Positions 1-64,000 of a stretch of 64,000 bases of DNA are shown here, piece after piece. Position 1 is the first letter of the stretch. Every line of letters starts with the position of its first letter. A program made the translations under genes and the position numbers. Below the pieces are notes generated by a model. The model did no database searches, was not told the origin of the DNA, and worked only from the letters and a program-made list of their open reading frames with translations. Origin of the DNA: Planctomycetaceae bacterium (GTDB taxonomy: Bacteria; Planctomycetota; Planctomycetia; Pirellulales; UBA1268); assembly GCA_947453375.1 (NCBI GenBank), contig CANGGT010000001.1:11381-75380 (forward strand). Reading direction: 5' to 3'.

Positions 1-683
1 GGGCGACTCGGACGGGGGAAGCGGGCGCGGAGATAGGCGGGGACGAGCGACGCGTAGCAGGCGGGCGCTCCGGGAAACGTCGGGGCGATGAGGCGCTCCG
101 GGAGGAATCGGCCCCGCGGCTCCGCCTCGATGGTGACGATTTTTTCGGCCGGGAGGGGAAGGGCCGCGAGGAGCCGACGGGCGTTCTCCGAGCAGGGCTT
201 GGGAACGAGGATCGTCGTCACCCCGTCGAGGTCGATCCCCGCCGCTTCGACGAGCGCCAGCCGAGCGAGGGCATCGAGGAGAAAATGGCAATAGTTGTCG
301 GAGGCGAAGTCGCTCAGCAGGCTGAGCGTCGTGCCGGGGAGGGGCGTCGCTTCGGTGTTGCAAAGCACATGATCCACGAACCGGGCGAAGCGCCCTTCGT
401 GGCAACCGGTCGCGTCGAAGCCGTGGCTGAACCACGTATGGTTGGCGAGGATGATTCCCTCGGCACCGATCAGCCAGCCCCACGGCCGGACGAGCGTAGC
501 GCCCTCGATCTCGAGGACGCCCAGTTCAGGGATGCGCGGCGCGAGAAACCTGCCGAAGTCGATCTGCAACGGCGTGCCCGGTCCGCCAGGAAGGGTTTTG
601 GGAATCGGCCAGTCGACCGTCATCGCGGGACGCGTCGGCCGCCACCGGGCTCCGAAGCGCCGCGCATAGTCGCCGCTGGCCAT
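1..683 (-). CDS. Glycosyltransferase, GT61/DUF563-like (partial; 3' end runs off the left window edge)
   Basis: My own translation of the minus strand from ATG 683-681 down to base 3 gives 227 codons with no stop (MASGDYARRFGARWRPT...WFSHGF...SDNYCHFLLDALARLALVEAAGIDL...PKPCSENARRLLAALP). It is a colinear paralogue of the GT61 module at 840-1973. It is absent from the ORF track because it has no stop inside the window. Confidence 0.75.
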   Translation of the reverse strand, partial: MASGDYARRFGARWRPTRPAMTVDWPIPKTLPGGPGTPLQIDFGRFLAPRIPELGVLEIEGATLVRPWGWLIGAEGIILANHTWFSHGFDATGCHEGRFARFVDHVLCNTEATPLPGTTLSLLSDFASDNYCHFLLDALARLALVEAAGIDLDGVTTILVPKPCSENARRLLAALPLPAEKIVTIEAEPRGRFLPERLIAPTFPGAPACYASLVPAYLRARFPRPSR

Positions 684-839
684 CCCCACGAGTCTGGGCA
701 CGACCGGGCTCCTCGACGGAGCGGCGGGTGGCGCCGGTGGGGTGGCTGGCGCTGGAGCGGGAGGCCGCCACCAATCGGCGAGCCTAGCGACGATCGCCCG
801 GGCCGCGGCGCGGAAGCTTCCTCGGGAATGCCGCACGCA

Positions 840-2531
840 TCAGCCCCCAGGGTGATCTCGAAGCACGTCCGCGAGCGCCCCGCGCAGGGCGTCAGGATCG
901 ACCCGAAAGGAGAACGGCCCGGGGCCGAGCCCGCTCGGCGGGTGATGCCCCGTGGCGCGGCACCGGCAGGGAAGGCAGGCCCAGTCGATCCCCATCCGGA
1001 CCGCGAGGGTGAAATAGTACGGACGGACATGGTCCATCGGCATGAACTCGAGGATCCGCGTGCCCGGCCGGCAGAAGACGAGGTTGGCAAGCCCTGCCCC
1101 ATGGGCCCCGACAACGACGCTTGCCGCAGCGAAGTCGGCGGGCTGGTCGTCGTGTTCGGCGGGGTTGTAGATGGAAAAGCCATGCTCCTCCATCAGCGCG
1201 ATCACCTCGGCACGATTCTCGAGGGTGCGACTCCCGTCCACCCGGTCGACATAGAGGCGGGTCGCCGGCGGCGTGGCCGGCGCTGCCCCGAGGACGTGCG
1301 ACCGGAGAAACTCGGCCGGCTCCGGGGCGTAGCAACAGGGCACGCCTGGATAGGTCGGCGCGAGGAGGCGCTCCGGCTGGAGCACCGCGACATCTCCCTC
1401 GTCGACCCAGACGATCTTCTCCGTCGGGATCGGAAGGGCGGCAAGGATCCGGCGGGCATTCTCCGAGCAGGGCTCGGGAACGAGGATTCTGTCGACGGCC
1501 GCCAGATCGATCCCCGCCGCCGCGACGAGCCCCAACCGACCGAGGGCATCGAGGAGGAAATGGGCGTAGTTGGTGGCGCCGAAGTCGGTGAGCAGGCTGA
1601 GGGTCGTGCCGGGAAGCGGCGACGTCGCGCGCTGGCTCGCTGCCCAAAGCCTTTCGAAATACGGCTTGTCGAGCTGTCGGGAAAACCAGGTGTGATCGCG
1701 GAGGAGGAGATCGTCGGCGCCGACGATCCATCCCCATGGCTCGACGAGCCTCGCCCCGTCGATCTCGATCACGCCAAGCGCCGGGATCCGGCTTTCGAGG
1801 AAGGCGCCGAAATCGATCTGCGCGGGGGTCTCCGGGCCGCCGGGATAGGTCAACGGCAGCGGCCACGCGATCGCTTCAGCGCCACGCGTCGGCCGCCAGA
1901 CGGCCCCGAACCGGGCAGCGTATTGCGCACTCCCGATCCCCACCGGACGGGCGGCCTCAGAGGAAGGCCTCATGGGGCGTTCCTGTCCGGCCCCCGCGTA
2001 GTCCCCACGATTCTCGTGCGGGAAGGGGACGTCGGGCACCGACTGCCCGAGGAACGCGCAGAGGAGATCCCACGACGGCGTCTCCTCCCAGCAGACTTCG
2101 AGGAGCCGGCCCGGCTTGTCGGCGAAGAAGGCGCGGACACGCTCGTTGTGAACGCGGTGGAGGTCGTCGATCGGCACGCCGGGGAGGAAGCGCTCGGCGA
2201 GTTGCCGGCCGAGTTCGATCCGCTCCGGGGGAATCGTCCGCATGTGGTTGTGGAAGCTCCGCCGCCAGGTGTCGTCGTCACGGCGGCGCGTGAGGACGAA
2301 GCGAGCGTCGGGATAGCGGGCGGCGAGGCGCTCGTAGAACCAAAACCAGGGGAAGTCTTCGAAGCTGTCGAAATCGCCGGTGGCGGCGATCACGGCGTCA
2401 GGGTCGCCGACGGCGGCCGGAACGAGGTCGTCGCGGATCGAGCAGTTGCGGTAGCCGAGCTCGCGGAAGCAACGCCCCAAGGTCTTCGTGCCCGACTTGG
2501 CGATCCCCACCCCGAACACCTTCGGCCGCAC
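840..2531 (-). CDS. Sulfotransferase-like domain fused to GT61/DUF563 glycosyltransferase
   Basis: This is the 3' 563 codons of track ORF 840..4193(-); the upstream part of that ORF is Arg-rich junk. The N-terminal ~185 aa carry a PAPS-loop-like KVFGVGIAKSGTKTLG. The C-terminal 377 aa are GT61-like (NYAHFLLDALGRL, VVGAHGAGLANLVF). No stop separates the modules. Start set at GTG 2531 (GGAGAG 10 nt upstream). An internal ATG at 1973 (AGGA upstream) could also initiate the GT61 part alone. Confidence 0.7.
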   Translation of the reverse strand: MRPKVFGVGIAKSGTKTLGRCFRELGYRNCSIRDDLVPAAVGDPDAVIAATGDFDSFEDFPWFWFYERLAARYPDARFVLTRRRDDDTWRRSFHNHMRTIPPERIELGRQLAERFLPGVPIDDLHRVHNERVRAFFADKPGRLLEVCWEETPSWDLLCAFLGQSVPDVPFPHENRGDYAGAGQERPMRPSSEAARPVGIGSAQYAARFGAVWRPTRGAEAIAWPLPLTYPGGPETPAQIDFGAFLESRIPALGVIEIDGARLVEPWGWIVGADDLLLRDHTWFSRQLDKPYFERLWAASQRATSPLPGTTLSLLTDFGATNYAHFLLDALGRLGLVAAAGIDLAAVDRILVPEPCSENARRILAALPIPTEKIVWVDEGDVAVLQPERLLAPTYPGVPCCYAPEPAEFLRSHVLGAAPATPPATRLYVDRVDGSRTLENRAEVIALMEEHGFSIYNPAEHDDQPADFAAASVVVGAHGAGLANLVFCRPGTRILEFMPMDHVRPYYFTLAVRMGIDWACLPCRCRATGHHPPSGLGPGPFSFRVDPDALRGALADVLRDHPGG

Positions 2532-2744
2532 GATGCCCCGGCTCTCCGATGACGCGCCAGATCCCGCGTCGGGACCGGCGCCGGAAAACAACCCAACGAG
2601 GGCTTTGAGGAACTGGAAGGACAAGAGAGCGGGCTCCGGCAGCGGGGGACGAGACCGGGAGGTATCCTGCGACACGACGAATCGCCATGATACCGCTGGC
2701 GGGCCAAGAGACTGCCGAGAGAAACCACACCCGGGAGTGGGCTG

Positions 2745-3374
2745 ATGCCGGCCAAGCGTCTGGTGATGATCATGGGCTTCCAGCGATCCGGGACGACGGC
2801 GCTGTTCGACACCCTCGCGTCGGCGCCGGGGGTTTCGCCGCGTCATGAGCATGCCGACGACGACCTCTACGACGACTACTTCCTCCGCCCCGAGCCCCAG
2901 ATCCGCCCGGTCCTCGCGGCCCTTCCCGGGACGGTGCTCCTCAAGCCGGTGCGGGAGAGCCGGCGCCGGTCCCCCCTCGAGGTTGCGGAGGAGTACCGCG
3001 ACTACGATCTCACCGTGATCTGGCTCTACCGCGATCCGGTGAATGTCTACCAGTCGTGGCTGGAGAAGCAGTGGGTGACCAACCCCGAGGGGATCGGCCA
3101 GCACTGGGTGTCGCGCAACAAGAAGTGCCTCGCTTCCCGGGCCGCCCTCGGCGACACGCTGCTCATCGTTCGCTACGAGGATCTCGTCGCCTCTCCGGCA
3201 TCTGTCACGGCGCTCGCCAGGCGCCTCGGACTCACGGTCGAGTCGACGCTCCGAGCCGATAGCAACGCCGGCCGCGCCCGTGTCGCGGCGATCGATCAAC
3301 AGGCAATTGACGCCGTGACCCGCGTGACGCTCGGGAGACTCGACGACGCCCGCTCGATCCGGCCGCCGGCGTGA
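2745..3374 (+). CDS. Sulfotransferase family protein
   Basis: 209-aa track ORF. It has an N-terminal P-loop of sulfotransferase type (LVMIMGFQRSGTTALF) and a later VRYEDLV block. Codon usage is GC3-rich. It is convergent with 3395-4351. Confidence 0.8.
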   Translation: MPAKRLVMIMGFQRSGTTALFDTLASAPGVSPRHEHADDDLYDDYFLRPEPQIRPVLAALPGTVLLKPVRESRRRSPLEVAEEYRDYDLTVIWLYRDPVNVYQSWLEKQWVTNPEGIGQHWVSRNKKCLASRAALGDTLLIVRYEDLVASPASVTALARRLGLTVESTLRADSNAGRARVAAIDQQAIDAVTRVTLGRLDDARSIRPPA

Positions 3375-3394
3375 TTGACTCGGGCAAGCAGGTG

Positions 3395-4351
3395 TCAGCC
3401 GGCGGGAGCCGGTGAGCCACCCTCCGGGCGACTGAGGAGGATGCTCGCGAGGACGACGAGGGGCTGCGGATCGACCCCGGCCGCGGCGAGGGGCGCAAGC
3501 GCCGCCCCCGCGCGGGCGAGGTGCGCTTCGATCCGCGCGGCGGCAGCGCCGCGCCCCGCGGCGGCCACGAGCGTGGGGCGGCCACTCGCCTCGTCGTCGC
3601 TCCAGGTTGCCGCCCGCTCGTCCTCGGCATCGTCGTCGAGATCGTCGCGAATCTGATAGGCGATCCCGACGGCCTCGCCGAAGGCCTCGAGCGCCAAAGC
3701 GAGCCCCGACGGCGCCGCCTGCCGGCAAGGGAGCCAGGCTGGCACCTCGGCGGCGAGCGCGAAGAGTCGGCCGCACTTGAGCCGCGCCACCTCCTCGGGA
3801 TCGACCTCCGCCCGGCCGAGGCTTCCCGCGAGATCGAGGAACTGCCCGAGATGGAGCGCGTCTTCGGTCTGTTGCTGAAGCGTCGCCACGCGGGCGGCGG
3901 CGCCGACGGGATCGACGGCGTGCGGTGCCGAACCGGCTTTGGCGGCGGCCCGGGCCAGCAGCGAGCGGGAGATCCCGAGCAGCCAGAGCGCTGCCTGGAT
4001 GGCGAGGGCCTCGTTGAAGCGCCGGTGCATCGCCGGTCGCCCGCGGCGCTTCTCGGCGTCGTCCATGCAGGGGAGATCGTCGACCGAGAGCGTGGCGCAG
4101 TGGAGCGCCTCGACGGCACACGCCGCCAGGAGACACGCCTCGGGGTCGGCCCCGACGACGCTCCCCGTCTCGAGGACGAGCACCGCCCGCCACCGGCTCG
4201 CCGGCGCCGTCGTCGATCCGTAGCGGATGGCATCCCGCAGCGGCGCGGGGATCGCAGCCGCATCGATCTCGGCGTCGAGTTGCTCGCGAACCTGCCGCCG
4301 CCAGGCGTCGATCCGGGTGCCGAGGGCATCGGAGGATGGAGGGATGGGCAT
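3395..4351 (-). CDS. trans-Polyprenyl diphosphate synthase (GGPP/FPP synthase family)
   Basis: 318-aa track ORF starting at ATG 4351. Both aspartate-rich motifs are present: DDLPCMDDAEKRRGRP (FARM) and YQIRDDLDD (SARM). Confidence 0.9.
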   Translation of the reverse strand: MPIPPSSDALGTRIDAWRRQVREQLDAEIDAAAIPAPLRDAIRYGSTTAPASRWRAVLVLETGSVVGADPEACLLAACAVEALHCATLSVDDLPCMDDAEKRRGRPAMHRRFNEALAIQAALWLLGISRSLLARAAAKAGSAPHAVDPVGAAARVATLQQQTEDALHLGQFLDLAGSLGRAEVDPEEVARLKCGRLFALAAEVPAWLPCRQAAPSGLALALEAFGEAVGIAYQIRDDLDDDAEDERAATWSDDEASGRPTLVAAAGRGAAAARIEAHLARAGAALAPLAAAGVDPQPLVVLASILLSRPEGGSPAPAG

Positions 4352-4563
4352 GGGCGAACCTGTGCGTGCCTTCGCCCTCGGGCTCCCTGGATGGGCGGAT
4401 CGTCAGATGGGCGGATCGTCAAAGGGCCTTTCGAGCGTTAGTCTACCGCCATCCGCCGCGCAGGAAGCCGCCCCGTATCGCCGCTCCCCCATCGGGATGG
4501 CTGGCTCGGCGGAGGCCCCGCCAGCATCGCGCCCCCGGTGTGCGGTGGTCAGAGGTCAACGCG

Positions 4564-5646
4564 ATGCCATCCGCGCCGAACGAAGCCGAACTTTCCCCTT
4601 CCATCCGCGCCGGCGTCGACTTCCTCGAGCGGAGCCAACTCCCTTCGGGGCAGTTTCCCGTCCAACGGACGCGGCGCAACCGCCCCGGCTGGCCGGTGGA
4701 AGAGGATCATTCGCCGTTCGCCACGGCGTATGTTCTCCACGCCGTGGCGTCGATCCCCCACCCCGCCGTGGCGGCAATGACGGCGCGGGGGGTCGAGTAT
4801 TTCCTCCGGGAGATGGACGGCCACGGCCTGTGGCGCTACTGGAACAAGGGATCGGTGCAGAGCGGACGGAAGGCCCATCCCTTCATCCCCGCCGATCTCG
4901 ACGACATGGCCTGCATCTCGGCGATGCTCCGGCGGGAGGGCATCTCGTTCCCCGACAACCGCCCCCTCATGCTCCACAACCGCGATCGCCACGGGCGCTT
5001 CTACACCTACCAGATCCTCCGCGCCGTCCCCACGCTCGATCCGGTCTACTGGTGGGCGATGCTCCGCGACCTCACCTGGCAGCGCTGGATCGTCTACTGG
5101 CGGTCGCAACCGACCACCTATGACGATGTCAGCGGCGTCGTCAACGCCAACGTGATCTGGTATCTGGGGAATCGTCCGGAAACACGAGGGGCCATCGACT
5201 GGCTGATCCGGGTCGTGGAGGCCGGCGCGGAGTCGGACTGCGACACCTATTACCACGACCCCTTTCCGCTCTGGCACGCGATCTCGCGTGGCTACGCCGC
5301 CGGCGTGACGCGCTTCGCGACGATCCGCGACACGATCCGCTCCCGGATCGAGTCCTATCTCCTCCCCAACGGCTCGATCGCGGCGCCCGACATGCACACG
5401 GCCCTGGCGATGTCGGCGCTCATGAACTTCGGCCTCGAATCTCCCTTCCTCCCCGCCGGCAGAGCGTGGCTCGAGGGAAAGCAGGCGACCGATGGTGGAT
5501 GGGATGCCTTTCCGATGTACTTCGGAGCGCGCCTCAAGCAAAACAGCTGGGCCTCCCGCGCCCTGACGACGGGCTTGTGCCTCGAGGCGATCCAGCGCCA
5601 CAGCGACCGGGCGCGACGAGCGACGGAGGTTGGTTCGTGCGCCTGA
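4564..5646 (+). CDS. Small class II terpene cyclase-like protein (alpha/alpha-toroid, prenyltransferase/squalene-cyclase repeat)
   Basis: Start moved to ATG 4564 inside track ORF 4336..5646, because the upstream 76 codons are Arg/Pro junk. DLDDMA at 4894-4911 resembles the DxDD(T)A protonation motif. A QW-type repeat KQATDGGW lies at 5479-5502. The product is 360 aa. Confidence 0.7.
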   Translation: MPSAPNEAELSPSIRAGVDFLERSQLPSGQFPVQRTRRNRPGWPVEEDHSPFATAYVLHAVASIPHPAVAAMTARGVEYFLREMDGHGLWRYWNKGSVQSGRKAHPFIPADLDDMACISAMLRREGISFPDNRPLMLHNRDRHGRFYTYQILRAVPTLDPVYWWAMLRDLTWQRWIVYWRSQPTTYDDVSGVVNANVIWYLGNRPETRGAIDWLIRVVEAGAESDCDTYYHDPFPLWHAISRGYAAGVTRFATIRDTIRSRIESYLLPNGSIAAPDMHTALAMSALMNFGLESPFLPAGRAWLEGKQATDGGWDAFPMYFGARLKQNSWASRALTTGLCLEAIQRHSDRARRATEVGSCA

Positions 5647-6689
5647 AGAGCATCCTCCGCGCTCACCGCTGGTGGGACACGCAACTCCCGGTGATGATGG
5701 CGCCGGTGTATCACGTCCTGGCGGAGGCCGAGCCGGCCCCTGCCGTGACGACAACGCTCGGCACCCTCCTCCTGTTCCTCGTCGCCTCGGTAGGGATCGC
5801 CGGCTTCGGCCATCTCTTCAACGATCTGTTCGACGTCGAGCAGGACGTGGAGAGCGGCGCGGCGAATCTCGTCGCCGGCCGCCGGCCGCTGCGCTTGGCG
5901 GCCACGTTCGTCGTCGTGCTCATCCTCGCCTGGGTGCCGTGGCTTTGGCTGCCGACGACCCCGGCGGTCTGGGCCCTCCTTGGCCTCGAGTTCGCCCTCT
6001 TCATCCTCTACAGCATGCCGGGATCGCGGCTCAAGGAGCGCGGCATCCTCGGACCGATCGCCGACGCCCTCTACTCCTGGACGATCTCGACGGCCGTGGC
6101 GCTCCTCGTCTTCGCCCGGCTCGGCGCCGTCTCGGTGCCGGCTTGGGCTTCGGCGCTCCTCGCCGCTTGGGCGTTCGTCCTCGGCCTGCGCCACATCCTC
6201 ACCCACCAGATCGAGGATGCCGGCCGGGATCAGGCAGCGGGGATGACGACCTTCGTGACGCGGCACGGTTGGCTGCCGACGTTTCAGATCCTCGAGCGCA
6301 TTCTCCTCCCGGTGGAGATGCTCCTCTTCCTGGCGATCCTCCTCGTGATCGGGATCGATGCCCCGATCGTGCCGATCGGTTTCCTCCTCTGGACGGGCCT
6401 CGTGGTGGCGCGCGAGCGGGATCGAGCGGTGGCGTGGCCTGCGACGGCGGCAGGCACACCGGCGATCCACCGGCTGTTCTTCCTCAACATCACGCTCCTC
6501 CAGCGCTTCTACACGCTCTGGTTTCCCCTCCTCACGCTCGTTCTCCTCGTCGTCCGGCATCCCACCTATCTCGGCCTCGCGATCCTCCACCTCGTCCTGT
6601 TCGAAAACGGCCTGGCGGTCTTCTTCCGCACCGATCTCCCCGACGTCCTCCGCCGGCTCCGCGCCGCCCCGCGACGAGGCTCGGCATGA
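5637..6689 (+). CDS. UbiA-family prenyltransferase (integral membrane)
   Basis: Lies within track ORF 5466..6689. Start set at GTG 5637 (GGAGG at 5625-5629), overlapping the stop of the previous gene by 10 nt. NDLFDVEQD (5820-5846) is the first Asp-rich motif and HQIEDAGRDQAAGMTT the second. There are multiple hydrophobic spans. Confidence 0.85.
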   Translation: MRLKSILRAHRWWDTQLPVMMAPVYHVLAEAEPAPAVTTTLGTLLLFLVASVGIAGFGHLFNDLFDVEQDVESGAANLVAGRRPLRLAATFVVVLILAWVPWLWLPTTPAVWALLGLEFALFILYSMPGSRLKERGILGPIADALYSWTISTAVALLVFARLGAVSVPAWASALLAAWAFVLGLRHILTHQIEDAGRDQAAGMTTFVTRHGWLPTFQILERILLPVEMLLFLAILLVIGIDAPIVPIGFLLWTGLVVARERDRAVAWPATAAGTPAIHRLFFLNITLLQRFYTLWFPLLTLVLLVVRHPTYLGLAILHLVLFENGLAVFFRTDLPDVLRRLRAAPRRGSA

Positions 6690-9241
6690 CGAGCCCTCTT
6701 CACACGTCGAAGGTGGTCGTAGGCCTCCCCCACTGGGGCGTGAGCGGGCCGTGCGTCTTCGCCGAGCGGCTCGTGCGCGGATTGCGCGCGCGCGGCTGGG
6801 AGGCGTCGGTGCTCCTCACCGAGGACGGGTGCCAGAAAGTGCCGGCGCCGGCCGGGCCGGCATCCCCGCCGGCCGACATCCCCTGCCTCACCCTGCCGGT
6901 GCGCCCCGACGATCCCTGGGGGGTGCGATGGGAGGCGATCATCCGCACCCTCGAATCCTCGGCCCCCTGCCACTACCTCATGCTCCACGACTGGCGCAAC
7001 AACGTCGTCGCCCCCCGGCTCTCTGACCGGGTGACGCTCGTGGGGCTCCTTCAGGCCGACAGCGAACTCGACTTCGAGCAGGCCGGCAGGCTCGGCCCCT
7101 TCTGGAATGCGATCGTCGCCGTCGCCGACCCGCTTCAGTTCTCGTTCGCCCACCGCTTTCCTCACCTCGCCCACCGCGCCGTCACGATCCGTAACTGCGT
7201 CCCCGACCTCCCCGAGCCGCCTGCCAAGCCCCAGGCCGGCCCGCTGCGGATCGCCTACTCCGGCGAACTGCGACGCACCCAAAAGCGGCTCGACGACATG
7301 ATCGCCGTCTCGCGAGCCCTCACGGAGCGGGGGATTTCCCACCTGCTCACGCTCTACGGCGATGGCGAATACCGCACCGAGCTCGAGGCACTCGCCGCGC
7401 CGCTCGTGTCGGCGGGAACGGTGCGGTTTGCCGGGCGGCTCCCCGCTGCCCGCCTCCCCGACGAGATGGCCGACCAGCATGTCTTCCTCCTCACCAGCCA
7501 GTTCGAGGGGCTCTCGATCGCGCTGTTGGAGGCGATGAGCCGTGGCTGCGTGCCGGTGGTGTCGGAGCTCGTCACGCAGTCGCTCGTCGTCCGCGATCGT
7601 CTCAACGGCTTGACGTGCCCCGTCGGCGACATCGGCAGCTTCGCCACGAGTCTCGCCCGCCTCGCCGACGATCCGGCGCTCCGCGAGCGCCTCGGGCGGG
7701 CCGCCTTCGAGACGATCCGCACCGGAGGCCACCGCATCGACGACATGCTCGACGGCTACGAAGCCCTCTTCGCCCGCCTCGATGCCCAAGTCGAATCGGG
7801 GGCTTTCAGGCGCTCGTGCGACTGGCTGCGGCTGCCTCCGGAAAGGGTGGGTGCGACGGAGATCCTCACGGCACTGCCGGGGGATCCCTGCGGCCGTCTC
7901 GCCCTCGATCTCGACTTCATCAACGCCGTGCCCGTGTGGCCCGGTCGCCCGTCGCCCCCCGCCACACCTTCCCAGCCCCCCGCCCGGCCGACGGCGCCGC
8001 CTCCCCCCTTCGAGAGCCACAAAGTGATCGTCTCGGCGGCAGGGGGGCAGATCAGCGGCGTCGACACGTTCACGATCCACCTCTTGCGACGCCTCCGCGG
8101 GATGGGAATCGATGCCCGCGTCCATGGCCACCGCGAACTCGCCGATCGCAGCGGCCTGGCGATCGCCGCCGACATTCCTGTCGACCCCCGCGAGACGCCG
8201 GCCTGGATGGGATGGCCGCAGGCTTGGCAGTCGATGATCGACCACCTCGAATCCCAGGCCCCCTGCATCTACATCCCCAACTACGACTACGAATACTCCT
8301 GCGTCGTTCCCCGGCTCTCCGAGAAGGTCCGCGTGGTGACGATCTGCCACAGCGACGATCCGATGCACTACGAGCACACCGCGCGACTGGCGCACGCCTC
8401 CGACGGGATCGTCGCCGTGAGCAGTGCGATCCGGCGCCACCTCGAGGGGCTCCTGCCGAGCCTCGCCGGAAGAATGCACACGATCCCCTACGGCATCCCC
8501 CTGATCAGTACGGGCTCCTCCGCAGTCCGCCCCCCGGAGGGCGTCCTCCGCGTGGCCTACGTCGGCCGCCTGATGCGCTACCAGAAGCGGGCCAATGACG
8601 TCGTCGCCATCGCCGCAGCGCTCGACCGGCGCGGCATCCCCTTCGAGATGCTCGTCGTCGGCGACGGGCCGGAGCGGACGGCGATGGAGCAGGAGGGGCG
8701 CCGGCTCGTCATGCGCCGCAAGCTCGCCTTCCTGGGAACCCAACCCAACGACGACGTCCTCGATCTCCTCGGCAGCTGCGACGCCTTCCTCCTCCCCTCG
8801 GCATTCGAGGGATTGAGCGTGGGGATGCTCGAGGCGATGTCACGCGGGGCCGTGCCGGTCGTCAGCGCCATCCGCAGCGGCGTGCCGGACGTCATCCGGC
8901 CCGGCGAGAACGGCCTCGTCGCCCCCATCGGCGACATCGAGGCTTTCGCCGATCGGCTCGCCCTCCTCCAGGCCGATCCGCAGTCCCGTGCACGGATGGC
9001 GGCGGAGGCGGTGCGGACGATCCACGACGAAGGCTACCTCGTCGACACGATGTTCGAACGCTACCTCGCCCTCTTCCGCGCGGTGGCCGCGGCACCGTCG
9101 CTCCGCATCCCCGGGCCGGTCGTGCCCCCGGCGCATCTTCGCGGGGAAGGGACGCTCTCCGCGTGGGCCCGGCGCGTCGCCTCCGACCCGCTCGCGTCGG
9201 CAGGGCGCGTGTTGGGCCGGTTCTCGGCACGCTCGTCCTGA
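6686..9241 (+). CDS. Tandem double GT4-family glycosyltransferase (two GT-B modules in one polypeptide)
   Basis: Real start is ATG 6686 (ATGA overlap with the UbiA stop) inside track ORF 5630..9241. Two GT4-like halves each carry the E(x7)E-type C-terminal block (QFEGLSIALLEAMSRGCVPVV and AFEGLSVGMLEAMSRGAVPVV). They are joined by the Pro-rich linker PGRPSPPATPSQPPARPTAPPPP. Confidence 0.85.
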   Translation: MTSPLHTSKVVVGLPHWGVSGPCVFAERLVRGLRARGWEASVLLTEDGCQKVPAPAGPASPPADIPCLTLPVRPDDPWGVRWEAIIRTLESSAPCHYLMLHDWRNNVVAPRLSDRVTLVGLLQADSELDFEQAGRLGPFWNAIVAVADPLQFSFAHRFPHLAHRAVTIRNCVPDLPEPPAKPQAGPLRIAYSGELRRTQKRLDDMIAVSRALTERGISHLLTLYGDGEYRTELEALAAPLVSAGTVRFAGRLPAARLPDEMADQHVFLLTSQFEGLSIALLEAMSRGCVPVVSELVTQSLVVRDRLNGLTCPVGDIGSFATSLARLADDPALRERLGRAAFETIRTGGHRIDDMLDGYEALFARLDAQVESGAFRRSCDWLRLPPERVGATEILTALPGDPCGRLALDLDFINAVPVWPGRPSPPATPSQPPARPTAPPPPFESHKVIVSAAGGQISGVDTFTIHLLRRLRGMGIDARVHGHRELADRSGLAIAADIPVDPRETPAWMGWPQAWQSMIDHLESQAPCIYIPNYDYEYSCVVPRLSEKVRVVTICHSDDPMHYEHTARLAHASDGIVAVSSAIRRHLEGLLPSLAGRMHTIPYGIPLISTGSSAVRPPEGVLRVAYVGRLMRYQKRANDVVAIAAALDRRGIPFEMLVVGDGPERTAMEQEGRRLVMRRKLAFLGTQPNDDVLDLLGSCDAFLLPSAFEGLSVGMLEAMSRGAVPVVSAIRSGVPDVIRPGENGLVAPIGDIEAFADRLALLQADPQSRARMAAEAVRTIHDEGYLVDTMFERYLALFRAVAAAPSLRIPGPVVPPAHLRGEGTLSAWARRVASDPLASAGRVLGRFSARSS

Positions 9242-9255
9242 GAAGGGCTCGCGCG

Positions 9256-11658
9256 TCACCGTCGGACAGGCAGGCTCGTCAGTCCGCGGACGCGCTCCGC
9301 AGGGCGCCACGACGGCCGGAACGTCTCGATGTCGGCGGCGTCGAGGTGCAATTCCCCGAGTCGCTCGTTGATCCTCGTCAGCGCGATCCGCGCCTCGGTG
9401 CGCGACAGCAGCGCCCCGGGACAGCTGTGGATCCCGAGGCCGAAGGCCAGATGCCGGTTGGGCGACCGCCCGATGTCGAATCGATCGGGATCGGGGAACA
9501 CCGCCGGGTCGCGGTTCGCCGCACCGAGACAGGCAAGGATCCGATCCCCGGCGGCGATGCCGAGCCCGCCGATCTCGATCGGTTCCTTCGCCGCGCGCGC
9601 GGAGGGGAAGTGGGTGGGGCTCTCGAAGCGGAGCATCTCCTCCACCGCCGGGCCGACGAGCTCCGGGTTCTCCCGCAGGCGGGCATACTGGTCCGGATGC
9701 CGGAGGAGGAGGAGCATGCCGTTCCCGAGCAGGCTCGACGTCGTCTCGTATCCGGCAAGGAGGAGGAGCACGCAGGTCGCGAGCACCTCTCTCATCGAGG
9801 CCTGCCCCCCCGGATCATGGGCCGCCAGGAGCGAAGAGACGAGATCGTCGCCGGGGCTGTTCTGGCGTTCCCTGATGATCCCCGCGAAGTAGTCGGAGAG
9901 CCGCCCCATGTTCCGCGCCGACACCTCGGGGCCTCCCGCCATGTCGGCGCAGGCCGCCAGCATCGGCAAGTCGGTTTCCGGGAGGCCGAGGAGGCCCATC
10001 ATCACTCTCCCTGGGATCCGATCGGCGAAGTGCTCCATGAAGTCGAAGCGGGCGAGTCCGGCGACGCCGTCGATCTGCTCGTCGGTGAGCGCCCTGATCC
10101 GTGATTCGAGCGCCCGCACGGCTGCACCGGTAAACGCCTCGGTCACGAGGCTGCGGAGGCGGCCGTGATCGGGAGGGTCCTGTGCCAGCATCGTGTCGCC
10201 GAGCACTCCGGCCTTCACCGTCCGGTTGGTCACCAAGGGGTCGCGAAACAGGGCCGAGACTTGATCATGGCGGGAGACGATCCAAGCCCCGTGCGACGGC
10301 GAGAAGAAAGGGCCCGGCTGCGCGAGCCAGCGCCGGTAGGTGGGATAGGGATCGTCGTGAAATGCCGCCGCTGCGGCGGCGACCGGATCGACGAGAGCGG
10401 CCGTCTCCCACGCGGCAGGAAGATGGAGCAAGCCGCCGCGGCCGGCGGCATCACCGCGCCGTCCGCCGGCAGGCCCGACCCGGAAGACCGCCCGACCCGA
10501 TCCATCGGTCGGTCCGATGCACCGTTCGGTGCGTGAGTCGTAGAGGCTCACCCGCACGTCGTATTCGCCCGGCACGAGCGCGAGACAGCGGACCTTGCAG
10601 CGGAGCGTGACCCCGGGCGGGTCGATGGAAACGACATCGCCGGGGAGCGTCGCCAACGGGGCGATTTCTCCGCGGCTCACCTGGATGGCGGCGACGACGT
10701 CGCCGAGGGGCTGCGTCGCCCGGACGGTGAAGACGACTTCGGCCGGTTTCCCGGATCGCGGCTGGCCACCATCCTTGCCGACAACGGCGATGGAATCGAC
10801 GACGATCGACCCCGGGGGCTCCGACGGCGCGGCCGGGGGAGCGGGCTGATCCTGCCGCACGATCCGATTCGGGCGGCGGATCGGCAGAGGGGGAAGACCA
10901 CGCTCGATCGCGAGCCGGTTGTAGGCATCGATCGCCGTCGTCGCGTCGGCGGTGAGGACCGGCCGGCCGCCGTCGAGGAGGAGGACACGATCGCAGAGCG
11001 TCTGGATCATGTTCGTGTCGTGCATCGCAAAGAGCATCGATCCGCCGCCGGCGACGTAGTCGGCGATGAAGCCGCGGAAGCGCTCACGGAAGCGCTGATC
11101 GCCGCCGCCGAGCCCCTCGTCGACGAGGAACAGATCGGGGTGGAGGCGGGCGTAGATCGCGAAGCCGAGCCGGCTCCGCATCCCGGCGCTGTAGGTGCCG
11201 ACCGGGGCGTCGAGCTGCTCGTGGAGGTCGGCGAAGGCCGCGATCGCCTCCGTCTCGGCCACGGTGTCGGCGACCGGCACGCCGTACAGCGCCAACTGCA
11301 TGCGGATGTTCTCGCGGCCGGTCTCCTGCGTGCTCAGAACTCCCCCCTGATCGATGCGGCAGACTTTGTCAGTATGGAGCGCGATCGAGCCGGTGGTGGG
11401 GAGAATGATCCCCGACACGAGATTCATCAGCGTGCTCTTGCCGGCGCCGTTGTGGCCGATGACGCCAATCACCTCCCCGGCATCGATCCGCAGGTCGACG
11501 TTCTCGAGCGCCCAAAACTCCCCGTCGCGGAGCCCCTGACGGGCCGGCAGGCCGCAGAGCTCACGGAGCGTGTCGACGGTGGCGTCGCGGAGACGGGCCT
11601 GGGGGCGGAGCGAGTAGCGCTTCGAAACCTGCTTCACGTCGAGGAGGGTTCGTGTCAT
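9256..11658 (-). CDS. Wzt/TagH-type polysaccharide-export ABC ATPase fused to a cytochrome P450
   Basis: 800-aa uninterrupted track ORF. ABC part: Walker A GHNGAGKST (11431-11457), signature YSAGMRSRL, Walker B LFLVDEGL. A beta-rich Wzt_C-like segment spans aa ~285-395. P450 part: AGYETT, EEMLR (ExxR) and heme loop FGLGIHSCPG (9415-9444, verified by hand translation). Confidence 0.85.
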   Translation of the reverse strand: MTRTLLDVKQVSKRYSLRPQARLRDATVDTLRELCGLPARQGLRDGEFWALENVDLRIDAGEVIGVIGHNGAGKSTLMNLVSGIILPTTGSIALHTDKVCRIDQGGVLSTQETGRENIRMQLALYGVPVADTVAETEAIAAFADLHEQLDAPVGTYSAGMRSRLGFAIYARLHPDLFLVDEGLGGGDQRFRERFRGFIADYVAGGGSMLFAMHDTNMIQTLCDRVLLLDGGRPVLTADATTAIDAYNRLAIERGLPPLPIRRPNRIVRQDQPAPPAAPSEPPGSIVVDSIAVVGKDGGQPRSGKPAEVVFTVRATQPLGDVVAAIQVSRGEIAPLATLPGDVVSIDPPGVTLRCKVRCLALVPGEYDVRVSLYDSRTERCIGPTDGSGRAVFRVGPAGGRRGDAAGRGGLLHLPAAWETAALVDPVAAAAAAFHDDPYPTYRRWLAQPGPFFSPSHGAWIVSRHDQVSALFRDPLVTNRTVKAGVLGDTMLAQDPPDHGRLRSLVTEAFTGAAVRALESRIRALTDEQIDGVAGLARFDFMEHFADRIPGRVMMGLLGLPETDLPMLAACADMAGGPEVSARNMGRLSDYFAGIIRERQNSPGDDLVSSLLAAHDPGGQASMREVLATCVLLLLAGYETTSSLLGNGMLLLLRHPDQYARLRENPELVGPAVEEMLRFESPTHFPSARAAKEPIEIGGLGIAAGDRILACLGAANRDPAVFPDPDRFDIGRSPNRHLAFGLGIHSCPGALLSRTEARIALTRINERLGELHLDAADIETFRPSWRPAERVRGLTSLPVRR

Positions 11659-11662
11659 GGGA

Positions 11663-12625
11663 CTACACCAGCATCCGTTCGACGACGTGCGGGCGAGCGA
11701 TCCGGCAGAGAAACCAGCCCAGCACGAAAATCAGCAGCGCGACCAGCGGGCCGATCGCCGCGGCAGCCAGGGAGCCGGGGGCACCGTAGGCGGCGGCGCG
11801 GATGCCCTCGAACAGCCAGGCGAGCGGATTGGCGGCATGGACGAGGCCGAGGAAGCTCTCCGGCTCGGGCACCATGAATACCGGCGTGACGGTGAACAGG
11901 ATCAGCGGTAGGGCGCTGGAGAAGACGTTGATGTCCTGCTGAAGGGCGCTCGGCGGCGCGACGAGCAGGCCGAGACCGGCGCCGGTGAGCGACAGGCCGA
12001 CAAGCCCCCAGGCCGCCAAGGGAAGCGTCACGGCGGGGGGCACGGCGAACAGGGCCATGAGGAGCGCGAGCACGGCCAGACGGATCAAATACCGGAAGCC
12101 GAGATCGAGGAGGATCGCCCCGAGCGGACCCTCGACAGGAAGGCTCTGGCGCCGGAACAGGGCTTGATTCCCGGCGAACAACCGGCGCGTGGCGTTGAAC
12201 GCCTCGAGAAACGCCTGCCCCATGAGCATCCCGCAGGCGCCGAAGAACGCGCTGTTCACCCCGCCGATCTCGCCGGCCACGAGGTGCGAACGCCTTCCGA
12301 ACGTGAACACCAGCGCCGTGAGCACGACCGGCGCGAAGGCGAGGACGATCCCCAGGGACGAGTGGCGGTATTGTTGGATCAGGCTTCGCACGAAAAGCCG
12401 CCAGGCGACCGGCGGCGATCCGGCGGCATCCCGGGCCCATTCGCGGAGACACCGGCCCGGATCGCGGAGCCGGCTGGTCGACGCGTGCAGCCTCACCGGC
12501 GTCCCGGGGAACGCCAAGCCCGGGTCACCCGCCACGCTCAGGTCACCCGCCAAGCCCAGGTCACCCGCTCCGCTTGCGGCGGGGGGCTGAGGGGAGTCCG
12601 CTTCGGGCGAAAGTCGATCAGCCAT
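11663..12625 (-). CDS. wzm: ABC-2 type polysaccharide/O-antigen export permease (Wzm-like)
   Basis: Track ORF 11663..12679(-). It has multiple hydrophobic spans typical of ABC-2 permeases and ends 4 nt before the ATPase gene. Start set at ATG 12625 (GGAGG 8 nt upstream; 8-nt overlap with the upstream stop). ATG 12631 or 12679 are also possible. Confidence 0.8.
   Translation of the reverse strand: MADRLSPEADSPQPPAASGAGDLGLAGDLSVAGDPGLAFPGTPVRLHASTSRLRDPGRCLREWARDAAGSPPVAWRLFVRSLIQQYRHSSLGIVLAFAPVVLTALVFTFGRRSHLVAGEIGGVNSAFFGACGMLMGQAFLEAFNATRRLFAGNQALFRRQSLPVEGPLGAILLDLGFRYLIRLAVLALLMALFAVPPAVTLPLAAWGLVGLSLTGAGLGLLVAPPSALQQDINVFSSALPLILFTVTPVFMVPEPESFLGLVHAANPLAWLFEGIRAAAYGAPGSLAAAAIGPLVALLIFVLGWFLCRIARPHVVERMLV
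12523..12576. repeat. Three in-frame tandem copies of an 18-nt unit inside the 5' end of the wzm-like gene
   Basis: ggtcacccgccacgctca / ggtcacccgccaagccca / ggtcacccgctccgcttg. On the coding (minus) strand this encodes GD(L/P)(G/S)(L/V)A hexapeptide repeats (GAGDLGLAGDLSVAGDPGLA). Confidence 0.7.
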
Positions 12626-13553
12626 CGGCATCCCCTCCGGCGAGGATCGCATCGCAGCGCTCGAGCCAGCCGACGGCATGCCCCCCGAACCGCTCAGCCA
12701 GGGCAGCGATCCCCGGCCGCGACGCCCGGGCCATCTCGCGACGCATCTCCGGCGGCACCTCCGGCTTCACCCCGGCGGGATGGTGATCCCTCTTCCTCGC
12801 CTCCGCGAGCACCCGCGGCTCGTCGGGGTCGACGCCGAGAAAGGTCATCACGCGCCGAAGCATCCCCTCCGGATCGGCGAGGGTGTCGTCGTACCAGCCG
12901 ATGAAGAACCGCTCCTTTGGCACGTGCATCCCCCAGGTGTCGATCGTGCGGAGGTAGTCGTTGCGCGCGGTGACGTGGGCCGAGGCGAAGAATCGCGACA
13001 GATCGGCCGGCGGACCGAGGCCGGGGCCACGGGACGCCCGCGACAACATCTGCCACTGCGAGAGCGCCCGCGACAGTGGCTCGCGGAGCAAGAAGATCAC
13101 CTTCACGTCTGGAAACAGCCGGGTGACATGTCGGACACCGGCGTCATCGAGGAGGGCGTAGGCGGGGGTGATCTCCCCCTTGAGGCGCCCGGCCCCGGCG
13201 GCGAATTGACGCCGGTACCAGGCGTCGTTCTTCTTTCCCGGGAGAAGGTACGAGACCTCCCGCAGCAATTCCCATCCTGTCGCCATCGATATCCGACCGC
13301 GAACAGTCTTCTCGAAGGTCCATCCAACGCGCTGACGCCACTCCCGTTCCGCGGCGCCCCGGCCGAAGAGCCCGGACCACACACTCCTGACCTTCGTGAA
13401 CCGCGGGCCGAGGCCTGCGAGGCGATCGAAATAATGGAGCTCCTTCGTCCCGGGGAGGTGGAGCTGCGGATGCCGTCGTAGACACCGATAGAGCCAGGTG
13501 GTGCCGGCCCTCTGGGCACCGATGCCGAGAAAGTCGACGGTGGGGAGTGACAT
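12618..13553 (-). CDS. Sulfotransferase family protein
   Basis: Track ORF 12618..13622(-). Start moved to ATG 13553 so the product begins MSLPTVDFLGIGAQRAGTTWLYRCL (PAPS-binding loop). It also has the FLLREPLSRALSQW block typical of the family. Confidence 0.8.
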   Translation of the reverse strand: MSLPTVDFLGIGAQRAGTTWLYRCLRRHPQLHLPGTKELHYFDRLAGLGPRFTKVRSVWSGLFGRGAAEREWRQRVGWTFEKTVRGRISMATGWELLREVSYLLPGKKNDAWYRRQFAAGAGRLKGEITPAYALLDDAGVRHVTRLFPDVKVIFLLREPLSRALSQWQMLSRASRGPGLGPPADLSRFFASAHVTARNDYLRTIDTWGMHVPKERFFIGWYDDTLADPEGMLRRVMTFLGVDPDEPRVLAEARKRDHHPAGVKPEVPPEMRREMARASRPGIAALAERFGGHAVGWLERCDAILAGGDADG

Positions 13554-13712
13554 CAACGGGACCGTCGGGGAGAAATGGCTGCCGAAAGCGGACGACGATC
13601 GGGGCGGGATGCCTGGGTGCATTCTAGCCAGCGGAGACTGGGCACGGGATTACCCCTCGCGGTCGCTTATAAGATGGCTTGGCAAGCCTTCCTCCGAGCC
13701 TTCGGCCCCCCG

Positions 13713-14870
13713 ATGCCCGACTGCATTCTCCATTACGGCTTCCCCAAGACCGGCTCGACCGCCATCCAACGGGCGCTGTCGGAGCACTTGGCCGATCCCC
13801 GCTTCGTCTACTCCCACTTCCAGGGTCCGATCCACGACCACGGCAATCACAGCCGCGCCATGGCCACCGCCTTCAGCGACCGGCCGGAGGAGTACCACAC
13901 CCATGTGGCGGAGGGCCTTTCAGCCGAGATCCTTCTCCAGGAACGCGGCGCGTTGCTCGGCCGCCTCGACGACGAGATCACCGCCCTCGCCGGGAGAACC
14001 TTTCTCCTCTCCAGCGAGAGCCTGGGATTTCTCCGCGGAAGCGGCGTGCAGCGGCTCCGCACGTTTCTCGAAGAGCGCCATCTCGTTCCTCGGACCGTCG
14101 GCTACATCCGCCCCCGCCGGGAGTCCGTCGAGAGCTCGTTTGTCGAGAGACTCAAGCACCGTCAGGGGGCTTTCAACGAGGTCTTCAAGGGACTCGGTGA
14201 TGGCCCACGCTCGCAGATGGCAACCCTCGATAAGGTGTTCGGACGGGAAAACGTCCTTCTTTGGAAGTATGACCGGCGCTCGTTTCCTGACCGGTGTGTC
14301 GTGGCTGACTTCTGTCGACGCCTGGGGATCGACCGGCCTCCGGTCATCGATCGGGAGGCCAACCGCTCGCTCTCCCTGCCAGCCATCCGTCTGCTCTTTG
14401 CCTATCGACACGCCTTCCCCGCATCGCCGCCGGGCCGCCGATCAATCGAACAAAACGCCTCTCTCATCGCGGCCCTCGGCGAGATCGACGGGCCGAGGTT
14501 TCGCTTCCATCCCCTCCTTCTCGAACCGGTGATCCGCGAGCAGGAAATCCACCTCGACTGGCTCGAGACGCGTGTCGGGGCGACGCTCCGCGACGGCATG
14601 GACGACGACGGAGAACCGTCGATTCGCTGTGAGGAAGACCTCCTCGACTTCTCCCCGGAGTCGCTCGACTGGCTCGCCCGGCGCACCGGCCGCGCCGCCG
14701 GCAGCCTGGCCGGAAAGGATCCCCGTGCCGTGGCCGACGCCGTCGATCGGCTCCGGGAGATCGCCGTCGCCGAGCAGGTCGCTGCGCAGCGAAAGCCGGA
14801 CGGTCTCGTCGCCCGACTCGGGCACCGGAGCCGACAGCTCCTGGGCCACTTCGGGCGCCGGTCGCCATGA
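13713..14870 (+). CDS. Sulfotransferase-like P-loop protein (family assignment tentative)
   Basis: Track ORF 13575..14870. Start moved to ATG 13713, giving MPDCILHYGFPKTGSTAIQRAL (a PKTGST-type loop as in carbohydrate sulfotransferase-like families). The remainder has no motif I can name. The stop overlaps the next gene (ATGA at 14867). Confidence 0.6.
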   Translation: MPDCILHYGFPKTGSTAIQRALSEHLADPRFVYSHFQGPIHDHGNHSRAMATAFSDRPEEYHTHVAEGLSAEILLQERGALLGRLDDEITALAGRTFLLSSESLGFLRGSGVQRLRTFLEERHLVPRTVGYIRPRRESVESSFVERLKHRQGAFNEVFKGLGDGPRSQMATLDKVFGRENVLLWKYDRRSFPDRCVVADFCRRLGIDRPPVIDREANRSLSLPAIRLLFAYRHAFPASPPGRRSIEQNASLIAALGEIDGPRFRFHPLLLEPVIREQEIHLDWLETRVGATLRDGMDDDGEPSIRCEEDLLDFSPESLDWLARRTGRAAGSLAGKDPRAVADAVDRLREIAVAEQVAAQRKPDGLVARLGHRSRQLLGHFGRRSP

Positions 14871-16054
14871 AGATCCTGCTCGTCAACGACTACGGCGTGC
14901 CGGTGGGGGGCGCCGAGAACATCGTCCTCTCGCTCCGCGACGAACTGCGCCGCCGCGGGCACGAAGCTCGGTTGTTCGCCTCGACGGCGGCTATCGCCGG
15001 GCTCCCGAATCTCGCCGACACCACCTGCCACGGCACGACCGGCCCCCTGCGAACTCCCCTCCAGAGCGCCAACCCCTGGGCCGAGCGGGCCCTGGAGCGG
15101 ATCCTCGCCGACTTTCGCCCCGACGTCGTCCACGTCAATCTCTACCTCACGCAACTCTCGCCGCTGATCCTCCGCGCGCTCCACGGAACGCCGAGTGTCT
15201 ACTACGCGCAGTGGTACCGGGCGGTCTGCCCCCTCGGCACCCGCCGCCGCCCTGATGGAAAGTCCTGCGAGGCCAACGTCGGCGCCGCCTGCCTGCGGTC
15301 AGGATGCCTGTCGGCGCAGGCCTGGCCGTTCTTCATGTTCCAAGCGCACTGTGATCGGGCCTGGGGCGGAGTCTTCCACCGCGTTACGGCGATCAGCCAG
15401 GCCGTGGCGGAGAGCCTCGATACCTACGGCGCGCCCCACCTCCATGGCGCGACGGTCGTTCCCCCCGGCACCGCCGTGGTCGAGCCGCGGCAGGATTTCG
15501 CGGCTCTTCCCGGAATCGTCGCCGCCGGCCGGCTCGTGCCGGAGAAGGGGTTTGACGTTCTCCTGCGGGCCTTTCGGATCGTTGCCGCGCGGATCCCGCA
15601 GGCCCGGCTCGAGATCGTCGGCGACGGGCCGGAGGCAGCGCCTCTGGGCAGGCTCGCCGCCACCCTCGGCGTGGCCGACAAGGTGTCGTTCCCCGGCCAC
15701 CTCTCCCATGCCGACACGTTGATCCGGATGCGCGGGGCCTGGGTGACCTGCGTGCCGAGCGTGTGGGCCGAGCCGTTCGGCATGACGGCGGCCGAGGCGC
15801 AGATGCAGGGGGTGCCGGTGGTGGCCAGCCGCACCGGTGGACTGGGCGAGATTGTCCGTGACGGCATCACCGGTCGGGTCGTGGAGCCGGGCGACATCGA
15901 CGGCCTCGCGGCAGCCCTCCTCGGGATGCTCGCCGACCGGGAGACGGTCGCCTCGATGGGACGGGCGGCCCACGCCGACGCCCGGGAACGTTTCGACCTC
16001 CCCGGCTTCGCGGCCCGCTTCGAAGCGATCTACCGGGAGGTCGCCGCCAAATAG
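14867..16054 (+). CDS. GT4-family glycosyltransferase
   Basis: 395-aa track ORF. N-terminus MKILLVNDYGVPVGGAENIV. C-terminal block EPFGMTAAEAQMQGVPVVASRTGGLGEIV is typical of GT4/GT-B enzymes. Confidence 0.9.
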   Translation: MKILLVNDYGVPVGGAENIVLSLRDELRRRGHEARLFASTAAIAGLPNLADTTCHGTTGPLRTPLQSANPWAERALERILADFRPDVVHVNLYLTQLSPLILRALHGTPSVYYAQWYRAVCPLGTRRRPDGKSCEANVGAACLRSGCLSAQAWPFFMFQAHCDRAWGGVFHRVTAISQAVAESLDTYGAPHLHGATVVPPGTAVVEPRQDFAALPGIVAAGRLVPEKGFDVLLRAFRIVAARIPQARLEIVGDGPEAAPLGRLAATLGVADKVSFPGHLSHADTLIRMRGAWVTCVPSVWAEPFGMTAAEAQMQGVPVVASRTGGLGEIVRDGITGRVVEPGDIDGLAAALLGMLADRETVASMGRAAHADARERFDLPGFAARFEAIYREVAAK

Positions 16055-16896
16055 TCGGCGATCCCCTGCCGCCAATCGGGGAGGGTGATCCCGCGGCCCG
16101 CGAGCTTCGCGGTGTCGAGGATGCTGTAGGGGGGCCGGGCGACGGGGCTTGGATACTCCGCCGAGGTGATCGCCGTCACCACCGTCGGCAGCCCCGCCTG
16201 CTGAAAAAGCTCCGTGGCGAACTCGTGCCAGCAGGTGCCGCCGGCGTTCGTGGCGTGGAACGTCCCCGGCGTACCGTCTTCGAGCAACGCCACGATCGCC
16301 GCGGCAACGTGCGGCACGTAGCTCGGCGTGCAGAACTGATCGGCGACGACGCGCACTTCCGGCCGATCGCGGGCCAGGACGAGCATGGTGTCGGCGAAGT
16401 TCCGCCCGCGGACCGGCCCCGAATCCCCCGCCGAGTAGAGGCCGCAGGTGCGCACCACCTGATGCCGCTCCCAAGCCCTTGCCGCCACCTCGCCGGCGAG
16501 TTTGCTCGCACCGTATTCGCCGAGCGGGCCGGTAGCGTCGTCTTCGCCATAGGGGGACTTCCGCGCCGCATCGGCGCCGAAGACGTAGTCGCTGCTGACC
16601 TGAACGAGGAGGGCGTCGACGTCGCGGCAGGCCTCGGCGAGGGCTGCGACGGCATGGACGTTGGCGGCCCGGCAGGCAGCCGGCTCGGTCTCGGCCTTGT
16701 CGACGGCGGTCCAGGCCGCGCAGTTGATCACGGCGCGCGGACGGAGGCGGCCGATGACGGCGCGGACCGCCGCTGGATCGGCGATGTCGAGGCTGCTCCT
16801 AGGCAGCGCCGCGGCGTTGGGCCCGAGCAGGCGACACAGCGTCCTCCCCAGTTGGCCAGATGACCCGGTAACCGCGATCGTGCCCGTCGTCGACAT
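16030..16896 (-). CDS. rmlD: dTDP-4-dehydrorhamnose reductase
   Basis: 288-aa track ORF. It has the Rossmann motif VTGSSGQLG, the catalytic YGASK (YxxxK) and RmlD-like length. Confidence 0.9.
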
Positions 16897-17881
16897 GCGC
16901 TCTTTCCTCTGCCAATTCCTCGCCGGCGATCTGCACGAGGTAGCGGCCGTAGTCGTTGTTCATTTTCCGGCCGGCAGCCTCGAGGCCCTCCCGCGACAGC
17001 CAGCCCATCCGATAGCCGATCTCCTCCAGACAGGCGATCTTCAATCCCTGACGCTCCTGGATCGTCTGTACGAAGCCGGAGGCCTGCATGAGCGAATCGG
17101 GGGTGCCGGTGTCGAGCCAGGCAAAGCCGCGGCCGAGCGTCTCGACCCGCAGCGTCTTCTCTTCGAGGTAGAGGCGGTTGAGATCGGTGATCTCGAGCTC
17201 GCCCCGCGGGCTCGGCGCGAGCGCCGCGGCGAGGTCGCAGACCCGCGCATCGTAGAAATAGAGACCCGGCACGGCGTGATGGCTCTTCGGCTCCTTCGGC
17301 TTCTCCTCGAGCGACACCGCCCGCCCCGAAGCGTCGAACTCGACGACGCCGAACCGCTCCGGATCGCGGACGGGGTAGGCGAAGATCGTCGCCCCGTCGT
17401 CTCGGTCGGCCGCGCGGCGGAGGACGTCCTGGAAGCCGTGGCCGTAGAAGATGTTGTCGCCGAGGACGAGCGCGGCACGGGCTCCACCGAGGAACTCACG
17501 ACCGATGACGAACGCCTGGGCGAGCCCCTCCGGCCGCGGCTGCTCGGCGTAGGAGAGCGCCACGCCGAACGCGCTGCCGTCGCCGAGGAGGCGTTGGAAG
17601 TGGGGAAGGTCGTGCGGCGTCGAGATGAGGAGGATGTCGCGGATCCCGGCCAGCATCAGCGCCGAGAGCGGATAGTAGACCATCGGCTTGTCGTAGATCG
17701 GCAGGAGCTGCTTCGAGATCGCCAGCGTCATCGGGTTGAGCCGCGTCCCCGCTCCGCCGGCCAGCACGATCCCCTTCAGCGGACTGAGCGGCGGTTGGCT
17801 CGGCGGGCCGCCTGCGGATGACGGCTCGGTGCCGGCAAGGATGAGGCCGTGGTTCGACGCTGTGCCGCGCGGGGGGGACAT
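16799..17881 (-). CDS. rmlA: Glucose-1-phosphate thymidylyltransferase
   Basis: Lies inside track ORF 16799..18679(-); start set at ATG 17881. Motifs: [45 protein letters not shown]. The 3' end overlaps the rmlD start by 98 nt. The ~35-aa N-terminal leader is uncertain. Confidence 0.88.
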
Positions 17882-17937
17882 GGTGCAACCCTGGATGGGG
17901 AGGGAACGGGAGAGAGCCTCGAGGTCGGTCGGTAAGG

Positions 17938-18465
17938 TCAGGCACTCGCCCGGTGGGGAATGCCGCCGTCGATGCGGAACGGGGAGTTCTCGTCGCACTC
18001 GTGACGGATCTCGTCGACCTTCTCCTTCTTCCCCTGGCCGGCGTAGAGTCGGTTGGGGCCGTTGAATACCCAGCCCGGGATGGAGCTGGTGTTGCGGTAG
18101 GCGTGGACGACACCCGGCGGGATCGTCACGGCACAGGGATTCGACTGCCCGCAGATCGTGCGCGTGTGGAGGCCGTAGCTCGGCGACCCTTCGCGGGCGT
18201 CCCAGAGCAGCAGCTCGAAGTCGCCGGGGCCGATGAAGGCGAAGTAGTCGGTCTGATCGACATGCTCGTGCGGCCCGCGGGCCACGCCCGGCTGCGTCTG
18301 GCTCACGTAAGCCATCACCGGATGGAGTGCGGAGTCGAGGTCGTCCTCGCGGTAGATCTCCACGAGCCAGCCACGGGAGTCGGCGTGGCGGTTGAGCGCC
18401 TTGAAGGTGACGTCGGCGATCGCCGCGGGATCGGCGGAGGTGGTGCGGACGGAGAACGACGGCAT
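17938..18465 (-). CDS. rmlC: dTDP-4-dehydrorhamnose 3,5-epimerase-like cupin
   Basis: Track ORF 17938..18633(-), with start moved to ATG 18465. It has [11 protein letters not shown] and later HEH/cupin-like blocks, is 175 aa, and sits directly upstream of rmlA. Confidence 0.72.
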
Positions 18466-18734
18466 GCGATGTCTCGAATGGTTGGGGAAGAGGCCGGCGT
18501 GCCATCTCGAACAGGCCGGCGCGGCGTCGGGAATAGTCGATGCGGCCCACCGAAGCCAGAGCGGTTTCCGGCAGGAGCGGCCGGTGTGGTGACGGTGGGG
18601 GAGTGGCGAATCGGGGATGGCTGGGCAGGGCAAGAACCGGCCCCGGAGCCAATCGCGAAAAAGCTGGTCTGGAGCGCACCTGGCATTTCCGCCGATACAG
18701 GCGTCAGAAACGGACCATCCTCCGGCCTCCGCCC

Positions 18735-19916
18735 ATGTTCAACCGGCATCACACCTCGAGCGTCCGGCACCGTCACCGCCGCGGTGATCCTGGTTCACCG
18801 ACAGGGTCACCGCCCCGGATCTTCCTGGCGCGCGACTGGATCCATTTCCACGACGACGAGGCTCCTTCCGCGCCGCTGCGCCGCACCACGATTGGCCTTT
18901 TCCAGGAGGCCCGACCGCCGGCGCTCGGCACGATCGCTCCGGTACCGGACGGGGAGCCGCGGCCGACGTTCTCGGTGATGCTGCCAACCTACGAGCCGGA
19001 CCATCGCCTCGGTCGATCGCTCGAGGCGGTGCTCGCCCAGGCGCCCGGCCCGGAGGCGATGCAGATCGCCGTCGTCGATGACGGCTCGCGGCAGGTCGAT
19101 GTCCGGGCGCTCGTGCGCTCGTTCGATCCCGGCGGCCGCGTCGAGGTTCACCTCAATCAGCGCCGCGCCGGGCTCGCCGGCAATTGGAACCGTTGCCTGT
19201 CGCTCGCCCGGGGGAGGTTCGTCCATCTCCTCCACCAGGACGACCACGTCCTCCCCGGGTTCTACGACCGCCTCGAGCGCGGCTTCCGCACCGACCCGGG
19301 CATCGGGATGGCGTTTTGCCGCAGCCGAATCGTCGACGGCAACGATCGGCTCATCAAAACCGCGTCACGGCAGCAGTGGACCGCCGGCGTGCTCGCCGGA
19401 TGGCTGCCGAGGATCGCCGAGCGGCAGCGGGTGCAGACACCGGCCGCCGTGGTCGCCCGCAGCGTCTACGAGCAACTCGGGGGCTTTCGCACCGATCTGT
19501 GCCACGCGCTCGACTGGGAGATGTGGGTGCGGATCGCCGCCGCTGCCCCGGTGTGGTACGACCCGCGCGTCCTCGCCGTTTACCGTCGGCACCGGGGCAA
19601 CGAATCGCATCGCCTCCTCACGAGCGGGGCGGTGTGGCCCGACCTCCTCCAGGCGATCGAACTCAACGCCAGCCTCCTTCCGGCGGTCGATCGGGAACGG
19701 GTCAGGGAGCGGAGCGCGCGGTGGTATGCCGGCTCGGCCCTGAGGACGGTGGAGAAACAACTGGCGCGGGGCGACCTCGACGCCGCCGGTCGGACGCTCG
19801 ACCATCTCCCGGAGATGCTCCGCCTCCTCCCTGGCGGCGGCGACCGCAGCGCCCCGCTCCGCCGCGTCGGCAGACTCCAGGATCGACTGCGCACGGCCCG
19901 CCGACGGGCGGCCTGA
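18735..19916 (+). CDS. GT2-family glycosyltransferase
   Basis: Track ORF 18540..19916. Motifs: FSVMLPTYEPD, VVDDGS, HQDD, fitting a GT-A fold. The start is uncertain; ATG 18735 was chosen, and the first ~80 aa have poor coding character. Confidence 0.75.
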   Translation: MFNRHHTSSVRHRHRRGDPGSPTGSPPRIFLARDWIHFHDDEAPSAPLRRTTIGLFQEARPPALGTIAPVPDGEPRPTFSVMLPTYEPDHRLGRSLEAVLAQAPGPEAMQIAVVDDGSRQVDVRALVRSFDPGGRVEVHLNQRRAGLAGNWNRCLSLARGRFVHLLHQDDHVLPGFYDRLERGFRTDPGIGMAFCRSRIVDGNDRLIKTASRQQWTAGVLAGWLPRIAERQRVQTPAAVVARSVYEQLGGFRTDLCHALDWEMWVRIAAAAPVWYDPRVLAVYRRHRGNESHRLLTSGAVWPDLLQAIELNASLLPAVDRERVRERSARWYAGSALRTVEKQLARGDLDAAGRTLDHLPEMLRLLPGGGDRSAPLRRVGRLQDRLRTARRRAA

Positions 19917-19964
19917 TTTTCCCCTCTCCGTGCCGGCCCACCGCCCACCGCGAGCACGCCTGCC

Positions 19965-20849
19965 ATGCGCCGTGCGATCATCCTCGCGCACCACGATCCC
20001 GACGGGATCGTCGATCCGCATGTCGTTCACGCCCTCCGTGCCTACCGTGCGCTCGCGGCGCGGCTGGTGCTCGTCTCGACGTCGGTGGGCCGGCTCCCCG
20101 ACAACCTCGCGGGCACCGTCGACGCGTTCCTGCCGCGCGAGAACGTCGGCTACGACTTCGGCAGTTGGCAGGCCGGCCTTCGCACGCTCTCCCCGTCGGG
20201 TGATTTCGACGCGCCGGGCTTCGACGAGGTGGTGTGCCTCAATGACAGCGTTTATGGACCGCTGTTCGACGCGACGCCGATGTTCGCCGATCCCCGCGTC
20301 GGCGACGCCGATCTGTGGGGAATGGTGATCTCGAGGCAGCCCCCCCGCCACGGCGGTGGACTGCCACGGCCCCACCTCCAGTCGTGGTTCCTCGCTGCCC
20401 GACGAGCGTTGCTCGCGTCGTCGTGCTGGAGCGATTTTTGGAGCGGCGTCGTTCCCCAGCCGACGAAGGACGACGTCATCAGCCGCTACGAGGTCGGGCT
20501 ATCGGAGCGGGTCATGGCTGCCGGCTTCCGGATCGCCGCCCTCTACGACGCCGGCAGGGCACCGCACCCTGGGTGGCGCGACCTCCTGGCCGATCTCTCC
20601 CCGCTGCGGCCTTTTGCCTCCTGGCGGCTCCTGAGGAGAATTCGCCGGCCGTTCCACAACCCCGCCGAACTCCTCCCCCGTCGGCTGCTCGCCGCCGGGG
20701 TTCCCTACGCCAAGGTGTCGCTCCTCCGGGTCAATCACTACCGGCTCGCGCCGGAGGCGATCCGCGCGGCGATCCGGGGGACGGCGACGGGCTACGACCC
20801 GGGCCTCGTGGAACGCCACCAATCGCGGATCGCACGCCGGGACACCTGA
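19965..20849 (+). CDS. Rhamnan-synthesis protein F (RgpF)-like glycosyltransferase
   Basis: 294-aa track ORF. Family-typical blocks are ILAHHDPDGIVDPHV, VLVSTS, GYDFGSW, NDSVYGPLF, DLWG and HLQSWF. Confidence 0.75.
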   Translation: MRRAIILAHHDPDGIVDPHVVHALRAYRALAARLVLVSTSVGRLPDNLAGTVDAFLPRENVGYDFGSWQAGLRTLSPSGDFDAPGFDEVVCLNDSVYGPLFDATPMFADPRVGDADLWGMVISRQPPRHGGGLPRPHLQSWFLAARRALLASSCWSDFWSGVVPQPTKDDVISRYEVGLSERVMAAGFRIAALYDAGRAPHPGWRDLLADLSPLRPFASWRLLRRIRRPFHNPAELLPRRLLAAGVPYAKVSLLRVNHYRLAPEAIRAAIRGTATGYDPGLVERHQSRIARRDT

Positions 20850-20978
20850 CCTGCCACCGCCGAAATCCCCGCGGCCGTGGCGGGAACGGCGATCGATTGG
20901 AAAGACCGGCGCGGTGTGCGATAGTGTCGGCTCGCCGGGCAGCGATCGCCCCCGGCCCCCTTGCGAAGGAAGACCGGC

Positions 20979-22172
20979 ATGAAGATCCACGAATACCAGG
21001 CCAAGGAACTCCTCCGGGCCGCCGGCGTGCCGGTGCTCGCAGGCAAAGTGGCCCGCACCCCCGACGAAGCCGCCGCCGCGTTTGCCTCCCTCGGCACGCC
21101 GATCTGCGCCGTGAAGGCCCAGATCCATGCCGGTGGCCGCGGCAAGGGAATGGTGAAGGGCTCGACGCAGCGCGGCGTGGAACTGGCCAAGAGCGCCGAT
21201 GACGCCGCTCGGATCGCCAAGGGCCTCCTCGATCAGACCCTCGTCACGATCCAAACCGGCCCCGAAGGACAGGTCGTCCGCCAGGTGTTCGTGGAGAGCG
21301 GGTGCGCGATCGAGCGTGAGCTCTACTGCGCGATCCTCGTCGACCGGCAGGCCGGGTCGCCGGTTCTGATCGCCAGCACCGCCGGCGGCATGGACATCGA
21401 GGAAGTGGCGCACAAGACCCCGGAACTGATCATCACCGAGCCGTTCGACCCTGACCGCGGCCTCTCCGCTTGGCAGACGCGCGTCCTGTCGGCCCGCCTC
21501 GGGCTCCCGGCAGCGAGTTGGAGGGCCGCGGAGCAGTTCTTCAAGGCGCTTACGAAGGCGTTCGTGAACCTCGATGCCTCGCTCCTCGAGATCAATCCGC
21601 TCGTCCTCACGAAGGACGGGACGATGGTCGCCCTCGACGCGAAGATGACGTTCGACGACAACGCGCTGTTCCGCCACAAGGACGTTCTCGCTCTCCGCGA
21701 CGAGAGCGAGGAGGAGCCGGCCGAGACGCGGGCCGCCGCAGCCGGGCTCTCCTATGTGAAGCTCAATGGCACGATCGGATGCCTCGTCAACGGCGCCGGC
21801 CTCGCCATGAGCACGATGGACCTCGTCAAATACCATGGCGGGGAACCGGCCAACTTCCTCGATGTCGGCGGTGGCGCGGACGTCAAGCAGGTCACCGAGG
21901 CGTTCCGGATCATCCTCTCCGACAAGAACGTCAAGGCGATCCTCGTCAACATCTTCGGCGGCATCATGCGTTGCACGACGATCGCCAACGCCCTCATCGA
22001 AGCCTCGAAGACCGTCGGCTTCACCGTCCCCCTCGTCGTCCGCCTCGAGGGGACCGAGGTCGAGGAAGGAAAGACGATCCTCGCCAACAGCGGCACGACG
22101 ATCATCACCGCCGACGGCCTCACCGACGCCGCCAAGAAGGTCGTCGCCGCCTCCAAGGGGCTCAAGGCCTGA
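20979..22172 (+). CDS. sucC: Succinyl-CoA synthetase beta subunit
   Basis: [13 protein letters not shown]-terminus, then [12 protein letters not shown]. Start set at ATG 20979 within track ORF 20961..22172. Confidence 0.95.
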
Positions 22173-22254
22173 TCGCCCGACGTCCGCCGCTCGTTGCTCC
22201 GTTCCAAGCCGAAATCCACTTCTCCCTCAACGCCTCCGGGGCCATCGCACCACC

Positions 22255-23141
<887 letters not shown>

Positions 23142-23142
<1 letters not shown>

Positions 23143-23858
23143 TGGACGTCGACCTCTTCATTCCCTGCTTCGTCGATCAGATGAACCCGCGGGTGGGAAT
23201 GGCCGTGGCCACGGTCCTCGAGCGCCTCGGCCATTCCGTCAACTTCCGCCCCGCCCAGACGTGCTGTGGCCAGCCGAGCTTCAACTCCGGCTACTGGGAC
23301 GAGGCCCGCACGGTCGCCATCCGGGCGCTCGATGTCTTCGAGGGGGCAGGCGCCGTCGTCGGCCCGAGTGGCTCCTGCGTGGCGATGATGCGCGTTTTCT
23401 ACCCGGAGCTCCTCGCCGGCACCCCGCACGAGCAACGTGCGCTCGATCTCGCCTCACGGACGTTCGAGTTCGGCGAGTTCCTCGTCGACCGCCTCGGTGT
23501 CACCGATGTCGGGGCCCGCTTCCCCCACCGCGTGACCTACCACGACGGCTGCCACGGCCTCCGTGAGCTGCGAATCAAAGCAGCGCCGCGAAAGCTCCTC
23601 GCAGCCGTCGGTGGGCTCGAGTTGGTCGAGTGCGACGAGCCGGAGAGTTGCTGTGGCTTCGGCGGGCTTTTCAGTGTGAAATTCCCGATGATCTCCACGG
23701 CGATGGCGGAGGTGAAGGCCGGGTCACTCGCCAGGACAGAGTGCGACTGGATCGTGTCGAGCGATCCGAGTTGCCAGCTCCAGATCGACGGCTGGCTCTC
23801 CCGCCAGGGGAAGAAGCCCCGCACGATCCATCTGGCCGAGGTGCTCGCCTCGACCTGA
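23142..23858 (+). CDS. lutA: L-lactate utilisation protein A (CCG-domain Fe-S oxidoreductase)
   Basis: 238-aa track ORF with two CCG motifs (QTCCGQPSFN, ESCCGFGG). The start overlaps the sucD stop (TAATG). Confidence 0.85.
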
Positions 23859-23870
23859 GCCCTTCGCGGA

Positions 23871-24824
23871 TCATGAAGCGGCAGACCGATGCCGCGATCC
23901 GACCAGCGCTTCCCAGGCGAATCCGGCCGCATTCGCTCCCTGCCAGATCCCGAAAGCCGCGAGGATCGCGAGGGTCCTGCCTGCGACGCGCGGATCGCCG
24001 CGCAGCGCCCGCAGCCGAGGCAGGATCGAGGCGTGGAAGCCGATGTCCTGGCGAATGCCTCCCGAACCACGTTCTTTTCTGCGACGATGATGGAGATAAG
24101 CCCCTCGTCCGTAACGGAAATGGAGGTCGGCGAACTTCCGCAGAGACTGGGCGTGGCGGTGTTCGATCCGCGCCGCCGGTTCCCAGACGAGCGGCCATCC
24201 TGCCATCTTCCACCGATCGCAGAAATCGCGGTCTTCGGCCCCGGCGCGGGGGAAGGTGACGTCGAAGCCGCCGAGGGCCTCGAAGCGCTGGCGCGTGCAG
24301 AGAATGTTGTTGCTGGTCAGGAACGTGGCCCGGGAGGGATCGGCGTTGAAGTGGTCGTAGACGAGGTCGACGATCAGTTGACTCGTGCTGGCGAACAATT
24401 CTCCGTTGAGCCCGTTGATCGTCGTGCCCCCGACCATCGCCCCAGGGGTGAGGGCCTCGCGGCGGAGGAGGGCGACGAGCCAGCCGGGCTCGGGCAGGCA
24501 GTCGTCGTCGGTGAAGGCGATGAATTGGCCCCGCGCGACGGCGACGCCGCGGTTACGGGCCCGGGCGGGCCCGGCATTCGCCTGACGCTCGAAGCGGAGA
24601 TCGAGCCGACCGCGAAACGCCTCGGCGATCGAGTCGAGCGGCTCCGGACTCCCGTCGTCGACGACCACCACCTCCCAGGGCGCCTCGCAGCGTTGCGCCG
24701 CCAGAGCCGTCAGGCAGGCAGCGAGTTGCCTCGGCCTGGAGTAGGTGGGGATGACGACGGTGAGGAGCGGAAGCGTCAACGGAGAACCTGGCACAGCTGG
24801 ATCGACTTGCTTCCCGGGTTTCAC
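23871..24824 (-). CDS. GT2-family glycosyltransferase
   Basis: 317-aa track ORF (GTG start; a later GTG or TTG is possible). Motifs: LLTVVIPTYSRP, VVVVDDGS, FTDDDC. Confidence 0.85.
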   Translation of the reverse strand: MKPGKQVDPAVPGSPLTLPLLTVVIPTYSRPRQLAACLTALAAQRCEAPWEVVVVDDGSPEPLDSIAEAFRGRLDLRFERQANAGPARARNRGVAVARGQFIAFTDDDCLPEPGWLVALLRREALTPGAMVGGTTINGLNGELFASTSQLIVDLVYDHFNADPSRATFLTSNNILCTRQRFEALGGFDVTFPRAGAEDRDFCDRWKMAGWPLVWEPAARIEHRHAQSLRKFADLHFRYGRGAYLHHRRRKERGSGGIRQDIGFHASILPRLRALRGDPRVAGRTLAILAAFGIWQGANAAGFAWEALVGSRHRSAAS

Positions 24825-24982
24825 GCCCGCGGGGCTCGCATACTGCCACTTGCCGAAGCGGCACCATGGTCAAGCAACGGGGCGATCGCCGCGGCAGTGT
24901 CGGCCAGGGCCCTGCCACTCAGTATCACAGGCCGACGAGCCCCGGGGCCCCCACCACTCGTGGGGGCGAAGGGCCGCTCGTC

Positions 24983-26362
24983 TTATTTCTTCGGCGCCGG
25001 CTTGAAGGGGTTGGCAGGCCCGGGGGGCGGTTTCGGCGTCTCGTTGGCACGCCCTGGCACCTCGACGGGAGGAGTCGGAGGAGGAGGCGTTGTCGGCTCA
25101 GGCGCCGGGACGGGCGGCTGACCGGCCGGCAGACCGGGCTGCTGCGGCACGCCTGGCTGCTGCGGCGCGGCGGGAGGCACGAGGGCCGCGGGCTGGCCGG
25201 GCTGCTTCGGGACGCCGGGGGGCGTTCCCGGTCCAGGCGCGGGTACGGCGGGGAACGTTTGCCCCGGCTGCGCCGGCTGACCAGGCGGGACGGTCGCAGC
25301 AGGGGGCGCCGTCACGCCAGGCTGGACCGGCACCGGCGGGGGAACCGGGGCGCCCGAAGGGACGACGCCCGGCACTTGCTGTTCGGGGACGCCGGCGGCA
25401 GGGTCGGTCAGGGCGGGACGCGCCGCGGGGGGCGTCACCCCCGGTCCGAGACCACCCGGCGGTGGATAGGGAAGCCCTTCCACCGGTCCGAGTTTCCCGT
25501 TTCGCTGCAGGCGCTGCACCTCCATCTTCGTAACCGTCCGTACCGTCACCCAGGGCCCGAGGGCGTACCGTTCGCGGAGCCCGATGTCGCGGGTCTTGTT
25601 CGTGTTGATGTCGTTGCTCCGCAGACACCAGGTGAAGGAGCCGTTGTCGTCGGCGTCGAGGTACTTCTCCCCCTCGTCCCACTGCTGGTTCCAGTTGACG
25701 TCGGCGTACACCTCGCTCCACTGCGGCAGTTCGATCTTCTCGAGCACCGGCTGCGACGGATCGACCGGGGCCGGCGGCGGTGCGGCCTTGGCGGAATCTT
25801 CCTTTTCGGCCCGGAAGCCCGGCTCCCCGTCCAGCATGATGCCCCGCTCCTCGCTCGACATCGACGGGGCACAGTGGCCGACCAGATCGATGATCCCTTG
25901 GCCGAGATCCCAGCCGAGCTTCGTGTGGTCGAAGGCCATCGACTCGGGGAGCGGTGCCATCGCGAGGATCACCTGAAGCGTGCCGGCGATGACGAGCCCG
26001 GCCAGCGCGCCGACGACGCCCCCACCGACCAGATCGACCAGCGGCGGATAGTTCGTCGCCCCCTCCTGGATCGCCCCCCCGACCGCCAGCCGGATGACGA
26101 TTGCCACGATCGCTACGCTCGTCACGAAGGCGATCGTCTGCCGCCAGATCATCGCGAACTCGTTGGTCATCCCGGCCCACATCAGCAACCCGTCGACATG
26201 GTCGGTGATCGCGAACGCGGCCACGACCGAGGCGAGGGCCTGGAGGCCCCAGACGGTGGCCAAGAACAGCCCGTAGCGCGAGCCGAGCCAGGCGATCAGG
26301 GCCACGATCAGGAGGGTGATCAGCCCCGCAGACTGTTGGAGGATCGAATCGGCGAACAGCAT
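24983..26362 (-). CDS. CvpA-like multi-pass membrane protein with an extended Pro-rich C-terminal tail
   Basis: Real start is ATG 26362 inside track ORF 24983..26686(-). The N-terminal ~140 aa have four hydrophobic spans resembling CvpA. The C-terminal ~160 aa are P/G/Q/V-rich (PGVPQQPGLPAGQPPVPAPEPTTPPPP). It lies 11 nt downstream of the GspE-like gene. Confidence 0.65.
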   Translation of the reverse strand: MLFADSILQQSAGLITLLIVALIAWLGSRYGLFLATVWGLQALASVVAAFAITDHVDGLLMWAGMTNEFAMIWRQTIAFVTSVAIVAIVIRLAVGGAIQEGATNYPPLVDLVGGGVVGALAGLVIAGTLQVILAMAPLPESMAFDHTKLGWDLGQGIIDLVGHCAPSMSSEERGIMLDGEPGFRAEKEDSAKAAPPPAPVDPSQPVLEKIELPQWSEVYADVNWNQQWDEGEKYLDADDNGSFTWCLRSNDINTNKTRDIGLRERYALGPWVTVRTVTKMEVQRLQRNGKLGPVEGLPYPPPGGLGPGVTPPAARPALTDPAAGVPEQQVPGVVPSGAPVPPPVPVQPGVTAPPAATVPPGQPAQPGQTFPAVPAPGPGTPPGVPKQPGQPAALVPPAAPQQPGVPQQPGLPAGQPPVPAPEPTTPPPPTPPVEVPGRANETPKPPPGPANPFKPAPKK

Positions 26363-26373
26363 CGGTATTCCCG

Positions 26374-28017
26374 TCACTTTGCCACCCGCTGCATCTCGCT
26401 GACGCTCGTGATCCCGGCGAGCACCTTGCCGACGCCCGATTCGAGGAGCGTCTTCATGCCCCCTTTGCGGGCCGCCTGACGGATCGTCTGCATCGAGGGG
26501 CGGCCGACGAGAAGCTCGCGGATCGAGTTGTCGAAGATCATCAGTTCGTGGAGGCCGGTGCGGCCGCGGAAGCCGGTGCCATGGCACGCCGGACATCCCT
26601 TCTCCTGGTAGACCGTCACGTCCTTCCCGACCGCGATCCCCCATTTCTGCTTGAGCTCGTCGGAGAGCTGGACGGCCTGCTTGCACTTCGGGCAGAGGAC
26701 GCGAACGAGCCGCTGGGCGAGGACTGCGGAGACGGCCGACTGGATGAGCGTCGCCTCGACACCGATGTCGAGGAGCCGGGTGATCGTGGTGGGGGCGTCG
26801 TTGGCGTGGAGCGTCGTGAACACGAAGTGGCCCGTCATCGCCGCCTGCATGGCGATCTCGGCCGTCTCCTTATCGCGGATCTCGCCGACGAGGATCACGT
26901 CCGGATCTTGCCGGAGCGTCGAGCGGAGGATCTTGGCGAAGGTCAGCTCGGCGGCAACGTTGACCGCGGTCTGCGAGATCCCCTCGAGCCGGTATTCGAT
27001 CGGGTCCTCGATCGTGATGATGTTCTTGGAATTGACGTCGATCTCCGAGAGCGCGGAGTAGAGCGTCGTCGTCTTGCCCGATCCGGTCGGCCCGCAGACG
27101 ATGAGCATGCCGTGCGGTTGCTGGATGATCTCGCGGAGCTGGGCGACGACCGAATCCTTCATGCCGATCGAGCCGAGCCCCCCCTTCACGATCCCGCCGT
27201 CGGCATCGAGGAGCCGCAGCGCCATCTTCTCGCCGAAGTTCGTCGGGGCCGAGGCAGCGCGGACATCGAAGCGCCTGTCCTCCATGAGGACGGTGAACGT
27301 CCCGTCCTGCGGGCGCCGCTTCTCGGCGATGTCCATGTCGCCGAGCACCTTCATCGCCGAGAGGACCGCCTTCCCCTCGTCGGCGGGAAAAGCCGCGATG
27401 TTCTGGAGGATCCCGTCGATGCGGCAGCGAACGACATACTCGTCGTTGCTCTTCGGCTCGCAGTGGATGTCGGTCGCCCGGAGGTCGACCGCCTTGAGGA
27501 ACATCTCCTGCACCGTCTTCACCGCCTGGGAAGTCTCGCGGTCGAGGCCCCCGCCCTTGCCGTCGACGGTGGTGCCGTCTTTTTTCAGGAGGACAATCCG
27601 CGGCGCCGGGCCGGTCCTCGTCAGGCCGCCCGATGCTCCCACCGGGAAGGCCCGGTCGAATTGCCGCTCGAGCCCGAGTCGGACGGCGAGTTTCCGCCCG
27701 GTCCGCCGGGCGAAGGTGGCCGAGAGGATTTTGTCGGTCGGCTTTGCCTTCGAGTCGCGAAGCGCCACATACCCCAGCGTGATGGCGGGGATGAGAAGGG
27801 CGAAGAGCACCAGCGGGCCGAGCCCGGCCTGCCAGGTGGCGAAGAAGAGGAGGAGGCCGACGGCCGCAAAGAGGAGATTCCAGGGGAGCGGGTTCCCGAA
27901 CACCTTTCGGGCATCCCGGTCGACCCACATGCAGATCGCCGCCCAGAGGGCCGCCAGGGCGACCCACAGGCCCCCCGTCCAGAGGAGTTGCTCGCCGAAT
28001 GATGGAGGTACGACCAC
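26374..28017 (-). CDS. GspE/PilB-family secretion ATPase with N-terminal transmembrane segments
   Basis: 547-aa track ORF with a GTG start. ATPase motifs: Walker A GPTGSGKTTT, Walker B DPDVILVGEIRD, His box TGHFVFTTLHAND, tetracysteine CPKC...CPAC. The first ~90 aa contain three hydrophobic helices. Confidence 0.9.
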   Translation of the reverse strand: MVVPPSFGEQLLWTGGLWVALAALWAAICMWVDRDARKVFGNPLPWNLLFAAVGLLLFFATWQAGLGPLVLFALLIPAITLGYVALRDSKAKPTDKILSATFARRTGRKLAVRLGLERQFDRAFPVGASGGLTRTGPAPRIVLLKKDGTTVDGKGGGLDRETSQAVKTVQEMFLKAVDLRATDIHCEPKSNDEYVVRCRIDGILQNIAAFPADEGKAVLSAMKVLGDMDIAEKRRPQDGTFTVLMEDRRFDVRAASAPTNFGEKMALRLLDADGGIVKGGLGSIGMKDSVVAQLREIIQQPHGMLIVCGPTGSGKTTTLYSALSEIDVNSKNIITIEDPIEYRLEGISQTAVNVAAELTFAKILRSTLRQDPDVILVGEIRDKETAEIAMQAAMTGHFVFTTLHANDAPTTITRLLDIGVEATLIQSAVSAVLAQRLVRVLCPKCKQAVQLSDELKQKWGIAVGKDVTVYQEKGCPACHGTGFRGRTGLHELMIFDNSIRELLVGRPSMQTIRQAARKGGMKTLLESGVGKVLAGITSVSEMQRVAK

Positions 28018-28273
28018 GCCTCACCCGCCTCTGGGGATCGCCCTGCAGGACAGCCACGGACGCCGGGTCGGAGGAAGACCGCCGCAGGACCGCCCGCGTC
28101 CCCGCCACGGCCCGAAAAAGGCCGCGTCTCCGAGCACCCCGTTTTAGCCTCTGAGAGGGGGAAAATCCACGCAGCGCCCCCTCGCCGCCACGCTTTTTCT
28201 TCCTGCCGGCACAGGCGCCGGACGGCTATCATCGGATGAGAGCTCGAGCCGTCACGCCCCCGTCGCACCCGCC

Positions 28274-29773
28274 ATGCCCCCCCATCCGTCACCCACCGCG
28301 TCCCCCCACCCCGGCCATTCCGGCGATCCCGTCGGCGGTGCGCACGGGGCGAAGAAGCAGTTCCTCCGCGATGCGCGCGAGTATGTCCGCGACACCGACC
28401 ACCGCGCCTTCCTCCGCCGCGCCCTGGCGGGCTACTACACCACGCGCGACGGCCAAAAGGCGCGCTACCGCGACTGGGAGCACGCCCGCGACGCCGCCAA
28501 CCTCGCCAAGTGGAACGCCGTCAACCGGCTCGACGAGATGCTCGTCCGCTTCGCCGACACCTTCGAGGCCGGCGGCGGCAAAGTGCACTGGGCCCGCGAC
28601 GCGGCCGAGGCGCGTTCGATCATCCTCGGGATCGTCCGCGACGCGGGTGCCAAGGCGATCATCAAGAGCAAGTGCATGACGAGCGAGGAGATCCACCTGA
28701 ACGCCGCCCTCGAGGCCGAGGGCTACGGCGTGGTGGAGAGCGACCTCGGAGAGTTCATCCAGCAGCTCCGTGGCGAGCCCCCCTTCCACTTCGTCTTTCC
28801 CTGCATGCACGTCCGCCGTGGCGAGATCAGCAAGCTCTTCGAGGAGCACCTCGGCAGCGCGCCGACGGAGAGCCCCGAGGAGCTGACGATGATCGCCCGT
28901 CGCTACATGCGTCGGCTCTACGTCGAGGCCGACGTGGGGATCACGGGCGGCAATTTCCTCGTCGCCGAGACCGGCCAGATCTCGATCACCGAAAACGAAG
29001 GCAACGCCCGGCTCACCGCGGCGCTGCCGCGCGTCCACGTGGCGCTGGTGGGAATCGAGAAATGCGTGGAGCGGCTCGATGATCTCGCCGTTCTCCTCCC
29101 GATGCTCGCGACCGCCGGAACCGGCCAACCGATCACCTGCTACAACACCCTCTACGGCGGCCCCCGGGCCACCGGGGAATGCGACGGCCCGCGGGAGATG
29201 CACGTCGTCCTCCTCGACAACGGCCGCGCGGCGATCCTCGCCGATCCCGAGCAGCGAGATAGCCTCCAGTGCATCCGCTGCGGTGCCTGCCTCAACGTCT
29301 GCCCGATCTTCAAGAACGTCGGCGGCTTCACCTACGGCACCACCTACCAGGGGCCGATCGGCTCGGTGATCACCCCCCATCTCCGCGGCCTCGGTGACTG
29401 GAATCACCTTTCCCAGGCCAGTTCGCTGTGCGGCGCCTGCACCGACGCCTGTCCGGTGCGGATCGACATCCACCACCATCTCCTCCACAACCGGCGCAAT
29501 GCCGTCCGGGCTGCGCCGAACCGCATCGAGCGGATGGGCCACCGGATGTTCGCCGCCGTCGCCGCGCGGCCGCAACTGTTTGCCGCCGGCGGAGCGCTGT
29601 TTCGCCGTTCGCTCTGGCTCTTGAAGAAACTCCGGCTGCCGCTGCTGCGTGACTGGATCGCGAGCCGCGATCTGCCGGGGGCTCCGGCGCGGAGCTTCCG
29701 CGACCAATGGCGCCATCGCGCCGCCCCGGCGGTGGCCCGCAGTCGCCCGAGCACCGGCGGGGGTGCCCGATGA
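28274..29773 (+). CDS. lutB: L-lactate utilisation protein B (4Fe-4S, LUD domain)
   Basis: 499-aa track ORF. Ferredoxin-type cluster motifs CIRCGACLNVCP and CGACTDACP, and an LUD-type block ITGGNFLVAETGQISI. Confidence 0.9.
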   Translation: MPPHPSPTASPHPGHSGDPVGGAHGAKKQFLRDAREYVRDTDHRAFLRRALAGYYTTRDGQKARYRDWEHARDAANLAKWNAVNRLDEMLVRFADTFEAGGGKVHWARDAAEARSIILGIVRDAGAKAIIKSKCMTSEEIHLNAALEAEGYGVVESDLGEFIQQLRGEPPFHFVFPCMHVRRGEISKLFEEHLGSAPTESPEELTMIARRYMRRLYVEADVGITGGNFLVAETGQISITENEGNARLTAALPRVHVALVGIEKCVERLDDLAVLLPMLATAGTGQPITCYNTLYGGPRATGECDGPREMHVVLLDNGRAAILADPEQRDSLQCIRCGACLNVCPIFKNVGGFTYGTTYQGPIGSVITPHLRGLGDWNHLSQASSLCGACTDACPVRIDIHHHLLHNRRNAVRAAPNRIERMGHRMFAAVAARPQLFAAGGALFRRSLWLLKKLRLPLLRDWIASRDLPGAPARSFRDQWRHRAAPAVARSRPSTGGGAR

Positions 29774-30534
29774 ACGCCCGCGATGCGATTCTCGCCCGGG
29801 TTCGGGAGGCGCTCACCGTTCCCGGTCCTGGGCCCCATCAGCGTGCCGGGGAGATGGCCGGCCACGGAGCCGCCCCCCATCCGGCGCCTCCGCCGCTCGG
29901 CAGCCTGCCGGTGCTCGCGCTCGAGGCCGCGCGTCCCTGGCTCCCCGACGGCGGCGCCACCCCGGAAGAGCGGCTGTCCCTGCTCGCCGACAATCTCGGC
30001 AAGCTCAAGGCCGTGTTCCACTGTGTGCCGACGATCCACGCCGCGCAAGATCTCCTCTTTTCGATCGCCCGCGAGCGCGACTGGAAGCGCGTCGCCTGGC
30101 ACGCCCATCCGCTCGTCGAGCCGATCCTCGCAGGCATCCCGTGCGCGACGCACAAAGTCGACTCAGCCGCTGGGGTGGTGGCCGATCTCGCCACCGACGC
30201 CGGCGCCCGCAAGGACGCCCTCGAGGCCTGCGACGCCGGCATCACCGGCTGCGAGGCGCTCGTCGCCCAGACCGGCTCGATCCTCGTCTCGAGCGCCACC
30301 TGCGGGGGCCGGGCACTGTCGGTGCTGCCGCCGGTGCATGTCGTCGTCGCCACGCCCGAGCAGATCGTGGCAACCCTCGCCGACGCCTTCGACGCCCTCC
30401 GCGAGCGGCACGGGAAGTCTCTCCCGAGCATGCTCTCCTTCATCACCGGCCCGAGTCGCACCGGCGACATCGAGCGGATCCTCGTCCTCGGCGCCCATGG
30501 GCCGAAGGAACTGATCGTGATCCTCGTCGGTTGA
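29770..30534 (+). CDS. lutC: L-lactate utilisation protein C (LUD domain)
   Basis: Start at ATG 29770 (ATGA overlap with the lutB stop) within track ORF 29707..30534. Motifs: MNARDAILARVREAL, ITGCEALVAQTGSILV. Confidence 0.85.
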   Translation: MNARDAILARVREALTVPGPGPHQRAGEMAGHGAAPHPAPPPLGSLPVLALEAARPWLPDGGATPEERLSLLADNLGKLKAVFHCVPTIHAAQDLLFSIARERDWKRVAWHAHPLVEPILAGIPCATHKVDSAAGVVADLATDAGARKDALEACDAGITGCEALVAQTGSILVSSATCGGRALSVLPPVHVVVATPEQIVATLADAFDALRERHGKSLPSMLSFITGPSRTGDIERILVLGAHGPKELIVILVG

Positions 30535-30716
30535 CGGGGCGTCGCCCCCCTCCCCGGTAGCCCTGCGATTCGCCCCGTGCCCAGCGACGGCGCTCACGAT
30601 CCGCCCGGGATCGACAGCCTCGATTTTCACCAGAACGGTGATCGAGCCGCACTCAATCTTGGGATCCAATTTCGCAATCACTGCGAAACCGCCGGCTGTG
30701 CTTCGCCGCGGTGCTG

Positions 30717-30789
30717 GCCGTTTCGTCCCTGGAATTGCCCGTTCGTCCCTGCCCATGCCCATTCGTCCCTGCCCACGCCCATTCGTCAC
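30717..30789. repeat. About 3.5 tandem copies of a 20-bp motif, ~100 bp upstream of the PEP-CTERM gene
   Basis: gccgtttcgtccctggaatt / gcccgttcgtccctgcccat / gcccattcgtccctgcccac / gcccattcgtcac. The core TTCGTCCCTG recurs at 30722, 30742 and 30762 (TTCGTCAC at 30782). Confidence 0.6.
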
Positions 30790-30895
30790 TTTTTCTTTAC
30801 TGCTCGGCGAAAGGAACGACCTTTGCGGATTCACCGTCCTGCCGGAAGGTCGTCAGCGTTGACGGTCCTCTCTTTCCTTTCCAAGGTTTCTCTTC

Positions 30896-31693
30896 ATGAA
30901 CAGCTTCTTCGCTTCAGCGGCTCGTGTGTGGTGCCGAGTCGGTGCTACTGCGTTCGTCCTCGTGTCCCTCACCAACGTTGCTTCCGCCGTGAGTGTGGCC
31001 ACCAACACGCTCAACAACCCGGCTCTGCCACTCAAAGTTTCGTTGTCGCACACCGGCAGCGGACCGGGCTCACGGACCGACATCATCACTCATGCCCAGC
31101 CTTTCCATTTGAGCCCGGTCGGTTCGCAAGGGGACATCATCCGAGGCGTGGAGGCTTACACGCATGGCCTTCAAATGGATCCGCAGAATCTCCGCATCGG
31201 CATCTATGCGAACATGGTCGACTTTCAACAACTCCAGCCCCCGGCGATCGGCACCATCGCCGTCGATGTTCCGGACCTCAGCACCGCACTGATCGAGTTC
31301 GGGACACCGACGGTGACCACCTTCTCCGACGTTTCGGGAACTTCCTGGACCGCCAGATTCACCCCGCGTGTGTTGAGCAACCACTTCCTTCCGTCGAACG
31401 CTTCCCCCTACTGGATCGTCTATTCGCTCGTCGCCGACCAAGAGCTTTTCTTGGACGGGGTCGCGTCCGGCTTGCCCTTCCCCGAGTCGACCCGGGCCGA
31501 GTACTTCTTCAACGGCAGTGACCCCGTGACCCCATCGTGGGTCACCCAGGGCCGTGCCGTCGCCGCGTCGATCGAGTACGTCGCCGTCCCCGAGATCGAC
31601 CCGAGCAGTTTCGGCAGTGCCCTGTCGCTTGTCGTCGGCGCGATCGCGCTTTGCGAACGGCGCCGCCTCCGCGGGTGTGCGTCGGCCTCCTGA
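30896..31693 (+). CDS. Secreted PEP-CTERM sorting-domain protein
   Basis: 265-aa track ORF. It has an N-terminal signal peptide (VGATAFVLVSLTNVASA) and a C-terminal VPEIDPSSFGSALSLVVGAIALCERRRLRG (PEP motif + TM + basic cluster). It uses visibly more A/T-ending codons than its neighbours. Confidence 0.75.
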   Translation: MNSFFASAARVWCRVGATAFVLVSLTNVASAVSVATNTLNNPALPLKVSLSHTGSGPGSRTDIITHAQPFHLSPVGSQGDIIRGVEAYTHGLQMDPQNLRIGIYANMVDFQQLQPPAIGTIAVDVPDLSTALIEFGTPTVTTFSDVSGTSWTARFTPRVLSNHFLPSNASPYWIVYSLVADQELFLDGVASGLPFPESTRAEYFFNGSDPVTPSWVTQGRAVAASIEYVAVPEIDPSSFGSALSLVVGAIALCERRRLRGCASAS

Positions 31694-32029
31694 TCCCCCT
31701 CCGGACGACCCGTGGGTCTCCCCACATCGGGCCGGGCATCGCAAGGTGCCCGGCCCGCGTCGTTGTTCGCCGCGCCCGACAGAGTGTCGGAAAGCCCTCT
31801 CCACTCCTTCCCCGGCGCTCGGATCGTTCGGATGCCGCCGCGCTCCGGGGCGCGAGAACGATCCCAGCCGATTTTTTTCCCAAGTGCGAACCAGCCCGCC
31901 GAGCCCTCCGTAGAATCCACCGGACGTTGCGGTGCCGTGAGGTGGCCGCGATGCCCACTCGAGACGGGAGATGGTTGGCGGCCACGTCTTTTCCAGGGCG
32001 TGGCTGCGGCAAGGAGAAGGTGGATTCCG

Positions 32030-32659
32030 ATGACCCTGCAACGATCCAATCCGGGCTTGTGGCTCTCCTGCGGGATGAGTCTGCGCTCGGTCGGTCGGCA
32101 GCAGGGGAGCCGGCTCCATCGTCGTGACGGGCTGATTCGTGGTGACCTGCGGCCTCTGGCTGCGGGCCCACGCTCTCGGCTCGCCCTCGCTGCGGCCCTG
32201 GTCGTCGCCTCCCTCCTGTCCCCGGGTGCCAGCGGTGCCTGCGCCGGGTGTTGTGACGACGGTTCCCCGACCGTCGCTGCGCCCCTGGCTGCGGGCATCG
32301 CCCCCGTTCACGCCGCGGCTCTGGTCAAAGCGGCTCCCCACGGCTGCTGCCACCTCCCCGGTGGCGACATGGGGGCCACAGCCGAGTCGTGCTGCTCGAG
32401 TGCCGTTCTCGAGGCGGCCGGCTGCGAGTCGCCGTTGGATCGGGCCGATTCGTGCGGCTGCAACCTTGTCCCCCGCGACGAGTCGCCGGCCGTCCCGGTC
32501 CGCACCGAGCCCGACGTCCGTGCCAGCACGGCGATCTTCACGCATGGCTTCCACGCGACGGCGGTCGACGTCGGCCAGTTGTGTCGTCAAAGCGACGGCA
32601 CGGTGCTGCCGGTCCATGCCCGCCCGTTGCGGGTGCTCTACGGGGTGTGGCGGAACTGA
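32030..32659 (+). CDS. Hypothetical Cys-rich exported/membrane protein
   Basis: The 3' 209 codons of track ORF 31712..32659. Start at ATG 32030 (AAGGAG at 32011-32016); ATG 32075 is also possible. It has a hydrophobic segment LALAAALVVASLL followed by Cys motifs CAGCC, GCCH, SCC, GC and SCGC. Coding status is moderate. Confidence 0.45.
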   Translation: MTLQRSNPGLWLSCGMSLRSVGRQQGSRLHRRDGLIRGDLRPLAAGPRSRLALAAALVVASLLSPGASGACAGCCDDGSPTVAAPLAAGIAPVHAAALVKAAPHGCCHLPGGDMGATAESCCSSAVLEAAGCESPLDRADSCGCNLVPRDESPAVPVRTEPDVRASTAIFTHGFHATAVDVGQLCRQSDGTVLPVHARPLRVLYGVWRN

Positions 32660-32749
32660 AGCCGGATCCGGAGTCTCCATGCCCTGCATGGCCCTCCATG
32701 ATCTTCCCGGTTTTCTTTCCTTCCACGTTCTTTCCCAAGGAGCTTTCTC

Positions 32750-33007
32750 ATGTCCACGTTCCTCGTCTGGGCCGCCATGGCCCTCTCTCCCCTGGCTGGT
32801 GGTCAGACCGCATCGTGCGGCCTGTGTGACGCCTGCGAATGCTGCGGTTGCTGCGAGAGCGGCGCCTGCACGTGCAGCGAGTGCCGCTGCTCCTGCTGTG
32901 AGGCCGGTGCCTCCCAGACAGAGGGCTGCTGCACCGTGAGCGCTGCGGCCGATCGTGCCCTCCAGGCCGAGCAGGCCGGCTGCTGCGGCAGCGGCTGCTG
33001 CAAGTAA
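32750..33007 (+). CDS. Small extremely Cys-rich peptide (85 aa, 19 Cys), metallothionein-like composition
   Basis: Track ORF with a strong SD (AAGGAG at 32737-32742, 7 nt before the ATG). Hydrophobic N-terminus MSTFLVWAAMALSPLAGG, then SCGLCDACECCGCCESGACTCSECRCSCCE...GCC...GCCGSGCCK. A terminator follows at 33081-33125. Confidence 0.65.
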   Translation: MSTFLVWAAMALSPLAGGQTASCGLCDACECCGCCESGACTCSECRCSCCEAGASQTEGCCTVSAAADRALQAEQAGCCGSGCCK

Positions 33008-33080
33008 GACGCGCTGCTGATACTTCCGGCAATCCCCGACCGGGCTGACGGCGGTTCTCCGCCCCACCCGGCATGAGCCT

Positions 33081-33125
33081 CCGGCCGGGCGTCGCATCTG
33101 CGGCGCCCGGCCGGGCTTCTTTCTC
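33081..33125 (+). terminator. Rho-independent terminator
   Basis: Perfect 11-bp stem ccggccgggcg (33081-33091) / cgcccggccgg (33104-33114), followed by the T-rich tract gcttctttctc. Confidence 0.6.
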
Positions 33126-33473
33126 GACGCCGCACTGCGCTCTGCCTCGCGCTCACCGGCGCGCGTCGCCGCCACAGCGGCGCTCGCCCGCTACGACCGG
33201 AATCCTCGTCACGGTCGGATCTTTTCGAGCCCCAGTGAGTTTTCCGACTGGGAAAGATCGATCTCCTGTCCAGGAGTTTGCCGCTCGCGCAAACCCTGAC
33301 GATCACGGTGATCTCGCCACGTACCGGCGACGTGCACGGCAGGGGAATAAAGCGGCGGGCTCGGTCGGTGCGGAGCTGTGGCACGCCTTCCATCTGGGGT
33401 GGGCGGGCCAGGCGACGGACCGGCCAAGTGTTCGCGAACCGTTTCCTTTTTTTCTTTCCATCCGGAGGATTCT

Positions 33474-35081
33474 GTGAAGAAGCGTTTGACGTTCGGCTTC
33501 CTGCCCTGGGTTGCCGCTGTTGCCATCTGTTCCGGCAGCGGTTTTTCCCACGGTCAGGAGTCCGTGATCGAGGCCGGCTCGGTTCTTGCCAACGGTGGCG
33601 TGGCTCACACCGAGCCCGCGATCGTCGAGGGTGAGGCCGCCGCGCCGTCCGCTGCGGAGGGTGCCATCGTTAGCGAAGGCGCCATCGTCAGCGAGGGTGC
33701 CGCCGCCGGTGGTGCCACCCGCAAGGTGCTCCGCCGCGAGTGGGTCACCGAAACCCGTGACGTCAACGTCACGGAGTATGTCCAGGAGCAGCGTGAGCGG
33801 TCCTACACCGTCACGAAGCGCGTCCCCCGCACCGAGCAGCGGACCCGCGAGTACACGGTGAACGTGCCCGAGACGCGCACCAAGACGGTGAACTACACCG
33901 TCAACACGACCGTTCCGGAAACCCGCACCCGTGAGTACACGGTCAAGGTTCCCTACACGGAGACGATCGAGCAGAACTACACCGTGATGGTCCCGGTCAA
34001 GGAAGAGAAGAGCCGGAGCTGGACGGTGAAGGTCCCCTACACCGAGTCCGTCGAGCAGGCGTACACGGTGAACGTGCCGGTCAAGGAAGAGAAGACGGCG
34101 ACCTACACGGTGAAGGTTCCCTACACCGAGCAGCGTTCGGCCAGCTACACGGTCCGGGTTCCGTACACCGAGCAGGTCGAGGAGACCTACACGGTGCGCG
34201 TTCCCTACACCGAGCAGATGACCGGCTACCGCACGGTCAGCAAGCGGGTTCCCGTCAAGGAGATGAAGACGGTCTCCGTGAAGGGCGGCCACTGGGAGAC
34301 CAGCGCCAAGGAGATCTCCGCGAACGGCAAGTATGACGCCGAGGGCAACCCCTGCTGCCCGAAGACGGTCTGCTGCCGCACGTGGGTCCCGACCTGCGAG
34401 TCGAAGGAAGTCGAGACCACCCGGTGGGAGTGCACCACGGAGCAGGTGCCCTACACCTACTGCGTGACGAAGAGCCGCTGCGAAACCCGCTCGCGCACCA
34501 AGTGCGTGACGAAGTTCCGCTGCGAGGAGCGGACCCGGAACTACTGCGTGACCCTGTCGCGCTGCGAGACCCGGACCCGCAACTACTGCGTCACGAAGAT
34601 GGTCCCCGAGACCCGGACCCGGACGGTGAAGGTGCAGAAGTGCCGTGACGAGATCCGCACCGGCACCTACTGCGTGACGAAGATGGTTCCCGAGACCCGC
34701 ACGAAGAGCGTGTGCGTGAAGAAGTTCCGTTGCGAGACGCGGACCGCTTCCTACACGGTCAACAAGTGTGTCCCCGAGACCCGTTCGAAGGAAGTGTGCT
34801 ACACGGTGATGGTCCCGCAGCAGCGGACGGCCAACTACTGTGTCACCCTCTATGACAACGTCTGCGAGACGAAGACCTGCTCCTACACGGTGTGCGTGCC
34901 GAAGTGCGTCACCAAGCAGATCCAGGTCAAGGTTTGCCGGACGGTTTGCGAGGAAGTCCCCTGCGATGCTTGCTCGGGCTGCTCGAGCGACGCTGACGCC
35001 TGCGGTTGCGGCAACGGCAACGCCGGCAAGGCCAAGGGCCACAAGGGCTGCGGTCTCCTCCGCTGCCGCAAGGGCTGCTGA
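33474..35081 (+). CDS. YTV-repeat protein (Planctomycete cell-wall-type), Cys-rich C-terminal half
   Basis: Start at GTG 33474 (GGAGG at 33464-33468) within track ORF 33378..35081. It has a signal peptide, then many YTVxVP(Y/E)TE repeats, then repeats of YCVTK/RCETR type with ~30 Cys. It ends CDACSGCSS...CGCGNG...GCGLLRCRKGC. Confidence 0.85.
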   Translation: MKKRLTFGFLPWVAAVAICSGSGFSHGQESVIEAGSVLANGGVAHTEPAIVEGEAAAPSAAEGAIVSEGAIVSEGAAAGGATRKVLRREWVTETRDVNVTEYVQEQRERSYTVTKRVPRTEQRTREYTVNVPETRTKTVNYTVNTTVPETRTREYTVKVPYTETIEQNYTVMVPVKEEKSRSWTVKVPYTESVEQAYTVNVPVKEEKTATYTVKVPYTEQRSASYTVRVPYTEQVEETYTVRVPYTEQMTGYRTVSKRVPVKEMKTVSVKGGHWETSAKEISANGKYDAEGNPCCPKTVCCRTWVPTCESKEVETTRWECTTEQVPYTYCVTKSRCETRSRTKCVTKFRCEERTRNYCVTLSRCETRTRNYCVTKMVPETRTRTVKVQKCRDEIRTGTYCVTKMVPETRTKSVCVKKFRCETRTASYTVNKCVPETRSKEVCYTVMVPQQRTANYCVTLYDNVCETKTCSYTVCVPKCVTKQIQVKVCRTVCEEVPCDACSGCSSDADACGCGNGNAGKAKGHKGCGLLRCRKGC

Positions 35082-35130
35082 TCGCGACCGGCCAGCAGGT
35101 CGCTGACCTGACGGTCGACACGAAGCACGA

Positions 35131-35171
35131 GGGGGGTCGGACGGGAAACCGTCCGGCCCCCCCGTCTTTTT
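35131..35171 (+). terminator. Rho-independent terminator
   Basis: Stem ggggggtcggacgg / ccgtccggcccccc (one mismatch) with a gaaa loop, followed by gtcttttt. Confidence 0.65.
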
Positions 35172-35343
35172 GTCTTTTCCCCTTTCCGCACCGGCCCGAA
35201 GCGGCGTTGCTTCTCCGCCCCCGCAGAGGGAGAATCGGGGTCCTGCCGGATCCCTCCGCTGGGAACCCTGGACCGCGATCCCCGTCAAGCGATTCAGCCG
35301 GGGGATCCAGCCCCGGGTTTCACTCTCCAGGAGCCCCGCCCCG

Positions 35344-36042
35344 ATGCCCTCCGTCCATGCCAATCGTCGATCGAGCGCTGCCAGCGAGTCGCGCGGCCGG
35401 CCGATTGTTTTCGCCAGTCTCCTCCTGGCCCTTCTCCTCGGGCTCATCTCGGCCGGCGCCTGGTGGGGGGGATGGTTCGGCGCCAAGGAGGATCCGCGGC
35501 TCACCGAGGTGAAGACCGTGATGGCAGATGCGGCGGCGAAGTATCCGCCCGATCAAGCCCCCAAGAACATGCTCGAAACCGCCGCCCGGGTCGGGACGAT
35601 GGTGAGCGTCATGGCGAAGATCCAGGCGCTTCCGGAAGACCTCCGTCCGAAGGCGATGGAGGAAGGGCGGAAGCTGATGATGAAGGGGATGGAGGCGCGG
35701 GTCGACTCCTACTTCGCCGCCCCGCCGGATCAGCGTCAGAAGCTCATCGACGACCAGCTCAAGCAAATGCAATCGATGCAGAAGGCCTTCGAGGGGAGCC
35801 GATCGATGTTCCAAGGTCTCGGCGGAGGCCAGGGGGGCGGCGGGGGCGGCGGCGGCAACCAACAGGCAGCCGGTGGGCCGGGGCCACGTTCCGAGGAGGA
35901 TCGCAGCGCCTGGCGGAAGCGGATGATCGACGGATCGTCCCCGAGCCAGCGGGCCCGCTGGACCGAATACTTCGGCGAGGTCGAGAAGCGTCGCCAAGCC
36001 CTCGGCATGGGTGGCGGCGGCGGGCCGTTCGGACCACGTTGA
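35344..36042 (+). CDS. Hypothetical N-terminally anchored protein with a Gly-run
   Basis: Start at ATG 35344 (AGGAG at 35329-35333) within track ORF 35170..36042. It has a TM segment IVFASLLLALLLGLISAGAWW, K/E/M/Q-rich helical regions and GLGGGQGGGGGGGGNQQ. I recognise no family. Confidence 0.6.
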   Translation: MPSVHANRRSSAASESRGRPIVFASLLLALLLGLISAGAWWGGWFGAKEDPRLTEVKTVMADAAAKYPPDQAPKNMLETAARVGTMVSVMAKIQALPEDLRPKAMEEGRKLMMKGMEARVDSYFAAPPDQRQKLIDDQLKQMQSMQKAFEGSRSMFQGLGGGQGGGGGGGGNQQAAGGPGPRSEEDRSAWRKRMIDGSSPSQRARWTEYFGEVEKRRQALGMGGGGGPFGPR

Positions 36043-36082
36043 GGAGGATCACTCCCGGCGACCACGACGAAGGATCCCCCAC

Positions 36083-36544
36083 ATGCAACACTGGCTGCTC
36101 AAGAGCGAACCGGACTGCTTCTCGATCGACGCTCTCCGCAAGGCGAAGAAACAGACGACCTGCTGGGACGGCGTGCGGAACTACCAGGCCCGCAACTTCC
36201 TCCGCGCGATGAAAGTCGGTGATCGCGCCTTCTTCTACCACTCCAGCTGCGATCCCCCGGCGGTCGTCGGGGTCGTCGAGATCGTCCGCGAGGCCTATCC
36301 CGACTCGAGCGCCTGGAATCCCGACGACGACCACTACGATCCCAAGGCTTCCCCCGAGAATCCGGTCTGGTCGATGGTCGACGTGAAGCTCGTCGAGGTC
36401 TTTCCGCGGCCGGTTCCGCTCGACGAACTCCGGGGCGTGAAGGCCCTGGCCGGCCTGGAACTCCTCCGCCGCGGCAGTCGGCTCTCGGTCCATCCCGTGA
36501 CGGCGGCCGAGTTCCGCACGATCGAGCAGCTCGGCTGCGGGTGA
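36083..36544 (+). CDS. EVE (PUA-like) domain protein
   Basis: Start at ATG 36083 within track ORF 36011..36544. Motifs: MQHWLLKSEPDCFSIDAL, WDGVRNYQARNFLR, GDRAFFYHS. Confidence 0.85.
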   Translation: MQHWLLKSEPDCFSIDALRKAKKQTTCWDGVRNYQARNFLRAMKVGDRAFFYHSSCDPPAVVGVVEIVREAYPDSSAWNPDDDHYDPKASPENPVWSMVDVKLVEVFPRPVPLDELRGVKALAGLELLRRGSRLSVHPVTAAEFRTIEQLGCG

Positions 36545-36595
36545 TGTCGGTGGACGGCCCATCCCCACGCCGGCCGGCATGGCCATAATGTCGGC

Positions 36596-37810
36596 ATGAC
36601 CTGCCGCCCGCCATTCACCGCTCCCCAGCGCCCCGCTGCCATCGCCGGGCTCCCGGAGCCCCTGGCCTGGATCGACGCGGGGCTCGAGAGCCTCCGTCGC
36701 GACGGCCTCGAGCGGCCCCGGCGTATCCGTGCAGGGCGGCAGGGGAGGGTGGTCGAGCTCGACGGCCGGGCGCTTCTCAACTTCGGCTCCAACGACTACC
36801 TCGGGCTGGCTGGCGATGTCCGGCTGACGAAGGCCGCCTCGAGGGCTGCGTGCGCCGAGGGCTTCGGCTCGGGGGCGAGCCCGCTGGTGAGCGGCCACTC
36901 CTCCATCCACGCGGCCCTCGAGGCGGCACTCGCGGATCTCCTCGGCACCGGCGACGCGCTCCTCTTTCCGTCGGGATTCGCCGCCAACGCTGCCACGATC
37001 GCGGCGCTCGTCGGCCCCGGCGATGTCGTTTTCAGCGACGAGCGCAATCACGCGAGCATCATCGATGGCTGTCGGCTGTCGCGCGCGGCGGTGGCCGTCT
37101 TCCCCCACCGCGATGTCGCCACCCTCGACCGGCTCCTGACCGCCGCGACGGGACGCCGGCGGCTGATCGTCACCGACAGCCTGTTCTCGATGGATGGCAC
37201 GATCGCGCCGCTTTCCGATCTCGCCGCCGTCGCATTCCGCCACGGCGCCATCCTCATGGTCGACGAGGCCCATGCCACCGGCGTGTTCGGAACGCGCGGA
37301 AGCGGCCTGGTCGAGGCGAGTGGCACCGCAGACGGCGTTCACGTCCGCGTCGGCACGCTCTCGAAGGCGCTGGGGTCGGCCGGAGGCTTCGTCGCCGGCC
37401 ACCCGCGCCTCGTCGACTGGCTGCGACACTCCGCGCGGGCCTGGGTCTTCTCCACAGCCCACCCCCCCGCCGTGGCCGGCGCGGCGCTGTGCGCGGTGGA
37501 GTTCCTCGCAACCGAGCCCCATCGTCGCACCACGCTCCTCGGAAGGGCGACGGCGTTCCGCGATCGGCTCCGGGCCGCCGGCCTCGATCTCGGCGATGCG
37601 GCCGCCCAGATCGTGCCGGTGATCGTGGGGAGCGCTGACGGCGCGGTCGCGCTGGCGGCGCGGCTCGCCGACGACGGCCTGTTCGTCCCGGCCATCCGTC
37701 CGCCGAGCGTCCCGTCCGGGGGGAGCCTCGTCCGCGCGAGCCTCGCCTGCCCTCACACCGACGCCGATCTCGATCGCCTTGCCCGCGCCCTCACCGAGGG
37801 CCAGGGATGA
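36596..37810 (+). CDS. bioF: 8-amino-7-oxononanoate synthase
   Basis: 404-aa track ORF. Motifs: NFGSNDYLGL, SLFSMDGTIAPL, VDEAHATG and the PLP-lysine block GTLSKALG. Confidence 0.9.
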   Translation: MTCRPPFTAPQRPAAIAGLPEPLAWIDAGLESLRRDGLERPRRIRAGRQGRVVELDGRALLNFGSNDYLGLAGDVRLTKAASRAACAEGFGSGASPLVSGHSSIHAALEAALADLLGTGDALLFPSGFAANAATIAALVGPGDVVFSDERNHASIIDGCRLSRAAVAVFPHRDVATLDRLLTAATGRRRLIVTDSLFSMDGTIAPLSDLAAVAFRHGAILMVDEAHATGVFGTRGSGLVEASGTADGVHVRVGTLSKALGSAGGFVAGHPRLVDWLRHSARAWVFSTAHPPAVAGAALCAVEFLATEPHRRTTLLGRATAFRDRLRAAGLDLGDAAAQIVPVIVGSADGAVALAARLADDGLFVPAIRPPSVPSGGSLVRASLACPHTDADLDRLARALTEGQG

Positions 37811-39165
37811 GCGGTCAGGGAGCCGTCGACGACGGGTGGTGCGTCATCGGCGCGGGCCCCTCGGGCCTGACGGCGCTCAAGAATCTCCTCGCGCTCGGGA
37901 TCCGCGCCGTCTGCCTCGAACGGGAGGACGACATCGGCGGCAACTGGTATTTCGGCTCCGGTGCCTCGGCAGTGTTCGCATCGACGCGGCTGATCAGTTC
38001 GAAATCGCTCACCGCCTTCACCGACTTTCCGATGCCGCGGCAGTGGCCCGCCTACCCCGACCACGCTCGCTGCCTCGCCTATCTCCGCGCCTACGCCGAC
38101 CACTTCGCGCTCCGGCCCCACATCCGCACGCACGCTCCGGTCGAGGCCGTCACGCCCCGCCCTGGGGGCGGCTGGACGGTCTCGAGCGGCGACGGATCGA
38201 TCGTGTGTCGCGGCCTCGTGATCGCCAACGGCCACAACCACACCCCGCGCTGGCCCGAGATTCCCGGGAGCTTCGCCGGGCCGTTCCTCCACGCCTGTCA
38301 GTACAAGTCGCCGGTCGATCCGGTGGCGATCGCGGGAAAACGCGTCCTCGTCATCGGCGGGGGCAACTCCGGCAGCGACATCGCCGTGGAGTGCTCCCGG
38401 CACGCCGCCCGCACCGTCCACTCGACGCGCCGCGGCTACCATGTCGTGCCGCGATTCATCATGGGCCGCCCCTCCGATGTCCGCGGCGAGCGGCTCCTGG
38501 CGATGGGAGCGCCGGCATGGCTGCGCCGCTTCGTGAGCCTCCGCGCCATCGACCGAGCGATCGGTCTTTCCTGGAAACACGGGCTCCCCCGCCCCGATCA
38601 CCGGCTCTGGGACAGCCATCCGGTGATCAACTCGGAGATCCTCGGCCGGATCGACTCTGGCGCCCTCGTGCCGCGCGGCGACGTGCGCCTTTTGAAAGGC
38701 GACGTGGCGACGTTTGCCGACGGCTCGCGGGAATCGTTCGATGTCGTGATCTGCGCCACCGGCTACGTCCTCTCCCTGCCCTTCATCGACTCCGCCCACC
38801 TCCATCCCATCGACGGCGCCCCGCGGCTCTTCCTCCACACGCTCCATCCCACGCGTGACGACATTGCCGTCTGCGGACTGATCCAGCCCGACAGCGGTCA
38901 ATGGGGCCTCACCGATCTCCAGGGGCAGCTCATCGCCCGGATGGCCCTGGCAACGGAGCGTTCGCCCCACGCCGCGGCGTTCCTCCATCGCAAGCGGAGC
39001 CGACCGGGCGACGGCATTCCCCGCCCCGCCGGCATCGACTACGTCGACAGCCCACGGCACCGCTTCGAGGTCGAGCACCACGCCTACCGTCGCCGCCTGG
39101 AAGCGCTGATCGCCGCCACTGACCGGAGGCTCCGCCGCGACGGCGCCCTGCGGTCAGGGATCTGA
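37807..39165 (+). CDS. Flavin-containing monooxygenase (FMO/BVMO-like)
   Basis: 452-aa track ORF with an ATGA overlap with bioF. It has the FAD GxGxxG (VIGAGPSGL), the FMO motif FAGPFLHACQY (FxGxxxHxxxY) and the NADPH GxGxxG (VIGGGNSGSD). Confidence 0.85.
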   Translation: MSGQGAVDDGWCVIGAGPSGLTALKNLLALGIRAVCLEREDDIGGNWYFGSGASAVFASTRLISSKSLTAFTDFPMPRQWPAYPDHARCLAYLRAYADHFALRPHIRTHAPVEAVTPRPGGGWTVSSGDGSIVCRGLVIANGHNHTPRWPEIPGSFAGPFLHACQYKSPVDPVAIAGKRVLVIGGGNSGSDIAVECSRHAARTVHSTRRGYHVVPRFIMGRPSDVRGERLLAMGAPAWLRRFVSLRAIDRAIGLSWKHGLPRPDHRLWDSHPVINSEILGRIDSGALVPRGDVRLLKGDVATFADGSRESFDVVICATGYVLSLPFIDSAHLHPIDGAPRLFLHTLHPTRDDIAVCGLIQPDSGQWGLTDLQGQLIARMALATERSPHAAAFLHRKRSRPGDGIPRPAGIDYVDSPRHRFEVEHHAYRRRLEALIAATDRRLRRDGALRSGI

Positions 39166-39238
39166 TCGGCCCCTTGCCGAAGCGATCGCCGCGGAGGGCG
39201 ACGTTGGGCCGCTCGGCGAACCGCGTCACGGTCCGGTT

Positions 39239-42200
39239 TCAGCCCGCCGGGAACGAAAGAGGTGCATCGGGCGCCGCTGCCGGGGGAAGTGGCGGCAGAA
39301 CCGGCGCGGCCGGTGCCTGAGGCGCGGGGCGCGGCGGGAGCGCGGGGGCCGCAGGGGGGGGATTGCCGAACAGTTCCTCGAGCCCCTCGAGGCCCCGTTC
39401 GAAGCCGTCCTTGATGATCCCCTCGGCGGTGTTGTCGACGATCCGGGCGATGAGGCCGTCGATGGCGCCGGCGTCGAATTGCGGCCGATCGGACGTTCCC
39501 TTGAGCGGGATCACCAGCGGTGTCCGGAGGAGCTTGGCCAGCCGCGGCGCACCGGCGACGAGGTCGCCACGGAAGCCGATCTCGACCACCATCGCAAGCG
39601 ATCCGTCGGCCCCCACGCTCCCGGCGGAGCGGAGCATGAGCTGACCCATGTCCATGACGAGGCCGTCGTGCCAGGCACGCCCCGCGGCGAGCCGGACGCG
39701 AACCGGCTCGGAGCGGACACGGAGGAGAACCGCCTTGTCGCCGAACGCGAACCGCGGATCGATGACCGCCTGGAGCTTGGCGACGAGATTCGCCAGCGGC
39801 GCCATCAGCGGCCCCGGGGTCACCTCGAGATTCTCAAACACCATCTCCCCGGCGGCATCCCCGGCCCAGGGATCGGAAAGCGGCAGCCGGGCCCCCGCCA
39901 CGTCGACGCTCACCACCCCCTGCGTCCGCATCGAGCGGCCGACGATCGGAAACATCCAGTTCATCCACCGGTCGGCGAGCGGCCCGGCGAGCACCATCCG
40001 CTCGACGAGCCTCCCCTTCGGCACGACGAGCTCGCCGGGGCCGGGAAGGAGTTGCACCCACGGCGCGCCGCGGAGCCGGCCGCCACCGAAGCCGACGTCG
40101 AACGGCCCGAGGGCCAACTGCCCCTCGAAGAGCCGCAGCGGCGTCTCGCCGGCCTCGAGCTGCATCCCCTCGAGGGCCCCTGTGGCCCAGGTGGTCGACG
40201 TGTCGATCGACAGGCTCCGCAGCCACGCGGCCGTCTCGTTGCGCGCTGCAGGCTGGAGCGACACCGGCAGCGCCGCCCGCACCGGCCTCTCGGGATCGGC
40301 CTCACGCACCCCGCCACGGACATTCGCCAGCCAGTTCTCCGGGAGAGGAACTTCCGTCGTCGCCGGGTCGTCGCTCGCCGCGACCACCGACGTGTCGGCG
40401 CCCGTGCGTCCCCCGGGGGTTACGCCATCGAGGACGAGCCGGATCAGCGGCTCGACCGGCGCCCGCAGGGCGAAGGGCCGGGCCGCGCCTCCGGCGAGAT
40501 CGAGCCTGCCTCCCGTCCAGGGGAGGAGGAGCCGCGAGAGCATGCCCCAGTCGTAGTTGAGCGTGCCGCCAACATCGAGGAGCGGGCGCGACGAGCAGTC
40601 ATGGACCGTTCCCACGGCCGCCGCCGCCACCGTCGACGACTCGAGCACGAGGCGATTAATGGCCACGGCATCGCCGACCGGAGCGCGGGTGAGCTCGACG
40701 AGGAGTCGGGCCCGTGGTTCCGCCCACACCTCGCGCGCCGCCGCTCCCATGGGATCGATCGGCGCCGTCGACCGCGGGTCTGCGGTGGTCGAGAGGGTGA
40801 GTTGGTTGCCGGTGGCATCGACGAGGAGATTGAGCCCCGCCGGCGTCTCCTGGAGATCGATCGTTCCCCACACGCGCCCCGCCGCCGGCCAGCGATCGAC
40901 GGTCACCGGATCGACAATCCACGACGCCGTCCTCCCGATATCGCACTGCCACTGGACGCGTCCACGGCAGCGGCCCGGATCATCCCAGGGCCGCCGGGCC
41001 CCGCTCGCCGCCGGCCGGTCGGATGGCGGAGGGAGGATTGTCAGTCCACCGGTGCGGAGCGAGAGGCTCGCCGTCAGCACCTCGGCGGAGGAGATGTCGA
41101 CCCTGCCGCTCGTCGCATCGATCGTGCCGGCCGCCGTGGCGACCAATCTCGGCTCGACGATTCGCCCACGGTCGATTTCGAGTTCCTCGACTTCCGCTCC
41201 AGCGCGCGTCACTTGCCACAACTCGCCGTGGGCCGCAAGCGATGCCGAGGCCTCCACCGTGCCGCCGAGCCGCGTCGCCGGGAGGGCCGCATCCCCGAGG
41301 AGCGCCACGAGCCGCGCCTGCCAGCGGGCCAGATCCCCCTGCAGCGACCAATCGACCGAGATTCCCGTCGACGTCGGCGCCGGCCGCAGCCATGTTCCGC
41401 CCCGCCGCGCCAGGCCGATCAATGACGGCAGGAGCGAAGGATCGACCAGCGCCCCGCCGGCCACGGTCACTTCAAGGCGGTCGCCGGCCGCGGCGCACTC
41501 CGAGCGCGCCGTGTCGATGACCATCGTGCCATCGGCCACCGAGCCGGCCGCCGAGGCGTCGATCGTGATCTCCTCGTCGATCCAGTCGGGCCGACCGGCC
41601 ACGAGCCACCGGAAGCCGGTCACGCTGCCAGTGAGCGAGGCGGTCGCCGCGCCGTTGGCCGGCGCCCGCTCGAGCGTGGCCCGACCACGCGTCGTCCCGG
41701 CGAGATCGACACCATGAAGATCGAGGATCTCGCCGGCATCCGCGACCAGACGCCCGAGATCGGCGGTCCACTGGAGGTCGGATGACTCGGTCGTGCCCGA
41801 CGCCGACACCTCGAAGGCCGACGTCGCCAAACGCGCCTCCTCCACCCGGAGCCGATCGCCGCGTCCGGCTCCCCGCCGCGAGCGCAGCCAGCCGACGAAA
41901 GGCTCCGGCCAGCGCAGTTGCCGAGTGCCCTGGGTGACCTCCAGATCCCGCGCTCCGACGCGAACCTCGAGGACACGCTCCGTCCCCTCGGCCCGTCCGG
42001 CCGCGGCGATCTGCAACTGTCCTCCGGCGACCCGGACATCGGGACGGACATGCAATCCGCCACTGACGCTCCGCGACGCTGCAGCGAGGTCGATGTCGAC
42101 GGCCAGCGCGAAGTCGTCGCCGATGAGCATCTCTGCCCACTCCCAGGCAGTCCCCTGGGGCAGACCGATCCGCCCCGATGCCTCTGCCCGGAACAGGGGC

Positions 42201-43282
42201 GACTCGATCCGGCAATCCCGGAGCGTGACGGTCGTCCCGTCCATCGAGACGTCGAGGGGCGCTTCCCAACGGTCGAGGGCCACCAGTCGCTCGAGCGTGT
42301 CGGCGCGGCAGACGGCGAGCCGGGCGCCGTCGATGCGCCCGGCGACACGCAGCCCGTGGCCTGCAGCGCTGCCGGCAGGAAGTTGGATGTCGAGACGGAC
42401 GTCGGCCGTCCCCTCGAGCACGCGCGGAAGATCGAATCTCGCGGCAACGACCCTGGTGAGATCGAGCGGCACCCCGTTGCCCGCCACGGCCAGCGCGCGG
42501 GGCGTCGGCACGCCGGGGTCGTTCGGGGAGGAGATCGACCAGCCGCCGGCCCGCGCCAGGCTCGCGGTGGCCGCGGTAACGATCGTCGTCCGGTCGAGCC
42601 GCGACGGTGCGGGTGCGTCCTTCGGCCCGGTCGGCGGCGTGGCGAAGGCTGCCGCGAGATCGCGCTTTGGCGCCCCGGTGTGCACGACCCGTCCGGCAAG
42701 CGTCCATCCCGCCAGCGTCGCCCCGGGCCGGAGGCTGCCGGCCGCGATCAGTTCCGTGATCCGCCAGGCGTCGTCCCGTTCGGCATCGACGACTTCGACC
42801 GAGGCATCGACGACTTCGAGTTCGAGCGACGGAGTCGTTTCGGCCCGCGAGGCCGCCGCGATCCAGGGGGCGAGAATATCCTCGAAGCCACTCCCTCCGC
42901 GGCGCACCTCGACCAGCGCTTCTCCTCCGACCAGCCGCACCGTCCCCAGATCGCTGCGGTCGACGAGGAGTTGCAACAGTCCGCGGTCGAGGATCATCCG
43001 CCGCGCGGCAGCCACCGGTCGGCCACCGCGGTCGACGAGCATGACGTCGCGGTACTCGATCGCCCCGAGCCAATTCCAGGTGGCGGCCCGGCTCGAGATT
43101 CCCCCGTCGATGCCGGCGAGCGCGAGCGTCAGCGGCCAATCGCGCAGCGGCGTCCTCACCGCCGCGACCGGCGCGAACCAGACCGCAGCGCCGATCGCCG
43201 CCAGGACCACCACCCAGCGGAGGGCCCGGCGGCCCCGCGGGCGCCCGTCAGCCTCATGCGCTCGGGTGTTTCGCGTCGCCAT
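39239..43282 (-). CDS. Giant N-terminally anchored envelope protein (AsmA/TamB-like architecture, tentative)
   Basis: 1347-aa track ORF starting at ATG 43282. It has a basic N-terminus, a single TM (LRWVVVLAAIGAAVWFAPVAAV), a long A/G/V/T/D/R-rich body and a Pro-rich tail (PPPAAPALPPRPAPQAPAAPVLPPLPPAAAP). Other long ORFs across 39.4-44.4 kb are shadows. Confidence 0.7.
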   Translation of the reverse strand: MATRNTRAHEADGRPRGRRALRWVVVLAAIGAAVWFAPVAAVRTPLRDWPLTLALAGIDGGISSRAATWNWLGAIEYRDVMLVDRGGRPVAAARRMILDRGLLQLLVDRSDLGTVRLVGGEALVEVRRGGSGFEDILAPWIAAASRAETTPSLELEVVDASVEVVDAERDDAWRITELIAAGSLRPGATLAGWTLAGRVVHTGAPKRDLAAAFATPPTGPKDAPAPSRLDRTTIVTAATASLARAGGWSISSPNDPGVPTPRALAVAGNGVPLDLTRVVAARFDLPRVLEGTADVRLDIQLPAGSAAGHGLRVAGRIDGARLAVCRADTLERLVALDRWEAPLDVSMDGTTVTLRDCRIESPLFRAEASGRIGLPQGTAWEWAEMLIGDDFALAVDIDLAAASRSVSGGLHVRPDVRVAGGQLQIAAAGRAEGTERVLEVRVGARDLEVTQGTRQLRWPEPFVGWLRSRRGAGRGDRLRVEEARLATSAFEVSASGTTESSDLQWTADLGRLVADAGEILDLHGVDLAGTTRGRATLERAPANGAATASLTGSVTGFRWLVAGRPDWIDEEITIDASAAGSVADGTMVIDTARSECAAAGDRLEVTVAGGALVDPSLLPSLIGLARRGGTWLRPAPTSTGISVDWSLQGDLARWQARLVALLGDAALPATRLGGTVEASASLAAHGELWQVTRAGAEVEELEIDRGRIVEPRLVATAAGTIDATSGRVDISSAEVLTASLSLRTGGLTILPPPSDRPAASGARRPWDDPGRCRGRVQWQCDIGRTASWIVDPVTVDRWPAAGRVWGTIDLQETPAGLNLLVDATGNQLTLSTTADPRSTAPIDPMGAAAREVWAEPRARLLVELTRAPVGDAVAINRLVLESSTVAAAAVGTVHDCSSRPLLDVGGTLNYDWGMLSRLLLPWTGGRLDLAGGAARPFALRAPVEPLIRLVLDGVTPGGRTGADTSVVAASDDPATTEVPLPENWLANVRGGVREADPERPVRAALPVSLQPAARNETAAWLRSLSIDTSTTWATGALEGMQLEAGETPLRLFEGQLALGPFDVGFGGGRLRGAPWVQLLPGPGELVVPKGRLVERMVLAGPLADRWMNWMFPIVGRSMRTQGVVSVDVAGARLPLSDPWAGDAAGEMVFENLEVTPGPLMAPLANLVAKLQAVIDPRFAFGDKAVLLRVRSEPVRVRLAAGRAWHDGLVMDMGQLMLRSAGSVGADGSLAMVVEIGFRGDLVAGAPRLAKLLRTPLVIPLKGTSDRPQFDAGAIDGLIARIVDNTAEGIIKDGFERGLEGLEELFGNPPPAAPALPPRPAPQAPAAPVLPPLPPAAAPDAPLSFPAG

Positions 43283-43321
43283 GGGGGGGAGTATAGGAGT
43301 GCCCCCCTGGTTTCCCGTAGG

Positions 43322-43984
43322 TCAGCTTTCCCCCTCGATTGCCAGGAAATCCCCCAAGTCCTCCAAGTCCCGTGGCGTGTCGAGGTCGCGGAAGCTCTGC
43401 AACCCCGGATCGACCGGGCGGAATCTCTCTTCAGGAATGACGATCGCCCTGCCCGCCTTGGCGAGGCTTTCCAGAAGCGACCGCGGACCGCGCCGGCCGG
43501 CCGCGAGATGGGCCTCGATCGCCTCCAAGGCCGCCGGCCGCATCGCCGACACGAGCCCCTGAAGATGGCCACCCACCTCCGGCACCACCCACAGCGGCGC
43601 TCCCGCCCCGCCCATCAGCCCCCCGCGCAAGACCCTGAGGACCTCCGGACTGACCAGCGGCACGTCGCACGACACGACAAGCACCGCCGCCGCGTCACCG
43701 CCGAGGGCCCGCAGCCCATCGGCGATCCCCGCCAAAGGCCCTGTCCCAGGGGCGCTGTCACGCACCACCTCAACGTCGATCGGCAGGGCAGGAACGACCT
43801 GCCCCGGCGCCGCCACGACGACGATCCTCCGCGCCACCCGCCCCACCCGGCCACAGACCCGTTCGAGGAGCGTCGCGCCGGCGAGCACGAGGCCGGCCTT
43901 GCCGCCGGGGGGGACGATCCCGGCGCTCGCCAATCGCGACGAACGTCCGCCGGCGAGCACGATCGCAGCTGTCGAGTCGATCAT
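43322..43984 (-). CDS. mobA: Molybdenum cofactor guanylyltransferase
   Basis: Start at ATG 43984 within track ORF 43322..44089(-). Motifs: AIVLAGGRSSRL, GTGPLAGI, VVSCDVPLV. Confidence 0.85.
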   Translation of the reverse strand: MIDSTAAIVLAGGRSSRLASAGIVPPGGKAGLVLAGATLLERVCGRVGRVARRIVVVAAPGQVVPALPIDVEVVRDSAPGTGPLAGIADGLRALGGDAAAVLVVSCDVPLVSPEVLRVLRGGLMGGAGAPLWVVPEVGGHLQGLVSAMRPAALEAIEAHLAAGRRGPRSLLESLAKAGRAIVIPEERFRPVDPGLQSFRDLDTPRDLEDLGDFLAIEGES

Positions 43985-44109
43985 CGCCCCGCTCCATCCA
44001 TCCGGCATCCACATCGATCGAGCCACGGAGACGAGTCTATACTTCCCGCCGCGCGGGCTCGTCCCGGCGCCTCTTGTCCTGCCGCCCACCGTTCGCCGGA
44101 GATCGCCCC

Positions 44110-44736
44110 GTGCCCACGCCGCTCCCCCGCGCCTTGGCCGTCCTCCTCACTGTCATCATGGCCCTGGCGACGGCTGCAACCGTCCTCCGCGCCGAGGAAA
44201 TCCCGGCGACGTCGAGCCTGCCGCCGATCTTCAACGGTCGGGATCTCACCGGCTGGACTCCCCCCGCCGAATCCCATTGGAAGGTCGTCGATGGAATCCT
44301 CGTCGGCGAGAACGATGCCGAGAAGAAGGGCTCGATGCTCTACACCGAGAAAGCCTACGGCGATGTGATCCTCGAAGGAGAGGTTCGCTTCGAGGGGGAG
44401 ATCGACAGTGGATTCATGCTCCGCAAGCCGGAGTTGCAACTCCAGATCGGCGTCTCGCGCAGCCTCAAGCGCGACATGACCTGCTCGTTCTACGTCGGCA
44501 ACTATCCGGAAGAGGCGCAGGCGAAGCGCGCCGGCGAGTTGCTCAAGCCGGGAGATTGGAACCGGATCCGGATCCGCGCCCGAGGGGACACGTTCACCGT
44601 CTGGCTCAACGGCGAGCCGGTGTCGCAGTACACGTCGCCGAAATACGCCGACCCGGCCCCGATCGGACTCCAGATCCACGGCGGGCTGACGATGAAGGTG
44701 GAGTTTCGCGACCTTCGCGCGCTCGAGCTTGAGTGA
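44110..44736 (+). CDS. Secreted DUF1080 (3-keto-disaccharide hydrolase-like) domain protein
   Basis: Track ORF 44074..44736 (TTG start). I prefer the in-frame GTG 44110, which gives the signal peptide PTPLPRALAVLLTVIMALATAATVLRA. Motifs: FNGRDLTGW, WKVVDGILVG, EVRFEG, LQIHGG. Confidence 0.8.
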   Translation: MPTPLPRALAVLLTVIMALATAATVLRAEEIPATSSLPPIFNGRDLTGWTPPAESHWKVVDGILVGENDAEKKGSMLYTEKAYGDVILEGEVRFEGEIDSGFMLRKPELQLQIGVSRSLKRDMTCSFYVGNYPEEAQAKRAGELLKPGDWNRIRIRARGDTFTVWLNGEPVSQYTSPKYADPAPIGLQIHGGLTMKVEFRDLRALELE

Positions 44737-44960
44737 GCCGGACTGGCCGGTACTCGAACTCAAACGTCGCTTCGGGGTCGCCCGCGCCCCCAGCCGAAGT
44801 TCACTACGGCCTTCGTGGCCTCCGTTCACTCGGAGCCTGCTTCGCTCCGCCTTCCATGGCTGCGCTCGCATCCTACGCCGGCTCTCGGAGCACGGGCGAC
44901 CCCTCGCTGAAGAGCCTCGCTAGGGAGCGTTGAGGGTTGGTCCTTATCGCCCGCGGTAGG

Positions 44961-46184
44961 TCACGCTCCCACGAAGCGGGCGATGCGGTCGAGGCCGCGC
45001 TCGAGCTTCTCTTCGCTCGACGCAAAGCTCATCCGCACGTTGCCCTCGGCGCCGAAGGCACTCCCGGCCACGAGCGCGACGTGCTCCTTCTCGAGGAGCG
45101 CCTCGCACCAGGCGGCGCTTGTCGTGATCCCGTTGGCACCGCGGGCGAGGATCGGGCTGATGTCGAAGAAGGCATAGAAGGCGCCGCCGATGTCGGGGAT
45201 GCGAACGCCGGGGATTGCCCGGAGCCGCGCTGCGACGAGATCGCGGCGGACCTGGAAGGCGGCGTTCATCGTGGCGACGCATTCCTGCGGGCCGGTCAGG
45301 GCCGCGACCGCGGCGTGCTGGCTGACGCTGCAGGGATTGCTCGTCTCCTGGCTCTGGAGATTGCCGATCGCCTTGGAGAGTGGCTCGGGGCAGATCGTCC
45401 ACCCGATCCGCCAGCCGGTCATCGAGTAGGTCTTGCTGACACCGGCCACGACGACGGTGCGGTCGCCAAGGCCGGGGCGGAGGGTGGGGAACGAGACGGC
45501 CTGGCGACCGTCGAACACGAGCTGGTCGTAGATCTCGTCGGCGACGACCGAGAGGTTGGCTTCAATGGCGACGTCGGCGAGGCCTCCCAGCTCGTCAGCG
45601 GTGTAGACCACACCGGTGGGATTGCTCGGCGAGCAGAGGAGGAGCATCCGCGTCGCCGGAGTGAGCGCGGCACGGAGGGCCTCGGGGCGGAGCTTGAAAT
45701 CATCCTCGAGGCGTGTCGGGAGAATCACCGGCTTCGCCCCGGCGAGCTTGATGAGCTCCGCGTAGCTCACCCAATACGGAGCGGGGACGATCACCTCATC
45801 CCCCTCGTCGAGGAGCGCCGTGAAAACGTTGTGGAGCGAGTGCTTGGCGCCGTTGGAGACGACCACCTGCGCCGGCGTCACACTCATGCCACTGCGGCGG
45901 GTGTAGTCGGCGGCCACCGCCTTGCGGAGATCGGGAATGCCGGCCGCCGGCGTGTACTTCGTCTTCCCGGCACGGATCGCCGCCTCGGCGGCCCGGCAGA
46001 TGTGCTCGGGGGTGGGGAAGTCGGGCTCGCCGACCGACAGATCGATGACGTCGACCCCCGAGGCGGCCAGCGCCTGGGCCCGCGCCGCCATGGCGAGCGT
46101 GGCGGAGGGCTCGAGCGCGTGCATGCGCGTGGCGAGGGCGAGAGGGGAGCGGCGAGCGGAGGACGATGGCGAAGAGTGGGACAT
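44961..46184 (-). CDS. Class I PLP-dependent (aspartate-type) aminotransferase
   Basis: Start at ATG 46184 within track ORF 44961..46274(-). Motifs: DLSVGEPDFPTP, NPTGVVY and the PLP-lysine block SKTYSMTGWRIG. Confidence 0.9.
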   Translation of the reverse strand: MSHSSPSSSARRSPLALATRMHALEPSATLAMAARAQALAASGVDVIDLSVGEPDFPTPEHICRAAEAAIRAGKTKYTPAAGIPDLRKAVAADYTRRSGMSVTPAQVVVSNGAKHSLHNVFTALLDEGDEVIVPAPYWVSYAELIKLAGAKPVILPTRLEDDFKLRPEALRAALTPATRMLLLCSPSNPTGVVYTADELGGLADVAIEANLSVVADEIYDQLVFDGRQAVSFPTLRPGLGDRTVVVAGVSKTYSMTGWRIGWTICPEPLSKAIGNLQSQETSNPCSVSQHAAVAALTGPQECVATMNAAFQVRRDLVAARLRAIPGVRIPDIGGAFYAFFDISPILARGANGITTSAAWCEALLEKEHVALVAGSAFGAEGNVRMSFASSEEKLERGLDRIARFVGA

Positions 46185-46321
46185 GCGGGTGGAGAGGGTG
46201 CGGGGGGGGAGCCGATAGGAGGGGGGAAACGCGGCACGTTTTGCGTGCTGTCGGCGCGTCGTGCATGATACCACCGCGGTGACTGTTTCCCAGGAGCCGC
46301 GACGCTCCTCCGACCCCAGGA

Positions 46322-47587
46322 ATGCACCCAGCCATGGCAGCCCCTCACGGCCGTTCGTCCACCCGATCCGAATCCGATCCCGCCGGCCGCACTCGCGGCC
46401 GCACGGGGCTGTGGCTCATCGGCGCCAAAGGGGGCGTGGCGACGACCGTGATCACCGGTCTGGCGGCCCTGGCCCGCGGCGCGACCGAGCCGCACGGCCT
46501 GGTAACGGCGCTTTCCCACTGTGCGCCGCTCGATCTGGTCGGCTTCGACGAGATCGTCATCGGCGGCCACGACATCCGCCCCGGCCACCTCGCCGACGAG
46601 GCGCGGCGGATGTGGGTCGAGAGTCGGGCGATCACCCCGGACGTACTCGATGCCGCCGCCGACTCCTTCGCCGCCATCGAGCAGCGGCTCCGTCCGGGCA
46701 CCGTCGTCGCCGCGGGGGACAAAATCCGCGAGCTGGCCGATCCTTCGGTCGCGAATGTCGTCGAGACCCCTCGGCAGGCGATCGACCGGATCCGCGCCGA
46801 CATCGAAGCCTTTGCGGCCCACGACCATCTCCAGCACGTCGTCGTCGTGAACGTCGCCTCCACCGAGCCACCGGCCGGCCGCCCGATTCCCGAACGCTGG
46901 AGCGAGGTCGCCTCGCTTCTCGGCGATGCCGCTGCCTGCCCCCTGCCGGCGAGCAGCCTCTATGCCGTAGCTGCCTTCGAGGCCGGCGCGTCGTACGTCA
47001 ACTTCACCCCGTCCACCGGCTCGACGCCGCCGGCCCTGTGCGAACTGGCCCTCGAGCGCGGCCTGCCCCACGCCGGCTGCGACGGCAAGACCGGCGAGAC
47101 GCTCCTCAAAAGCGTCCTCGCGCCGATGTTCGCCGCCCGCAACCTCGAGGTGATGAGCTGGGTGGGGCACAACATCTTCGGCAACATGGACGGCAAGGTG
47201 CTCGACGATCCGCGCAACAAGGCCGCCAAGGTGCGCAGCAAGGATCACCTTCTCGCCTCGATCCTCGGCTACCCCCCGCAGACCCACGTCTCGATCGAGT
47301 ACATCCGATCCTTGGGCGACTGGAAGACGGCCTGGGACCATGTCCACTTCCGCGGCTTCCTCGGCACGCCGATGACGTTCCAGTTCACCTGGCAGGGTTG
47401 CGATTCGATCCTCGCCGCGCCGCTGGTCATCGATCTGGTACGTCTCACCGAGCGTGCCTGGCGCGGCGGCGAGCAAGGGATGCTGCGTGGCTTGGCGCCG
47501 TTCTTCAAGAGCCCTCTCGGTGTCGAGGAACAGGATTTCGCCAAGCAGTGCGCCATGCTCGATGCATGGATCGAATCACTCGCGTGA
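46322..47587 (+). CDS. ino1: myo-Inositol-1-phosphate synthase (archaeal/bacterial type)
   Basis: 421-aa track ORF. Motifs: LWLIGAKGGVATT, NFTPS, DGKTGETLLKSVLAPMF, WDHVHFRGFLG. Confidence 0.88.
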   Translation: MHPAMAAPHGRSSTRSESDPAGRTRGRTGLWLIGAKGGVATTVITGLAALARGATEPHGLVTALSHCAPLDLVGFDEIVIGGHDIRPGHLADEARRMWVESRAITPDVLDAAADSFAAIEQRLRPGTVVAAGDKIRELADPSVANVVETPRQAIDRIRADIEAFAAHDHLQHVVVVNVASTEPPAGRPIPERWSEVASLLGDAAACPLPASSLYAVAAFEAGASYVNFTPSTGSTPPALCELALERGLPHAGCDGKTGETLLKSVLAPMFAARNLEVMSWVGHNIFGNMDGKVLDDPRNKAAKVRSKDHLLASILGYPPQTHVSIEYIRSLGDWKTAWDHVHFRGFLGTPMTFQFTWQGCDSILAAPLVIDLVRLTERAWRGGEQGMLRGLAPFFKSPLGVEEQDFAKQCAMLDAWIESLA

Positions 47588-47698
47588 AGCGAGCCGAACC
47601 GCGTCGCTGACGCGCTCCACGACAGCGCTGCGTTCGATGCGCGACGGTCGATGACGACAGCCCGCCGAAAAAAATCGTGACTTCTCCACGATTTTCTC

Positions 47699-47895
47699 TT
47701 GACAGTTTTCGGCGCAATCCTTCACAACACACACAGTGATGCGATCAAGGCGTCATTGTCGACCCGCCGATTCGGGGTCCGACGAGACCATTCAATCGGA
47801 TTCGTTTCCGGTACGTCGTCCGATCCCTTCAACAGAGTGCCCGAGGGATCGGTCGAAGGTTTGAGTTCGGGTGCTCGACGCTAGGAGCCATCACC
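47699..47895 (+). promoter_or_regulatory. Putative promoter plus ~170-nt structured leader of the Lys-rich micro-ORF
   Basis: This is the lowest-GC stretch of the window. It contains TTGACA at 47699-47704 (weak -10-like TCACAA 17 nt later), a perfect 9-bp hairpin ccgatccct (47820-47828) / agggatcgg (47844-47852), and AGGAG at 47883-47887. Confidence 0.3.
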
Positions 47896-47955
47896 ATGGC
47901 GAAGAAGAAGAAGAAGGCTGCCAAGAAGGTCGCCAAGAAGAAGGGCAAGAAGTAA
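47896..47955 (+). CDS. 19-codon Lys-rich micro-ORF (MAKKKKKAAKKVAKKKGKK)
   Basis: ATG 47896 lies 8 nt after AGGAG and the stop is TAA 47953-47955. It is too short for the ORF track. It is flanked by its own promoter-like region and a strong terminator. The overlapping Glu-rich track ORF 47871..48077 lacks an SD. Confidence 0.45.
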   Translation: MAKKKKKAAKKVAKKKGKK

Positions 47956-48040
47956 TTCCTTCCCGGCGACGATCCGCGACGCGGCCTCAGGCCGTGCGAG
48001 CGGGCACCGAGCCGGGAACCCTTCCTGACCAGACGAGAAA

Positions 48041-48082
48041 GGCCGGCCCGGGCCCTTGGGCGCCCGGGCCGGCCTGATTTTT
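48041..48082 (+). terminator. Rho-independent terminator
   Basis: 12-bp GC stem ggccggcccggg (48041-48052) / cccgggccggcc (48063-48074), followed by tgattttt. Confidence 0.65.
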
Positions 48083-48149
48083 GCGCCCGTCCCCAACTTT
48101 TCCGGTGCGGCCGCTTCCGTCCGGCCCGTTCTCAGGCCATAGTGGCCGG

Positions 48150-49280
48150 ATGAACGACCCCGAACCACGTGGTGAGTATCTTCTCGTCGCCTGCCAGGCC
48201 GGCGCCGAGGATATCGTCGCCGCCAGAATGGCGCAGGCCCTGCCCGGATCGACCCGCGGCGCCTGGCGGCGGGGGGTCGTCACCTTCCGCCTCCCTCCCG
48301 GCCTCGACCCGAGCCCCGCCGAACTCGATCGCGTTCGCGATCAAATCGTCGTCGCCCGCACGCTCTTCCGGTGCTACGGCCAGATCCGTTGGGAGGATGA
48401 CGCCGGAAGGCTCACGGCCCTCCGCGAGCGCCTCCCCACCGCGCGGTTTGATGCTGTCCATCTTTATCCGCGCGATCTCCGGGCCCTCGCCGCGGCCGAC
48501 GTCGTCGCCGACATGCCCCGTCTGGCCACGGCCGCAGGGCTCGCCGCGGCCTTCCCGGAGGCGACGCTCGGCATCGCCCGTCCGGGAGATCTCGTCCTTG
48601 ACTGCCTCTCCGACGGCGACGATCGCTGGTGGATCGGGTGGCACCGGGCCCAGGCGCCGTCGACCTGCTGGCCGGGGGGCCTCTATCCGCGTCCCCTTCC
48701 CGGCGACAAGGTGTCGCGGGCGTGGCTCAAGCTCGACGAAGCGATCGCGAGCTTCGGTGTCGAGTTTCGCGAAGGGCAACACGTCTGCGAACTCGGAGCT
48801 TCCCCTGGCGGTGCCTGCCAGCGACTCCTCGAGAGTGGCCTCGAAGTCGTCGGCATCGATCCGGCGCTCGTCGATCCGGTGGTCGCGGCGATCCCCGGCT
48901 TCACGCAATGGCGGAAGCGCGCCAGGGACGTGCCGCTGCGCGACCTGCGCGGCTTCGAGTGGGTCGTGGCCGACATGAACATCGATCCGACGAGCACCCT
49001 CGAGGCGATCGGTCGCGTCGTCACCGCGCCCGGGTCGCGGGCCGGCGGGATCATCGCCACCCTCAAGATTCCCGACTGGTCGCGGGCCGCGGGCCTCGAT
49101 GCATGGCTCGGGCAATTCCGCTGCTGGGGATTCACGCCGCGGGCCCGGCAGCTCTCCACCGGCGGCCGCGAGGTGTGTGTCGTAGCGCTGCGCACGGGAG
49201 GGCATCGCTCCCGGCAAGGCAAAGCGAAGGCCGCCGTGGTCAGGCGGTCGCGCCCCGCCAGACGTCGGCCGGATCAGTGA
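48150..49280 (+). CDS. RlmM-like FtsJ-type rRNA 2'-O-methyltransferase
   Basis: Start at ATG 48150 within track ORF 48081..49280. It has the SAM loop VCELGASPGGACQRL, DMN and a THUMP-like N-terminal half. The basic C-terminal tail overlaps the birA 3' end by 41 nt. Confidence 0.72.
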   Translation: MNDPEPRGEYLLVACQAGAEDIVAARMAQALPGSTRGAWRRGVVTFRLPPGLDPSPAELDRVRDQIVVARTLFRCYGQIRWEDDAGRLTALRERLPTARFDAVHLYPRDLRALAAADVVADMPRLATAAGLAAAFPEATLGIARPGDLVLDCLSDGDDRWWIGWHRAQAPSTCWPGGLYPRPLPGDKVSRAWLKLDEAIASFGVEFREGQHVCELGASPGGACQRLLESGLEVVGIDPALVDPVVAAIPGFTQWRKRARDVPLRDLRGFEWVVADMNIDPTSTLEAIGRVVTAPGSRAGGIIATLKIPDWSRAAGLDAWLGQFRCWGFTPRARQLSTGGREVCVVALRTGGHRSRQGKAKAAVVRRSRPARRRPDQ

Positions 49281-50103
49281 GGCTTCCCGACACGAGGTGC
49301 ACCATGCCGGCCGCGGTGTCGAGGACGAGCGCCCCATCGGCATCGATCCCGTGACAGACACCGACGAGACGGTGGCCGTCGTCGCGGTGCACCGTGACGA
49401 CCGTGCCGACGAGGCTGCACAGCGGCCGGTATCGTTCCACGAGCACCCCCGGATCGCGCGACGTCTCGCCGAGCAGCGAGAACAGCCGGGGGACGAAGGC
49501 GCCGAGGAGTCGACTCCGCGGCAATGTCCGGCCGGTGATGTCGGGGAGCGTGCCGACCCGGCCGCGCAGGCTCTCGGGCGCGTCTGCGGCTGATCCGGTG
49601 GTGTTCACGCCGACGCCGAAGATCACCCGCCCCCCCGGGGCGGTCTCGACGAGGATACCGGCCAGCTTCCGACCGCCGACGACGACGTCGTTGGGCCAGC
49701 GGACCCGCGCCGCGACCGAAGGCTCGAGGAGCGTGAGGCTCTCGGCGAGCGCCACGCCGCAAGCGAGCGACCACAGCGGCGTGACGCGCGCGCTTGGCGA
49801 CTCCACCACGCGGGAGGCATCGACGACGAGACTCGTCGCCAGGCTCCCCGGCGCCTGCCACCATCCCGCCCCGCGCCGCCCCCGGCCGGCGGTCTGTCGG
49901 TCGGCGAGAACGGCCAGCGGCAGGGCCACGCCCGGTTCGGCGGCCAAGCTCCGGGCCCGTTCCATCGTCGAGGTCACCTCGGCGAGGACTTCGATCGCAG
50001 CCAGCCCGGTGGCACGCTCCACCGCAGCGCGATTGAACGTCTCGGGATCGACACCGCCGGCCGCGGATCGGGGCCCGGGGGCGTCGGGGGAAGGGAGCGA
50101 CAC
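49240..50103 (-). CDS. birA: Biotin--[acetyl-CoA-carboxylase] ligase (class I, no HTH seen)
   Basis: Lies within track ORF 49240..50235(-). Start set at GTG 50103 (AAGGAA 6 nt upstream). Motifs: QTAGRGRRGAGWW (GRGRxGxxW), WPNDVVVGGRKLAGILVE. Confidence 0.85.
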   Translation of the reverse strand: MSLPSPDAPGPRSAAGGVDPETFNRAAVERATGLAAIEVLAEVTSTMERARSLAAEPGVALPLAVLADRQTAGRGRRGAGWWQAPGSLATSLVVDASRVVESPSARVTPLWSLACGVALAESLTLLEPSVAARVRWPNDVVVGGRKLAGILVETAPGGRVIFGVGVNTTGSAADAPESLRGRVGTLPDITGRTLPRSRLLGAFVPRLFSLLGETSRDPGVLVERYRPLCSLVGTVVTVHRDDGHRLVGVCHGIDADGALVLDTAAGMVHLVSGSLTDPADVWRGATA

Positions 50104-50311
50104 GGGGGATTCCTTGCGGACGGCGCCTGAAAAGGGGACGAAAGCCGTTCCCTCTTTACCCAGTTCTCCTCGGAAGCGGCAGTCCCCCCGAAGCCCCGGC
50201 TCAGACCGGCGTACGACCTTGACCCTGCGGCGCACGGCGTGGTACCCCCCCGGGCTGTCGGCAGTCTTCCCTCCATTTCATCACCATTTTTTGTCCGCAA
50301 GGGACCGATCC

Positions 50312-51523
50312 GTGCGCTTTCCGATCCGTGTCGCCGTGCGGAGCCTGACTGCGGCGCTCCTCTGCGCGCTCGGTTTCGGGCCGTCGGTCACGGACGGGCA
50401 GACAGTGTCGCTCCCCACGCCCCCGTCGTCGCAGCTCGACCGGGTCATGCAGGTGCAGTATCTCGCCCCGCCGCCAACCCAGTGGGATCCTTACTCACCC
50501 CAGGGAACGCAGCTCCCCGCGGCCGCGCCGCAGACCGGCAACTGGGCCCCCTCCGCACTCTCCGGTCAGCCGGGCTATCCGGGCTACTCGACCGCGGCGC
50601 CGTCGTTGGTCCCCCAGCAGGCGCCCTACGGCGCCCCGCCGGGAGGCTCTCCGGCATCGGCCTTCTCGCCGCAGACGATCATGGCCAGCCCGACGATGCA
50701 GCAGACGATGCGCGTCTTCCAGGGGGTGCGCGGGAGCTGGGCCTATCTCTATGGCAGCGGCGACGGCACGAGCGTCGGGGTGAACGAACTCGACACCACC
50801 GCCACGTTCGCAATCCCGTTTTTCCACAACTCGCAGGCCAATCTCAACCACGCGCCCCTCCTCATCACTCCGGGATTCGGCCTCCAGCTCTGGGACGGGC
50901 CGCAGACGACGTCGACGATGCTCGCCGACCTGCCCCCGAGCACGTACGACGTCTTCATCGACGCGGCCTGGAATCCGCAGTTCACGCCGCTGTTCGGTGC
51001 CGAGCTCGGCATCCGGACCGGCGTCTACACCAACTGGGACGTGATGGTGTCGCAGAGCTGGCGCATCATGGGGCGGGCCGTCGGCACGCTCCAGCTGACG
51101 CCGACGATGCAGGGCAAGGCGGGGATCGTCTACCTCGACCGCAACCAGGTGAAGCTCCTCCCCGTCGTCGGCATGACCTGGGTGCCCAACGCCAACGCCC
51201 GCTACGACATCCTCTTCCCCACCCCGAAGGCGGCCTGGCGTTTCAGCGAGGTGGCCAACCGCTCGCTGTGGGGCTACGTGGCGGGGGAGTACGGCGGTGG
51301 CGCCTGGACCTTCCGCCGCTCCACCGGGCAGATCTCCCCCTTCGACTACAACGATATCCGCATCGTTTTCGGCGGCGAGCTCGTGCCGAAGACGCCGCAG
51401 GGCCTCGCCGGCCACCTCGAGGTCGGCTACGTCTTCTACCGGCAGCTGTTCTTCGTCGACGGCCCCCCGCAGATCCAGGATCTCGACGACACCTGGATGA
51501 TCCGTCTCGGCCTCGCCTACTGA
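50312..51523 (+). CDS. Predicted outer-membrane beta-barrel-like protein, paralogue 1
   Basis: Start at GTG 50312 (AAGGGA upstream) within track ORF 49394..51523. It has a signal peptide RFPIRVAVRSLTAALLCALGFG, a Q/P/A-rich region, then alternating beta-like sequence. The C-terminus RLGLAY ends in an aromatic residue. Confidence 0.65.
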   Translation: MRFPIRVAVRSLTAALLCALGFGPSVTDGQTVSLPTPPSSQLDRVMQVQYLAPPPTQWDPYSPQGTQLPAAAPQTGNWAPSALSGQPGYPGYSTAAPSLVPQQAPYGAPPGGSPASAFSPQTIMASPTMQQTMRVFQGVRGSWAYLYGSGDGTSVGVNELDTTATFAIPFFHNSQANLNHAPLLITPGFGLQLWDGPQTTSTMLADLPPSTYDVFIDAAWNPQFTPLFGAELGIRTGVYTNWDVMVSQSWRIMGRAVGTLQLTPTMQGKAGIVYLDRNQVKLLPVVGMTWVPNANARYDILFPTPKAAWRFSEVANRSLWGYVAGEYGGGAWTFRRSTGQISPFDYNDIRIVFGGELVPKTPQGLAGHLEVGYVFYRQLFFVDGPPQIQDLDDTWMIRLGLAY

Positions 51524-51549
51524 CGGGCCCAGAGCCCGGAGATCACCGC

Positions 51550-52632
51550 TTGCACCTGCACGTCTCCACACTCCTGCTCCTCGTCGCGCTCTCGATGGCA
51601 GCGCCGGCGGTCGCCGACGACGCGCCACCCCCGCTTCCGCTTCCGGCGACGATCGACGACGAGGCGGGCTGGATCGATGTCCCGGTGCCGCTGCCGTCGG
51701 TGGAGGAGCTCCTTCCCGGCCGCGTCCGCCTGGCCGCGATCGGCGATCCGCAGGATCTCCAGGAGCCCCTCCTCCCCGACGACTTGGCGCCGCCGGGACA
51801 GCCGCGGCAGGAGTTCGAACCGCCGGCCGGGCGGAAGCTTCCCCCAGGAGCGAAGCCGGGGATGCTCCAGCAGGCGATCTACACCGTGACCGAGCTCCCC
51901 AAGCTCGGCAGCGATGGCCTCGGGCTGACGGTCCTCGAGAAGTGGGTGACGCTCGGCCTGCCGGCGCCGACGGTCGACTCGCCGCTTCTCATCACCCCCG
52001 GCTTCAGCGGCACGCTCGTCGACGCCCCGGACGGGGTCGACCTCCCGAGCGAGCTCTACGAGGGCTACATCCAGGCGCGCTGGCTACGCAAGATCGGCAA
52101 GCGCCTCGGCGTCGATCTGGCCGTCGCCCCCGGCTGGTACAGCGACTTCCACAACGATTCTTCGCAGGCCTTGCGGATCACCGGCCACGGTTTCGGCGCC
52201 TGGGAGGCGACCGACAATCTCCGCGTCGTCGCCGGTCTGATCTACCTCGACCGCTACGACGTCAACATCCTCCCGGCCGGCGGCCTCGTCTGGACCCCGG
52301 CCGACGACAAGCGCTTCGAGCTCATCTTCCCGCGCCCCCGGCTCGCCTGGCGCTTCGCCGAGCACCCCCGCGCCGCCCACTGGAGCTATCTCGCAGCGGA
52401 GTTCGGCGGCAATCAGTGGGCGATGCAATCGGCGACCGGCGCCGACGAGGTGGTCGTGATCCGCGACTATCGGCTCATCGCCGGCTGGGAACGGAAGCCG
52501 GCCGATCTGGGGATCTCGTGGCGGCTCGAGACCGGCTACGTCTTCGGCCGCACCGTGCAGTACTACGACTCCGTCACCCCGACCGCCCACCCCGGCAACA
52601 CCTTCATGGTCCGCGGCGGGGTGTGGTACTAG
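51550..52632 (+). CDS. Predicted outer-membrane beta-barrel-like protein, paralogue 2
   Basis: Start at TTG 51550 (GGAGA 8 nt upstream) within track ORF 50239..52632. It has the signal peptide LHLHVSTLLLLVALSMAAPAVA. It shares PLLITPGF, IYLDR, ILP..G..W.P, FP.P..AWRF and a C-terminal Y (RGGVWY) with 50312-51523. Confidence 0.65.
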   Translation: MHLHVSTLLLLVALSMAAPAVADDAPPPLPLPATIDDEAGWIDVPVPLPSVEELLPGRVRLAAIGDPQDLQEPLLPDDLAPPGQPRQEFEPPAGRKLPPGAKPGMLQQAIYTVTELPKLGSDGLGLTVLEKWVTLGLPAPTVDSPLLITPGFSGTLVDAPDGVDLPSELYEGYIQARWLRKIGKRLGVDLAVAPGWYSDFHNDSSQALRITGHGFGAWEATDNLRVVAGLIYLDRYDVNILPAGGLVWTPADDKRFELIFPRPRLAWRFAEHPRAAHWSYLAAEFGGNQWAMQSATGADEVVVIRDYRLIAGWERKPADLGISWRLETGYVFGRTVQYYDSVTPTAHPGNTFMVRGGVWY

Positions 52633-52698
52633 CTGTATCGTGAACGAAGCCCTCCATGGCCTTCGGCAGCGCCCCGTCGGGATGACTAAGATGAAGGC

Positions 52699-53544
52699 AT
52701 GTTCCGTCCCTCCTGCCATCGTCAACCGGGCCGCCGCGATCCCGGCGCCGTCACGGCCCTCCTCGTCGCCGTCAGCGTGACCATCCTCTTCGGCTGCACG
52801 AAGCCGACGCCGCCGCGGGTGGCGCGGGCGCCGACGAAGATCCGTGTCGCCGCCGCCACCGACCTGCGGTCCTGCCTCGACGCCCTCACCGATGCCTTTC
52901 AGGTCGAGCATCCCAACTTCGACCTCCTCCCCACGTTCGGTGCTTCGGGAACGCTCCTGTCCCAGCTCAAAAGCGGCCTCGAGACCGATCTCTACCTCTC
53001 CGCCGACGTCGCCTACGCCCACGACCTCGCCGCGGCCGGCCTCGCCGCCGAGGCTGATGTCTTCGAGAGCGGCCACGGCCGGCTCGTCATCTGGGTGCGC
53101 AACGAGTCGCCGATCGACGTCAGCAAGCTCGGCGGCGAGGCGCTCCTCGACCCTTCCGTGCGCCGCGTCGCGATCGCCAATCCGGTCCACGCCCCGTATG
53201 GCCGGGCGGCTGTCGCGGCGCTCGAGCATCTCGGGCTCCACGATCGCGTGAAAGAGAAGCTCGCCGTCGGCGAGAGCGCGGCGCAGGCGGCCCAGTATGT
53301 CGAGAGCGGGGCGGCGGAGGTGGGGATCTTGCCGATGGCGCTGGCGAAGGGCACGAGGCTCGTGGAGCGCGGCCGCTTCTGGGTTGTCCCGGCCGATGCC
53401 CACCCGCCGATCCGCCACGGTGGCGCGATCCATGCCCGCGCGATCGACCGCGAGGCGACGGTGGCCTTCCGCGACTTTCTCCTCGCGCCAGCCGGTCGCG
53501 CGATCCTCGCGCGCTACGGGTTCGAGTTTCCCGCGGTGCCGTGA
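52699..53544 (+). CDS. modA: Molybdate ABC transporter substrate-binding lipoprotein
   Basis: 281-aa track ORF. It has the lipobox ILFGC and the motifs FGASGTLLSQL, NPVHAPYG and AQYVESG. Confidence 0.9.
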   Translation: MFRPSCHRQPGRRDPGAVTALLVAVSVTILFGCTKPTPPRVARAPTKIRVAAATDLRSCLDALTDAFQVEHPNFDLLPTFGASGTLLSQLKSGLETDLYLSADVAYAHDLAAAGLAAEADVFESGHGRLVIWVRNESPIDVSKLGGEALLDPSVRRVAIANPVHAPYGRAAVAALEHLGLHDRVKEKLAVGESAAQAAQYVESGAAEVGILPMALAKGTRLVERGRFWVVPADAHPPIRHGGAIHARAIDREATVAFRDFLLAPAGRAILARYGFEFPAVP

Positions 53545-54248
53545 CGAGAGAGGATCTCCCCCCTTTGGACGTCACCGCCGCCTGGCTCACGTTTTCGCTC
53601 GCCACCACGACGACGCTCCTCCTCGCCGCCGTCGGCCTGCCGCTGGCCTGGTGGCTCGCCGCGCCGCACCGCCGCGGCACCGGCCTCCGCGGCCTCGTCG
53701 AGGCGGTCTGCACGCTGCCGCTGGTGCTCCCGCCGACCGTGGCCGGTTTCTTTCTCCTCGTGGCCACCGCCCCGCAGAGCGTCCTCGGCCGACTCTGGGG
53801 GGGGCTCACCGGGGGCACGCTCCCGTTCACGTTCAGCGGCATCCTCCTCGCCGCGGTGCTCATGAATCTCCCCTATGCGATCGGGCCGTTCACGACGGCC
53901 TTCGCCGCGCTCGACCGCCGGCTCATCGAAGCCTCCTGGTGCCTGGGGGAGTCGCGCCTCGCGACGATGCTCCGCGTCGTCCTTCCCGCCTGCTGGCCGG
54001 GCATCGTCACCGGCCTGGTGATGACCTTCGCCCACGTCGTCGGGGAGTTCGGCGTCGTCCTCATGATCGGTGGCAACATCCCCGGTGTCACCCGCACCCT
54101 CTCGGTGGCGCTCTACGACGACGTCCAGGCGCTCGATCATGCCTCGGCGGCACGGACGGCCGCGGTGCTTGTCGCCGTGGCACTTGTGACGCTGGTCACC
54201 GTGCAACGGCTCGCGCGGCGGCCGGCGGAGAAGGGGACGGGCCAATGA
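53541..54248 (+). CDS. modB: Molybdate ABC transporter permease
   Basis: 235-aa track ORF with a GTGA overlap with modA. It has five to six hydrophobic spans and an EAA-like loop (IEASWCLGESRLATMLRVVLP). Confidence 0.9.
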   Translation: MTREDLPPLDVTAAWLTFSLATTTTLLLAAVGLPLAWWLAAPHRRGTGLRGLVEAVCTLPLVLPPTVAGFFLLVATAPQSVLGRLWGGLTGGTLPFTFSGILLAAVLMNLPYAIGPFTTAFAALDRRLIEASWCLGESRLATMLRVVLPACWPGIVTGLVMTFAHVVGEFGVVLMIGGNIPGVTRTLSVALYDDVQALDHASAARTAAVLVAVALVTLVTVQRLARRPAEKGTGQ

Positions 54249-55378
54249 GCCAGCCCGGACAGAGGCTCGTTGCCTCCTTCACCGTCCGCCATCGCTCCGG
54301 CACGACGATCGACGGCCACGTCGAGACCGGCGGCGGCGTCGTCGTCCTCTACGGCCCTTCGGGGTGCGGCAAGACGACGGTCCTCCGGGCGCTCGCTGGC
54401 CTCGACCGGCCGACGACGGGGAGGATCGCATTCGACGGCGTCCCGTGGTTCGACGCCGAGCGGGGCATCGATCTGCCGCCGCAGTCGCGCGATATCGGGA
54501 TGCTCGGCCAAGATCTCTCCCTCTTCCCCTGGCTCGACGTTGCCGGAAACGTCAGCTACGCCCTCCGTCGCCTCCCCACGGCGGAGCGTGCCGAGCGCGT
54601 CTCCGTGGCCCTCCGCCGCTTCGATCTCGACAGCCTCGCGCGGCGAATGCCGGCGACGCTCTCCGGCGGCCAGCAGCAGCGCGTGGCGCTGGCACGGGCG
54701 CTCGTGCGCCAGCCACAGCTCCTCCTCCTCGACGAGCCGCTCTCGGCGCTCGACGCGCCCCTTCGCGCTCGCTTGAGGCCGGGACTGCGGCGCTGGCTTG
54801 TCGAGACAGGGCTGCCGGTCGTCCTCGTCACCCACGACCACACCGAGGCCCTGGCGCTCGGCGACGGAATCGTCGTCATGGAGGAGGGGAGGGTGCTCCA
54901 GACCGGCACGGTCGCCGAGGTCTTCAGCAGGCCAGCCGATGCGCGCGTGGCGCGGATCGTCGGCACCGAATCAATCCTCTGCGGCGAGGTGATCGCGGTC
55001 GAAGGGGGGCTGGCGACGGTCGATGTCGCCGGCGTGCGGCTCACCGCCGTGGCGCTGCCCGACGACTGCCGGCTCGTCCATGTCTGCCTCCGCGCCGAAG
55101 AGGTGGTCCTTCTGCGGCACGCCGACGGGGGCTTGAGCGCCCGCAACCGCTTCCCCGCCACGGTGCGGTTCGTGGTCCCCGAGGGGCCGCTTGTCCGCGT
55201 CGGCCTCGATGCCGGCTTCGAACTCACGGCGCTGGTCACCAGGGCTGCCGCCGAGGAGCTTGCGCTCCTCCCGGGTGAGCGCGTGCTGGCGGCGGTGAAG
55301 GTGCCGGCCGTCCATCTCGTGCCAAGGGAGGGCCTTCCGCCCCGCCCGTTCGCTGTTTCAACGACGATCCCCCGGTGA
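54245..55378 (+). CDS. modC: Molybdate ABC transporter ATP-binding protein
   Basis: Start at ATG 54245 (ATGA overlap with modB) within track ORF 53297..55378. Motifs: GPSGCGKTT, LSGGQQQRVALARAL, LLLLDEP. It has a C-terminal Mop/TOBE-like half. Confidence 0.9.
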   Translation: MSQPGQRLVASFTVRHRSGTTIDGHVETGGGVVVLYGPSGCGKTTVLRALAGLDRPTTGRIAFDGVPWFDAERGIDLPPQSRDIGMLGQDLSLFPWLDVAGNVSYALRRLPTAERAERVSVALRRFDLDSLARRMPATLSGGQQQRVALARALVRQPQLLLLDEPLSALDAPLRARLRPGLRRWLVETGLPVVLVTHDHTEALALGDGIVVMEEGRVLQTGTVAEVFSRPADARVARIVGTESILCGEVIAVEGGLATVDVAGVRLTAVALPDDCRLVHVCLRAEEVVLLRHADGGLSARNRFPATVRFVVPEGPLVRVGLDAGFELTALVTRAAAEELALLPGERVLAAVKVPAVHLVPREGLPPRPFAVSTTIPR

Positions 55379-55475
55379 CTATCATGGGTGATTCCAGCGC
55401 CGTCCGGGTGGAGCCGTGCGCTGACCGTTTCCGGCCTGTCCGTCGCAAGTGTCACCCCCGTCGCGAGTGCCTTCC

Positions 55476-58400
55476 ATGCCATTCCGTCCTGCTGCCGCGT
55501 GCCTCCTCGGCTCGCTCCTCATGCTCCCCGGCTTCGGTCTTCGCGTTGGCGCCGCCGCCGAGCGCTGGGAGCAGCTTCCCGAGAAGCAGCCCGCCGGCGG
55601 CGCCGCCGCCGAGGTGCCCGCGGTGACCAAGGGGCTCGCCGACTGGATCTGGGGCCCGAGCGACGACGGTGACTACCGGCTCTCCAAGTCGTTTGCCGGC
55701 GGGGCCAAGAAGGGAATCCTCACCGCCACGGCCGACAATCGGATGACGCTCCTCCTCAACGGCAAAGAGATCGCCAAGGGCGAATCCTGGGAAAACCCCG
55801 TCGCCGTCGACCTCACACAAGATCTGAAGGCCGGCGACAACGAACTGGTCGCCATCGTCGGCAATGAAGGGGGCCCGGCCGGATTCTCCTGCCGGCTCGT
55901 CCTCACCGCCGCCGACGGCAGCGAGCGGGTGATCTCGAGCGACTCCTCCTGGAAGGGCGCGCCGGCCGGCAAGCCGACCGAGGCGGTCGCCGTCCGCGTC
56001 GTCGCCAAGGCCGGGGAAGGCCCGTGGAGGGACGCCCTCGCCGGCCAGGCCCGGGCCGCTACGGCGCAGCCCTTCAATCTCCTCCCCGGCTTCCAAGTTG
56101 AAAAGCTGTTCACCGTGCCTCAAGACGTGCTCGGCTCGTGGGTCTGCCTCACGACCGATCCGAAGGGTCGGCTGATCGCCAGCGACCAAGGCGACAAGGG
56201 GCTCGTGCGGATCACGCCAGCGCCCCTCGACGGCTCGAAGCCGACGGTCGTCGAGAAGATCCCGGTCGCGCTGTCGGGTGCCCAGGGGCTCCTGTGGGCG
56301 TTCGACGCCCTCTACGTCGTCTGCAACGGCGGCCCGGGGAGCGGCCTCTACCGCGCCACCGATTCCAACGGCGACGACATCCTCGATCATGTCGAGAAGC
56401 TCCGCACGTTCGAAGGGGGCGGGGAGCATGGGCCCCATGCCATCCGTCTCTCCCCCGATGGCAAGAAGCTGTTCATCATCTGCGGCAACCACACCCTCCC
56501 GCCGTTTGCGGTGAAGAACATCACCGAGCCGCAGACGCTCGGTGGCATCCGCCCCAATCAGCGCCGTGTCGAGCTTCCCCCGGAGGCGTCGAGCCGCCTG
56601 CCCGCCAACTGGGACGAAGATCTCCTCATCACGCGTCTCTGGGACGCCGGGGGCCATGCCGTCGGGATCCTCGCGCCGGGCGGCTATGTCGTCAGCACCG
56701 ATCCCGATGGCAAATCGTGGGAAATCTGGACCGGCGGCTACCGCAATCCCTACGACTTCGCCTTCAACGCTGACGGCGAGATGTTCGTCTACGACGCCGA
56801 CATGGAGTGGGACTTCGGTTCGCCGTGGTATCGACCGACGCGTGTCAACCATGCCACGAGCGGCAGCGAACTCGGCTGGCGTTCCGGTGCCGGCAAGTGG
56901 TCGCCGGCGCTTCCCGACAGCCTCCCGGCGCTCGTCGACATCGGCCCCGGCTCGCCGGTCGGCGCCTCCTTCGGCTACGGCGCGAAGTTCCCCGCCAAAT
57001 ATCAAAAAGCGTTCTTCATCTGCGACTGGACGTTCGGGACGATGTACGCGATCCACCTCACGCCCGACGGCTCGACCTACAAAGGCGAGAAGGAGGAGTT
57101 CGTCTCGCGGACGCCGCTCCCGCTCACCGACATGACGATCGGCCAGGATGGGGCCGTCTACTTCACCGTCGGTGGCCGTGGCGGCCAAGGTGAGCTCTAC
57201 CGGGTGACCTACGTCGGCAAGGAATCGACCGCCCCGGTCGATGCCAAGTCGACCGCCGGAGCCGAGAGCCGCAAGGCTCGCCAGGCGCTCGAGGCATTTC
57301 ACGTGAAGGGGGCCGACACGAAGGCGGCCGTCGCCGCGGCGCTCCCGCAGCTTGCCAATCCCGACCGCTTCATCCGCTACGCCGCCAGGATCGCGCTCGA
57401 GCACCAGCCGCTCGAGGCCTGGACTGCCCAGGCGTTCTCGATCTCCAATCCGCTCGCCCGGATCCACGCGGCGATCGCCGTCGCCCGCCAGGGGGAGCCG
57501 GCGATGCAGCCGGTGGTGCTATCCACCCTCGATGGCGTCGACCTGACCAAGCTCGATACCGCCGGGAAGATCGATCTCGTCCGCGCCTATCAGCTCGCGA
57601 TGATCCGGCTTGGCGACCCGTCGGCGGAGGCGAAGGAGAAGATCGCCGCCAAGCTCGCGCCGCTGTTTCCCTCGGGATCCTTCGATCTCGACCGCGAGCT
57701 CTCGAGCCTGCTTGTTGCCGTTCGTGCCCCGGGGATCGTGACACAACTCGTCGGCCTCATGGCCGAGCCGTCGAAGTCGGCCGGCGCCACCAACCTCGCC
57801 CCCAACGAAGAGGAGCTGCGGCAGCTGATCACGCGGAATGCCGGCTACGGCAGCTCCGTTCGCGACGCCCTCGAGAAGCGCAGCGATCTCCTCCAGGTCC
57901 ACTTCGCGTATGTCCTCCGGACAGTCAACGAGAAAAATGCCTGGACGCTCGACGACCGCAAGGGCTACCACGGCTGGTTCAACCGTGCCCAGCAATGGGC
58001 CGGCGGCGCGAGTTTCCGGAAGTTCCTCGTCAACATCGAGAACGACAGCCTCGTCGGCCTCTCGGAGAACGACAAGCTCGCCCTCGAGACGATCGGCGCC
58101 CGCAAGGCCTACGTGCCGCCGCAACTGCCGAAGCCGGTTGGGCCGGGGAAGGCCTGGTCGGTCGATGATGTCCTTGCATCGGCCGAGAAGGGGCTGGCCA
58201 CGGGGCGAGACTTCGAGGGGGGCAAGCGCACCTTTGCGGCGGCGCGGTGCGTCGTCTGCCACCGCTTCGGCGACGACGGCGGCTCGACCGGCCCCGATCT
58301 CACCCAGGCCGGCGGCCGCTTCCAGCTCAAGGACATGATCGAAGCGATGGTGGTTCCGAGCAAGGTGATCTCCGACCAATACAAGGGGAGCATCGTCACG

Positions 58401-58652
58401 ACCCAGGGGGGGAAGGCCCACACCGGCCGGATCGTGTACGAGTCGCCGGAGAAGGTCGTCGTCGTCACCGATCCGGAAGACGCGACGAAGTTCGTCGAGA
58501 TCCCCCGCGCGGACATCGACGAGATCATTCCGGCGGCGGAGTCGCTGATGCCCAAGGGGCTCCTCGACACCCTCAATGAGGCGGAGGTCCTCGATCTCCT
58601 CGCCTACACGCTCTCGCGAGGAAACCAAAGCGATGCCCGGTTCAAGAAGTAA
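55476..58652 (+). CDS. PVC-type heme-binding (CxxCH) protein with dehydrogenase-like beta-propeller and HEAT-like regions
   Basis: Track ORF 55449..58652; start preferred at ATG 55476, which gives the signal peptide MPFRPAAACLLGSLLMLPGFG. It has the cytochrome c motif ARCVVCHRFGDDGGSTGPDL near the C-terminus and GGYRNPYDFAFN in the propeller-like part. Confidence 0.85.
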   Translation: MPFRPAAACLLGSLLMLPGFGLRVGAAAERWEQLPEKQPAGGAAAEVPAVTKGLADWIWGPSDDGDYRLSKSFAGGAKKGILTATADNRMTLLLNGKEIAKGESWENPVAVDLTQDLKAGDNELVAIVGNEGGPAGFSCRLVLTAADGSERVISSDSSWKGAPAGKPTEAVAVRVVAKAGEGPWRDALAGQARAATAQPFNLLPGFQVEKLFTVPQDVLGSWVCLTTDPKGRLIASDQGDKGLVRITPAPLDGSKPTVVEKIPVALSGAQGLLWAFDALYVVCNGGPGSGLYRATDSNGDDILDHVEKLRTFEGGGEHGPHAIRLSPDGKKLFIICGNHTLPPFAVKNITEPQTLGGIRPNQRRVELPPEASSRLPANWDEDLLITRLWDAGGHAVGILAPGGYVVSTDPDGKSWEIWTGGYRNPYDFAFNADGEMFVYDADMEWDFGSPWYRPTRVNHATSGSELGWRSGAGKWSPALPDSLPALVDIGPGSPVGASFGYGAKFPAKYQKAFFICDWTFGTMYAIHLTPDGSTYKGEKEEFVSRTPLPLTDMTIGQDGAVYFTVGGRGGQGELYRVTYVGKESTAPVDAKSTAGAESRKARQALEAFHVKGADTKAAVAAALPQLANPDRFIRYAARIALEHQPLEAWTAQAFSISNPLARIHAAIAVARQGEPAMQPVVLSTLDGVDLTKLDTAGKIDLVRAYQLAMIRLGDPSAEAKEKIAAKLAPLFPSGSFDLDRELSSLLVAVRAPGIVTQLVGLMAEPSKSAGATNLAPNEEELRQLITRNAGYGSSVRDALEKRSDLLQVHFAYVLRTVNEKNAWTLDDRKGYHGWFNRAQQWAGGASFRKFLVNIENDSLVGLSENDKLALETIGARKAYVPPQLPKPVGPGKAWSVDDVLASAEKGLATGRDFEGGKRTFAAARCVVCHRFGDDGGSTGPDLTQAGGRFQLKDMIEAMVVPSKVISDQYKGSIVTTQGGKAHTGRIVYESPEKVVVVTDPEDATKFVEIPRADIDEIIPAAESLMPKGLLDTLNEAEVLDLLAYTLSRGNQSDARFKK

Positions 58653-61059
58653 GTCAGCCGCGGCAGCGATCGTCGGGGCCCTCGTGGCGTTTGCCACGGG
58701 ATCTGTCGCCGCGGTCGACTTCTCCCACGAGGTCGTGCCGATTCTCCGGGCCAAGTGTGGCAAATGCCACACGGGCTCGCAGCGGCAGGGGGGCTTCTCG
58801 CTCAACGACCGGGAGGCGATCCTCGCCGGTGGTGATTCGGGCACGCCGGGCCTCGTGGCCGGCGATGCCTCCGGGAGCGAACTGATCCGCCGGATCACCA
58901 GCACCGATCCCGACCTCCGCATGCCGAGCGAGGGGGAGGCACTGCCAGCCGAGGCGGTCGCGATCCTCACCCGCTGGGTCGAGGCGAAGGCGCCGTGGGA
59001 GGATGGATTTTCGTTTGCTGGGAACACCTACGAAGCCCCCTTGAAGCTTCGTCAGGTGGAATTGCCACCCCCCCACGACGGCCGTCTCCATCCGGTCGAT
59101 CGGCTCGTCGATGCCTACCAGGAAGCGAAGGGGGTGCCGCCGCCGCCGCGCTGCGATGACGCCACGTTCCTCCGCCGCGTGAGCCTCGATCTCGTCGGCC
59201 TCCTTCCATCCCCAGAGGCTGTCGACGCTTTCTGCGCCGACGCAGATCCCGGCAAGCGACAGCGAAAGATCAAGGAGCTCCTCGACGACGATCTCGCTCG
59301 CGCCGAGCACTGGATGACGTTCTGGAACGATCTGTTGCGCAACGACTACACCGGCACCGGCTTCATCACCGGTGGCCGCAAGCAGATCACCCCCTGGCTC
59401 CACCGCGCCCTCGTCGACAACATTCCCTACGACCGGTTTGTCCGCGAGCTCGTGGCCCCGTCCGACGCCTCTCGTGGCTTCATCGACGGGATCGTGTGGC
59501 GCGGCGAGGTCAATTCGAGCCAGACGGTGCCGATCCAGTTCGCGCAAAACGTCGGGCAGACATTCCTGGGGATCAATCTCAAGTGCGCGAGCTGCCACGA
59601 CAGCTTCGTCGACCGCTGGAAGCTCCAAGAGACCTACGATCTCGCGGCGGTGATGGCCCCTGACACCCTCGAGCTCTTCCGCTGCGACAAGGCGACCGGT
59701 GCGTTCGCCTCCCCCGGCTGGCCATTCAAGGAGCTCGGGGCGATCGACGGCACCAAGCCGCCGGCCGAGCGGCTCGAGCAGCTCGCACGCCTCATGACCG
59801 ACCCGGGCAACGGCTGGCTGTCGCGGAATCTCGTCAATCGGATCTGGGCGAAGCTCATGGGTCGCGGGCTCGTCCATCCGGTCGACGCCCTACGGACGAG
59901 GCCGTGGAACGAAGACCTCCTCGACTGGCTCGCCGCCGACTTCGTCGCCTCGGGCTACGACACCAAGCACCTCCTTTGGACCATCTGCTCCTCCGAGGCT
60001 TATGGGGCCGCGACCCCGAGCGTCGAGGGGCAGCCGCAGGGAAGCGACTACGTCTTCCACGGGCCGCTGCCGCGGCGGATGACCGCCGAGCAGTTCACCG
60101 ACGCGCTCTGGCAACTCACCGGCGCAGCTCCTGCCAAGCCCGATGCCGACGTGCAGCGCGTCCGGGCCGATCCGGGAGCGCCGCGGCCGCTTCCGCCGCG
60201 CGCGAAGTGGATCTGGAACAACCAAGCCGCCGCCTCGCCCCCCGGCGAGAGGCTCGCCTTCCGGGCCCGCATCAATCTCCTCGATCCAGTGACCCACGCC
60301 GTCGCCGTCGCCACCGCCGACAACGAAGTGACGATGTGGATCAACGGCACGAAGGTCGGCCATTCGGCCGACTGGGGAAAGCCGTTCGCCGAGCCGGTCG
60401 GCGGGGCTTTGAAGCGGGGCGGCAACGAGGTCCTCGTCGTCGCCGCCAACGCCGATGCCGGTGGTCCGGCGGCGCTCAAAGCCGAGGTCCGTGCGATCCT
60501 CGCCAACGGCGTCACCTGGATCGCTTCCGATGACTCCTGGGAATGGACGGCAACGCTTCCCGACGGCGAAGGAAAATGGCCCGGTGGCCAGGAGCCTGCC
60601 GACTGGCAAAGGGCGAGCGTCGTGGAAAACCAGGCCACCTGGGCCCCGAGCGACGCGGCTTTTGCCGACGGTGTGAGGGGTGCCTCCGGCCCCCAGCCGA
60701 TGGTCCGGGCCGTCCTCGTGAAGTGCACGCCGCTGATGGCCTCTCTCGGCCGGCCGAACCGCGATCAGGTCGTGACGTCGCGCCCCACCGACCTCACCAC
60801 CCTCGAAGCGATCCAACTCGCCAACGAGCAGGCCCTCTTCGAGACCTTTTCCGTCGGGGGGAGGCGGTGGCTCGCCGAGCATGGGAATGATCCCGGGGCC
60901 CTTGTCGGGACGATCTTCAAGTCGGCCTTGGGGCGGCTCCCGACGCCCGCCGAGGCGACGGCCGTCCGCGAAATCCTCGGGGATTCTCCCACCGAATCGT
61001 CGGTCGCCGACTGCCTCTGGGCGGTCGTCATGCTCCCTGAGTTTCAGCTCGTTCGATAA
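58633..61059 (+). CDS. PSCyt (Planctomycete cytochrome c) / DUF1549 / DUF1553 (PSD) protein
   Basis: Start at ATG 58633 within track ORF 58576..61059, with a 20-nt overlap with the upstream gene. Motifs: CGKCHTG (CxxCH), LRRVSLDLVGLLPSPEAVDAF, LKCASCHDSFVDRW, and the C-terminal MLPEFQLVR. Confidence 0.9.
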   Translation: MPGSRSKSAAAAIVGALVAFATGSVAAVDFSHEVVPILRAKCGKCHTGSQRQGGFSLNDREAILAGGDSGTPGLVAGDASGSELIRRITSTDPDLRMPSEGEALPAEAVAILTRWVEAKAPWEDGFSFAGNTYEAPLKLRQVELPPPHDGRLHPVDRLVDAYQEAKGVPPPPRCDDATFLRRVSLDLVGLLPSPEAVDAFCADADPGKRQRKIKELLDDDLARAEHWMTFWNDLLRNDYTGTGFITGGRKQITPWLHRALVDNIPYDRFVRELVAPSDASRGFIDGIVWRGEVNSSQTVPIQFAQNVGQTFLGINLKCASCHDSFVDRWKLQETYDLAAVMAPDTLELFRCDKATGAFASPGWPFKELGAIDGTKPPAERLEQLARLMTDPGNGWLSRNLVNRIWAKLMGRGLVHPVDALRTRPWNEDLLDWLAADFVASGYDTKHLLWTICSSEAYGAATPSVEGQPQGSDYVFHGPLPRRMTAEQFTDALWQLTGAAPAKPDADVQRVRADPGAPRPLPPRAKWIWNNQAAASPPGERLAFRARINLLDPVTHAVAVATADNEVTMWINGTKVGHSADWGKPFAEPVGGALKRGGNEVLVVAANADAGGPAALKAEVRAILANGVTWIASDDSWEWTATLPDGEGKWPGGQEPADWQRASVVENQATWAPSDAAFADGVRGASGPQPMVRAVLVKCTPLMASLGRPNRDQVVTSRPTDLTTLEAIQLANEQALFETFSVGGRRWLAEHGNDPGALVGTIFKSALGRLPTPAEATAVREILGDSPTESSVADCLWAVVMLPEFQLVR

Positions 61060-61090
61060 GCCTCGGTTTTCCCGTCAGGAGCTCATTCCG

Positions 61091-62527
61091 ATGCGATCCC
61101 GCCACAGCCGAGAAGCACGCCGCGACTTCTTGAAAAGCCTCTCGGCCGCGGCGACGGCCACGCTCGCCCTTCCGCAGCCGCGGCTCCTCGCCGATGCGGC
61201 GATCGAGCATCCCGGCGCGACCGCCGACGCGATCATCGTCCTGTGGATGGCCGGCGGGATGGCCGCCCCCGACAACCTCGACCCGAAGAAATACAAGCCG
61301 TTTGAGAAGGGGCTCGCGGTCGCCGACTGCATCAGCACCTTCCCGGCGATTCCCACCGCGATCGACGGCGTGCAGATCTGCGAGGGGCTCGAGGGGGTCG
61401 CGAGTGTCCTCGATCGCGGCACGCTCATCCGCTCGCACGTGCAGCCCGATCTCGGAAGCATTCTCCACTCGCGCCATCAGTATCACTGGCACACCGGCTA
61501 CGTCCCTCCGCAGACGGTCGCCTGCCCGCACATCGGTGCCTGGATGGCGCGCGTCCTCGGGCCGCGCAATCCCACCATGCCGGCCTTTATCAACATTGGC
61601 CAGCGGCTCGAGGGGATCGGTGAGAACGAGGAGATCAAGGCCTTCACCACCCCCGGCTTCTTCGGAAGCGAGTTCGGCCCGATGAATCTCCCCTTCCCCG
61701 AGGAGGCGGCGCTCGCCGTCCGGCCGCCGAAGGGGATGGAGCCGGGGCGTTTCGCCGATCGCTACAAGCACTTCAAGAAGCTCGTCGCCGCGAACCCGGG
61801 AAGTGAGTTCACGAGCGACTACCACCAGGAGTCGATGCTGCGGAGCCTGGAGAACGCCCACCGCCTTCTTTCGGCCAAGGAGCGCGAGGCCTTCGACATC
61901 GCCCTCGAGCCGAAGGAGGTCGTCGAGCAGTACGACACCGGCCGGTTCGGCCGCGGCTGCCTCCTCGCCCGCCGGCTCGTCGAGAACGGCGCTCGGTATG
62001 TCGAGGTGACGACCGAATACATCCCCTTCGTCCACTGGGACACCCACGAACGCGGCCACGAGACGGTCGACAGGATGCACAAGGAGATCGACCGCCCCAT
62101 CGCCACGCTGATCCGCGATCTCGAGGCCCGCGGGCTCCTCGACCGGACGCTCGTCGTCATCGCCAGCGAGTTCAGCCGCGACATGATCACCGAGGGGCGG
62201 CCCGGCTCGAAGGCCACCGATCAGGCCAGCTCCCCGAAGGATTTCCTCCTCGAACCGAATCACTACGGCCAGCACCGCCACTTCACCGGCGGCTCGACGG
62301 TGGCCCTCTTCGGCGGCGGCGTGAAGAAGGGTTTTGTGTATGGCAAGACGGCCGACGAGCGCCCCTGCCTCGCCGTGGAGAATCCCGTCACGATCACCGA
62401 TCTCCATGCCACGCTGTTCACGGCGATGGGGATGAGCCCGAAGACGGTGTTCGACATCGAGGGAAGGCCGTTCTACGCCACCGAGGATGGCAAGGGGCGC
62501 GCCGTCGAGGCGGTCTTCGGCGCGTAA
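61091..62527 (+). CDS. DUF1501 (sulfatase-fold-like) protein with a Tat signal
   Basis: Start at ATG 61091 (AGGAG at 61077-61081) within track ORF 60881..62527. It has the twin-arginine signal SREARRDFLKSLSAAATA, plus FVHWDTHE, VVIASEFSR and ITDLHATLF. Confidence 0.9.
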   Translation: MRSRHSREARRDFLKSLSAAATATLALPQPRLLADAAIEHPGATADAIIVLWMAGGMAAPDNLDPKKYKPFEKGLAVADCISTFPAIPTAIDGVQICEGLEGVASVLDRGTLIRSHVQPDLGSILHSRHQYHWHTGYVPPQTVACPHIGAWMARVLGPRNPTMPAFINIGQRLEGIGENEEIKAFTTPGFFGSEFGPMNLPFPEEAALAVRPPKGMEPGRFADRYKHFKKLVAANPGSEFTSDYHQESMLRSLENAHRLLSAKEREAFDIALEPKEVVEQYDTGRFGRGCLLARRLVENGARYVEVTTEYIPFVHWDTHERGHETVDRMHKEIDRPIATLIRDLEARGLLDRTLVVIASEFSRDMITEGRPGSKATDQASSPKDFLLEPNHYGQHRHFTGGSTVALFGGGVKKGFVYGKTADERPCLAVENPVTITDLHATLFTAMGMSPKTVFDIEGRPFYATEDGKGRAVEAVFGA

Positions 62528-62578
62528 GATGGTCTGCGGGCCCCGCCGACCGGCGCCTCCCCTGCTGCGACCTCACCG

Positions 62579-63826
62579 ATGCGCCTGCGACCCATCCCCC
62601 TCCTCCTCGGCATGTTGGCGTTGGCGATCCCCACGCCGGCCGTGGCCCAACAGCCGGCCACGACCAAGCCCCCGGCGGCCTCCCGCCATCCAATTCTCTC
62701 CGACGAGCCTCGACAAGAACCGCGGCCGATCCGCTCGCGCCACTTTTCTTTTCTCTCTGACGTCTCGGATCGCGAAGCAAAGCTCATTCTCGACAAGCTC
62801 GAGACGATGGTCGGCCTCCTCGAGCGCTACTTCGGTCGCCGCCAGCGCGGGGTGATCGAGGGCTTCATCGTCCACGATCTCGCCGTCTGGCCGGAGGGAG
62901 TGCTCACCGAGCCCCTCGGCATCGAGAAGATCAAGGAGCCGGCGGGGATCTGCTTCACGACCGTCCTCGGCCCCCATGCCAGAGCCGTGCTCTATGCCTG
63001 CGACGACCCCGGCATCATCCAGCACGAATGCACCCACGGCTTTTGTCATCTGACTTTTGGCGGCGTGGGGCCGCTGTGGCTCGCCGAGGGTCTTGCCGAG
63101 CTGGGGCGATGGTGGCGCGAGAAGGAGAAGGGGGTGAACGTCCCCCCGGTGATCCTCGCCCATCTCCATACCGCAGATCGCCCCACGCTTGCGGCGATCA
63201 CGGCCCCGAACCAGGCCCCTTCTAACGACTGGCGCGACTACACCTGGCGCTACGCGCTGTGCCAGATGCTGCTCGACAATCCGAACTACGCCGACCGCTT
63301 CCGGACGCTTGCCGGAGCGCTCATGGAGGGGCAGCCGGGCGTGTCGTTCGAGAGTGTCTATGGGCCGGTCGGCCGGGAGGTCGCCTTCGAGTTCGAGCAG
63401 TTCCTCACGCACGTGGGCAACGGCTACCGGGCCGATCTCACCGCCTGGCCCTGGAAAGCGAAGCAGCGAAAGCTCGCCCCCGGCGGCGTCGGCCGCGCGA
63501 AGGTGAAGGGGGCTGCCGGCTGGCAGGCCAGTGGCGTGGAGGTGGAGGCAGGGGCGGTCTACGTGATCACGGCCGAAGGAACATGTCGCCTGGCCGCCGA
63601 TGGCGAGCCCACGGGGCCGGAAGGGGATCCGGCCGGCCGCGGCCGGCTCGCAGGCGCGCTCTATAACGATTTCACCCTCGGCCCCGAAATCACGCTCGGC
63701 AGCCACGCGAGCTGGATCGCCCCGGCCGACGGCCTGCTCATGCTCCGCGCCGCCGACGCCTGGACAGAACTCGGCGACAACGACGGCACGCTCTCCATCA
63801 CCATCCGCCGCGGGGAGGCTCCTTGA
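62579..63826 (+). CDS. Secreted putative zinc metallopeptidase (HExxH; DUF1570-like) with a C-terminal beta-sandwich-like domain
   Basis: 415-aa track ORF. It has the signal peptide MRLRPIPLLLGMLALAIPTPAVA and an HECTH motif (IIQHECTHGFCH). The family assignment is tentative. Confidence 0.7.
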   Translation: MRLRPIPLLLGMLALAIPTPAVAQQPATTKPPAASRHPILSDEPRQEPRPIRSRHFSFLSDVSDREAKLILDKLETMVGLLERYFGRRQRGVIEGFIVHDLAVWPEGVLTEPLGIEKIKEPAGICFTTVLGPHARAVLYACDDPGIIQHECTHGFCHLTFGGVGPLWLAEGLAELGRWWREKEKGVNVPPVILAHLHTADRPTLAAITAPNQAPSNDWRDYTWRYALCQMLLDNPNYADRFRTLAGALMEGQPGVSFESVYGPVGREVAFEFEQFLTHVGNGYRADLTAWPWKAKQRKLAPGGVGRAKVKGAAGWQASGVEVEAGAVYVITAEGTCRLAADGEPTGPEGDPAGRGRLAGALYNDFTLGPEITLGSHASWIAPADGLLMLRAADAWTELGDNDGTLSITIRRGEAP

Positions 63827-64000
63827 TGTTTTCTGAGTTTCGCCGCCGTCTCGTTCTGATCCTGCCCGCGATCTTGGCCGGCTGCAGCGGTCCGCAGCCT
63901 GTCCCCCGCGACCCTCGCGCCAAGATCGAGCTCGATCTCGAGGCCCTCGACGCCGACGGCCTCCGCGGCCCCCCCGACGGCAAGGTGGCGGTCGACTACG
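63826..64000 (+). CDS. Lipoprotein (partial; runs off the right window edge)
   Basis: ATG 63826 overlaps the upstream stop (TGATG). My own translation gives MFSEFRRRLVLILPAILAGCSGPQPVPRDPRAKIELDLEALDADGL..., with the lipobox LAGC. There is no stop before the window end, so it is absent from the track. Confidence 0.5.
   Translation, partial: MFSEFRRRLVLILPAILAGCSGPQPVPRDPRAKIELDLEALDADGLRGPPDGKVAVDY

Follow-up and report, generated by a model that had tools for sequence, protein, structure and literature searches.

Very small, highly basic ribosomal proteins of about 20-30 aa are represented by bTHX, bL37, bS22 and the eukaryotic/archaeal eL41. For the ribosomal proteins S15, S4 and L20, a structured, pseudoknot-type leader adjoining the ribosome-binding site serves as operator. 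In Chlamydiae, relatives of the planctomycetes, Hc1 and Hc2 condense the nucleoid. The nucleoids of planctomycetes including Pirellula are condensed, and the proteins responsible have not been established (PMC3440768). Two RNA motifs upstream of short genes are also of interest here. In the Downstream-peptide motif/glutamine-II riboswitch, synonymous changes and indels of whole codons revealed the short ORF, and the Rhodopirellula-1 motif, with 153 representatives, is a bulged hairpin of consensus AACAA..GAU..GAAC...UGACGUU that was flagged as repeat-like (Weinberg 2010, PMC2864571).

The locus described here resembles each of these systems in part. With bTHX, bL37, bS22 and eL41 it shares size, extreme basicity, strong expression signals and neighbours in ribosome biogenesis, but its peptide shows no sequence similarity to them in Pfam, NCBIfam or PDB, owes its basicity to lysine only where theirs mix arginine and lysine, and belongs to a family in which repeat expansion takes the length from 19 to 86 aa. 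Its leader is of pseudoknot type and lies beside the ribosome-binding site as in the S15, S4 and L20 operators, but matches no ribosomal-protein leader in Rfam. Lys/Ala-rich repeats of variable number are found in Chlamydia Hc1/Hc2, in the H1-like proteins of Burkholderia/Bordetella and in Pseudomonas AlgP as well, and the likeness to Hc1/Hc2 extends to membership of the PVC superphylum and a need for tight translational control. However, the common form of our peptide has 20 aa, whereas the models of the H1-like families span about 195-200 positions, and its family scores far under their cut-offs. To our knowledge, the H1-like proteins have no counterpart of the conserved pseudoknot leader and the invariant terminator. 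As in the Downstream-peptide motif, a conserved pseudoknotted 5' UTR is followed by a short conserved ORF; the Rfam model of that motif gives no match, and sequence, taxa and peptide are different. Rhodopirellula-1 is likewise a planctomycete RNA motif 5' of short hypothetical genes and not in Rfam, and we ruled it out since it is a repeat-like hairpin with a different consensus and not a single-copy pseudoknot.

The gene unit and its putative promoter

The window, the whole stretch of 64,000 nucleotides that was analysed, has an overall GC content of 0.692. Among 300-nt stretches the minimum, 0.54, lies at 47651, which agrees with the earlier view that the unit lies in the most AT-rich stretch. 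Upstream is a myo-inositol-1-phosphate synthase gene (PF07994/PF01658), and downstream is a gene for an FtsJ-like methyltransferase with a distant, sub-cut-off RlmM match; these domain matches fit the inositol-phosphate synthase and the rRNA methyltransferase-like gene named in the preliminary description. All features listed there (TTGACA, hairpin, AGGAG, ATG, ORF and terminator) were found again in the window sequence. Read from the + strand, a TTGACA-type promoter appears to be followed by a leader of ~160 nt with a pseudoknot, a strong Shine-Dalgarno sequence, the ORF, a structured 3' UTR and a terminator, and the whole unit is compact with ~350 nt. ORF, leader and terminator occur together in 17 of 80 genome loci that were fetched via the neighbouring gene and in >100 metagenome contigs. 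All loci were found via the synthase gene or the terminator, and their sequences are phylogenetically related; within this sample, the joint recurrence in relatives is judged to be far beyond chance. The comparison indicates an independent gene unit with strong signals that is kept across Pirellulales (Planctomycetota). The unit is apparently widespread in the scanned metagenomes, many of which look like lake samples.

An A-run, a 6-bp hairpin (47674-79/47687-92) and a T-run occupy 47668..47698, directly 5' of the -35 box, and an arrangement of like type precedes TTGACA in nearly all relatives. This element probably ends transcription of the inositol-phosphate synthase gene and/or supplies an A/T-rich upstream element to the promoter. 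The TTGACA box itself, placed correctly at 47699 before, extends over 47699..47704 inside the conserved sequence TCTCTTGACAGTTTTC. It is present in 17 of the 18 aligned genome units and is almost invariant in the promoter alignment, with CTTGACA in 87 of 105 units. At a distance of 18 nt past the -35 box follows CACAAC (47723..47728), a putative -10-like element within the conserved block ATCnTnCACAAC; distant relatives have TTCAATGCGCG at the equivalent position. CACAAC is unlike TATAAT, no consensus -10 was found after TTGACA, and a strict sigma-70 scan returned no promoter. We infer a transcription start near 47735. The corresponding transcript, 47735-48082, is predicted to be highly structured, with a fold z of -4.0 relative to shuffles. 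Its leader (47735..47895) would be about 160 nt long, slightly shorter than the ~170 nt proposed earlier; in the alignment its 5' part is variable and hairpin-forming, and its 3' 80 nt are conserved.

The micro-ORF and its peptide family

The micro-ORF (47896-47955, + strand) consists of 19 codons and a stop and encodes MAKKKKKAAKKVAKKKGKK, as originally read. The computed values for this peptide are 2.1 kDa, a pI of 11 and a charge of about +11.5. Lysine makes up 63% of it, and all of the 12 Lys codons are the preferred AAG. In 17 genome loci of related Pirellulales it recurs unchanged or nearly so, and a form with 20 aa is the common one. The 120 metagenome contigs found via the terminator encode peptides of 18-68 aa, and distant Pirellulales loci have forms of 43-86 aa that are Lys/Ala-rich too, the 86-aa form being that of a Bythopirellula. 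VAKKK/AAKKK repeats occur in variable number, with 55-63% Lys across the length forms. Longer Lys-rich ORFs in the distant loci L025, L026, L030, L036, L053, L055, L057, L074, L075, L079 and L080 share the promoter type, the pseudoknot, the GGAGCC-ATGGC start and the GACGAGAAAGGCCG terminator. The 19-aa peptide thus appears as the short end of a Lys/Ala-rich low-complexity family of 18 to about 86 aa, whose members seem to have promoter type, leader and terminator in common.

Conservation in relatives, proposed earlier as a check, follows the Lys frame. Within the 20-aa class, nine of the ten distinct substitutions are third-position synonymous changes or switches between TGA and TAG stops, and the residues other than lysine are conserved too; in the close clade nearly all nucleotide changes in the ORF are synonymous. 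Indels among relatives comprise whole codons and retain the start, the composition and often a GHG/GHA end. All three stop codons are in use, 69, 23 and 13 times. For the other two frames over the ORF we found no conserved start, stop or length in relatives. This rules out the Arg-rich frame and also the overlapping Glu-rich frame, against which the Lys frame was to be weighed. The substitution pattern argues that the ORF is selected as a protein.

Database searches place the peptide in no named family, consistent with the preliminary description. Pfam and NCBIfam gave no significant family for short and long variants, PDB gave no significant match, and a comparison with the small basic ribosomal proteins returned no Pfam/NCBIfam family at E<=1 and no PDB chain at E<=10. 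The 63-66 aa forms reach 10-16 bits with histone H1-like models (E 0.013-0.8; NF038053 at E=0.013, HC2, PF07382, at E=0.12-0.8), with cut-offs of 40-135 bits, and the 20-aa and 67-aa forms do not match PF07382, NF038052 or NF038053. A homology search with the 67-aa variant yielded a single low-complexity match, which bears an HC2 domain. By exact look-up in a collection of 15 billion proteins, none of five variants was present; the 20-aa form is among those absent, in line with the suggestion that gene callers do not see this ORF. The synthase protein of the window has no record by exact look-up either. Literature searches on the peptide strings, on lysine-rich small proteins and on short ORFs of Planctomycetes/Pirellulales gave nothing relevant. 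No DNA-binding domain was detected in the peptide, and an amphipathic helix was rejected, the hydrophobic moment not being significant against shuffles (p about 0.1-0.15).

Leader pseudoknot and 3' end

The perfect 9-bp hairpin noted before (47820-28/47844-52) is present, but it is only one stem of an H-type pseudoknot. Stem S1, obtained with RNAalifold, comprises 12 pairs (47817-47828/47844-47855); the 9-bp hairpin is its core, and the window has a T-T mismatch at 47819/47853. The 5' strand of stem S2, GAGTGCCC (47835..47842), lies within the S1 loop and pairs over 8 positions with GGGTGCTC (47869..47876), which ends 6 nt before the Shine-Dalgarno sequence and 19 nt before the ATG. Both helices covary. 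Compensatory changes are observed in 11 of the 12 S1 pairs among 68 distinct sequences, where 94% of cells pair, and in 7 of 12 among 17 distinct sequences. For S2, 98.8-100% of cells pair, with compensatory changes in 3-5 of the 8 pairs. Taken together, the two stems pair in 95.9% of cells with 16 of 20 pairs compensatory in the larger set, and in 97.4% of cells with 10 compensatory pairs in the smaller one. Slid controls reach 37-54%, and shuffled controls are also far lower. The loops of 6, 1 and 16 nt should be sterically adequate, and the unpaired nucleotides ACGUCG and AGAG are invariant. A covariance model, whose structure does not include S2, finds one match per locus, always directly 5' of the ORF; in distant loci its top matches lie at the expected place, though they are marginal. 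The same topology emerges de novo in L025, L055, L057 and L075, where 19-23 nt separate the 3' end of S2 from the ATG. One relative, L109, retains ORF and terminator and has a different leader. We have seen the pseudoknot ahead of one gene family only. The leader has no Rfam family at gathering score; Rfam 15 gives no match at this score in the whole window, and at E<=10 the region 47550-48200 shows chance hairpin matches on the terminator only. Covariation in relatives, suggested as a check of the leader, is thus found in both stems, and a covarying pseudoknot that adjoins the ribosome-binding site supports the earlier idea of a regulatory leader.

The Shine-Dalgarno sequence AGGAG (47883..47887; AAGGAGCC in the alignment of relatives) is followed by the ATG at 47896 with the 8-nt spacer reported before. 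AGGAGCC is invariant in 18 genome units and its distance to the ATG is fixed at 8 nt. The Shine-Dalgarno sequence lies outside the pseudoknot, and the spacer between the two varies among relatives. RNAalifold further predicts a hairpin GCCAT-CACC-ATGGC that includes the start codon (47887..47900). Its four inner positions (GCCA/TGGC) pair in 18 of 18 sequences, and T-A is added as a fifth pair on the basis of the window sequence. Since these pairs never vary, covariation neither supports nor refutes this hairpin.

The 3' UTR (47956..48039) contains a stem, 47960-67/48011-18, in the alignment of relatives, in which a C-G pair changes to T-A (or T-G) inside the 19-aa subclade. Among relatives the distance from stop to terminator ranges from 26 to 213 nt, and the intervening sequences are unrelated and not alignable. 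In contrast to this variability, a 3' box, CAGACGAGAAAGG, at 48030..48042 forms the foot of the terminator. Of the 80 genome loci fetched via the synthase gene, 18 contain GAAAGGCCGGCCC, each in a single copy; GACGAGAAAGGCCG is retained in the distant loci L055 and L074. The strong terminator of the preliminary description (48040..48082) is present, although the terminator scan gives a stem of 14 pairs, 13 of them G-C, at 48040-48075 instead of 12 bp. The G+C-rich stem has an 8-nt loop and is followed by GATTTTT through 48082, as expected from the sequence of an intrinsic terminator. It is almost base-for-base identical in 18 genomes that span 47-73% GC, and inner stem positions show compensated changes in L036, L053, L055 and L074. 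A repeated element was rejected, as the terminator is single-copy in the window and in each locus. Within the 64-kb window, sites complementary to the 3' box are no more than chance would give.

Downstream of the unit, the RlmM-like methyltransferase is found in 90 of 91 contigs, and a DEAD-box helicase lies directly downstream in 7 distant loci; the window itself contains no helicase. Helicases that lack a separate Lys-rich ORF tend to have basic N-terminal extensions. The linkage to the synthase is weakened because this gene does not adjoin the unit in 18 of 77 contigs. The comparative data agree with the self-contained transcription unit proposed earlier, but in several contigs the methyltransferase has its first in-frame ATG only 1-24 nt past the terminator, which suggests read-through and a unit that may be less than wholly self-contained.

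Possible functions of the unit

We consider it most likely that the gene makes a small polycation that coats RNA or DNA. Our favoured and more specific reading is a gene of ribosomal-protein kind, tuned at translation, whose polycationic product binds nucleic acid, probably RNA or ribosomes; in our estimate it has about an even chance of being right. The peptide would be diffusible and act by its positive charge, coating or chaperoning nucleic acid; it would serve rRNA or ribosome biogenesis and the remodelling of RNA, much like the tiny basic ribosomal proteins. An rRNA or ribosome target is favoured because the constant neighbours are an RlmM-like 23S rRNA methyltransferase or a DEAD-box RNA helicase; this support from the neighbourhood is weak, and strong terminators part the unit from its neighbours. 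The pseudoknot would border the 30S binding site on its upstream side, leave the Shine-Dalgarno sequence free and function as a translational operator of ribosomal-protein type. The polycationic product or other multivalent cations would stabilise the folding of the pseudoknot, which in turn would govern the output of peptide. The terminator may stop most transcripts, with a fraction reading through into the methyltransferase gene. The near-invariant -35 box, AAGGAGCC at a fixed distance, the preferred AAG codons and the structured transcript are the expression signals of the unit. Since the Shine-Dalgarno sequence is not sequestered, the pseudoknot could also be a stabiliser or enhancer and not an operator. 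In a stoichiometric ribosomal protein one would not expect repeat expansion to change the length between 19 and 86 aa; such variation fits non-specific polyanion binding, DNA included. The near-invariant terminator sequence is not accounted for by the favoured model.

The free variation in length leads to a reading that we regard as possible but somewhat unlikely, namely a DNA-condensing histone-H1- or protamine-like nucleoid protein that would offset the charge of DNA and contribute to the condensed planctomycete nucleoid, and whose structured leader would restrain a potentially toxic product at translation. The VAKKK/AAKKK repeats over 18-86 aa resemble an H1 C-terminal domain in composition and architecture, the long variants match H1-like models weakly and by composition, the sole database match of the 67-aa form carries an HC2 domain, and the condensed planctomycete nucleoids are in need of responsible proteins (PMC3440768). 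All family scores are nevertheless far below cut-off (10-16 versus 40-135 bits), the peptide is devoid of a DNA-binding domain, and its constant neighbours encode RNA-directed enzymes and are not DNA-related genes. The strong conservation outside the ORF could instead mean that the RNA, dual-function or purely regulatory, is the main product and the peptide secondary, with the function possibly residing in the pseudoknot or in the 3' box and terminator, as a 3'-derived sRNA or a protein site. Conservation of the UTR elements equals or exceeds that of the ORF, with a near-identical 3' end in 18 genomes, the transcript is highly structured, and a single-stranded conserved box lies directly 5' of the terminator hairpin as in many sRNAs. 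Against this, substitutions in the ORF are protein-like, its length changes by whole codons only with start, composition and often the GHG/GHA end kept, the 3' box has no complementary target beyond chance in the window, and no Rfam family matches, so that we find this reading quite improbable.

Similarly improbable is a pseudoknot that works not as an autogenous operator but as a riboswitch responding to an ion or a small ligand, such as Mg2+, a polyamine or some other metabolite. The compact H-type fold with its invariant unpaired ACGUCG and AGAG, its retention over deep divergence directly 5' of the ribosome-binding site, and the precedent of the pseudoknotted Downstream-peptide motif ahead of short ORFs (PMC2864571) would suit a riboswitch, but the Shine-Dalgarno sequence is not part of the structure and lies at a variable distance from it, the motif precedes one gene family only, and Rfam has no match. 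Attenuation, with the ORF as a Lys-codon leader peptide and the terminator controlling the methyltransferase, is very hard to reconcile with the data. The run of Lys codons (12/19), the strong terminator after the ORF and the methyltransferase downstream in 90/91 contigs, sometimes too near for a promoter of its own, are as an attenuation leader would have them. However, the distance from stop to terminator varies over 26-213 nt with unrelated sequence, peptides of 45-86 aa encoded with as many as ~40 Lys codons would make implausible leaders, residues other than lysine are conserved too, an alternative antiterminator was not found (by eye, for instance, in 47%-GC relatives), and the downstream rRNA methyltransferase or helicase is not a lysine-related operon.

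Beyond the favoured nucleic-acid-binding polycation of ribosomal-protein type, we can tentatively imagine, as an unlikely but more far-reaching version, that a ribosomally made oligolysine of 18-25 aa, expandable to ~86, serves Pirellulales as a dedicated macromolecular counter-ion for RNA/DNA. A leader pseudoknot that senses polycations would control the oligolysine level, the gene would perhaps have split off from the basic tail of a DEAD-box helicase, and the invariant 3' hairpin would be a site for protein binding or read-through control. We know of no described counterpart of such a polycation-sensing pseudoknot feedback device.

The gene unit is absent from all protein, RNA and literature resources searched. 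It has been overlooked by gene callers, and the pseudoknot adds a well-supported motif outside Rfam, at a position typical of translational operators. Provided that the peptide is made, few conserved bacterial gene products would be smaller or richer in lysine. The unit also offers a concrete candidate answer to how nucleic acids are neutralised and compacted in planctomycetes, a question asked since their condensed nucleoids were described.

Conservation of the micro-ORF unit

Comparison of related loci shows a unit that is conserved as a whole: a promoter, a leader with a pseudoknot, a strong ribosome-binding site, a micro-ORF that codes for protein, and a terminator. In the window, re-reading of the plus strand places a -35-type TTGACA box (47699-47704), a perfect 9-bp hairpin (47820-47828 with 47844-47852), the Shine–Dalgarno sequence AGGAG (47883-47887, 8 nt before the ATG at 47896) and the ORF for the peptide MAKKKKKAAKKVAKKKGKK (47896-47955) exactly where the preliminary description had put them. 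The peptide has a computed mass of 2.1 kDa and a computed charge of about +11.5. The region is indeed the most AT-rich of the window, with a GC content of 0.54 over 300 nt against 0.692 overall. The G+C hairpin and T-run that end the unit (48040-48082) are present, but the stem is longer than the 12 bp first counted: the terminator scan gives 14 pairs, 13 of them G-C. Elsewhere, in the stretch that ranks second in AT content within the window, a 20-nt unit (consensus TTCGTCCCTGCAAATGCCCA) is present in 3.3 tandem copies (30722-30787), just 5′ of an ORF that starts at 30896 and whose N-terminus resembles a signal peptide.

Searching species-representative genomes with the protein of the upstream synthase gene yielded 80 Pirellulales/Planctomycetota loci. 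In 17 of these, a Lys-rich micro-ORF lies ∼200–570 nt 3′ of the synthase, usually encoding MAKKKKKAAKKVAKKKKGHG, with variants of 19–25 aa. A scan of metagenomes with 22 nt of the terminator gave at least 120 contigs. All listed contigs with enough upstream sequence carry a Lys-rich ORF of 18–68 aa, except L109, which has a GTG start, and L097, in which the start codon is mutated. The 20-aa MAKKKKKAAKKVAKKKKGHG is the most frequent form, accounting for 49 of the ORFs found among the metagenome matches listed. Within this class (63 sequences within 6 nt of the consensus, among the matches listed), nine of the ten distinct variants are synonymous, at a third codon position or in the stop codon, and the tenth is a conservative Val-to-Ala exchange. 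The stop codon is TGA in 69, TAG in 23 and TAA in 13 of the matches listed. As all compared sequences are related, these and the other counts given here exceed the number of independent events. Length differences between relatives are whole codons. The preliminary description had named conservation of an overlapping Glu-rich frame as evidence against the micro-ORF. The Lys frame is kept in the 17 genome loci and in at least 100 metagenome contigs; the Glu-rich frame is ruled out as the conserved one, since in the relatives compared the other two frames lack a conserved start or stop and stay open for anything between 24 and 718 codons. Taken together, synonymous changes, stop-codon switches, whole-codon indels and unconserved alternative frames indicate that the peptide is under selection.

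Two altered copies of a 66–67 aa variant, one frameshifted (L144) and one with an ATG-to-ATC change (L097), are either sequencing errors or pseudogenes. L109 keeps the ORF (57 aa) and the terminator; its leader is different and gives no model match. In eight loci of more distant Pirellulales the unit is built in the same way, and its Lys/Ala/Ser/Thr-rich ORF has 43–86 aa. The promoter block of these loci reads TTGAC...TTCAATGCGCG and the start GGAGCC-ATGGC, and both the pseudoknot and the terminator box are present. The top matches of the close-clade leader model in these loci fall at the expected place, though they are marginal (E 0.14–2.4).

Pseudoknot leader and promoter

The 9-bp hairpin is real but does not stand alone. 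It is contained in stem S1 (47817-47828 with 47844-47855), whose loop carries GAGTGCCC (47835-47842) and pairs in the alignment with GGGTGCTC (47869-47876) to form a second stem, S2, ending 6 nt before the Shine–Dalgarno sequence. Loops of 6, 1 and 16 nt would fit an H-type fold. When 18 genome sequences, 17 of them distinct, are aligned with MAFFT, pairing holds in 97.4% of the cells of S1 and S2, with both-side changes in 10 of the 20 pairs; S1 is also predicted independently by RNAalifold. A covariance model with S1 as its only structure finds one match per locus, always directly 5′ of the ORF, in the window, the 17 genome loci and three further loci. It likewise matches 88 of 100 metagenome loci among the matches listed, the remaining loci ending short of the leader. 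Both stems covary: over 68 distinct sequences from the model matches listed, base pairing is kept in 95.9% of cells, with compensatory changes in 16 of 20 pairs. For S2, which is absent from the model structure, these values are 98.8% and five of eight pairs. Sliding the partners by 1–3 columns reduces pairing to 39–52% in this alignment and to 37–54% in the 18-sequence alignment. Neither AAGGAGCC nor a small GCCAT/ATGGC hairpin that spans the start codon varies at all, which leaves covariation uninformative on both.

Upstream, TCTCTTGACAGTTTTC-N6-ATCnTnCACAAC is kept in 87 of 105 units among the matches listed, and the conserved block is preceded by an A-run, a hairpin and a T-run. TTGACA lacks a TATAAT-like hexamer behind it, and a strict sigma-70 scan accordingly detects no promoter. 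The block reads TTGACA-N18-CACAAC in the close clade (window 47699-47728) and TTGAC-N∼23-TTCAATGCGCG in seven loci of the distant clade. Together, the two point to a type of promoter in Pirellulales whose -10 element differs from TATAAT; transcription would start near 47735.

Terminator element and gene neighbourhood

cAGACGAGAAAGG and the 14-bp hairpin are near-identical in 18 species-level genomes of 47–73% GC that were found independently of this element. Their invariance in the metagenome contigs is circular evidence, the terminator sequence having served to pick these. The element (48030-48082) occurs once per locus, 26–213 nt past the stop codon. In distant loci the flanks GACGAGAAAGGCCG...CGGCCT are kept and the inner stem varies with compensation. 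As judged from this comparison, the invariance far exceeds what termination needs; box and terminator may form a protein-binding or processing site.

The gene order in the window and its close clade is class I/II aminotransferase (-), myo-inositol-1-phosphate synthase (+), micro-ORF (+), FtsJ-type methyltransferase (+; a distant RlmM match below cut-off) and biotin-ligase-family gene (-), so that the two outer genes are divergent and convergent, respectively. Neighbourhood counts are biased, as loci were reached via the synthase gene or the terminator; among the matches listed, the methyltransferase lies downstream in 90 of 91 metagenome contigs and the synthase upstream in only 59 of 77. In the other 18 the unit directly follows the divergent aminotransferase, and the synthase link is thus not obligatory. 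The methyltransferase starts a median of ∼78 nt past the terminator and, in several listed contigs, only 1–24 nt past it, which leaves no room for its own promoter and makes partial read-through from the unit likely. In seven distant loci a DEAD-box RNA helicase lies directly downstream, with the synthase >2 kb away in three of them. By open frame, helicases that have no separate Lys-rich ORF before them commonly carry long basic N-terminal extensions (eight loci), whereas those with one mostly do not (four loci). This is suggestive of a possible fission/fusion relation between micro-ORF and helicase N-terminus, as far as predicted gene starts allow. Several MAG records with the locus are titled Candidatus Kuenenia, Chitinophaga or Chitinophagaceae and are probably mislabelled bins.

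Possible roles of peptide and leader

The preliminary description could assign the peptide to no named family, and in agreement with this Pfam, NCBIfam and PDB give no match; long variants show only sub-threshold, compositional similarity to histone H1-like models. The peptides are absent from a collection of 15 billion proteins; the 67-aa form as query found one low-complexity protein. Rfam has no family matching the unit, and our literature search found no published account of these peptides. The planctomycete Rhodopirellula-1 motif is a repeat-like hairpin and differs from the pseudoknot. The closest analogues in kind are the tiny, basic proteins of the ribosome whose leaders are autoregulatory, the H1-like proteins of bacteria, and the Downstream-peptide riboswitch, which precedes a short ORF; the unit and its peptide belong to none of them.

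Classical lysine attenuation by the micro-ORF is unlikely, given the variable distance from stop codon to terminator, the lack of an antiterminator in the loci inspected, the long ORF variants and downstream genes unrelated to lysine. The peptide would act on nucleic acid as a polycation; that its length varies freely points to electrostatic rather than lock-and-key binding. The neighbouring genes favour RNA or ribosome biogenesis over DNA; we tentatively regard RNA or the ribosome as the target, with a nucleoid protein binding DNA as the less likely reading. The pseudoknot adjoins the 30S binding site and leaves the Shine–Dalgarno sequence uncovered. We read it as a putative operator in preference to a stabilising or enhancing element or a riboswitch for a ligand, each of which it might instead be. 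The folding of such an operator would be favoured by multivalent cations, the peptide product included, and would thereby tune translation of the micro-ORF.
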